Shown: piece by piece, positions 1 through 51,545 of the stretch | How the letters are laid out: every line of letters begins with the position of its first letter | Numbering within the stretch: position 1 is the first letter of the stretch | Assembly: GCF_006345805.1 (NCBI RefSeq) | Contig: NW_021834019.1 | Span: 1 to 51,545 of the forward strand | Direction of reading: 5' to 3' | Length of the DNA: 51,545 nt | Origin: Octopus sinensis | Taxonomy: Eukaryota | Translations under genes and position numbers: made by a program | Notes under the pieces: generated by a model | Database searches by the model: none | Seen by the model: the letters and a program-made list of their open reading frames with translations, nothing else | What the model was told of the DNA's origin: nothing

Positions 1-359
1 GTTAATAATAATCTTTTTTATTGCAGGCAGAAAGTCTAAAATTTGGGGGTGGAATAAGTTGATCACATCGACCACGGTAGAAACTGAGACCAGAACATAA
101 AGACAGATGAAGTGCCGCTAAACGATTCTGCCAGCTCGCTGCCTTCTTTTCTACTAAAGGCACAAGGCCTGAAATTTTGGGGGTATGGTTTAAGTCGGTT
201 ATATCGATACCTGTACACAACTGGTACTTAATTTATCGACCCCAAAAGGATGAAAGGCAAAGTCGACCTCGGTGGAATTTGAACTCAGAACGTAGAGACG
301 GACGAAATGCAGCTGTGCATTTTTGCCCGGCATGCTAACGATTCTGCCAGATTGCCACC
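1..359 (-). mobile_element. Two adjacent SINE family A copies (1-143 partial; 146-359)
   Basis: Reverse complement of the tRNA-like head (TGGCAGAATCGTTAGC...GAGTTCAAATTCC) and, in the second copy, the Nin/Deu-like core GAGGTCGACTTTGCCTTTCATCC...GGTCGATAAATTAAGTACCAG. Confidence 0.85.
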
Positions 360-369
360 TTATAATAAT

Positions 370-482
370 GAGAAGAAGGAGAAGAAGAAGAAGAAGAAGA
401 AGAAGAAGAAGAAGAAGAAGAAGAAGAAGAAGAAGAAGAAGAAGAAGAAGAAGAAGAAGAAGAAGAAGAAGAAGAGGAAGAA
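370..482 (+). repeat. (GAA)n microsatellite, about 37 units
   Basis: Directly visible; source of the poly-K/R/S ORFs. Confidence 0.98.
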
Positions 483-841
483 TGCTTTGTGACAGGCCAT
501 ATTTGATAGAAGGATGTAGTGGACACTTGACAGGTTACGTTATTTTATCTTCGGACCAAAAGCAGAATGGACTACGGTGAGACCACAAAGCTTCCATTCC
601 TACGTTCTTACAGTACTGCCAATCCACTGCTTCGGAGAGGTACTCCTTTATCAACCCCGAAAAGGATAAAAAGGCAAATCTGATTACGGTGGGTTTTGAA
701 CACAAGGTAGAGGTACCCGGAATGAATGTCACAAGACCCTAGATGTTTTAACAAATGCCATTTTGCTGTCAGTTTTCTTCATTAATTTCTTGCACATATT
801 TTGTTGTTTTCTTTCACATTATTCCGTTTTCTTTCTTTCAG

Positions 842-1120
842 ATATTTCCAAGTCACAGGAGATGGAGAGATCAAAATAATCGCTGACCCAAGCGAGTTAA
901 AAAAGAGTTCCTACCAGTTGATGATAATCGTTGACGACGGTGGCCATCCGCCCCGTCGGACGCTGGTCAATGTTACCGTCAATTTCCCAGCCCTGGTTGT
1001 GGCCGAACCCGCCACTGGCAGTAGTCTCAGCAAAACCGACACCCTCCTCATAGTATTGGGTGTCTTCTTAACCCTCTTTGTCATACTTGTCATACTTTTG
1101 AGCGTTTACATCGCAAGACG
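842..1120 (+). CDS. Internal exon of a cadherin-superfamily (protocadherin-like) gene: end of the last cadherin repeat plus transmembrane helix
   Basis: Polypyrimidine tract then AG (840-841); donor CG|GTACGT at 1121. Translation YFQVTGDGEIKII...SSYQLMIIVDDGGHPPRRTLVNVTV matches the cadherin YxLxVxxxDxGxP pattern, followed by hydrophobic LLIVLGVFLTLFVILVILLSVYI and basic ARR. Phase 2 at both ends, 279 nt. Confidence 0.88.
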
Positions 1121-1594
1121 GTACGTACAGAACTTTAAAATGGCCGCTAAATTATTGGTGAAAAGTTACTTTGACATTGTTCAGCATTAGAGCATGCGCG
1201 GACTGGTTTTTTTGCTTGGTTTCTTATTGTTGGGTTTCTTGACAGTGTTTTTATACGCATGTTCAGTGTGTTTGAGGTGTTTCGTTTTATTTTTGTTTTT
1301 TGTTTTTTTAGGGTTTGAGTAATGTGTTTGCATGGAGCGGTGTTTTGTGCTGTGTTGGGATTCTGTGTTTACTATATTTAAAAAAAAAACATATTCTGTA
1401 TTTGCGCGCGTCGAACCAACCTTCTTGTGATCGACTGTTACACTTTCAATAACCTTAACATTTGTGTTTAGAGCCATATACAGAATTGATGAACAACACC
1501 AAAAAATAAATCCCGGTACTTAGGATGTCACTTTACAACAGGTCGTTAAATCTAATACGTTATCATATTGCAGTAAATCCAGGTGGGACATACT

Positions 1595-1628
<34 letters not shown>

Positions 1629-1641
1629 ATATATATATATA

Positions 1642-1675
<34 letters not shown>

Positions 1676-1696
1676 CTGAACTGTCTTTAATACCAC

Positions 1697-2114
1697 ATAT
1701 TTAAAAGCCGAAAAGCATAAGTTTCACATACAGTTCATACTTTATTTATGCTTAACAGCTGACCCATTAAGATATAAACATTATTAAATATTTAATTATA
1801 TAAATGTGATACATAATGAATTTGAATTAATTCAATTTAAAAGCTGTGTTTACCCATATCGTCAGTAATTTTATGTTATGTTTATCAGAAAACAGTTACA
1901 TGTTTCAATGCATCAGGTTGTACAACAATATTTCTGATTAACATAACACATAATACCCTTGATGATTTGGATGAACACAGCTTTTGAATTAATTTAATTT
2001 AATTACTTACCACAGTTGTGTAATTATACATTTGATGATGTTTATCTTACTGAAACAGCTGTTGAACACAAAGTGTAAACTGTATGGATTTTATGCTGTT
2101 TTTTTTTTAAATAT
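1697..2114. repeat. Long decayed inverted repeat, ~190-nt arms
   Basis: AAAAGCTGTGTT / AACACAGCTTTT, TGTTATGTTTATCAGAAA / TTTCTGATTAACATAACA, AACAGCTG / CAGCTGTT and CATACAGTT / AACTGTATG in nested order. Confidence 0.8.
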
Positions 2115-3036
2115 ATTGCTCCTAAATATCGTATGATGATTTATGGGTATATGAAATCGAGTATGCTGAGGGTATTCCTATGTGCACATTTATGTGAGTA
2201 TACATACATTAATATATGACTGCATGATTCGAATATACGTGTGTGTGCACGTGTGTGTGTACGTATTCATGTGCATGCAAATGCAGGTGCGCTTACACAC
2301 ACCGATATATATAACGACATATCATTCGCATAGATGTTTATACAAGCACATTAAATATATATACGCACATGTGTGTATGCGTGTGTGTGTGTTTTTATCT
2401 CTGTGAAAATATGTATAAATGTAGGTATGAAGGTGTGTATATATTCTTGTATGTACAGTTCTTTCTGAGTATACACACATCAATATACACATAATTCCTG
2501 TGTATACACAAGTGTTTCTAGGGGTACACATAAGGTGAGTGGCTCACTTTAAAATGTGTATGTGTGATGAGTATGTGTGTTTATGAGTGTGTATGTATGT
2601 GCGTGTATGTGCATGTATGTGTATGCGTGTATGTGTGTGTGCATGAGTGTGTGTGTGTGTGTGCGTGCGTGTATTTATTTGAATATGTATATGTGTGTAT
2701 GTGTATATGAGAATGTGTGCATGTGTGTGTATGAGTGTGTGTGTGTATGTGCGCGTGTATGTGTATGAGTGTGTATGTATGTGTGTGTGTGTGTGTGTGT
2801 GTGACTGCGTTCTTATCATATCTAAATATTTCCCTTGCTGATACATCATCGTCACCACCACAATTACGCAAAACATCATCATCACCACTGACGTCATAAC
2901 TAGCACTGCCGTCATCACCATCATCATCAAAGCAGCAGTAACACTATCATCAACATCACCACCATCACCCCCTCCCACAAAACGTGGGGCGTTTTACCTA
3001 TATCACAAACGCTTACCATTATTGTTCCTGTTGTTG

Positions 3037-3620
3037 AGGCAGCGAACTGGCCGCATCGTTAGAGCGTCGAACAAAATGTTTAACAGAATTTCTTTCAGCC
3101 TTACGTTCTGAGATCAAATTCTGCCGGGGTCGACTTTAACTTTCTTCCTTTCGGGGCCGATAAAATAAGTACCAGTCAAGTGCTGGGGTCGAAGTAATCG
3201 ACTTGTCCCCTCCCCACAAATTTCAGGCATTGTGACTATAGCATAGTAGACCCCCTCCTCTCAAATTTCGGGGTTTTTACCGATCGTAGAAAGGATTTAT
3301 TGTATTTCATTATTATACCAGCATTGTAGGTTGGAAAGCTGGCAGAATGGTTAGCGCGCCGGACGAAATGCCTAGCGGTATTTCGCCCGTCACTATGTTC
3401 TGAGTTCAAATTCCGCCGAAGTCAACTTTGCCTTTCATCTTTTCGAGGTCGATAAATTAAGTACAAGTGAAACACTTGGGTCGATGTAATCGACTAGTCC
3501 CCCTCCCTACCTCCCTCCCCTATTTCAAGTCTTGTGCCTTAGTAGAAAGGGTTATACCAGCATTGTTGGCTGGAAATCTGTCAGAATCGTTTGAGCATCC
3601 GTAAAAATGCCTTGCAGTAT
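3037..3620 (+). mobile_element. Head-to-tail cluster of SINE family A (about 3037-3300, 3331-3555, partial 3570-3620)
   Basis: A/B-box-like head, CTTTCATC..TTCG.GGTCGATAAA..AAGTAC core, and TTGTGCCT..AGTAGAAAGG tail repeated. Confidence 0.85.
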
Positions 3621-3985
3621 TCTGTATTAAAATAAAATGAGATGATACCTGTAATATATTAGGGATACTCGATTATGTTACTAACTGCCTCAGTGCCATT
3701 CTCGCACCTGGAGAAGCTGGACTTTATAAGAATACAAGAACCAGAAAGAACAGCTAATCAAAGAATTGCAATGACAAGCAATTAATGGAACCATGAAAAT
3801 GTGTAAAATATTCTAAATATTTAGTGTGTGGTCAATACAAAATTACACGTAGGTAGATGCATATGTCGTAAGACAAAAACAGACACATTCATGATACTTC
3901 TGTGGGTATAAAATGCATACGAAAATGTGCATACATATATGCATCCATACAAGAACATTCATACATACATGCTTATGTATGTATG

Positions 3986-4073
<88 letters not shown>

Positions 4074-4839
4074 TACGAACTAATACTAACTGAAACACAA
4101 GAGGCCTAATATAATATTTATTTAAAAGAGATAAGAAACGTTATGAGCATTGATACAGGTAGGCTGCGTCACTGCAAATGTGAACATATCTTTCTAAAAT
4201 CAGCGAGAAAGAGAATATTTTGGGACAGCTGCTTCAAAACCTGCTATTTCTCTACCTTGGTTATAAATTATGCAAATCGTTACGATTCATGCGGTTATGA
4301 AAGTACATTTGTCAGAGAGATTTCAAATATCTAGGGAGTTCAGACAAAAGAAACAGACCGACTAAATGAAATCTGTAAGGGGAACAGTGTAAAACTACGA
4401 GATTTGGGGTTCAATGTTTACTGGGTATTTCTTTTGTTCTTTTTATTTTCCTTACTCAAATTTGAAAGATCTACCTTTGTTTCTTTGTTGGGAGCCAACT
4501 CTTTCCATGTAGGAAAAAAGCAAAAAATTAAAGGCGGGAAAAAAGGAAAACAAACATAGGTGTAGTCATAGATATGCATTTCAGAAGTTCGCTTCGCAAT
4601 CACATGGTTCAACCCTAGCTCGTGGCACTGCGCCGTAAGGCCAAACTCCTTATGAGCGAGAAACCCAGGGTAACTCCATAAATCGGCCACCCTCGTTATG
4701 ATATCAACTGCTCTACATGCTAGAGTGTGCTTCTCCTCCGGATTTATGTATTTCTATATATGTGTGTGTGTGTGTGTGATTGTAACGGTATGTGTGTGAG
4801 TGTAACGTATGTGTGTGTGTGTGTCTGTAATGGTATACG

Positions 4840-5020
4840 CTTGGCAACCGGTGTTGTTCTATTTACGTCTCTGTAACTTAGTGATTCAGCAAAATATACC
4901 GACAGAGTAAGTACCAGACTTAAAAATATGTACCACGGTCGACTTGATTCGACTAATCACTTGAATGTGATACTCCAGTATGGCCGCAGTCGAACGACTG
5001 AAACAAGTAAAATAAGAAAT
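4840..5020 (+). mobile_element. SINE family B, 3' half (another at about 12752-12918)
   Basis: CGCTTG.CAAC.GGTGTTG...TAAGTAC...CAG.ATGG.CGCAGTC...CTGAAACA blocks. Confidence 0.75.
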
Positions 5021-5529
5021 AAATCAAAGACTACAGAAAAGAGTTGTTTTTTTAAGTACTGTAAGTGCATTTAATATGCAAAACACAAAGAGAGAGAGAG
5101 GAGAGAGAAGGTGGGGAGAAAGCGAGAAAGACGGGGAGAGAGAGTGTTGTGGGGAGTGGAGTGGACGAGATAGACTTGAGACAGAGAAAATAAATTTGAA
5201 ATTATTTTTGAAACATAATGTTAAAGTAAACTGGAATATATTTTAGCGGCCGCCATATTTCTAGAGATAAACATCATTTCTGACTTTGCTGAAATACCCG
5301 CAAACATTTCGTCTCGTCTGCAAGTGTGTCTTTCCATATCAATTCCAGGGGGTTTCTGATCGATGTTTCGTTCTCTCTATTTATTTATTTCTCTCTCCAT
5401 CCTTCTCTCGCTCATGGCGTCTCTCTCGCGCATTCTCATGCTATCCTCTGTTATTTTTTCATGCTTTCTTTTGCTTGCTCTCATACTATCTCTAGCTCTC
5501 TTAGCCCTCTCTCTCTCTCTCTATCTATG

Positions 5530-5577
<48 letters not shown>

Positions 5578-6590
5578 CTTGACATTCACGTCTTCTCTTA
5601 TATGATAATAAACAGTGTAGCTAGAGACAGTGTCATGTATGTCAGTATGGAGTTGTTGTCGTTGTGGATGTTCATGTGTCAAAAACAGGTTTGAAACTGA
5701 CAGTACTCATGACCTGATATGTTTATAAATTTTGTGTGTGTGTGTGTGTGTGTGTTGTGTGTTGTGTGGTTGGGTGCGGTGTGTAAATATGTGTATATGT
5801 TGTGTATGTGTGGTGTGTGTATATGTATGTACACACAGTCACTATAATATATATATATTATCACATATATATATATATTATATATATATATATATATAAT
5901 ATATATATATATATACACGCATATATATAATAACGTATATATATATAATCACATACATATATATAATCACATATATGATAACGTATATATATATATATAA
6001 TCACATATAAGCTTGCGCCACCATCATCTCACACCTCAATATAATCGAATATATGTTATGATATGCTGCCAATATGTCGGGCGCATACTGTAACTATTGT
6101 AATTAAAATGCAAACAATAACAGACACACACACGCTCGTATGCACATAAGCACACAAACACACACACACGCAGAAAAACACGTACCATGATGATGATGGT
6201 GACGAAGTTGATGACAACGAGTAACTCATCAAATTACAATATCATACATGATGTTGATGGTCGTGATGAGGATGCTGATGCTGACGAAGAGTATAGTGAT
6301 AGTGGAGGTGGATGAGGATGATGATGGCGCGTAGCTTATATTTTTACTCTTTTGCACTGTGAGGTTTGACATTCGATCGAACCCCTTTTTCTGCATATTG
6401 CTGTATTTCTAGACAAAAGGTGAATAAAAAGGTAAGTCATATCGAACGGGGTTTTCACAAATATTAGACCTGTAGATGGAAAGACAAATTGATTCACATA
6501 GAGAGATATACAACGATGACAGACTAACAGGTAGGGCAACAAGTTCGGCTACAACCTTACATTTATACATAATATACAGACAACATATCT

Positions 6591-6641
<51 letters not shown>

Positions 6642-6642
6642 G

Positions 6643-6701
<59 letters not shown>

Positions 6702-6744
6702 AGATATAGATGCATCTTTGTAACCGGACCTGTTGCTCTAGCAG

Positions 6745-6785
<41 letters not shown>

Positions 6786-7574
6786 GGGATAAGTATGATC
6801 CAGGCGATCACCTGCTCAGCATTTCATTCTGGAACTTTGTTAGCATAGTGTCCAAATAACCGAATGATAATTAGTTATACCTCGATTCATTACATAAGAT
6901 GCACTTGGCCAATCCAAGTTATGTATATCCAGTAGGTATGTTGTAATCTTATAATAATTATTTTAATTCAGTAAATAATAAATAATAAATTCAGGAAATA
7001 AAGAAGTCAAATCAAAGAGGTGATATTGATTCAAATCAAAACATCTGAAGGATTTTATTTTGGCATCAGTTGCATAATTTCGTATATAATACTGAATAAA
7101 CAACGTTTGTTCATGGAAACATACATAACATTGATTTGACTTCTCTTTTCTTCAATAAAAGTAACTGTGTGTACGTGCGCGCGCGCGGTATGGAGCTGGG
7201 AGTACTTGAAATGCTAAATGACTACACATGTTAGATACAGTGGATATGTTTAATAGATGTTTCGTAGCTGCGAAAAGCTGCCCGATGATACGAGTTATTA
7301 TCACTGGACCTGTGAAACGGGGAGATAAAGAGAGAGATAAATGGAGAGAGGGGTAGCTAGATGATGGGACATAGACAAGCATATATCGTTATTGCTTCAA
7401 GTGTTTCAAATATATTCGTCCTCGAGGACCAGCATCATTGACTCAGATAAATAATTCTTTTTTAAAAAAACACAATAGGTCTCGAAGCTCATAAAGTTGT
7501 AAACGATAGCATCGAAATATTGGATTGAAAAAAACCCTTTTGGATATATATATATATACACACACAGAGTATTT

Positions 7575-7617
<43 letters not shown>

Positions 7618-7945
7618 AGAGACACTAACATAGATAAATAGGCATTCATACACAAACATACAGGCTTACATATGATAAATGTCAGGTATATATTCACATG
7701 CTTATGTGTGTGTGTATATATATATATATATTATATATATATATATATATATTATATATTATATATATATTATATATATAGCAGACACACACCACATTAT
7801 GATTATTGTATATGGAAAAAAAGGGAAAAGAAAGTAATTTTAGGTAAAATTATCTGTCTCCAAACTTCAGTATATATGTTTGTGTCTATATGTACATACA
7901 GACCACAGACACACACAAACACACACACACACTATATATATATAT

Positions 7946-8009
<64 letters not shown>

Positions 8010-8177
8010 ATATATATATATATATGCATGTTTATGTGGAAGGTGCATGTGTGTAAGTATTTATTGCGTGTGTATGTATAATTTTCGACTCGTACATGTA
8101 TGTATTCATAAACGTGTGTTTATATACATTGCTTTACCAATCTACAACTCATGCACTATATATATGCATTTATATAT

Positions 8178-8238
<61 letters not shown>

Positions 8239-8782
8239 ATACACATGTATATTATATATATATGTGTGTGTGTACAAGCCGTAAAACAGTAATACAATGT
8301 GGATAGATAGATAAGTAGATAGGTAGATATGTAGATAGATAGGTATGTAGGTACGTAGGCAGGCAGGTAGGTCGATACATACATACATAAGTCGTAAAAT
8401 AGTAATGGAAGACGTTATATTACCGATGGTTCTTAGATCAGCTGACAGATGGAAAATGAATGAAGGGAAAACTTGACAGGCTATCAAACAATATCACTAA
8501 CAACAACAACAGCAACAACAAGCCAGTAAATTATTTTAAACTATTCAATAGTCACGCGATCCGTGTCACTCTAATCTTTCCATGTCAACAAATCGGTTCG
8601 ATTTATTGTTTAACAAGGTTAGGCTGAACATGAAATAGTTTATCTGCAGTTTGCCTTTTCATAGCCTTTTTCTCCTTTATTACTAAATTCCGCCATTTTG
8701 TATGCTTCCAGAATTATATTTTTAGTAATTGCTTTACACACACACATTATACATGTGTGCGTGTGTGCGCGTGTGTGTGTGT

Positions 8783-8816
<34 letters not shown>

Positions 8817-9599
8817 TGTAGTATAGTATACATTTTTCTGCATCTTTTAATAACTGTTGCCGGCACTTTTCTGAGATGGTTGTTGTTTGGTCCCCAGATC
8901 AACGCTGATTGAATAAACCAACTATCGGAGATATTCAAACTGTGACCATCCCCAGCTTGGTGGAGGTTCATTTCTTAATCCATTTATTTACTTATCTTTG
9001 TATTTTCTAGGACAAACATGTCCGATGAAACCTTTGTCGTAGGATGGTGGTTCGTTACTCGCAAAGAAGTTTGGCTGGTGTTTCTAGCAGTTCGTGCGAC
9101 CGCACAGTTTCCTTCTTTTACTTCGTCTCCATCGGAGTTTTAGACACGGCAGAGTGTCAAACAACATACATTGCGGTATTTAGTTTCATCTCTTTATGCA
9201 GCTCAAACTTCAAATCCCATCCGAGGTCAACTTTTTCACTCTTATCCATCCATTGATTGATAAAATATAGTTTCAATCATTTTTTTAGTTCAACAAACCA
9301 TGACAATGAAAACCCGCTCTTGACATATTTTGGAATTTTTCCTCATAATTACCTTCCTCCTCTGTCACCCTTCTGACAATAAACTTAACGGTAGAATCAC
9401 TTTTATTTTTATTATATGGATCTTAGAACATGGCCATCTTTAGGGGTAATCTAGTAATGTCTTTACAGAAATAGCTGCGAATCATTGCATTTGCAGTAAT
9501 CATAAAGATAACGATAGGCACATTTCTTATTTGTCCGAATGCTTTTTAATGAAATGGATAGTTCAGGAAAATTCCTAATCTTTCTACCGAGCTAAAGTC

Positions 9600-9812
9600 A
9601 TATGACTGAGCTTGGGGTTACGGGTGTACTAAAGAGGAAGGTCATAAATTCTATTACTGAAGCTACAGAGGAGCCTTGCATAAGGGATCAGACTGACTTG
9701 CTGCTGCTACGATGCAAGAAGGGACTTGATCAACTCCAGCCTAGGTCGTCTAGGAGAAAGGGGCCTGACAGTGAACAACCCCAAACCTTCCTAGAATCAT
9801 AGAAACATCACT
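9600..9812 (+). mobile_element. Decayed Hero/R2-group non-LTR element, C-terminus and 3' UTR
   Basis: TELGVTGVLKRKVINSITEATEE resembles the LGxxGxxxRxxIxxxxEAAE end of RLE domains; the following GATCAACTCCAGCCTAGGTCGTCTAGG resembles Hero-type 3' UTRs (recognition from memory). Confidence 0.45.
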
Positions 9813-9920
9813 CAGAACTGCTGAAGCATGGAATAATCTCTCTGCATCAGAGACTGGTTGTCGGAACATAAGATCCTTTAAAACTCCCATGCATCCTGAA
9901 ATTCACCAACAGCACACCTC
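9812..9920 (+). mobile_element. Decayed CR1/L2-group LINE 3' fragment
   Basis: Translates RTAEAWNNLSAS...IRSFK, similar to the RVVxxWNxLPxxVV...SFK end motif. Confidence 0.45.
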
Positions 9921-9976
9921 ATGTTCCACTCCATTTTTTTCTTAACGACTTATTCCGTTCTATTTTATGTAGAATA

Positions 9977-10330
9977 GTAGTTAGGGCAGCGGACTCGCGG
10001 TCGTAGGATCGCGGTTTCGATTCCCAGACCAGGGCGTTGTGAGTGTTTATTGAGCGAAAACACCTAAAGTTACACAAGGCTCCGGCAGGGGGTGGTCACG
10101 AACACTGCTGTACTCTTTCACCACAACTTTCTCTCACTCTTTCTTCCAGTTTCTGTTGTACCTGTATTTCAAAGGGGACTCTTTGTCACGCTGAATCTCC
10201 CTGAGAAGTACGTTAAGGGGGTACACGTGTCTGTGGAGTGCTCAGCCACTTGCACGCTAATTTCACGAGCAGGCTGTTCCGTTGATCGGATCAACTGGAA
10301 CCCTCGTCGTCGTAACCGACGGAGTGCCAC
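9977..10330 (+). mobile_element. SINE family C
   Basis: tRNA-like head GTTAGGGCAGCGGACTCGCGGTCGTAGGATCGCGGTTTCGATTCCC; 5' part shared with 18250-18418 (-), 3' part shared with 12286-12566. Confidence 0.82.
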
Positions 10331-10493
10331 TGTTCATGCGCTTTTGGCTACTTTTCTTGTGAGTTGTAGTGTACCTGGGCAGTAATGTGTACAACAATTT
10401 TCATTATTATTACGACCATTTTATTATATACATGTGTGTGTGTACATGTATGAATACGAGTCCGTAGATATATACATATATGAATCCATGTGT

Positions 10494-10757
<264 letters not shown>

Positions 10758-11720
10758 CACTCCACTGAATACATTCACCGACCTGGTGGCGCTGTTAAAC
10801 CGATGACGTCCAGATATGTACCGCGTTAAAGTCATTTGCTATTGGTAGCAAACTTTTAATTTTTCGCATGGAAAATTATGTCAGGCTTATGATTGTATCA
10901 TTTTGGTGGTCGGTTAATAAGTCTCAAATTCCAGACTATTTTTCGAATTTTCACTTTCTGAGGCTTGAGGACCTAAAACTGGGTGGCCAGCCGCGTGTAT
11001 GATTTAACTTTGCTTCATTGTTGTGTCTCCAAATATATTTTATAGAAACTTAAATAGGATTTTCTCTCACAATGTGGTGTATTATTTCATATCTTAGGAG
11101 AATAGTTTCCATCTGTTATTATCTCAGTATGGAAGTTGCAGCTATTTTACGGTCTCCTAGTCAGTGAAACGGCGTGGCTTAAAGGTCCGGGTACACAGCT
11201 TACGATCGTAAGGCCATGAGTTCGATTCCCAGGCTGCGCATTGTGTCCTTGAGAAAGGCATGTCTCTATGTTTTCACTGTTCTCTGTATGTTCAACTGAC
11301 TAAATTAGAATATGGTCAATATTTCAGATTATACGTTGTATAATTGCTGTTTATTACACAGACAACAGATTGAGGAGGCAAAATGCAGGAGAAGAAAGGA
11401 GCGTCTTCAACATCCTCGACCTGCACCGAGTTCTGCCCACGACTCTTTCACCACCGACTTGGACTCCAAAGTCACTTTCGGCACAAACATCAGCCGAGGA
11501 GACAGGATGGAGACTGACGAACCCAATGCTCAGATACGAGCTGGAGCCGACGATATTACACATTTCTTCTTTGTTAATAATTCATTCCATTTACATTTCG
11601 TTTCAACTCGCCTCCTTCACTTCTTCTTTACACTTCAATCACCTGAGACTCCTAGATTTGATCAATATAAATAAATAGATTTACTCCTTGTTTCTCTGGG
11701 ATAAAGTAAGTGATGTAGAC

Positions 11721-11765
11721 CGTTCTGATGAGACCCCCAATAAGGGTCAAAAATTGATTAAGACT
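11721..11765 (+). ncRNA. Decayed minimal hammerhead-ribozyme-like motif
   Basis: CTGATGA-GACCC-CCAATAA-GGGTC-(G>A)AA-AATTGATT-A; both defects are CpG-decay-type changes. Confidence 0.5.
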
Positions 11766-12178
11766 CTCTCTTTTTCTTACTCTTTTACTTGTTTCAGTCA
11801 TTTGACTGCGGCCTGCTGGAGCACCGCCTTTAGTCGAGCAAATTGACCCCAGGACTTATTCTTTATAAGCCTAGTACTTATTCTATCGGTTTCTTTGCCG
11901 AACCGCTAAGTTACGTGGACGTAAACACACCACCATCGGTTGTCAAGTGATGTTGGGGAGACCAACAAACACACACAAACATATACACACACATACATAT
12001 ATATATACATATATACGACCGACTTCTTTAAGTTTCCGTTGATCAAATCCACTCACAAGGCTTTGGTCAGCCCGAGGCTATAGTAGAACACACTTGCCCA
12101 AGGTGCCACGCAGTGAGACTGAACCCAGAACCATGTGGTTGGTAAGCAAGCGACTTACCACACAGCCACTCCTGCGCC
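11766..12178 (-). mobile_element. SINE family B, full length
   Basis: Reverse strand reads GGCGCAGGAGTGGCTGTGTGGTAAG...GGTTCAGTC (tRNA-like), internal (TG/TA)n, and tail GGCGGTGCTCCAGCA.GGCCGCAGTCAAATGACTGAAAC. Confidence 0.88.
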
Positions 12179-12285
12179 TTTCATCATGTTTCAATCTACG
12201 GAGAAATAGATACATTTGTTGTTTGTTAGAATGTTGACTAGCTAGACTTACATGTGTATATGAAAGAGTATTTCTTTTAGTGAAA

Positions 12286-12566
12286 GCGAGTGGTTCAAAA
12301 GTTAAGGAATTCGGCTCACAATCGTAAGGTCATGAGTTCGATTCCTGGCCGCGTGTTGTGTCCTTAAGCAAGACACTTTATTCCACGTTGCTTCAGTTCA
12401 CTCAACTAGCAAAAATGAGTTGTAGCTGTAATTCAAAGGGTCAGTCTTGTCACACTGTGTCACGCTGAATCTCCCTGAGAATTACGTTAAGGATACACGT
12501 GTCTGTGGAGTACTCAGCAACTTGTACGTTAATTTCATGATCAACTGAAACTCACTGAGTGCCAGT
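12286..12566 (+). mobile_element. SINE related to family C (shared 3' body); head also seen at 11170-11310
   Basis: GAGTTCGATTCC B box and TGTCACGCTGAATCTCCCTGAGAA.TACGTTAAGG shared with 10185-10280. Confidence 0.75.
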
Positions 12567-13531
12567 CATTTTTTGGTTATGCAAGAATATGTCGGTCGAA
12601 TATAAAAGAAGTATTCTAATTCTTAGTATTTTGAAAGCTTTCAATGAACAAGTGGGCATTTCTAAGGATATATGAAAGCATTTCTGAGCGTTTTATTTCT
12701 GTTGGTTTTTAAGAATTTTACATATATGTCTTTCTGTCTGTATTTGTCTCTCCCCTGTCACCGCTTGACAACAGGTGTTGGTGTGTTTACATCCCCGTAT
12801 GATATCGATAGAATAAGTACTAAGCGTAAAAAGTAAGTCCAGGGGTCGATTTGTTCGACTAAAACCCTTTAAGATGTTTCAGCATGGTCGCAGTCAAATG
12901 CCTGAAACATTTAAAAGAACATATATATATATATATCAGCTGTATGTGTAATGAAAGACAGGATGATCATGGCTGGAGCGCTTTTTACTGACCTGTGGTT
13001 AATGTACCACCGCAACAACAGCATTATAGACAAACCAAGATAGGCTTTACATGGTCACTCAAAATGCCAGAAATAACAGTCAAATCTCTGTCAGTTGACA
13101 CCTTACCGTGGATACAAAGCACAATGTTGTTCGAGAGAAAAGATGAGATGGCCATAGCTAGATTGTCTTTGCTCATTTGTCTGTTCAAGTTGAGGCCGGA
13201 CCAAAATCTGGACGACTTTATCAGCGAAGCAAACAGATTATCAGATGTTTCGTCTGTGTTGGTGTTTCTCGTTTATTTTTGTTAAATGTAATGACCTTCA
13301 TCAGAGTTCGTGAATGTGTCTAGTGTAGATTTAGGGACATCATGTGTGAGTGTGGATGTATGTCTGTGCATGCGTATAAAACTCTAATGCAGTTATTTCC
13401 GTATATATTGTCCACATCATTCGGACATATTGAGCTTCAGCACCCATTTAGATTACTTGAGGAAGCTATGTATATATAATATATTATATATATATATTCT
13501 ATATATATATATATATATATATAATATAGTA

Positions 13532-13574
<43 letters not shown>

Positions 13575-14324
13575 TATATTATATATATATATATATATAT
13601 AATATATTACGTATTCTATGTTTGTTGATAAACGATACTTAATCGGCTCGTGAAGAAAACTGTATACAGTATGTTTCCTGCCGTATTTGCAAAATATTCA
13701 TAAAAGTATCCCATATATATATATTATATATATATATATATAATATATCTATATATATATATATAGATATATAATATATATATATTATTATATACACACA
13801 CACAATTCACATCTTCATCGGCACCGAAGGTATGATAGTATTATATAAATATATTTGCATCATACTTCTTACAGATGTAAAGCAGCCCGTAAAGATTCTT
13901 CGAGAACAACTCATTGGTTTTTCAGGTATCTTCGTGCTTTTGTTCATATTATCACGTGATTAACTCTTAACTAACTCCATTTAACTATTTCTAACTGCCG
14001 GCTTCTTATCATCGCTATCTTCTCTTCACCACTCTTAGCTTATCATCGCCACATTAAACCATTAATTACCGCTATGTAACGTCTTAATGCTTCTATGCAA
14101 TACTTTCTTTGTAACACCACAGAATAAATAAAGGCTTAAATTGAGCACACAGGCAAAAGCGCGCGAGCGCGCAAACACGCACACACCCACACACCAACAC
14201 ACACGATTCTCAAAATATATGGGAATAAAGGTTTATGCAATGAACTAGGAGAGCGCATATTAAACTTGTTTTAGTGTTATACAACTTAAAACAGAATCTT
14301 AGCAGAGTAAAAAACATATGAAGT

Positions 14325-14765
14325 GAATATATATATATATATTATGATATAATATATATATATATATATATATTATATATAATCTATATATATATGCATA
14401 TATGTATGTATAGGTAATGTGTTATATATATAATAGACATATATATACATGTATATATGTATATATGTATATAGATATATACATGTATGTATGTATATAT
14501 ATACATATATTTATATACATATACATGTATATATATTATATATATGTATATACATGTATATATATATATGTATATACATGTATATATGTGTATATATATA
14601 TACATTCATGTATATATCTATATATATATACATATATATACATGTATATATATATATATATACATGTATATATATACACACATGTATATATATATATGTA
14701 TATATATATACATATATACATGTGTATGTGTGTATATACATGTTTATATGTATACATGTAGATAT
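14325..14765. repeat. Complex (TA)n/(TACA/TATG) low-complexity tract; similar tracts at about 25800-26200, 27895-28230, 30897-31150, 34755-35146, 37340-37905, 39157-39238
   Basis: Directly visible; source of the YIYI ORFs. Confidence 0.95.
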
Positions 14766-15180
14766 AAAATTTATGTAAGTCTATTTAAGTATATGATTTA
14801 AACTTATAAAACAAAGTTCAAGAAATTCAATTGTATTTTTCGTAAATGGAGGAGATTAGATGTTAATACGGACTGAAATAAATTTTATGCATACAGCTAT
14901 ACGATCGTTTCCTACAAAAATATAATAAATTCGTTTCAAGAATCTGGAATGTCAAAAAGCATTCATCAGTAGCAAAAATTAAGGAAAGGAAAAAATCCGA
15001 AAAGACATTAGAATTACATAGGTATGGTGTTCATTAAGAACTATATGGGTGTATTTGTTGAATTTGTTTTACAAGTTAAATTATATACTTAATATACTTA
15101 TATACATATATGTATATAAGTATAAATATATCTATATATAATATATATCTATATATATATATTATATATATATATGTACA

Positions 15181-15467
15181 AGAAAAAAGCAACAAGAATG
15201 GATTAGTTGTTCAGTACAATTGTTCATACGAAGAACAGCTTTATTAAAAGCTGCAAATATTGCAGCAAATACAAATGTCCCGTATTCATCAGCCAAAACA
15301 CATATGAGTTTTCCAACGTTTGGAAACTCATATGTGTTTGGCTGATGAATACGGGACATTTGTATTTGTTGCTGCTTTGCAAATGCAATATTTGCAGCTT
15401 TTATAAAGCTGTTCTTCGTATGAAACAATTGTACTGAACAACTAATCCATTCTTGTTGCTTTTTTCT
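15181..15467. repeat. Near-perfect ~290-bp palindrome
   Basis: Arms are reverse complements with no real spacer (centre about 15317); differences are indels. Confidence 0.95.
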
Positions 15468-15611
15468 GTTTATAATCACCCCACATAATTTATGGTTAAT
15501 ACCATATAGATTTCTGGTGCATCTAAGTTAAGTACCGCATGTGAATCATTGGAACTCACTTGAATCTTAATTGTTTTTACTGAAATATATATATAATGAG
15601 AACAGAAATTA

Positions 15612-15660
<49 letters not shown>

Positions 15661-15663
<3 letters not shown>

Positions 15664-15728
15664 GGTGCCCCAGCATGGCCACGCTCGTGAGCTGAAACTA
15701 GATAAAATAAAAAATAAAATAAATAAAT
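15661..15728 (+). mobile_element. Extremely 5'-truncated LINE/SINE 3' tail inserted in (TA)n
   Basis: GGCGGTGCCCCAGCATGGCCACGCTCGTGAGCTGAAACTAGATAAAATAAAA closely matches the 3' end of the LINE at 50314-50350; (TA)n on both sides. Confidence 0.7.
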
Positions 15729-16415
15729 ATATATATATATTATATATATAATGTCTGTTCTCTTTTTCATATGTTATATCAATATGCTATAAATCGATTT
15801 GATTTCAATACCTTGCAACTCCCTATTTTGTCTGAAGGTGTATTATATTGATGACGTCTAATAGCCTGAAATATGTCCACATTTGTCCCCTACCTACAAT
15901 GTCAGGCATTTCTTCTCCTAAGAATTTACTCTGAAAATTTAAAAGATTATTTCCCTCACCCTACCCAATCCTTTACTATGAGAGCTGCTAACACTTTCCT
16001 AAGAAAATGCAGCATCTCCTGTTACAGATATCAAAATTCATTCAATAGGCGCATTTCAGTTATTTCCCTTGGTTAATTTATTTTCAATTATATGAATTAG
16101 GGTGTAAAAGTTATTCGCATCTGTCTATGCAAAAATCTACATCAGCACAAACATAGCGATTGGTATCATATGTTTAACGTTGCCGATTATTCAAAAGATT
16201 GTAAGTCAACGATATATGAGAAAACATATTCTTAAATACATCAAAATATGATTTGTCATTCAGATTATAGGGTTGCCGAAAAACCATATGAAAATTCCCG
16301 CATTAATCCATTCAACCATTATAGCATAAAACGTGATATATCCATCTATTTACATGTAAAAAGAAGTGATATAGTTTTTTAGTGAATGCGTGTACATATA
16401 ATATATAATATTATA

Positions 16416-16446
<31 letters not shown>

Positions 16447-16544
16447 ATATATAGTATGTATATGTATATAATATATATTATATATATATAATTATTATAT
16501 TATTATATATATATATATATATTAGTATGTATATTAGTATGTGC

Positions 16545-16584
<40 letters not shown>

Positions 16585-16603
16585 CACACAGACAACAATA
16601 GAT

Positions 16604-16755
16604 AATATGTATGAAGAAAATTATATCTTTATTTTAGATCATACCTTAAACCCCAATAATTGAATATATATATGTATATGTTAATGCAATTGAAACAATT
16701 GTTGGATTTTTAAGGTGTGATCTAAAATAAAGAAATGATTTTCTTCGTACATATT
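16604..16755. repeat. Imperfect inverted repeat, ~60-nt arms
   Basis: TCTTTATTTTAGATCATACCTTAAA / TTTAAGGTGTGATCTAAAATAAAGA. Confidence 0.9.
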
Positions 16756-17076
16756 TCTAAAAATCCTGCATAAGGATTGTTGGATTTACCTGTAGTACGT
16801 GAGGATTTACCTGAGATTTGTATTCTACATACATTTTCTGGTATCTACTTGTTGGAAATTTAACCTTCTTCCTTTGTACTCAGTGTTTGCTTGACATACA
16901 TATATATATATAACGTCAGGACGTTATATATATATATGTATGTATGTATATATGTATGGCTGAGCAGCACCAGTAACAGTTAAGCTTCGTGCAATGGCCA
17001 TACTCGATAACGAGGGAGCAGCCATAATATATGTATGTATTTATATATAAATATATAAAGCAATATATATATATAT

Positions 17077-17117
<41 letters not shown>

Positions 17118-18120
17118 CATGCAAGGAATGCGACTGATAAGGAGGTTTAAGTGTTGAATAATGTCTGTATATTTTAAGAATCGTTTCTTTTTCATTATAT
17201 GATAATTTTCCAAACTATGGTAAAAGTTCTTTATATGTGAAATAAACTATTTTCACCAGTTGCTATTGGAAATTCCTCAACAGATATCGATAGTTGTGTC
17301 TGCAAGAATTTACCAATACCGATTCTTGTTCCCGATTTCAAAAGACTGTCGCAAAATGTTATACATTACCGTAAGACAAAGATTATAATTTCTGGAGTCA
17401 TTGATGTAGGGAGACAAGCGTTCTATGAAGACGCGACTGAATATACTTAAGTCTGTTATAATCCTTTAAACGCTCGATATATTTAGAAACTGAAGGAGCG
17501 AGGCACCTATTTAAGTGTGTGTATGTAAACATATCCTACGAAAGTTATTTTCTAAAGGGATCTTCAAAATCTTCAGTATCTTAGGACAAACAGGCAAATA
17601 GACATACAAACAGACAGACAGACAGATAGATAAATATATATTCCTTGTGTGGGGGGATCTTGGGAATTGGATATTCAAACATTAAAGTGTTTCATATAAG
17701 TATCTCTGAGTAATAAACTCTAAAACAGTGCTGGTTTCCTATTCCAACCATTGTACATTCTTTTTCATTGACTTATTCTCTCATCACGACATCGTTATGT
17801 ATGTTGAAGTTTATGCTTCGCTGATGAGATTATGATAAAACCGAAACACGTTTATATTTTCCAGTAAAATTAAAATGATGTTGGGCAATGAATAATGTTG
17901 TTTTTCTTCAAGCTATATTTCTAGTTACATTTTTATGGAACTCTACTAATTTAGGGTCATAACGTTATCTACCTGTTATTTCTAACTGGTGTGAACCCTT
18001 AGCGTAGTCACAATTGTAATGCTCTTTGACCTGGGGCTAAACAACATATTCGCGTACATAAACAACAGCTTTTCAGAGACTTTCAATAAACACGAACCAA
18101 TATATATATATATATATATA

Positions 18121-18418
18121 TCACCGTGATCACCGTGACCGGCCAGACTATCAGATGTTGCTACAAATCGCTGGTCCCAATGCGCTTCGCATTGTTTTAG
18201 CTTTCAAATGATGCCACCCTGCTGGCTAAGCGAGCAGGCCAACAGGAGAAAGAGTGAGAGAAAGTTGTGGCGAATGAGTACAGCAGGGATCGCCACCACC
18301 CCCTGCCGGAGCCTCGTGGAGCTTTTGGTGTTTTCGTTCAATAAACACTCACAACGCCCGGTCTGGGAATCGAAACCGTGCACTACGACGGCGAGTCCGC
18401 TTCCCAACCACTGCGCCT
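18121..18418 (-). mobile_element. SINE family C with an alternative 3' tail
   Basis: Reverse complement of the head/body of 9977-10140; distal part differs. Confidence 0.8.
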
Positions 18419-18622
18419 CCACACACACACACACACACACAACACACACATATATATATATTATATATATATATATATAGATATATATATATATATTTAT
18501 ACAGAGAGGAGGGGGGGAGAGAGAGATATATAGATATATATACATTTATATATATAGTTGGAATTATAAAAAAAAAAACAAAAGACAGGTGTATAAACAA
18601 CGAACAGGGAAGGTGAGAAAGT

Positions 18623-18659
18623 CTTTTACGTTTCGAGCCTACGCTCTTCAAGAAAAAGG
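18623..18659 (-). ncRNA. Minimal hammerhead-ribozyme-like motif with a degenerate CUGANGA box
   Basis: Minus strand: CTTT-TTCTTGAA-GAGC-GTAG-GCTC-GAA-ACGT-A-AAAG. Confidence 0.45.
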
Positions 18660-18846
18660 AACGCCACAAAATAAACAGAGATAATAAGAAAAAATACATA
18701 ATTAGAGAGAGAATAAAAGCCAATTCAAATATATGTGCGTGTGTATGTATATACATATCTCATTTACAAGTTTCAGCTAATGGCTGAGGCCACGCAGAGG
18801 CACTGCCTTTAATGTATTATATTAAAGAGGAAACTATACACAACAT

Positions 18847-18879
<33 letters not shown>

Positions 18880-18998
18880 CGTATTATATATATTCACAGA
18901 CAGACAGACAGACAGACAGGACAGACAGACAGATAGATAGATAGACAGACAGACAGATAGATAGACAGAGATAGACAGATAGATAGATAGATAGATAG

Positions 18999-19039
<41 letters not shown>

Positions 19040-19747
19040 GGGAATTTCACAACGGCTTCTTACTTAGTTTTCTTAATAATGATAAAATATCAAATTTACA
19101 ATTGAAGGAGTCTTTATTGCAGACTCACAAACCTGTAATAGGATACGAAATGAATAAAACACATTTCGCCGACAGACACACACAGCTCACACACGCTCAC
19201 TTACGTACACTTACGTACACTTACTCTCTCACATAGACACTGAGTACAATACGCTTTCAGAATTCTTCCAATAAACTTCAATAACATATATACAAACACA
19301 GAAAGTCATACACACACATACATGAAAACACAGATACACGCTCTTATATATTAGTGAAAAATCTCATACTTAAATTAACATAAATATATAAACACATACA
19401 AAAATGTGCTAATGTGCCGTCAAAAATGACGATTAGTTGTAGTATTTTATATATATATGAGGTATAAAATGAGTACATAATAATCACACACACGAACATT
19501 CACTCATATACTCACACAGAGTTGAAACGCTGATTTTTCCCCCCTTCTTTCCTTATTCATCTATCACCCTTCCTTTCTCTCATTGCTATTATTTTCTCTC
19601 ACTCCCTCTTAATCAGGACCATTACTCTCACTACTTCTCCTTCACTGTATTACTATTTTGTCTTCTCTAACTTCACTTATACTACTCTTTCTCCTACTCC
19701 GTCCCACTCCTACTCTGTGACTTTGGACAAATATATATATATATATG

Positions 19748-19794
<47 letters not shown>

Positions 19795-19869
19795 CATACA
19801 TACATACCTACATACATACATACATACATACATACATACATACATACAAATATATAAAAACACATGTTA

Positions 19870-19904
<35 letters not shown>

Positions 19905-21324
19905 CCCAAATTCACACACATAAACCTATAGATAATTTTAAAAGGTATAGATTCTAATTCATAAATAAACACATATAAACAAAAATTTGAAAATCAAATG
20001 AAAAACAAAATGTTATATCATTTTTTCTTCTCAGTAAAGACTATACTCGTATGTGTGTACATACACACATACATACGAATATATACATATAAATACATGC
20101 ATATAAATATATACAAATACGTAAGTATATACAAACACACACACACAACACGAGTGTGTGAGTGTGTGAAAACTCGGAGAAAAGCGAGAACAGCGTACAG
20201 ACAACTGACAAGATATATATGCGCCGACCTTAAAGATACAGGACAACATGGCGACTATGCAGAATCCAAACTCGATCGAAAGACGCAAAACGATATTAGA
20301 TCCGCCATTGGTTTACTGTTATACGTCTTTTACACACTGGCGTTTACTATGTTCAGTGCTGAGCAGTAAACTATACAACAAATACCATCGTAAAATAATC
20401 ACCATCATCGCTGCCACTACTACACCTCCATACAACGGAAGAAATAAACTGACAAAGAAATACACTTGAGAGATTCTCTATCAATAATCAATGAAGGATG
20501 GTAGTCGTATGGGCAAGAGATAGATAGATAGAGAGAGAGAGGGGGAGAGAGAGATAGACACGTCTGTTTGTTTATCTATCTATATAGATAAATATATATA
20601 CATATATAAGTACATATATATGTATATATATATATAGGCATATATATGTATGTATGCATATTTGTGTACATATGCATAAATACACACATATTTGTATTTG
20701 TATATACGTATATATAACATTGTGTATATGCTTGTAAGTTTTCGTCCTAAGATAGCGTTGTTTTCGATTTTCGTTTCAACATTTGTTGCTGTAGTTGTGT
20801 CTCTCACATCTATGACTGCTGTTTTTTTTTGTTTTGTTGTTTTGTTTTTGGTTTTTGTGTGTGTGTGTTTTTTTGTGGGGGGGGGTGTCTTTTCCTCCAT
20901 TTTAAACTCTGTGTTGTTGAACTCGCTGAAGGTTTGACCAACATACAACGACCGAATGAAAAGAATGGCGTCGCTTATATTTATATATTTATTTAAAATA
21001 GCTGTTCTTGTTTCTATTTCCGAATTTAAGGTAACTATATTTACCTTCTAGATCTCCAGAATTCTCCCTCTCCGTCTATCTCTCCCCTTCGGTGTTTCTC
21101 TGTATCATTCCCTTAACAGGAACACAGATATATAGAAATACATATATGGGTAATTAGGTGAGCACAAACACGCACACACACACATATATTTATATATATA
21201 TGAGCGTTACATTCCAGAAATTCATGCCGTAACATGGAATTACATACCTAAATAGAATTAATTTTGCATATAATGGAATCGTATGTAAAGCATTTTACAT
21301 GAGAATGTGCGTGTGGGTGTGTGT

Positions 21325-21706
21325 GTAATAAGAAATATGCTTTCCAGCTTCACGGTTCTAGGTTCAGTCCCACCGTGTGGCACCTTCTACTTTTGCCTCC
21401 GGTCAACGAAGGTTTTGTGTATCAATTTGGTAGACGGAAACTGAAAGAAGTCCATCGTATATGTACATGTGTGCGTGTGGGTGTGTGGGTGTGCGTGTGT
21501 GCGTAAGCGTGTTTGTGTATTTGTCCCGCACCACTGCTTGACTACCAGTTTTGGTTTGTTTACAGACCCTTAAATTCGGGATTCAGTACAAAAAAAAAGA
21601 GACCGACGGAATAAATACTAGTACTGGGGTCGATTCGTCCGACAAAAATTTTTCAAGGCAATACCCCAGCATGGCTGCAGTCTAGTGACTAAAACCAGTA
21701 AAAGAA
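21325..21706 (+). mobile_element. SINE family B, diverged
   Basis: GGTTCAGTCCCAC, TTTGGTAGACGGAAACTGAAAGAAG and CCCCAGCATGGCTGCAGTC blocks. Confidence 0.75.
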
Positions 21707-21795
21707 TAGCTATGTACACCTAGCTATCTAAAATCCATTCTTATATAAACATGCAAACAAATATATATAGTTACACATACATACATATAAATATA

Positions 21796-22005
21796 CTTTT
21801 CTACTATAGGCACAAGGCCCGAAATTTTGGGGAAGGGGAGCCAATCAATTAGATCGAGCCCAGTACGCAACTGGTACTTAATTTATTGACCCCGAAAGAA
21901 TGAAAGGCAAAGTTGACCTCGGCGGAATTTGAACTCAGAATGTAAAGACAGACAAAATACCTGTAAGCATTTCGCCCGGCGTAGTAAAGTTTCTGCCAGT
22001 TTGCC
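21796..22005 (-). mobile_element. SINE family A
   Basis: Same core and tail as 146-359. Confidence 0.85.
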
Positions 22006-22796
22006 TGTATATAAATATATAAACAGTTGGCCTGTTTATATACATATATAAACAATTTTGTATCAGGCTCGCCATCTTTAATACGTGTCATCCCACAACT
22101 TTTCCAATGCCATAAAAGTATCCCCAACGAGCCGTAAAACCACTGCGATCGGACAGTTCGAGTCCCCATCCCAATCTAATAAGATAAATCTCCACCATGG
22201 GCGTACTTTTAGAGAAAGCATATACAGAGGCAATTATAAAATTCTCTTAATTTATAATTTTAGTAATCTATGTTATCGCTGTATATCAGAAAAATTTCTT
22301 ACGATTGATAATTTAATTGTTAGATATATTAATAAAACTTCTATGAGAACATACGAAGACTTTTGGCAAAAGACTGTTCATCTCATCTTCATTCTATCGA
22401 CCAGCTCCAGGCTAGGATAATAACTAATTTGATTCTTAAATTCTGCTGCAAAATGTATTTCCGGAACTTCAGAATCGTATCTCGGTTTGTTTATGAAATA
22501 ACGCAGGATATATTAAAAATTAACAAGCTCATAAATATAACTATTTCAAAATTTATTAAATTCCTATACTTATCCTTTTTGACAGATTAATTCTGTTATG
22601 TACAAAATTAAAATTGTACAAATTTAAAATATCTGTTGCTATAATCTACTACAGAACATATCTATAGGGGAGTTATGGCGATTTTGAACGATTCATTTGT
22701 ACATTATGTATGTGGACACAAACAAAAAAGGGGGAATAAATATACATACGTTTCAACTCCTTTCAGAGTCTTCGTCAGTAATTTAATAAATTTGTG

Positions 22797-23183
22797 GGCG
22801 CAGGGATGGCTGTATTGATAAGAAGTTTGCTTTGCAACCACGTGGGGTGTTGGGTTCAGTCCCACTGCCCAGCATATTGACCAAGTGTCTTCTACTATAG
22901 CCCCGTGTCGACCAATGGCTTGTGAATGAATTTGGTAGGCGGAAACTGTGAGGAAGCCCGTCGTGTATGTGTGTGTTGATGTCTTTGTGGTTATGTATGT
23001 ACTTCCTGCATGCCACCTGAGGACTGCTGATGGTTGGCTTATGTACCCGTAAATAAACAGTTCCAATTGAATAAGTACCCGACTTAGGAAGAAGTCTAAA
23101 CACTGTGGCTGATTTCTTCGACTTGAAGCCTTCAAAACAGTGCTCCATCAATGCCGCAATCCTGTCTGAAACAAGTAAAAGAT
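22797..23183 (+). mobile_element. SINE family B
   Basis: GGGCGCAGGGATGGCTGT...AAGTGTCTTCTACTATAGCC...CTGAAACAAGTAAAAG. Confidence 0.8.
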
Positions 23184-23311
23184 AATTGTGAAGAACTTCA
23201 TAACCACCCTGCAAAACTCTGTTTATCCGTGTTATCCATAACCAGTTGTATTATAATTTTCGTAATTATTCTTCTTTATAAACGCGTGGATGCCATGACA
23301 AGTTGTAAATA

Positions 23312-23666
23312 CAGTGATATCTCGCAGTACGAGTGTAATTTGCTCCATAACCGAACTCGTTTTACAAGTCAATTTTCACCATTGAAATTAACTAAAATAT
23401 AATTAATCCGTTGCAGTCCGCCAAAACCACTCAGAAATAAATTTTTATGAGTTTTAAAAGAGAAAAGGTATCGTTAGAAGTAAAATGACAATTATAAAAA
23501 AAAAAGAGAATGCAAAAGAAATATGTAGACTGGTTTTATTAACTGAATTGTCTTAAAGATGGGACGATTTGTGTGCTCGTACTGCGGATTTCTGCTTGTA
23601 ATTCAAGGCAAAAATTCGCACGATTCTCAGCTCGTACAGCACATTACTCGTACAATGGTTCAACTG
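23312..23666. mobile_element. Old Tc1/mariner/pogo-type MITE
   Basis: TA|CAGTGATATCTCGCAGTACGAG at left; reverse complement of right end TA|CAGTTGAACCATTGTACGAG; TA on both sides; extra internal CTCGTAC subterminal repeats near the right end. Confidence 0.5.
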
Positions 23667-24280
23667 TACTTTAATGGCTTTCATTGTCAGTTGGCCATTT
23701 AGAGGGGCTGAATCATTATCGCGTCGGATAAGTGCTTAGCGGCATTTCTTTCAGTTCTTTACATTCTAAGTTCAAATCTAACCGAGGCCAACATTGCCTT
23801 TCATCGTTTCGGAGACGATGTAATAAATGAGCTGCAAGTCATGTGGTGGGATCGATGGTATCGATTAACTTCCCCTCCCTTCAAAATTGCTGACCTTGTG
23901 CTGAATATTTGAAACCAACTAGTACTGAGAGTATGGCTGCCGGTGTTGTTGCTGTCGCCATTCTTGTAGTTTTTTTTTATTCTTGTAGTTTGTGTTAAAC
24001 TTGATCGAACAGACGCTTGGCCAAGGGTCAACCATTTGAGGTCATCCCAACTTTTGAGGGCTATGAACATAGGATGACGTTATTCAGCGTGTCCTTTATT
24101 TATTTGAGAAGGCAGGGAGTGATTTTGAAGGAGATTCTGGTGATATTTTTAGCATATAGAGCAGTGACATAGGATCTCTTTTTTTTTTATGTGCCGTGAT
24201 TGTGAGTTAGTGGCGTTCATTTGGTTCGGCTTGTGAAGTTAGGACACGAAATAGGATAGATTAATGTGTATGCGTGCGTG

Positions 24281-24372
<92 letters not shown>

Positions 24373-24504
24373 GAATAGGTACATACGGAAAAAGAAACAT
24401 AGATATAAAGTTAATAAACACACTCGTACAAAAATCCATACAAACACGCATATTACATATATATATATACACACACACACACACAACACACACACACATA
24501 CATA

Positions 24505-24559
<55 letters not shown>

Positions 24560-24966
24560 ATACATAAGCACACACATACACACACAGTATTAGTGATAAG
24601 CTTTTACAACTCGACAGAGTCTCTTAGTAATATATATTTTGCAATATTAAATACAAACAAAAACTAATATTATATATACTTGATTCATTTTAGTGCATAC
24701 TTCATTGAAATTTGGACGATTCCATTCACTGTTAGAAAGGATGGAATTAAGCTTTCGTGAAACGGGGAAATGGTGGGGGTAGCAGATTGTTCTATTTATT
24801 TGGGTTTATTTTCGTTTTTGAATGTATATTTTATTCTATGTATTTTCTTGTGGCTTTTGTCGTTATATATATGATTTTTATTTGTGGTGGGTGTATATAT
24901 TTCATTTCATGATGTAAAAATATATCTGAGAAATATTCAAACTTTATTCTTTGCATCTAGTATGTG

Positions 24967-25015
<49 letters not shown>

Positions 25016-25707
25016 TGTTTTGTGTGTGTGTGCGCGTGTGTGTATATATATATATATATATACACGAACATGAGTGTGTGATTGTAGACATATCATTAAA
25101 GGTAAGGCGACATACATGTGTATATATATATATGTGTGTGTGCGTGTGTATGGATGTATGTATGTGTGTGTGTGTGTGTGTGTACACATGCGCGAGCATG
25201 TACAACAGGAGGGGTAGTAGATGTACAACTTACACACACGTCAACACACTCTAGAATTCCATTTTTGTGTATATATCTTATATGTACATAAATGTATAAA
25301 TATATGTGTGTGCAACTATGTATGCATATGTAGATATATGTACACATATTATATACATAGAAATACCTATGTACAGCATATAAACGTGTATGTAATGTTG
25401 TATATATATGTATATATATAATTGCCAGTTCTCTCTCTTGTATATGATACAAGTGTGTATGTATGTATAAAAATATATATATGATGATACGTGTGTGTAT
25501 GTGTACACATACATACATATGAATAATTCTATAAAAGAGATTTACTATACGGTATGTTGTAATAAAAGGCTGTATTAAATTTCTTAATGTCTTGAAAGTC
25601 TCGTAAATTTTATAATAAATTTATGTTGTTATTAGATTAAGCTAGGATGGCTCTCATTTGTTTAGGCGTGGGAAGTGCGTATCGGTGTCACATTATATAT
25701 ACATACA

Positions 25708-25743
<36 letters not shown>

Positions 25744-26096
25744 CAAACACATTCACAGAGAGAGAGAGGGGGGGTTATTAAGTTATATATACCTATATAC
25801 TTAAATAAATATATATATATTAATATTACTATGTATATATATACATGTATATCATTTATATATATATACATATATATATACATATATATACATATATATA
25901 TACATATATATATACATATATATATATACATATATATATATACATATATATATACTTATATATATATACATATATATACATATATATATACACACATATA
26001 TATACTTATATATATGTGTATATATGTATATGTATAGATAGATAGATGGATGTATAGAAAGATGATATATATGATAGATAGATAGATGTGTGTATA

Positions 26097-26131
<35 letters not shown>

Positions 26132-26159
26132 CATATATATATACACACATATATATACT

Positions 26160-26197
<38 letters not shown>

Positions 26198-26279
26198 AAG
26201 TATTATGTAGGTGTATGCATTAGTTGTATATGATTATGGAAAAAGGTGATTTTGTGTGTGTACATCACACACACACCTC

Positions 26280-26316
<37 letters not shown>

Positions 26317-26778
26317 GCGCGCGCATGTGTACATGTGTGTGCATACTTGAGTGCATGGCTATGTGAGGTGTGATGGCGATGCTGAATCCCAGGTATATGA
26401 AGAAAGGCGTTTCATCCGCGATCATTCTATCTCTTCCTATATGAAAGCTTATACTAAATAGTCCAATGTGTTTCAATCTGTATCAAAACAGTTACTTTGT
26501 GATATTACGGTAACATGACTGCTATTTCTATGAAGTTGATTGCCTACATAGAATGGTCACTACGTAATTGTTCTCCTTGTATGTAAATACAGTTGCTTTT
26601 CTGATGGTACCAAGGTCTTTTAACATATTCTCTTTCGGATTTTCGCATTAGTTATGAAAGCAAAAGATATTGAGTGTCACGTGCTGCATGACGTCACAAG
26701 TTCTTTCTCTGTTGCCCTCAGACTGTGTCAACAAATGAAGATCAGTCCTGTTTTTTTGCTTTTATTTTTTTTTCATTA

Positions 26779-27210
26779 GGCGCAGGCATAGCTGTGTGGT
26801 TAAGAAGTTCGCTTTGCAACCACGCGGTTTCGGGTTCGGTCCCTCTGCGTGGCATCTTGGGTAAGTGTCTTCTACTATAGCCTCCGGCTGACCAACGCCT
26901 TGTGAGTTAAATTGATTGCTGCAAACAGTACTGAAGCCCGTCATATATATGTGTATGTGTGTAAATTAGTGTGTATGTGTGTAAATGTGTGTGTGCATGT
27001 GTGTGTTTACGTGCGCGTGTTTGCTTACGTATTTGCTTCATCGTATGCCTCTGCAATGACACCGTTCAGAAAATGATGCCCTGTGTTCATGTCTTTTAAC
27101 TTAGAAGTGCGACAATGAAATCGATGAAAAATTTACCAGACCTCAAAAATCCTTCAAAGACACATCCCGTCATGGTCGCAGACTAATGATCGTAGCACGC
27201 GAAAGAGTAA
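26779..27210 (+). mobile_element. SINE family B, diverged 3' half
   Basis: GGCGCAGGCATAGCTGTGTGGTTAAG head and AAGTGTCTTCTACTATAGCC block. Confidence 0.75.
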
Positions 27211-28143
27211 ATGTTGCTCTGGAGGGATTTATTATCTCGAAATTCTGGGTTATATGGAAGTTGCTAGGCTTTAATCCGACTCGAAATCGGGTTAGTCCTG
27301 TTCGAAATACACCACGTGATATATGAACACTGGATATTATCTTCTTTTCTGTCAGATTTCAAGATTGATGTCATTTCTTCTATGAGGTGAGAGAAAGATT
27401 TCCTGTGTCGTGAAGTCTGTTCTTAAATGGATTTACGGTTAGGCCGCTTACTGAGAAACAAGTATTAATGTGCAATAATTTTTTAGCTTTACGTTCTTAC
27501 ATTATTTTGTATATACATGCGCGTACAAACACTCTTAGAGATAGAGAATAATATATATGCATATATACATGTCAGCAGGAGTGTCTTGGTATGCCTGTGT
27601 AACTATCAGTGTTTTATGGGTGTATGTGTATATATATATATATATACTTGCATGAATAGAAACATATACTAATATACGTATGTGTGTGTGTATGTATATA
27701 AACTAATGTGAATAATATAGGTGTGCATATTTAAATATATATACGCTGATGCGGATATATACAAACACATACAGGCACACACACACACTCAAACATATAT
27801 ATATACATGCACGCAGAATACACATACATCCATACACGTAACTTCATGTATGCATTAACCCTTTGATAAATGTTTAATTGGTGTGAATATTCACATCTAA
27901 TATATGTATATGTGTATATATACGCATATATGTGTGTATACGTATATATATATATATATATACATATATGCATATATACATACATATATATACATATGTA
28001 TATATATACATATATACATACTTACATATATGCATACATATATATACATACATATATACATATATATATATACATATATGTATATATATATATATACATA
28101 CATATCTATTTACATATATACATACACACACACACGCACACAT

Positions 28144-28191
<48 letters not shown>

Positions 28192-28924
28192 ATATGTGTA
28201 TATATATATATATGTATATATATATATGAAAATAACATATATGTCGTATAAAAATCAATAAGCTAGAAATTAAGAAATTAGAAATCAATAGAGAATCGAT
28301 AACAAATTAATTTCGATGTGTCTGGAGTTGCGAAGTGCGATTTCACTATCTATAGTAATACAGCTGATTGGATTTTTACTTTCGTTTGTTCGATTTTTCG
28401 TTTTCGTTTTATTTTTTATTGGAGAAAGGGAGGCACGATGCTTCGGCTTGGTTTTTTTTTTAATTCTCATTGCCTCTCTTAATTCAGTTATTCCTTCTCC
28501 ACCCCGCTCTTCCTCCTTTCTCTCACCTCATTCTCTTTATCATTCGCTCTTTCCCCGTTCGCTAGTCTTTCCTTCATTCTTTCTTTCCATATATATATGT
28601 GTGTGTGTGTGTATGTGTGCGTGTGTTTGTGCGTGCATATATATACATATAAATATATGTATTTGTCTGTATGTGTGTACATATATATATATATGTGTGT
28701 TTGTGTGTGTGTGTGTGAGTGTGTGTATACATATGTGCAATATTTATATATATATATATGTCAATATATATATATACATTTGTATATATGCATATATATA
28801 TATATGTATATATATGTGTGTGTGCATATGCATACATATGTAGATAAATAGTAATTATATATAATAATTATGTAGATATATAATTATGTATGTGTATATA
28901 TATATATATATATACATGCATGCA

Positions 28925-28958
<34 letters not shown>

Positions 28959-30067
28959 CATACATACATACATATATGTACATAAATGTGTGTGTATTTG
29001 TGTGTGTGTGCGAGCACGCATATATGTATGTGATAAAGCTGAATATCTATAGATCAGTTTTCTACTCAGGTTATTCGAAGAAGTCATCAAACAACAGTAC
29101 AACCGGTTTCTAAAATATCCGTGACATATATATATATGGATTGTTAGTAGATAAAGTTTCTGGCATCGTATTTCACGCAAAAAGCAAAAAATGTAGTTAG
29201 GGGCGTCACTTATCACGTATTTGTCGAAATGTATGTATGTGTTCAATAACCATCAATAAATTTGGTAATATCCTTAGTAATATCGAGTAGCAGCCTTTAA
29301 TATTAATTTGATATTAAATGACGCCGTTGTTGTCGTTGTCGTTTAACCCCAAGTTAAATCTGTTCAAGCAAGCTTATTATCACGGACGTTTCCAGTCTGT
29401 ATTTGTACGGGTTGTTCTCCAGAAATGTAAGTTTCCATCAAGCAACGTCTGTCTCTTTCGTTTGAGACTGAGGTTATGATGTGAGGGAGATTTAGCACAA
29501 TTTTCAGCAGATCGAGCGACCATGTAGAATACTGAGTTATTCGTTGGTGTTGTTGTTGTTGTTATTGTTGTTGTTGTCGGAGGGTTAGGTTGATCTACGA
29601 ATAAACAGTCGCTGTGGATTCTCCGTCGATCTCGACGACGAGCATTCAGTTCTTCCAGCAACACTGTTCTTACCTGTGAAATTGATGTGTAAATCACTGA
29701 GTATACCAGAAACACGTGTACGCTTAACGTGATTCTCCAGTACAATATAAATGTGTACAATGGCCTCAATATAAAAAAGTCTGGTCATTAGAATTACAGT
29801 TGCAATCCAGGGAAAAGATAAGGGGTGACAGAGAACTGAACCGGCCTCAGTACTAGGCTGGTATTTTCTTTATTGACCCTGAAAGAATGACTAACAAAGT
29901 TAAACACGGCATAATTTGAATTCGCAAAGCAAAGACCCACAATTAATATGGCAAGACATTTTTTCCGACGCTCAAACGGTTCTGCAAATTTCATGCTTCG
30001 GCTAAAAAACTCCAGCAACAACAACTTTATAACACACACTCACACACACACACACACACACACACAC

Positions 30068-30114
<47 letters not shown>

Positions 30115-30988
30115 TTACGCATGTCCACCTAGCTAAATACCAGGATACCATCTATGTAGTCAAATGATCTACTCGCACTAACATATTAAAAATTGAAAGA
30201 CAAGACACATTATAGAGCAGGAAAATGGAATATAATCACGTATAATAATATCTAGGAGTACTTTATCCGGTGTCCACTCCACTTTTTTCTTTAAGGTGTA
30301 ACTGGAATGTGATTTGAAGGACATCAGTTGCTATTTCTAGGAGAACAGCTAATTATGACGAGGTTCAAATTTCGGATCTTGTCGTCCATTATGTTTTTAT
30401 ATTATCTGTGAAATAATAAAGTTTCTATAACTAGATTCTTGTGGTAGTCATCAGAAGAAGAGAATGTTCTGGATTCACGTGTGTAAGTTATTGTTGTTGT
30501 TGTTTTTTTAATCCAAATCAGTCAAGACACATCATACTTATGACATCGAAATAGTTAACATAATTCACAACGCAGTTGTTTCTCTCGTATTTCCATCGTT
30601 CGACAAGCGCTCCTGCCATGACTATCCATTCATCTATTCTAATACTGCATCGTCATTATCTGAAGTAGCCTTCCTTCGATTTCTTTTCCTCTTCCACAAA
30701 TGTATAGTATGATATGAGAGAAATTTGGCTACAATTTCTGAGAGGCCCAGCAACCACATGGAATAGGCTCCAACTCAATTGCGTTGTGTCTTTCTCTTCC
30801 TCAATTTACTGAATCAAAGTCACAGTTCTTTAAACGGTGATAAGACCGACATTCACTTGATGGACACCGGAAATAGTAAATGGCCAAATGAAATTAATAT
30901 ACATACACATATATATACATATATATACACATATATATATATATACATACTTATATACATACATATATATACACACACTTAAATACAT

Positions 30989-31029
<41 letters not shown>

Positions 31030-31073
31030 TATATATATGTACATATATATATACATATATATATATACACATC

Positions 31074-31141
<68 letters not shown>

Positions 31142-31149
31142 ATATATAT

Positions 31150-31378
31150 ATAATGTTAATAAGAGAATCGCAAATTCTATAAAATACAACTACACCGGTT
31201 TCCAGGTCGAAACAAATTTGTTTCGCCATTTTTCTAGCTAAAAACATCTGCTTAAAAAGCAATTGACAAACCGCGTTGTTCTCAGCTTGAGAAATGGTGA
31301 TACAGATAAATAAATTTCGACCAGGAAACCCTGGGTAACTGTGTTTCATAGAATGTATGGTTGTTATTATAACATTAT
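31150..31378. repeat. Imperfect inverted repeat, ~110-nt arms
   Basis: GGTTTCCAGGTCGAAA / TTTCGACCAGGAAACC and ATTCTAT / ATAGAAT; centre CAATTG at about 31262. Confidence 0.85.
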
Positions 31379-31435
31379 CTTTATTCTCTTAGCTGATCGA
31401 GTGCTAGTCAACGTGTGGAAGTCTTACCATATATA

Positions 31436-31829
31436 GGTGCAAGCGTAACAGTGTTGTAAGAAGCTTGCTTCCCAACCACATGGTTCCGGGTTCAACCCCA
31501 CTGCGTAGCACCTTGGGCAAGTGTCTTCTACTATAGCCTCGGGCCGACCGAAGCCTTGTGAGTGGATTTGGTAAACGGAAACTGAAAGAAGTCCGTCGTA
31601 TAAATCTGTGTGTATTTGTTTGAGTGTCTGTGTTTACCCCCCACCACTGCCACAACCACCATCGCTTGACAACCGATGTTGGTGTCTCTACGTCTTCATA
31701 ACTTAGCGGTTCGGCAAGAAAGACTGATAAAATAACTACTAAGAGTAAGTCCTGGGGGCGATTTGTTCGATAAAGGTGGTGCTTCAGCATGGCTGCAGTC
31801 AAATGACTGAAACCATTAAAAGAATAAAG
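31436..31829 (+). mobile_element. SINE family B, full length
   Basis: Colinear with the reverse complement of 11766-12178. Confidence 0.88.
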
Positions 31830-31845
31830 TTATATATATATATCT

Positions 31846-31896
<51 letters not shown>

Positions 31897-32184
31897 AAAG
31901 TGGTGTTTATAGCATAACTTTTATCCATGGTTTACAATGTTTCAACATCTTGATGTAACCCAATGGCACACCACACCAATAAACATTGATGAAAACAAGG
32001 ATTTAGCCCTGTAATATTGTTTAATGTATATTACATAATAGCACTGGAAGTTGTTTCATCAGAACCGATTGCAAATGGAATACAGATAACCATTGCACTA
32101 CATGCTTCATATACCCACCAACTGTTCAGTGTTTCCTGTGGTAAACACCCGGATTTTCAAATACCACCTTGTTCATTGTATTAA

Positions 32185-32232
<48 letters not shown>

Positions 32233-32849
32233 CACATGCAATAAAACCTCCATAAATTGGAAGCCTTTAGTCATTCATTACATTTACCAGAATTAGAATT
32301 TCTATGAAGGACAAATTAGAACCACAAGCACACTATGTTCCAATGCATACATATACATACATATCAATATATATGTGTGTGTATCAATACATATACATTC
32401 ATACTTATCAATATACATACATGCGTAAAGTAAACAAGCAGGGTGTGCGTTGAGTTACATGGATGTATCAAGGGTTGAACAGGCATAACACAAGGAGAAA
32501 AGAAAGCTAGACGAAAGCAGAGCAAACGAGAGATTAGATAAAGACAGGATACACGGAATATTCGTAGCTGAGTTTTCCTCGTCAGTCAATGAGCCAAAAT
32601 ATCATCGTGGTTTCGCGCCAAATGTACACCAGCTAAACAACGCTTTACAAAAAGTTTCTCTCTCACATTAAACAGAAGAAGACTGAGAACGCAAGGACTT
32701 ATATAAAGCAATACTACAGATGATTTCGCGTAAGCTACTCTGTATTTCGTGATAATTGCGTATTCTGTTTATTTGATCAAAAATGATAGAACACGTTTCG
32801 TACATGGAGGCAAACAGGCCCTGAATAGGTGTTGCCTCTGAAATTCACT

Positions 32850-32896
<47 letters not shown>

Positions 32897-32925
32897 ATAT
32901 ACATATATATATATATATATATAAT

Positions 32926-32957
<32 letters not shown>

Positions 32958-33564
32958 GATAATATTTTCTAATGTGTACAGTTAGGTGTAAGATTGGTAC
33001 TTATGAATTTAGAGCCTTTGATGTTTGTCTCAACGTAATGAAACAAAATGGTCACCTGAAGAACTGCTGTGGATTTGCAACCAAAATGCATACTCGCTGA
33101 AGATAATGCAGAGAGACCCAAAGGCGAAACGTGCGTAGGGATCACATGATATAAATTGCATTTTGTGTTTATCACACACACAGACACGCACACGCATCTT
33201 CACAATATCCCTCTGAATAGCAAGATTCAAAAGCCCAGCTTGAAAGACATTAATGAAGACGGGAAGCTTTCTTGGAGAATATAAAACATTAATCATCTCA
33301 AGAGTCTTCTGAGCAACAATAGACGACATTGTTTGGTGGAAGAGAAACTGATAAACAAACTGTGATCCAGTCGTGAGTCATAACTGCACTGTCTGTCTGT
33401 CTGTGACTGCATGCATTATACTTGTGTTGTCTTCATTGTTGGTGTTGTTGTTGTTGTTGTTGTTGACGTTGCAGGTGTTGTTATTGCTGCAGACGTGGCT
33501 TATGTCGTTGTCTATCAGATTAGATTTTATCAGTTTTTACTCAATTACCTCCCTTTGTTTCTCT

Positions 33565-33570
<6 letters not shown>

Positions 33571-33602
<32 letters not shown>

Positions 33603-33653
33603 ACTCAGACTTTTGTTAATTATTCTTTCTTTGCCTTACTATCTGTCCCTCTT

Positions 33654-33719
<66 letters not shown>
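33571..33719. repeat. (CT)n microsatellites
   Basis: Directly visible. Confidence 0.95.
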
Positions 33720-33721
<2 letters not shown>

Positions 33722-34381
33722 GATGTATAGATATACAAACTATTATGAAGTTGGACGTGCAGTTCTTATTAAAGGATGGACACAAGTGTGTTTTTTCAAC
33801 AACATTAATTTGAATTAATGGAAAAAACTTAGATATTTATTTATTTCAGTACACAAACACTATTATATATATATATAATATATATATAATATATATATAT
33901 ATATATTCAAATGCATACATAACGCATTGCATGAGTCGAATATAACATTTGTTTCAACGGTGACACACGTAATATATATATATTATATAATATATAATAT
34001 ATTATATATATATATATATATATACGTATTTGCCGTTAGCGTTACAAATAGCCGAAACCATTCTTCCTCATTTCACTACTACCCTCTAAACATTTCTGTG
34101 CACTCATCGTACTGCTAAAGCATTTCAAAAATGTTTCAACGTCCCATAACAACATATAGCTTGACATTCACAACTAGGGTCTAAGATGAAACACAGCTTT
34201 TTTGCCTTTCTTCCACACCATGTATATTACTCAATGGGTTATGTATTAGGTTTGATGGAGTCTGAACAAGTTAAACTGTCAATAAATGTCTTTGTAATTG
34301 TTTTTTTTTTTACTCAATATACTAACAATTCTCATGTCACAATGTTCCAGATGATCCATAATACCCTGCTTGTAAATATTT

Positions 34382-34424
<43 letters not shown>

Positions 34425-34506
34425 TGGCTTCTGCTTCTATAAAGTACATACATATTTGAACAAACACACATGCATTATACTGTAAGTGTATATCTGATAG
34501 CATAAA

Positions 34507-34753
34507 AACCGCATGGGTATATGATAGGCACCTTTGTTTCGGCAGTGCATATTCAGGAAGCAAAAAGCGGTTTTGGTGCATTAAATCTTATGAAAGGCAT
34601 AACTGCACGTATAAAACCCGGATTTATTTAAAAATAAATCCGGGTTTTATACGTGCAGTTATGCCTTTCATAAGATTTAACGCACCAAAACCGTTTTTTG
34701 CTTCCTGAATATGCACTGCCGAAATAAGGGGGCCTATTATATACCCATGCGGT

Positions 34754-34754
<1 letters not shown>
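34507..34754. repeat. Near-perfect 248-bp palindrome
   Basis: 123-nt arms, 2-nt spacer, 6 substitutions by manual alignment. Confidence 0.95.
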
Positions 34755-34786
<32 letters not shown>

Positions 34787-35111
34787 TATATATATATTAT
34801 ATATATATATAATATATATATATGCATATATATATACATATATATATATACATATATATATACATATATAACATATATATATATACATATATATATATAC
34901 ATATATATATACATAGATATATATATACATATATATATATGTATATATATATCTATGTATATATATATATATACATATATATATACATATATTATACATA
35001 TATATATGTAATATATATCTATGTATATACATACATATATACGTACATATATATATATATACATATATATATACACACATATATATATATACATATATAT
35101 AAATACATATA

Positions 35112-35146
<35 letters not shown>

Positions 35147-35200
35147 TCCATGATGGTAAGATCAACAGGGAAAGGACTCCATCTGATGAGAGATAAAATC

Positions 35201-35407
35201 TATTTAATAAACACAATAAATGTTTTCATGTGCTACTATTAGTTTCATCTCATGAGAACATGCTAGACAGTGTTTTTAAGACGCCTGGTGTTCTATCACA
35301 ATCTTCAGGCACTGCCCGACACCAGGCGTGTTAAAAATAGTCTGGCATGCTCTCGTCACATAAAATTAATAGTAGCGCATAAAAACATATGTTGTGTTTA
35401 TTAAATA
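35201..35407. repeat. Imperfect inverted repeat, ~90-nt arms
   Basis: TATTTAATAAACACAA...ACGCCTGGTGT / ACACCAGGCGT...TTGTGTTTATTAAATA. Confidence 0.9.
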
Positions 35408-35732
35408 ATATATATATTATTCACATATATACATACATTACATATCTTTATTTATACACTCAAATTTCTGCATCATTTTTACACCTATCTATACATTTAC
35501 TCATCTACTTGCTTGCTATAAAAGCTTGTTGTAACTGTTCTTGTATTTGTTATTATAGTTAATGTTATTATATTGTTCCTGTTGTTGTTGCCGTTGTTAT
35601 TGTTTGCTAGTGTTGCTGGTTTCGTTTCTGCTATTTTTGTTGTCACTGTCCTTAAGTTTTATAAAATTTAACTTCCCATTCTTGACTCAACACCTATCAT
35701 TTCCCACTCACTGACCTATATGATCCCCGCAG

Positions 35733-35856
35733 GTGTCCCTTTAGGCGTAAGGTCTTCCTGGCCATTTACACTTTAGAGCGCCATCAAACCCTAATCCACA
35801 TCAAATCATTTCATAGTGCAGATTACGGATATTGCGGTAGACTTCTCGCTAAGTAA
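35733..35856 (+). CDS. Candidate alternative exon (120-nt cassette ending at 35852, or terminal exon with stop at 35854-35856)
   Basis: Branch-point-like CACTGAC (35709-35715) and CCCCGCAG acceptor. Only the phase-2 frame is open: (R)CPFRRKVFLAIYTLERHQTLIHIKSFHSADYGYCGRLLAK*. Possible donor AA|GTAACA at 35853, also phase 2. Confidence 0.35.
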
Positions 35857-35865
35857 CACAACACG

Positions 35866-35904
<39 letters not shown>

Positions 35905-36129
35905 AGCATATAACCCTAAGTGCGGATCTTATCGGTGTAAATCGTATTATTTACTTTTTCAAGATGCCACAGTCCACCACGTTGTAAATAAGCTAATAAG
36001 CTACCATATAAAAATAGAAGACTGGTTTGTGGAGTCGTTGTTAAAGTAGGGAATAACAAGCTAAGTACTTCTCATTTTGCTGGCACTGTGATGTGTCCCC
36101 CCTCACAACAGCTCCCTCTCTACAGCAGA

Positions 36130-36460
36130 GACCATACTAAGGTACAGTCTACCTAGTTGTAAGTAGGTACCATTATATACATCACACTAATATACAGTCG
36201 CCTCTAGAGTGAGATACAGTTCACCTAGATATCAATAGATGATATGGAGTACTACAGTGAAACGCAGTTCACCTGGCTGTATGTAGGCACAACAATATAA
36301 CACAATGGTGTATCATCGACTCACATTTAAGTGTGTTTGGTAACAGCAATGTACCACAGTGAGAGAGTCCACGATGCTGTGGCTAGATACCACAGTGCAT
36401 CGTAATGAAATGTGGTCAGTCTACTTAAAAGTAAGCTGGCCACCACACACTGCAAGAGAA
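36130..36460 (+). repeat. Decayed ~48-bp minisatellite, about 6-7 units
   Basis: Recurring CAGTTCACCT.G.TGTA.GTAGG.AC.AC.AT.TAC.ACAGTGA-like unit. Confidence 0.55.
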
Positions 36461-36563
36461 ATATTTTTATAAATTTCGCTTAGCCATTGCGAGACTAACA
36501 ACAGGGTGTAGAACTCAATATACAATGCTTCGGAACAAAGCATTAGTCGAGTACAGAGATGTA

Positions 36564-36805
36564 ATAAGGAAATGGGATGACAAACAATTGCCTTATCGAC
36601 TTCGATGGCTTACAGGTGTTTCTGCTATAAGACGCAGTGGACTCATAGTTGAGTGCCTGAGTAACACCTTATAGCTTCTTCGCAGCTTAAAATATGAAAT
36701 GCAGTTTATTAGGGAAGAGTCCACCACATCTTATAAGAGAAACAGCTGTAAGCCATGAAGTCTGCAAGATAATTGTTTATTCCTTTGTCATCTTATTTTC
36801 TTTAT
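36564..36805. repeat. Imperfect inverted repeat, ~80-nt arms
   Basis: ATGGCTTACAGGTGTTTCT / AGAAACAGCTGTAAGCCAT and GTGGACTC / GAGTCCAC. Confidence 0.85.
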
Positions 36806-37387
36806 ATATAACAACCATTAGCCAAGAGAAATAACTCAGAGCCACCAGTGGCATGCATATATGGACAACATTAATACAGTTATATCAAATACCACACAAC
36901 ATAAATTCCTGATGAATTAAAATTTTCTCCAACCCTATGAGTTGTGTCAAAATTCTCGAATAACAATTGAAAACAACTCCACATGCGAAAGGGAGATAAT
37001 CTGAAGAATCAATGATTTCCCAAAGTTAATAAGGCCATTAAGGAAAAGGATAGGTTTATTGTCTGGAGATAAGAGGACGCCTATCGATGTAGAAATGCAT
37101 GTCCATGTCTGGCCCCTTATCTTCAGGCAATAAGCATGTCCTTTTCCTTAATGCATGTTAATTTTGGGGAATACTTAAATCAAGAGATTATCTCCCCTTC
37201 TGAAGTGAAGCAGGTCAAGAATTTACGTTGTACGGTACTTGATATACCTGTATTTGTCTATATTGTTCAAATACATATTACAGACAGTTATTTCGCTTCG
37301 CTCATTTTTGTTATACATATATATCAGGCAATAATCTGATGTATGTATATATATCTATATCTATATCTATGTATGTATGTATATATG

Positions 37388-37443
<56 letters not shown>

Positions 37444-37598
37444 GCATGTATGTATGTATATATTTATGTATGTATGTATATGTATATATATATATATATC
37501 TATGTATGAATGTATATATGTATGTATGTATATATTTAGGTATATACTTACATTTTTTCTATACATACACATATATATACATATACATAAATGCATAT

Positions 37599-37644
<46 letters not shown>

Positions 37645-37987
37645 TGCATATATATCACATACATACATATATATATATATTCATATATATATAATATACA
37701 TACATTATATATATACATACATAGATATTAGATAACATATATATATATACATACATACTAAATATATACATACATAGATATAGATAGATATATATATACC
37801 TATATATATACATACATACATACATAGATATAGATATAGATATATACATACATATACATACATATATATATATATATATAATATATATATATATATCTAT
37901 ATATAATAGAAATATAAAATACTAAGTCTCTCTAAAGGACAACGGCAGCGTTAAATATTAGTTATAAGAATGCCATATAGTATATAA

Positions 37988-38029
<42 letters not shown>

Positions 38030-39154
38030 TATATATATATATATACACATACATACATATATGCGTGTGTGTGTGTGCATACATACATCATCTCGTATGG
38101 TGATTGACATATTTGTTTCTCTTCGATATCTTGAAAATTCTATAATATTGAACATATTACTTATAGTCTAAGAAGAATTTATTTTAGAAAGCAATATTTT
38201 ACCAATTTAAGAGAGTTTTTGCAAGTGATACCAAATGTCTGCAATTCACGTTAAATATAACAACTGAGGTTCACCACCTGTGCGTTATGGGTTCAAATGC
38301 TGATTGAGACCTTAAATGCTACCCATGGTCACAACTGATCACAAGACTACAATTGATGATGAAATCTGCATTAAAGCTGTCTGCTCCTAAAATACGATTA
38401 TTCAGTTTACAATTGTTTCGTCGATTTCCACAGTAACCAGTCTTGCACCATGTCGTTAGCATCTCGACAATTACTGAATTATTTCCGTGCACTGCACAAT
38501 TTTTCCTTCACAGGCATATGAATATGCCTTGTCCCTTAAATTGCTTCACGAAATCGTAAGGACAGCGTCATGATATACGGCGTGTTTGGGGAATTTTAGA
38601 CGTGACAGACCTCATCAGTCTCCATTTCTGATGACACTTGATTTCATGCTAGGGGATAAAAAGAGACAGACAGAAAAAAAGACTTAGAGAACGACAAAAA
38701 CCGAACCCTGTATAGGATTGGTACTTTTTTATCTACTCCGAAAGCACAGAAGGGAAAGTTGACCTCGTTAGGATTTGAGCTCAGAAGATGGACAACGGAA
38801 TCTCTTGCTGTGAAGTAATGGTCCTGACATTCTGACTTCGCTAATTACTTGCCTTTACAGACAGACACACACACAGACATAGAGAGAGAGATAGATTAAT
38901 AGATAGATAGAGAGATAAATAGACAGAGAAAGAGAGAGAGATAATGCATATTTAACACATAGAAGATATTAACAGCGCTTTCCAATTTTATATATAAAAC
39001 ATCAGGAAAAATGTTAGTAATCTACTTTGGAGTTACAAATTGTATCTGTCACAAGAAATAAATAACATATACGGATTGCCGTAGTACTAACTGGACAATT
39101 TAGTTAGCCGGAGTCTATATACATAGAGTACTTAAAGAGGTATTCGTCTGGATT

Positions 39155-39243
<89 letters not shown>

Positions 39244-40147
39244 CAAATTTTCGTCTGATGTTTTTTTCAGGAATGCAGATGTTCCATGTCGAGAAAATAT
39301 GAAAATACTCTGCAGTATTCTCTTGGCTCCGTAATTCAAATATTTCTAACCCCCCGGGATGACTTTGCTGTTCATCTCTTTTTGGGACGTCGAAGAAATA
39401 AACTTCCTTTCATTCTCATCTATTATTTAATATAGTATCGATTGATTTAAAACGATTACACCTTAACCATTCTCCATCTTATAACAAACAACCCCAGTTT
39501 TCACAACTGCCTATCCGCCACCCTATGTGACCATCCCTTCACAGCCCAATACAAACACCACTTACACACCTCATTCCTTCCCACGCTCCCAACTCCGTCT
39601 CACGTCTCACCAGGTAATAGTCTCAGCCCACCACAGTCCACCTGCACCCCGCCCATTGTCACCAGCTCAACAATGAACATTATTCTCACCATGCCTACCA
39701 ACCCATCCTCACCTAGCAAAAGCGAGGACCTTTCTATTGGGTTCTCCCACAGAGAATAGATTGTCGAACAAAATAAGTTTCAAGAAAACCCGCTGAGGTC
39801 GATAAAAAGTAAATTCTAAGTTTATCCCTACTGAGCCAGCAGTGAAGATTCCGACGTTTCGTATACGAATACGTAGATCTATTCGTGTACGAAACGTCTT
39901 TCTGTGTTGGCTCTTAATTCTGTAGAAAATCAGTAGAAATAACCTTTAAAATAAGACTATTCATCTACTAACACAAAATTAAAATACAGTATTGATTTGT
40001 AAACATTTAATATACAGCGTAGTATATTACAGTTGGGAAACGAAATACTGTCTCCTTGCTAGCAATTGATATTTATGTACCAGTTGCCAGAAATGTGTTT
40101 AATATGCAAATTGGTCTATCCAGTAAAATTAGTAGGTATTTAAGCAA

Positions 40148-40364
40148 TGTTTCTTATTTACTGCCCACAAGTGGCTACACACAGAGGGAACAAACAAGGA
40201 CAGACAAACAGATTAAGTCGATTATATCGACCCCATTGCGTAACCCCCGAATGGATGAAAGGCAAAGTCGACCTCGGCGGAATTTGAACTCAGAATGTAA
40301 CGACAGACGAAATACCGCTAAGCATTTCGTCCGGCGTGCAAACATTTCTGCCAGCTCACCGCCT
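40148..40364 (-). mobile_element. SINE family A, variant with a different 3' tail
   Basis: GATGAAAGGCAAAGTCGACCTCGGCGGAATTTGAACTCAG core with a different distal segment (ACAGAGGGAACAAACAAGGACAGAC). Confidence 0.8.
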
Positions 40365-40749
40365 TATTTCGCGATGTGGTACTGATGAATGGGCAATAGC
40401 TCCTGAAATGTGCATATACACCCATAACCAACTTTTTTCTTCTTCGAAAGCAGCGATTACATAGGTGCACCCGTATATGAAATGTCGTCACTTTCAGGCT
40501 GGCTCTCAGCTCGATAGAAAATCTGTAGAGATAAACTTCAAAAGTAAGACAATCAATATTGATTTGTAAACGTTTATTATACTTGGTAGTATATTACGGC
40601 TGCAAAGCGAAATTCTGTGTCCTTGCTAGAAATTAATCGATAAAAATAATACCAGTTAAATATTGATGATACAGTCATAAGCCTTCCTCCAAAACAAACA
40701 CTCTGCCACAATTTTCTAGCATTTCTGCTTATATTATTGTTGTTATTAT

Positions 40750-40892
40750 TTTGAGTTTCAAATTCGACCAAGATTAACTTTGCCTTTCATCCTTCTGGTG
40801 TTGATAAGATAAAGTATTAGTTAAATGCTGGGATCGATGGCATCGATTAACCTTCTCCCTCAAAATTCCTTGTTTGATGCCAAAATTTAAAA

Positions 40893-40954
<62 letters not shown>

Positions 40955-42215
40955 CATCATCATCATTATTACGACGAAGGCAGCGAGCTGGCAGAATCGT
41001 TAGCACGCCGGACAAAATGCGTAACGGCATGTTGTCTGCCTTTATGGTCTGAGTTCGAATTCCGCCGAAGTCGAGTTTGCCTTTCATCCTTTCGGGGAGG
41101 GGTGATAAAATAAATACCAGTGATACACTGGAGCCGATATAATCGACTTACCTCCCATCCTTACTCCCACCCCGTAATTGCTGACCTTGTGTGAAAATTT
41201 AAAAAACATTATTGTTATTATGGCATGCCAGCAGCATCATTAGCGCGTCGAACAAATTGCTCTGCAGCATTTCTTTCGGCTTTTTATGTCCTGGTTTCAA
41301 ATTCCGCTGAGGTCAACTTTACCTTTCATCCTTTCCGGGTCGATAAAATAAAGAACCAGTCAAATACTTATGCCAATATAATCAACTTACCCTCTAATCC
41401 TGAAATCCCTGGCCTTTAGATGAATTCGAAATATCATTATCATTATTATTACTATTATTACCATTTTCGTTGCATTTGTTGTCGTTGTTGTTGTTGTTGC
41501 TGTTTTCACTGTTATTACTGTATTTTTGTTGTATTGTTTCGTGTTTTTGTTGTTTATTGTTATACATTTAATAGAATAATATATATTGTTGTTGTCTTTT
41601 TTTTTACTTTTTGTTTATATAATCTGTTACATTTGTTTATTTTTATTCTATTATTGTGTATTTATTTTTGTTTCATTTTATTTTTATATGATTTTTGTTT
41701 GGGTTTTTTGTTGTTCATGTTTATTTTTACATTGCTAAATCATGTTTATTTTAGTTGGTATTGTTGAAAGAACCGGGTAGAGAGGGCAAGTTAGAATCGG
41801 TAGAGCATCGGACAATTCGTCTCGCAATATTTCTTCCAACTCTTTACATTCTGAACTCAAAATCTGTCAAGGTTAACTTTGCTTTTCATCCTACCGGGAT
41901 GTAAAGTACCAGTCATGCGCTGGCATCGATTTAGCGACTTATTGCCCTTCCCCTCAAAATTGTTGGCCTAATGCCTATGTTATTAACTAGTATTATTATA
42001 GTTTTATATTTGAGAGATCATGAATTATGTATATTATTTACATACGGCGTAGTGGTGAAGAGCGCGGCCTTCTAACCCCAAGATTCCGAGTTCGATTCCA
42101 GGCAGTGACCTGAATAATAATAATAATAATAAAATAACTACCAGTTGAACAATAGGGTGGATGTAATCGAGTAGACCCCTCACCAAAAATTTCAGGCCTT
42201 GTGCCTGAAATGGAG
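40750..42215 (+). mobile_element. Cluster of 4-5 same-orientation SINE family A copies with (TAT)n tails
   Basis: Copies at about 40750-40952, 40978-41222, 41228-41460, 41780-42000, plus a tRNA-like head and tail at 42045-42215. Confidence 0.8.
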
Positions 42216-43058
42216 GGTGAGTATCAGAAACAATAAAGCAGAGGACTGAATAATATAAATGTAGTATTTAGTTTGAGCCTGTACGATTCGAGTTCAAATT
42301 GGGGCCTTCTTTCTCACTGAGCCAAATAAATGAAGTCTCATTTGTTTGTCATGGTGGGGTTTTTGTATAACCCCAGATCAGCTCCAATTGAGCCACAAGT
42401 CAGCCCAGATCCCAGCCGTAACCACCTCTTCTATTTGTATACTTAGTTCTATATTACCCAATGTGTCCTTCCCTTGTAAATTGGCAACATGTGATTTGAG
42501 GGAATATGGTTGCTATTTCTAATAGGCCACGCAGCTACTTGAAAGTGCCTTCTGTCATAAGCCTGGGTTGGGGTGAGTTACCCCGACATGTATATATCAG
42601 AAGAGCATTGTAGTACAGAAGTTATATATCCAACTCCAAGATATAAACTCGTTACCACTTATATATCTTGATGGATATATAATTTCACGAAGCAGAGGGA
42701 AAGAAATTATTCACAAGACGCACTAAGTTTATACAAGATTAAACGCTCTCTGACAACGGCTCTCAGTGAACCGCTTATCCTCAATTGCTCATAGTTCTTT
42801 ATTATGTAGCAATGTGTCAGTTCACTTTTAGTTACTTGAAGGGTGGTCAGAATCCTTCCCATAAGAAGAAGTAAAATAATAGTGAAATGAGAAATTAGGG
42901 AAAGCTTCTAAAAATTCAGAAAGTTTTTAAAAACCCTTTATATTCCGGACGCAAAAGCCTATCTTCAGAAGAACACATAGAGATGTGTATTAAAGGGATT
43001 TTTCAAAAACATTCTGCTTTGCCAGAAGCGTTTGTTTCTTCCAATTTCACTCATATAT

Positions 43059-43101
<43 letters not shown>

Positions 43102-44070
43102 ATATATAAGACTTTATATGCAGTAGAAGCAAGATTCAAGTAATACAGCCTTATATGTGTCATACTCAAAGTAAATACAACATTGAAAGGCAAATTTACT
43201 GTGGTATTCGTCCGAAGATAACCTTTCTAATAGAGGTGCGGTGTCTAAAAATACAGTATGGAAGGAAAACAAAAGTTTTCCCAATAATTTATATATGTAT
43301 ATATATATATATATATAGCTAAGGGAGGGAACCATCAGCTTCTAAAGAGTATATATATATATATATATATATAAGCGGAAGGACGTAAGGTAAATAGTTT
43401 CAAATCGTAACCGACACCAGTTCGATAGTTTTAGATAACTAAATTCGATGAATGTCACAAAATCGCACTTGCTTCTTCTCTCATCTTTGTAATCCTTTAA
43501 TCTTTTCTCTATGTATCATTTCACATTGTATATGTATAATGTCATGTATATATGTAATATGAGCCTTATTTGTGATATGTATGTATGCATATATGTATAT
43601 ATAGACAGATATTTTTAAAGAAATCTTCATATATATATATACATACTCATAAAAAAATGTAAGAAATGTGATTTAAAAATATAAATAATATATATAAGTA
43701 AAGAAACACATAAATACATATAATAATATATTTTTTAAAATAATATCTACATATTTACACATATTTGTTGGATGGCCGTTGACGCTCAGGAATTCTTCTG
43801 CCTGATATATATAAGGGCATTGAAGTGTGAGAATAGGGGTTCAACACCGCTATTGATGCAGAAATATTTTTTTTATTTATGGATCAAGAATGGTTCCAAT
43901 GGCTTGAAGCAGGAAGTTCTGCAATTATTTCAACGCCCCTATTAAAAATACTGATAATTGGCTTCTATATTGGATGCCCCTCGCTCTAATAATTGTCGAA
44001 CCTCTCGCAGAAAAGCTTTGGTAGCATTTTTAATCTACGATTAACGTGCGTATATACATATATATATATA

Positions 44071-44137
<67 letters not shown>

Positions 44138-44349
44138 TATGCATGCATAGTATATGTATATGAAGAATGCGTTTCGAGTAGAAACCACATGTAGATTGGT
44201 TAGGTTAACTTGGTTTCGATTCCTTTGCTTGGTTGTAAGCAAATGGGCCATCCTTCGATGCCACTGCATTAATGAGTTATACCAGAAATGCAATATATGA
44301 AATATATTATATATAAAATACACACACATATCAACACACACATACATCA

Positions 44350-44406
<57 letters not shown>

Positions 44407-44596
44407 TATATAATTAATTATAAGGGTGAGAGAATTGATACTAATTTAATAGTATATCTATTCAACACCAAGTGGCCTAGTGCTCCGATTAACTGGTGCT
44501 AGAGTGAGCCATATAGTGACCACTCTCTTATATATTTATATATATATATATATGTATATATATTTATATATATATATGTATATATATATATTATAT

Positions 44597-44640
<44 letters not shown>

Positions 44641-45385
44641 TATATATTATATATATATATATACTTGTTTATTCGACCCAGTGTACTCATGTTGATTGTT
44701 ATAGCCACAACGCTTGCCCATTCTCTCCGCCCTCTTCAGATTCCTGTCGAGCTTGTGACAATACATATATAGTAGAGAGAGAGAGACAGACAGAGAGACA
44801 GAGACAGAGAGTTTGTTTTTATGTCAATTCGCTTTTAAATCAATTTTACATTAAACTGAAGGATTACTCAATACTTTTTTTTATTGAAGTACACATTTAT
44901 TAATTTTTGCAAGTAAAGATTGATAGTGACTTCGAACTTTCGGTTTCCTCGCCTTCACTAAACCCTACCTAAATACTTACATTTATGGCAATACTTATAG
45001 CCTACTTAATTTGGGTAAAAGCACTGTACTTTTACAAGAGATGCGAATATTGCAGTAATACGGCGTTCTAACATGTATATCCAAGTTAAGTAGATTATAA
45101 GGATTGAAATTCAGTATTTAACTGCTTCTGTCACGTATGTGTGTGTGTGTGTGTGTGTGTATGAATATAATATATATATATATATACAGAAACGAGAGAA
45201 AAAGTAAGAAATACTAAAAAAGAATGTGATAGCTTATTGAGACTTATCCAGATCTGAGTGAGCCTGTACCTATCTGAGGAGACGTAGGAGGGCGGAGAAA
45301 ATCCAGAATACCAAAACACTGGGTCATATACACGCAGAAGAGCAGAATAAAAGTAGAAATTTGGTTACAATTCTTGTATACAAAT

Positions 45386-45630
45386 ATCATAAGTTACATA
45401 ATATTCAGTTGTGTTTCACTAGTGTATACTAGTATGCTATGCAGTAATCGTTACATAGACGATCGTATAATCAACCTATAATACCAGATTGTCAGCAACG
45501 AAGTAGATTATTTCTTTCTTCTGATGATCTGATGTTATTGGGTCATAATGCTACTGTCTATGTAACGATTACCGTATAGCATACCTGTATATACCAGTGA
45601 AACACATGTAATAATTATGCAATTTATGAT
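45386..45630. repeat. Imperfect inverted repeat (weaker extension to about 45335-45680)
   Basis: TGTGTTTCACT...GTAATCGTTACATAGAC / GTCTATGTAACGATTAC...AGTGAAACACA. Confidence 0.9.
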
Positions 45631-45851
45631 GTTAAAATTTTTATAAATGGAACCGAATCTTCAGTTTAGTCTTCTCTGGGACGTACAAGCTGTAATCTAT
45701 TTAAATGTATTTAATACCAACCAAAAATATAAGGACAAATTAGGTTTAATTTTTGATTCGAAGTTGGATACGCATGATGTTACATAACAACCCGAACCAA
45801 AGGTTAATTGTAATGCAATCATATATAATCAACAGATGTGACTATGCATAT

Positions 45852-45914
<63 letters not shown>

Positions 45915-46187
45915 TAATATATATATATCTATATATATATAGATACATATATACATACATATGTATACACATATCTATAGATATATAAACATATATATAT
46001 ATAAATGCATATATACGTAAATAAGCTAAATACGTTCATATTTATATCCAGCATCACACATACCTACCGCTCTCATTTCTCTTTTTTCTCTCTCCCTCCC
46101 TCCTTCTTTCTCTCTCTTTCTCCATTATATTTCCCACCCCCGTTGCCACGCCCACCTTTGGCTCCTGGTACTACTCAAACTTTACAG

Positions 46188-46515
46188 AAATCTATACAGT
46201 ACAGACAATTTGGACAAAACGAAATCCGACTTGGCCAAAGGTGACCCAAGAGGTAAAGGTTTCAAACAGCAGAAGATCAGTCATTCTCAAGCGAACACAA
46301 ACATGACATTGGCTGATGAACTCGATACAGTCTCTGGTAGTAACGGCTGCGGTAGCAACAGTGTCCAGGAAAGTCCGTTCGTCGACAGTAGTGTCTATGA
46401 CGTTCAGCCCAAAGACGGTTACAAAAGATTCAAAGGCGGTTCAAGCATGGAGAGTTTGTACAGCGACAATGGTGGATCCAGTTTAGACAGGGACACGCCC
46501 ATACATTCTACAAAC
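46188..46515 (+). CDS. Probable cytoplasmic-domain exon of the same cadherin gene
   Basis: Long pyrimidine tract (46070-46160), TTTACAG acceptor at 46181-46187 in phase 2 (matches the donor at 1120: CG+A=Arg). Open frame NLYSTDNLDKTKSDLAKGDPRGKG...SMESLYSDNGGSSLDRDTPIHSTN, strong donor AAC|GTAAGC at 46516. Non-repetitive, higher GC, S/D/G-rich as in cadherin tails. Linkage to the first exon is inferred from phase only. Confidence 0.75.
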
Positions 46516-46711
46516 GTAAGCTGGTCTTCACTTGTAATTTTTTTTTTTTACATATTTCACCATATTTTTTGTTTATTTTATAAATTTATTCATTCATCTT
46601 ATTTCTTTCATTTCATTTCCTATCGTTTCATTCTTCCATCGTTTTGTTGTTGAGTTACCGAATTGCTTGTTGATTTATTTGTATGTTTATTTGTTCAGGC
46701 AGTGATTGGAT

Positions 46712-46752
<41 letters not shown>

Positions 46753-47169
46753 TTGTAAATCTCCTTCTTCCTCTAATTCCAATCTCTGTTTTCTACTCCT
46801 TAGTCTTTTTTTATATATATAATCTCATTGTACATGTGTATATATAAATGTTTGTATATGTTTGTCTGGTTACGGGCGTATGGAGGTCATCGAATGCAAA
46901 TGTGTGTGTGTGAGTGTCTTTTATATATATGTATGTGTGTGTGTGAGTGTCTTTTATATATATGTATGTGTGTGTGTTTCATATATACATAAAAGATACA
47001 GGGATTACATATATTAATTTTATTATCTAAAAGAGTTTGATTCGCCCCGATGTGACTTACTTTCGTGGGCTTCTTTCAAAAACCCAGCTCGTCGAGTTCA
47101 GTTATCCTGAAAGGAAAGAATAAATAGAGTCAAAAAGAAGAGGAAGTACGATTCGGCTGCTGTTTAATG

Positions 47170-47211
47170 ACCACTACACATGTTTCGATACAACATAAAT
47201 ATACATTATAT

Positions 47212-47247
<36 letters not shown>

Positions 47248-47325
47248 ATATATATACAGAGATTAAATTGAAATTAAGTAACAGTTTACATTATAATAAG
47301 ACCTAGTTGTATCTTCTCAGATGAT
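47170..47325 (-). ncRNA. Minimal type I hammerhead-ribozyme-like motif with a microsatellite-expanded loop II
   Basis: Minus strand: ATCAT-CTGAGAA-GATACAAC-[111 nt]-GTTGTATC-GAA-ACATGTGT-A-GTGGT. One deviation from CUGANGA; all three helices can pair. Confidence 0.55.
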
Positions 47326-47472
47326 ACATAATCGCTCTCCGTAAGTAAATGTTTAATTTCGATGCTATCACATCCAACATAATTTAAATTTAATCCCTGT
47401 ATATATGTGGATCTATGCTGTATCGAAATATGTGTAGTAATCATTAAACAGCAGTCGAATCGTACTCTCCTG

Positions 47473-47542
<70 letters not shown>

Positions 47543-48399
47543 ACGAGCTTGCTAACAGTTTTGTCCAAATTCTCTCACGAGACATCGATTGAACTAGGGC
47601 TATAACAGAGGACACTTTGCCGAGGTGTTATGCAGTGGGACTGAACCCAAAACTACAAGGTTGCAAATGGACCTTCTTACCCACACAACCATCCCTACAC
47701 CTGTATATTAATTTTTTCAAGGAAGCACTTACGAAGCAGTATCCAGTCACCCAATACACCTTAGCTCTATTTATGTTGTGTATATTGTCAATTTCATATT
47801 TTTTGATTGATCGGGTGTCTAGAGCGATGCGTTGGTTCAATGAACCACTGTTTTGTTAGTTTACAAAGTTGAGTTCAGTTACTGAAGCTCTAAATGATAC
47901 CTCTTTTTTTAATCCATACATACATACAAACTTGTATACAAGTATGACCATCACTTGCAAATTATCTTAACCTAAATGTTAAAAACAACGGCTGCCAGCA
48001 ATACCCGTGCTGAAATTTAGAGTCAATAACAGCATGCAAAGCCGAGTATGATAGAAAAAAGCAAGTGCAAGATTTTCGGTTTCGAAATGAGGCGGGTGTT
48101 ATACATGCATGCATTATATGCATTAAATACATACATACATTACGTACGTACGTACGTACGTACATACATACATAATATTATCATTTAAATATGTATGAGC
48201 ATGTCTAGATATGCAACTATTTGAATGAGAATACATACATAAAACATACATATATACTTATATACATAAAAAAATACCCTGTTTTTGATGTTGAAATTCC
48301 AATGAAGGAGCCTTAGATCTAGGTTAGAAACCGGTTCTTTCTCCCTTGGCAAGAAATCTTGGAATAAACTGAATAATGACGTACATACATACATGCTGA

Positions 48400-49140
48400 A
48401 CAGTAAAGAAATAAATGCGTACATTCTATGCATACTCAAAAGAGGGCGCAACATCATCGTCAGAGTTGGAGAAGAACTATTGCGTGGGTGCACTGAAAAT
48501 ACAAAGGAGGTTGGAGAGGCCACCCTAAACAGAAACTTGGAGGAGAAGCAGGCATTATACTAACAAGTAACAATGCAAGGGTACATAAACAGTAAGGTAG
48601 AGGGCAATAAAAGCACTGACAGGGAGAGTAGCCTCTCCTGAACCTGCGATAGATACGTTACATCTCACTAAGGATATGTCTTTGCTATCCACGAACAAGA
48701 GTTAGCTACTAAATACCTGATAAACAAAAGGGACAAAGATACTACAAACCTCCACGTTGGTATAAAAAAAATGTCAGCTCTGTCAGTAGATGTTAGCCAC
48801 ATTATCAGCTTTTGCCCCAAAATGTCTACGAGATACTACCCGACACTGAGGCATGATATAGTTGCAAATACTATTTACACTGCTATCCGTAGCAGCAGGT
48901 ATTCACGCCTTTAAAAACAACGATCATTGGTCAGCGGCCTGGCGGGTGTGAATGTACAATGAAAAGTCCAGAAAAATAAAAGAGAACAGTTATGGCGTAT
49001 TAATGCGGAACTTACAGCTCCTGTATCCTGACTGAATTCTCATTTGTATTTAACATCATAAGTGTATGTACCAACAAATCGACACAAAATCTTAGAAATA
49101 CTCGGTTTCATGAAGAAAGACCAAAAGAAACTGATGCAGG
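48400..49140 (+). mobile_element. Decayed R4/Dong-like (restriction-like endonuclease) non-LTR retrotransposon fragment
   Basis: Stop/frameshift-interrupted translation GYVFAIHEQELATKYLINK...VDVSHIISFCPKMSTRYYPTLRHDIVANTIY matches the AIQEQ and CCHC/RHD motifs of RLE-type LINEs. Confidence 0.65.
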
Positions 49141-50223
49141 ATCCCAAAAGTTCTTCATCTGAGATTCATATGTAAATAGATGCACACACTTGGGTGTATG
49201 CACCGACAGTTCAACCAACACACCAACTCAACCACACATCTACAAACACCGGAAACTCTCTTGACTCAAAAAGTCTTGTTGCTTTGTTAGCGAGCGGCTT
49301 CAACTCTCTTTCAAGAACTTAAATAAAATTCGAAAGAAAATCACGCGCGCACACACACACACACACACACAGATTGCGTAGCATTCATTTGTTGAGAACA
49401 TGGGAGAAAAATGGTGGAAAGCCAACGCTAATTTCAGCTAACTTGGTTAGTCTTCACACATATCAAAGTGCTTCTCTAGGCCAAGTGTCCCTGGATCAGA
49501 GGCAAGACAAGGGGCCAATAAGTCTGGGAGAAAAGAAAACGAATGAAACTTTTGCCAAGAGGGCTTGCAATACTGGACGCTATCCATGAGAAAGTGTGAG
49601 AATATGAAGGCCAACCATCGCTCGTGAATGTTTATGGTTTGTTAACGTGCACCATGCTCCCATTAAGCCCGTGTAGCCACAAGCAGACGTAGCCACCTGC
49701 TCAACTGTACCGCCCTCTAACCCAATGGCACGCATAGTACGTGACAGCTGGATAGAGAGAGGGTGAGATAGAGGAGTAAAAGAGTATGAGTTTCCCCAGG
49801 ACTTGGTTGGTACTCATTTTCAGTTGGTAGATAAGAACAATGTAAAATAGAGTACGTTGCTGAAGGACAATGCATTGCCCGGAGCAATAACTGAACTCAC
49901 GACATTATGAACGGGAACCAAACTTCCTGACTAGGAGAGAATGGGCCTTCATTAAAAACGGGAGAATACCTGTATAACTGTATAACTGAATAACTATGTA
50001 TGTTTGTTTTACGTCGGGTTATAATAAAAACAATTCAAAATTAAACTGAAAAATTACTCAGCACTTTCGATTGACAGTCTCACAAAGGCTTGCAAGTGGC
50101 AACTTCGAAGTCACTTTCACTCCTCTTCTTGTATATGTTTAATAAACAACCGCTTTACCGGAATATTATACACCCACTTACCATACATATACACACGTTT
50201 CCCGATATATAATACATACATAT

Positions 50224-50297
<74 letters not shown>

Positions 50298-50313
50298 GGA
50301 TAGATATATCCCT

Positions 50314-51312
50314 CTAGTTTCAGAGCTGTGGCCATGCTGATGCACCACCGTTTTGCACTACACTCTTATTACTGAGAGCCTCCTCTAATATGTGGTACTT
50401 GGTGAAGAATGGAGTTTGATGTAGCTACCCTCATTTGCACCTCTTGCCGTGAGGTAGGTTCATGTGTGACTCTCGACAGGAAGAGGTCCAGCTTTGATTT
50501 TAAAACATCTACATCTACTTTGTGCAAGTTCCTCACGCTCTTTGGGAGAATATTAAAAAGCTGTGGGCCCCTGAAACTCAGGCTGTTGCAGTAACTGGAC
50601 CTGAAGCGCGATGGCGTTGGTGGGGTCTTTGGCACTATGCAGTGTCGACCCGTTCTAGCATTGGTGTAGCTTTCAATGCCAAAATTTGGCACAATTCCTT
50701 CCAAGATCTTCCAGATATATATTACTGCGTACCTCTCCCGTCTTCTCTCTAGGGAGTAGAGTCTTAGCTGTTTCAACCTTTCCCAGTAGCTGAGCTGTTG
50801 CAAAGAAACGATCTTCTTTGTGAATCTTCTCTGGATTGCTTCAAGGTATGCTGTTAATTTCACACTGGTGGGTGACCATATCTGTGAGCAGTAATCTAGG
50901 CGGCTGAGGACAAATGTCGGCCAGAGGACACTCATGGTTTCCTTATCTCTGGTTCTGAATGTTCTTAGGACCCATCCAGAGCAGTCATCTGCACTTTGTC
51001 GCCATCCTGGTAATGTGCACTTGGAAAGAGGTATCATCACTCATGTCTATACCCAGGTCCCTCACTGATTTAGGCTCTGGGATTGAAATTCTCTGTGGAC
51101 CAGTGGACCCTGTAAGTTTCATATTCAGTTTTGGACGCATTTAGCGCAGGGCTTGGAATTTTTCAGCATTAAATTGCATGTTATTATCCTCAGCCCATCT
51201 GTAAATTGAGTCCAACTCCTGCAGCAGATGTGCAACATTGCTGGGGTTCTGTATTTTCTGCGAGACTTTCGTATCGTCTGCATAGCTTGCAAGGGTGGCT
51301 ATCAGGGCACGT
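50314..51312 (-). mobile_element. 5'-truncated, frameshifted CR1-group non-LTR retrotransposon (RT C-terminal part plus 3' end)
   Basis: ORFs 51141-51326 (YADDTK, WAEDNNMQFNAEKFQ) and 50369-51040 (LDYCSQIWSP, LEAIQRRFTK, YWERLKQLRLYSLERRRERY, RGPQLFNILP). The 3' end CGGTGGTGCATCAGCATGGCCACAGCTCTGAAACTAG runs into a (TCTA)n tract. Confidence 0.9.
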
Positions 51313-51458
51313 GAGGGTATTTTCAAGTTAAAGGAAAGATGGAGACGAATTGTGCAACAAAATGGTTCATATTAAGGTTCATTAAAAATGTAATGGCAAG
51401 TGTTTATTGACCTTTTCTTTCCTTTAAAAATCGGCACGAACTTTCCGGACAACCCATA
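51313..51458 (+). mobile_element. 3' end of a mariner DNA transposon (transposase C-terminus plus terminal inverted repeat)
   Basis: GAGGGTATTTTCAAGTTAAAGGAAAGATGG... translates EGIFKLKERWRRIVQQNGSY, the mariner C-terminal GIxKLxxRWxxxxxxxGxY motif. It is followed by AAATCGGCACGAACTTTCCGGACAACCCATA, resembling a mariner TIR, then TA. Confidence 0.8.
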
Positions 51459-51478
51459 TTTATATATATATTTATATT

Positions 51479-51541
<63 letters not shown>

Positions 51542-51545
51542 TTAC

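Follow-up and report, generated by a model that had tools for sequence, protein, structure and literature searches.

Elements of the Tc1/mariner (ITm) superfamily are marked by a TA target duplication (available text of PMC7325037). Inverted sequence can also be made locally. In yeast, DNA breaks lead to fold-back inversions of 10 to more than 150 bp, closed by end joining with 0–5 bp of microhomology, and the fold-back events described in the accessible part of that study keep a 41-nt loop and are mostly of 5–34 bp (PMC11724301). Penelope-like elements of the Naiad and Hydra types target (TA)n and include inverted, 5'-truncated copies with a one-sided tail of 30–40 bp (PMC8557442); Naiad elements lack a hammerhead ribozyme core. 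As to the fate of such sequences in RNA, the hyper-editing signal of octopus is among the strongest, and the most edited frog repeat is a palindromic transposon of ~200 bp (PMC5625713).

In this report, we describe a 248-nt palindrome in a 51,545-nt stretch of the Octopus sinensis genome (assembly GCF_006345805.1, contig NW_021834019.1, positions 1 to 51,545), hereafter called the window. We consider it rather likely that in this single-copy structure part of an old MITE-like copy has been doubled as its own mirror image, probably by an in-place fold-back at a broken end and probably without effect on fitness. Its left arm (34507-34629, + strand, 123 nt) pairs ungapped with the right arm (34632-34754, - strand), which is an inverted copy of the left, around a 2-nt loop, AA, at 34630-34631. 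The 123 pairs include six mismatches and no indels. Pairing ends abruptly outside both outer ends, and a TA/CA tract of ~390 nt, beginning at 34754 and ending at 35146, abuts the end of the right arm directly. The first-pass annotation had given this geometry and the abutting tract exactly. It had also stated that four of the six substitutions give G-U pairs in + strand RNA, which agrees with the computed pairing: on the + strand, G-T mismatches lie at 34523/34738, 34533/34728, 34536/34725 and 34567/34694, and the other two are A-G at 34530/34731 and A-C at 34580/34681. The fold of 34490-34770 has an energy of -212.1 kcal/mol (z = -32.8), a stability reached by none of 200 shuffles, and the + strand folds 13 kcal/mol better than the - strand.

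Eight sequencing runs were compared with the locus; pieces of it were found in X3, X5 and X8, whereas the five others, among them X1, X2, X4 and X6, had none, which proves nothing. Run X3 contains a 62-nt contig over 34600-34661 that reaches 31 nt to each side of the loop center with no differences, the size expected from a 31-letter assembly graph at the center of such a palindrome, and a right-arm contig over 34632-34756 with one difference. A contig from run X5 covers 34425-34639 with five differences (three of them in the flank) and extends only 8 nt past the loop. Run X8 covers the left flank up to 34520. Because the X3 and X5 contigs come from two other studies, under another species label, the palindrome is not private to this assembly; further, both arm variants are present in those samples.

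Although its sequence lies far beyond chance, such a palindrome is not rare for this genome. Our sample, 999,800 bases in all, consists of 100 stretches, each of 10 kb, placed at round coordinates along 25 large scaffolds (it is not formally random and holds no unplaced contigs). It contained 29 palindromes of at least 100 nt, four of which were at least 200 nt long and at least 90% identical; three of these four are cut by the edge of a stretch and hence are longer still. This amounts to ~4 long, clean palindromes per Mb (95% interval 1–10), and a stretch of 51 kb would be expected to contain one. The same scan found six palindromes in the window, and a seventh is present at 35146-35415. A general repeat search of the window was swamped by microsatellites. 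Among the palindromes of the window, four more decayed ones (68–76%) lie in the same intron as the one under study, at 16599-16759, 36582-36778, 36987-37200 and 45383-45633.

The arm belongs to a dispersed repeat. A genome search with one arm returned 25 other matches at 71–86% identity, and a search with an intact family copy returned 271 candidates. The family consensus, built from 29 full-length copies, is 195 nt long and non-coding. Its termini are imperfect inverted repeats of ~29 nt that agree at 26 of 29 positions, and two of the three differences come from a pair of columns in which the copies carry C or T and G or A, as CpG decay gives. Of the 29 full-length copies, 24 begin with TA at the 5' end and 21 close with it at the 3' end; this TA may be a target duplication or belong to the repeat itself. 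Since copies average 83% identity to the consensus, the family is old. Its profile had no match in the 1.0 Mb sampled, and we regard it as a family of modest size, with hundreds to a few thousand copies. Non-autonomous ITm MITEs are likewise short, non-coding and dispersed with terminal inverted repeats and TA ends, and the family would accordingly count as a Tc1/mariner-type MITE, an assignment made by anatomy only because a search for a transposase partner around 30 DDE_1 loci was negative: the terminal repeats had no match within ±1.5 kb of these loci (of 150 scored, from 3257 candidates). The termini are reminiscent of those of Tc2/MER104-type elements. We found no publication on the locus or on the family, which may already bear a name in the O. 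vulgaris repeat library, Repbase or Dfam; the available text of the O. vulgaris repeat paper has no mention of "palindrom" or "hairpin" (PMC13282606). The first-pass annotation had named a match to a described MITE, together with a lack of RNA-level signal, as a sign against its reading; of this pair, the MITE-like origin is now demonstrated.

Two features elsewhere touch on this family. A 589-nt, TA-flanked palindrome (87%) at L013:891-1479 lies directly beside a family copy; its ends resemble what we take to be a mariner-type terminal repeat. The copy at 34489-34629 retains several CpG sites that have decayed in many chromosomal copies, which suggests low germline methylation there.

At the locus itself, the left side matches the family from the 5' terminal repeat to about position 140. 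The left arm is the body of the repeat in its original orientation (profile match E 1e-27 over 34489-34628), and the unpaired 5' end of the copy (34478-34506, + strand) is a remnant of the terminal inverted repeat; the match is clear from 34489, and its probable extension to a TA at 34478, which takes an 8-nt insertion, is a reading by eye. Farther out lie a single-copy flank of 55 nt (34423-34477) and, 84 nt to the left of the palindrome, a (TA)19.5 tract (34384-34422). The family match thus reaches ~20–28 nt past the palindrome on the left side only. The right arm is without the parent's 5' terminal repeat, and its profile match sets in only 21 positions after the point at which that of the left arm does. 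The fold-back point falls at the first T-run of the parent, at about position 140–145 of 195, and the right arm occupies the place expected for the parent's last ~50 nt, which are absent. By this alignment, the arm is the 5' three quarters of an old, TA-flanked MITE-like repeat of ~195 bp. In contrast to an intact ITm MITE, then, the palindrome is a broken and doubled copy of a repeat whose transposase partner was not found among the 30 DDE_1 loci. We also considered, and dropped, the idea that an expansion of TA units has split a surviving 3' terminal repeat of the parent; its first six letters fit as any TA tract would, and the rest does not align.

Because the parent sequence is known, the palindrome can be dated and polarized. 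Relative to the consensus, 26 substitutions and a 4-nt insertion are common to both arms, whereas the arms differ from each other at only six sites, with derived letters on both. These 26 shared private changes indicate that an already diverged MITE copy was doubled later. Jukes-Cantor (JC) distances agree with this order (0.05 from arm to arm; 0.26 from the left arm to the consensus), and the MITE copy is 78% identical to the consensus. With a calibration of JC 0.09 to 25 My, taken from the available part of PMC13282606, the fold-back is ~7 My old, with a range of 2.5–15 My that reflects counting error alone; any arm-to-arm correction would push this age further back.

The palindrome does not appear to have moved as a unit, because no folded-back second copy was seen at any of 55 fetched family loci (~42 distinct places) and because both its center and its left flank are single copy. 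A 19-mer beside the center had six matches at one mismatch or fewer (control, three), two of them the locus itself and the other four not members of the family, and the left-flank query (34423-34510) matched only itself in the genome. The genome search scores the best candidates only and skips very common words, and these negatives are therefore strong and not exhaustive. The search for dispersed copies that the first-pass annotation had proposed thus gave a divided answer: the parent repeat is dispersed, and close or folded copies of the palindrome were not found. Its description of a "young element" does not hold, as the palindrome arose by rearrangement of an old MITE-like copy and exists once only, and both of its arm variants also occur in the samples with another species label.

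The locus has the features of a fold-back duplication: inverted resident sequence, private changes in both arms and a parent that continues on one side only. For the in-place reading that we favor, we propose that a DNA break would have occurred at or near the (TA)n tract, by cruciform cleavage or by a TA-targeting endonuclease, followed by resection into the MITE. The exposed end may then have primed on itself at the MITE's T-run and A-run, been copied backward for 123 nt and been joined to the neighboring TA tract with about 1 base of microhomology. The break and priming steps are put forward by analogy only, and an unfolded allele or orthologue was not seen. AT/TA repeats reportedly form fragile cruciforms, and in the family an A-run comes after the T-run, the two being directly adjacent in one copy (L009). 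The yeast fold-back duplications likewise consist of an inverted copy of break-adjacent sequence, folded back at one end and joined with little or no microhomology. The octopus case differs in that it became fixed in the germline, within an intron of an animal, with a loop of 2 nt rather than 41, a (TA)n tract at its far junction, and a break that is postulated. The same kind of accident is found at C7:30007482-30007614 (L039:7482-7614), where a dispersed repeat with 255 candidates has its end folded back; the fold lies at an inverted repeat, small and natural to the sequence. It has no TA tract beside it, and the six other listed copies, one of them with the same flank, are unfolded.

The most serious competing explanation, which we nonetheless judge unlikely, is that Penelope-like enzymes, an endonuclease that targets TA and a reverse transcriptase, placed a foreign template in (TA)n and copied it back. 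The template would, with the same low expectation, have been the 55-nt flank plus the MITE fragment, folded as these elements fold their own truncated ends. The outline of the locus, (TA)19.5, 84 nt, arm, AA, arm and (TA)n, is that of a Penelope-like stub, and because it equals that of such abundant stubs, an insertion made by a retroelement is a live alternative. Like the Naiad and Hydra stubs, the palindrome has a tiny loop, a one-sided unpaired tail and (TA)n flanks, as far as the available text describes them (PMC8557442). Most of the clean palindromes that we sampled are Penelope-like stubs with this outline and with variable fold points; the same outline with a loop of 0–2 nt recurs in L162 (twice), in L194 and in the window at 15181-15590 and 35146-35415. 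Further, 6 of the 29 sampled palindromes end at (TA)5 or longer, compared with 280 of 4927 random intervals (p = 0.005), and a (TA)8 or longer lies within 85 nt upstream at only 9% of window positions.

The sequence, in contrast, does not fit. A stub should be the 3' terminus of some Penelope-like family with many copies, whereas this arm is MITE-derived, the leader is single copy, and its 84 nt exceed the 30–40 bp given in the accessible sections of PMC8557442. No donor was found: arm, center and flank are each single copy, and a donor diverged by ~5% should be findable if assembled. Neither Penelope-like sequence nor a hammerhead core was detected in 34423-34754, by Rfam or by a core pattern, which is a weak test given that the pattern also missed four of five comparison stubs. 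The leader is unstructured (z +1.4), yet so are three of the four comparison tails. We accordingly hold it doubtful that Penelope-like machinery also turns bystander DNA at TA tracts, in this case a dead MITE, into near-perfect hairpins that are each single copy, and we continue to prefer the in-place fold-back.

The stubs themselves deserve description. The one at 15181-15590 of the window comprises a 287-nt palindrome and a one-sided tail of ~120 nt between TA tracts. Its family, which has Penelope-stub anatomy and variable fold points, is young and high-copy (1157 candidates, the best copies being 98–99% identical). On the far side of the TA tract that abuts our palindrome, 35146-35415 is an older palindrome-plus-tail with arms ~77% alike (1107 candidates). 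L162:7731-8359 holds a tandem pair of stubs from a single family, both made up of a leader and a palindrome between TA tracts, that have different fold points. The sample also includes, at L130:1-1084 (G000:C1:100000001 on), a 100% palindrome that is at least 1084 nt long; a frame of 615 aa begins with its right arm. We take this frame to carry RT-like motifs and the locus to be a very recent Penelope-like insertion, a label that rests on motif recognition because a search of the frame against Pfam gave no families.

A further question is whether the palindrome does anything for the gene in which it lies. That gene, LOC115230626, is on the + strand; its exons end at 1120 and resume at 13875-13925 (51 nt) and at 46188-46515, and the palindrome is within the 32.3-kb intron between the latter two (13926-46187, + strand). 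A related protein of 732 aa has cadherin domains and joins these two exons directly, from which we take the host gene to encode a cadherin-domain membrane protein. For the "candidate alternative exon" that the first-pass annotation placed ~1 kb downstream, the only fit found is a good acceptor at 35733, with a phase-compatible frame of 40 codons (35733-35860), but this interval belongs to a dispersed repeat with 11 other matches (71–84%), and neither the NCBI gene model nor the relative's protein includes it. A Pfam search of four open reading frames of the window returned no families. A frame of 223 aa at 50369-51040 on the - strand, likewise with no Pfam match, resembles the C-terminal part of a LINE protein.

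Because the palindrome sits on the sense strand of the intron, a hairpin is predicted in the pre-mRNA if this intron is transcribed, with a duplex of ~120 bp that contains 75 adenosines and is of the long, near-perfect kind expected of an ADAR substrate. The ~120-bp hairpin RNA of the earlier description is therefore well founded as a prediction, given the stable fold and this position. ADAR would likely hyper-edit it in passing, like thousands of others and with no role of its own, as the strength of octopus hyper-editing and the frog palindromic transposon suggest. The ~200-bp palindromic Harbinger repeats of Xenopus are likewise transposon-derived, self-folding hairpins that need no partner copy (available portion of PMC5625713). 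They differ, as do the Made1 repeats, in being palindromic as families, whereas none of the 55 loci of the octopus family is folded. An editing site in an exon could not use the hairpin as its partner strand, because the arms pair with each other. The microRNA mir-548 is said to derive from Made1, a self-folding transposon hairpin of similar size.

We think it improbable that the hairpin is a functional RNA under selection, whether as an ADAR-recruiting or splicing-modulating element or as a small-RNA source for the cadherin gene. Its place on the sense strand of an intron of such a gene, its very stable fold (better on the + strand), the octopus and frog editing precedents (PMC5625713, available portion) and the persistence of both arm variants in samples of another species label would all suit a function, but editing alone would not show one. 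The nearest supported exons are 20.6 kb and 11.4 kb away, the six arm differences include no compensatory change, and the genome carries ~4 such palindromes per Mb. That four of the six mismatches keep a G-U pair would suit a function too, but this count falls within chance (four of five transitions, p = 0.19), since a transition mismatch gives a G-U pair on one strand or the other. Over the six window palindromes, G-T exceeds A-C on the sense strand (33 vs 19, p = 0.07), a weak hint of selection on RNA pairing or of strand-biased mutation, which could also give such an excess in a transcribed region. Rfam had no match in the window at the gathering score; below that threshold, 34300-35500 has 55 matches, whose scores reflect hairpins or TA repeats, those to microRNAs being generic long-hairpin scores. 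No RNA data set is indexed for 33900-36400, and two runs that we guess to be RNA likewise count neither way on expression. X8 has one 220-nt contig, which ends at 34520, 14 nt into the left arm, and carries three T>G letters that equal those of the DNA run X5 and are therefore allelic rather than edited; X10 has another family copy only. In all, we found no sign of function for the palindrome, which is probably neutral.

Still less probable, and in our view largely refuted, is that the palindrome belongs to a young, mobile, palindromic MITE subfamily and was inserted as a unit. Its sequence does derive from a MITE-like family, and palindromic, TA-flanked elements such as L013:891-1479 exist in this genome. 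A mobile unit would, on the other hand, be expected to carry the family's terminal repeats at its ends, and here the left one lies outside the palindrome and the right one is missing; no target duplication surrounds it, and the arm search, the center 19-mer and the 55 family loci produced no second copy. Finally, an assembly or library artefact, a fold-back read on an unplaced contig, is scarcely credible even though the window is an entire unplaced 51.5-kb contig of a 2.72-Gb genome and the largest-share run, X1, has no contig of the locus (a gap that proves nothing because the filter drops contigs), for it is refuted by the independent and exact X3 junction contig, together with the X3 right-arm contig, the X5 left-arm contig that runs through the loop and the distribution of consensus-polarized differences over both arms, all of which uphold the first-pass view that the structure is real.

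The palindrome, then, is real and explained, and it is probably ordinary, because equally good hairpins are common in the octopus genome. Fold-back duplications and transposon-derived hairpins are kinds of structure already known, and one locus among them matters little. By extrapolation from 4 per Mb, there should be on the order of ten thousand palindromes as long and as clean genome-wide. The locus does show that octopus hairpins beside TA tracts are not all the ends of Penelope elements. If Penelope enzymes nevertheless drive such events, a retroelement would be linked to the supply of double-stranded RNA behind octopus hyper-editing. And if bystander DNA is indeed folded in this way, the octopus genome would continually be making new ADAR substrates inside its genes, of which this locus would be a clean example.
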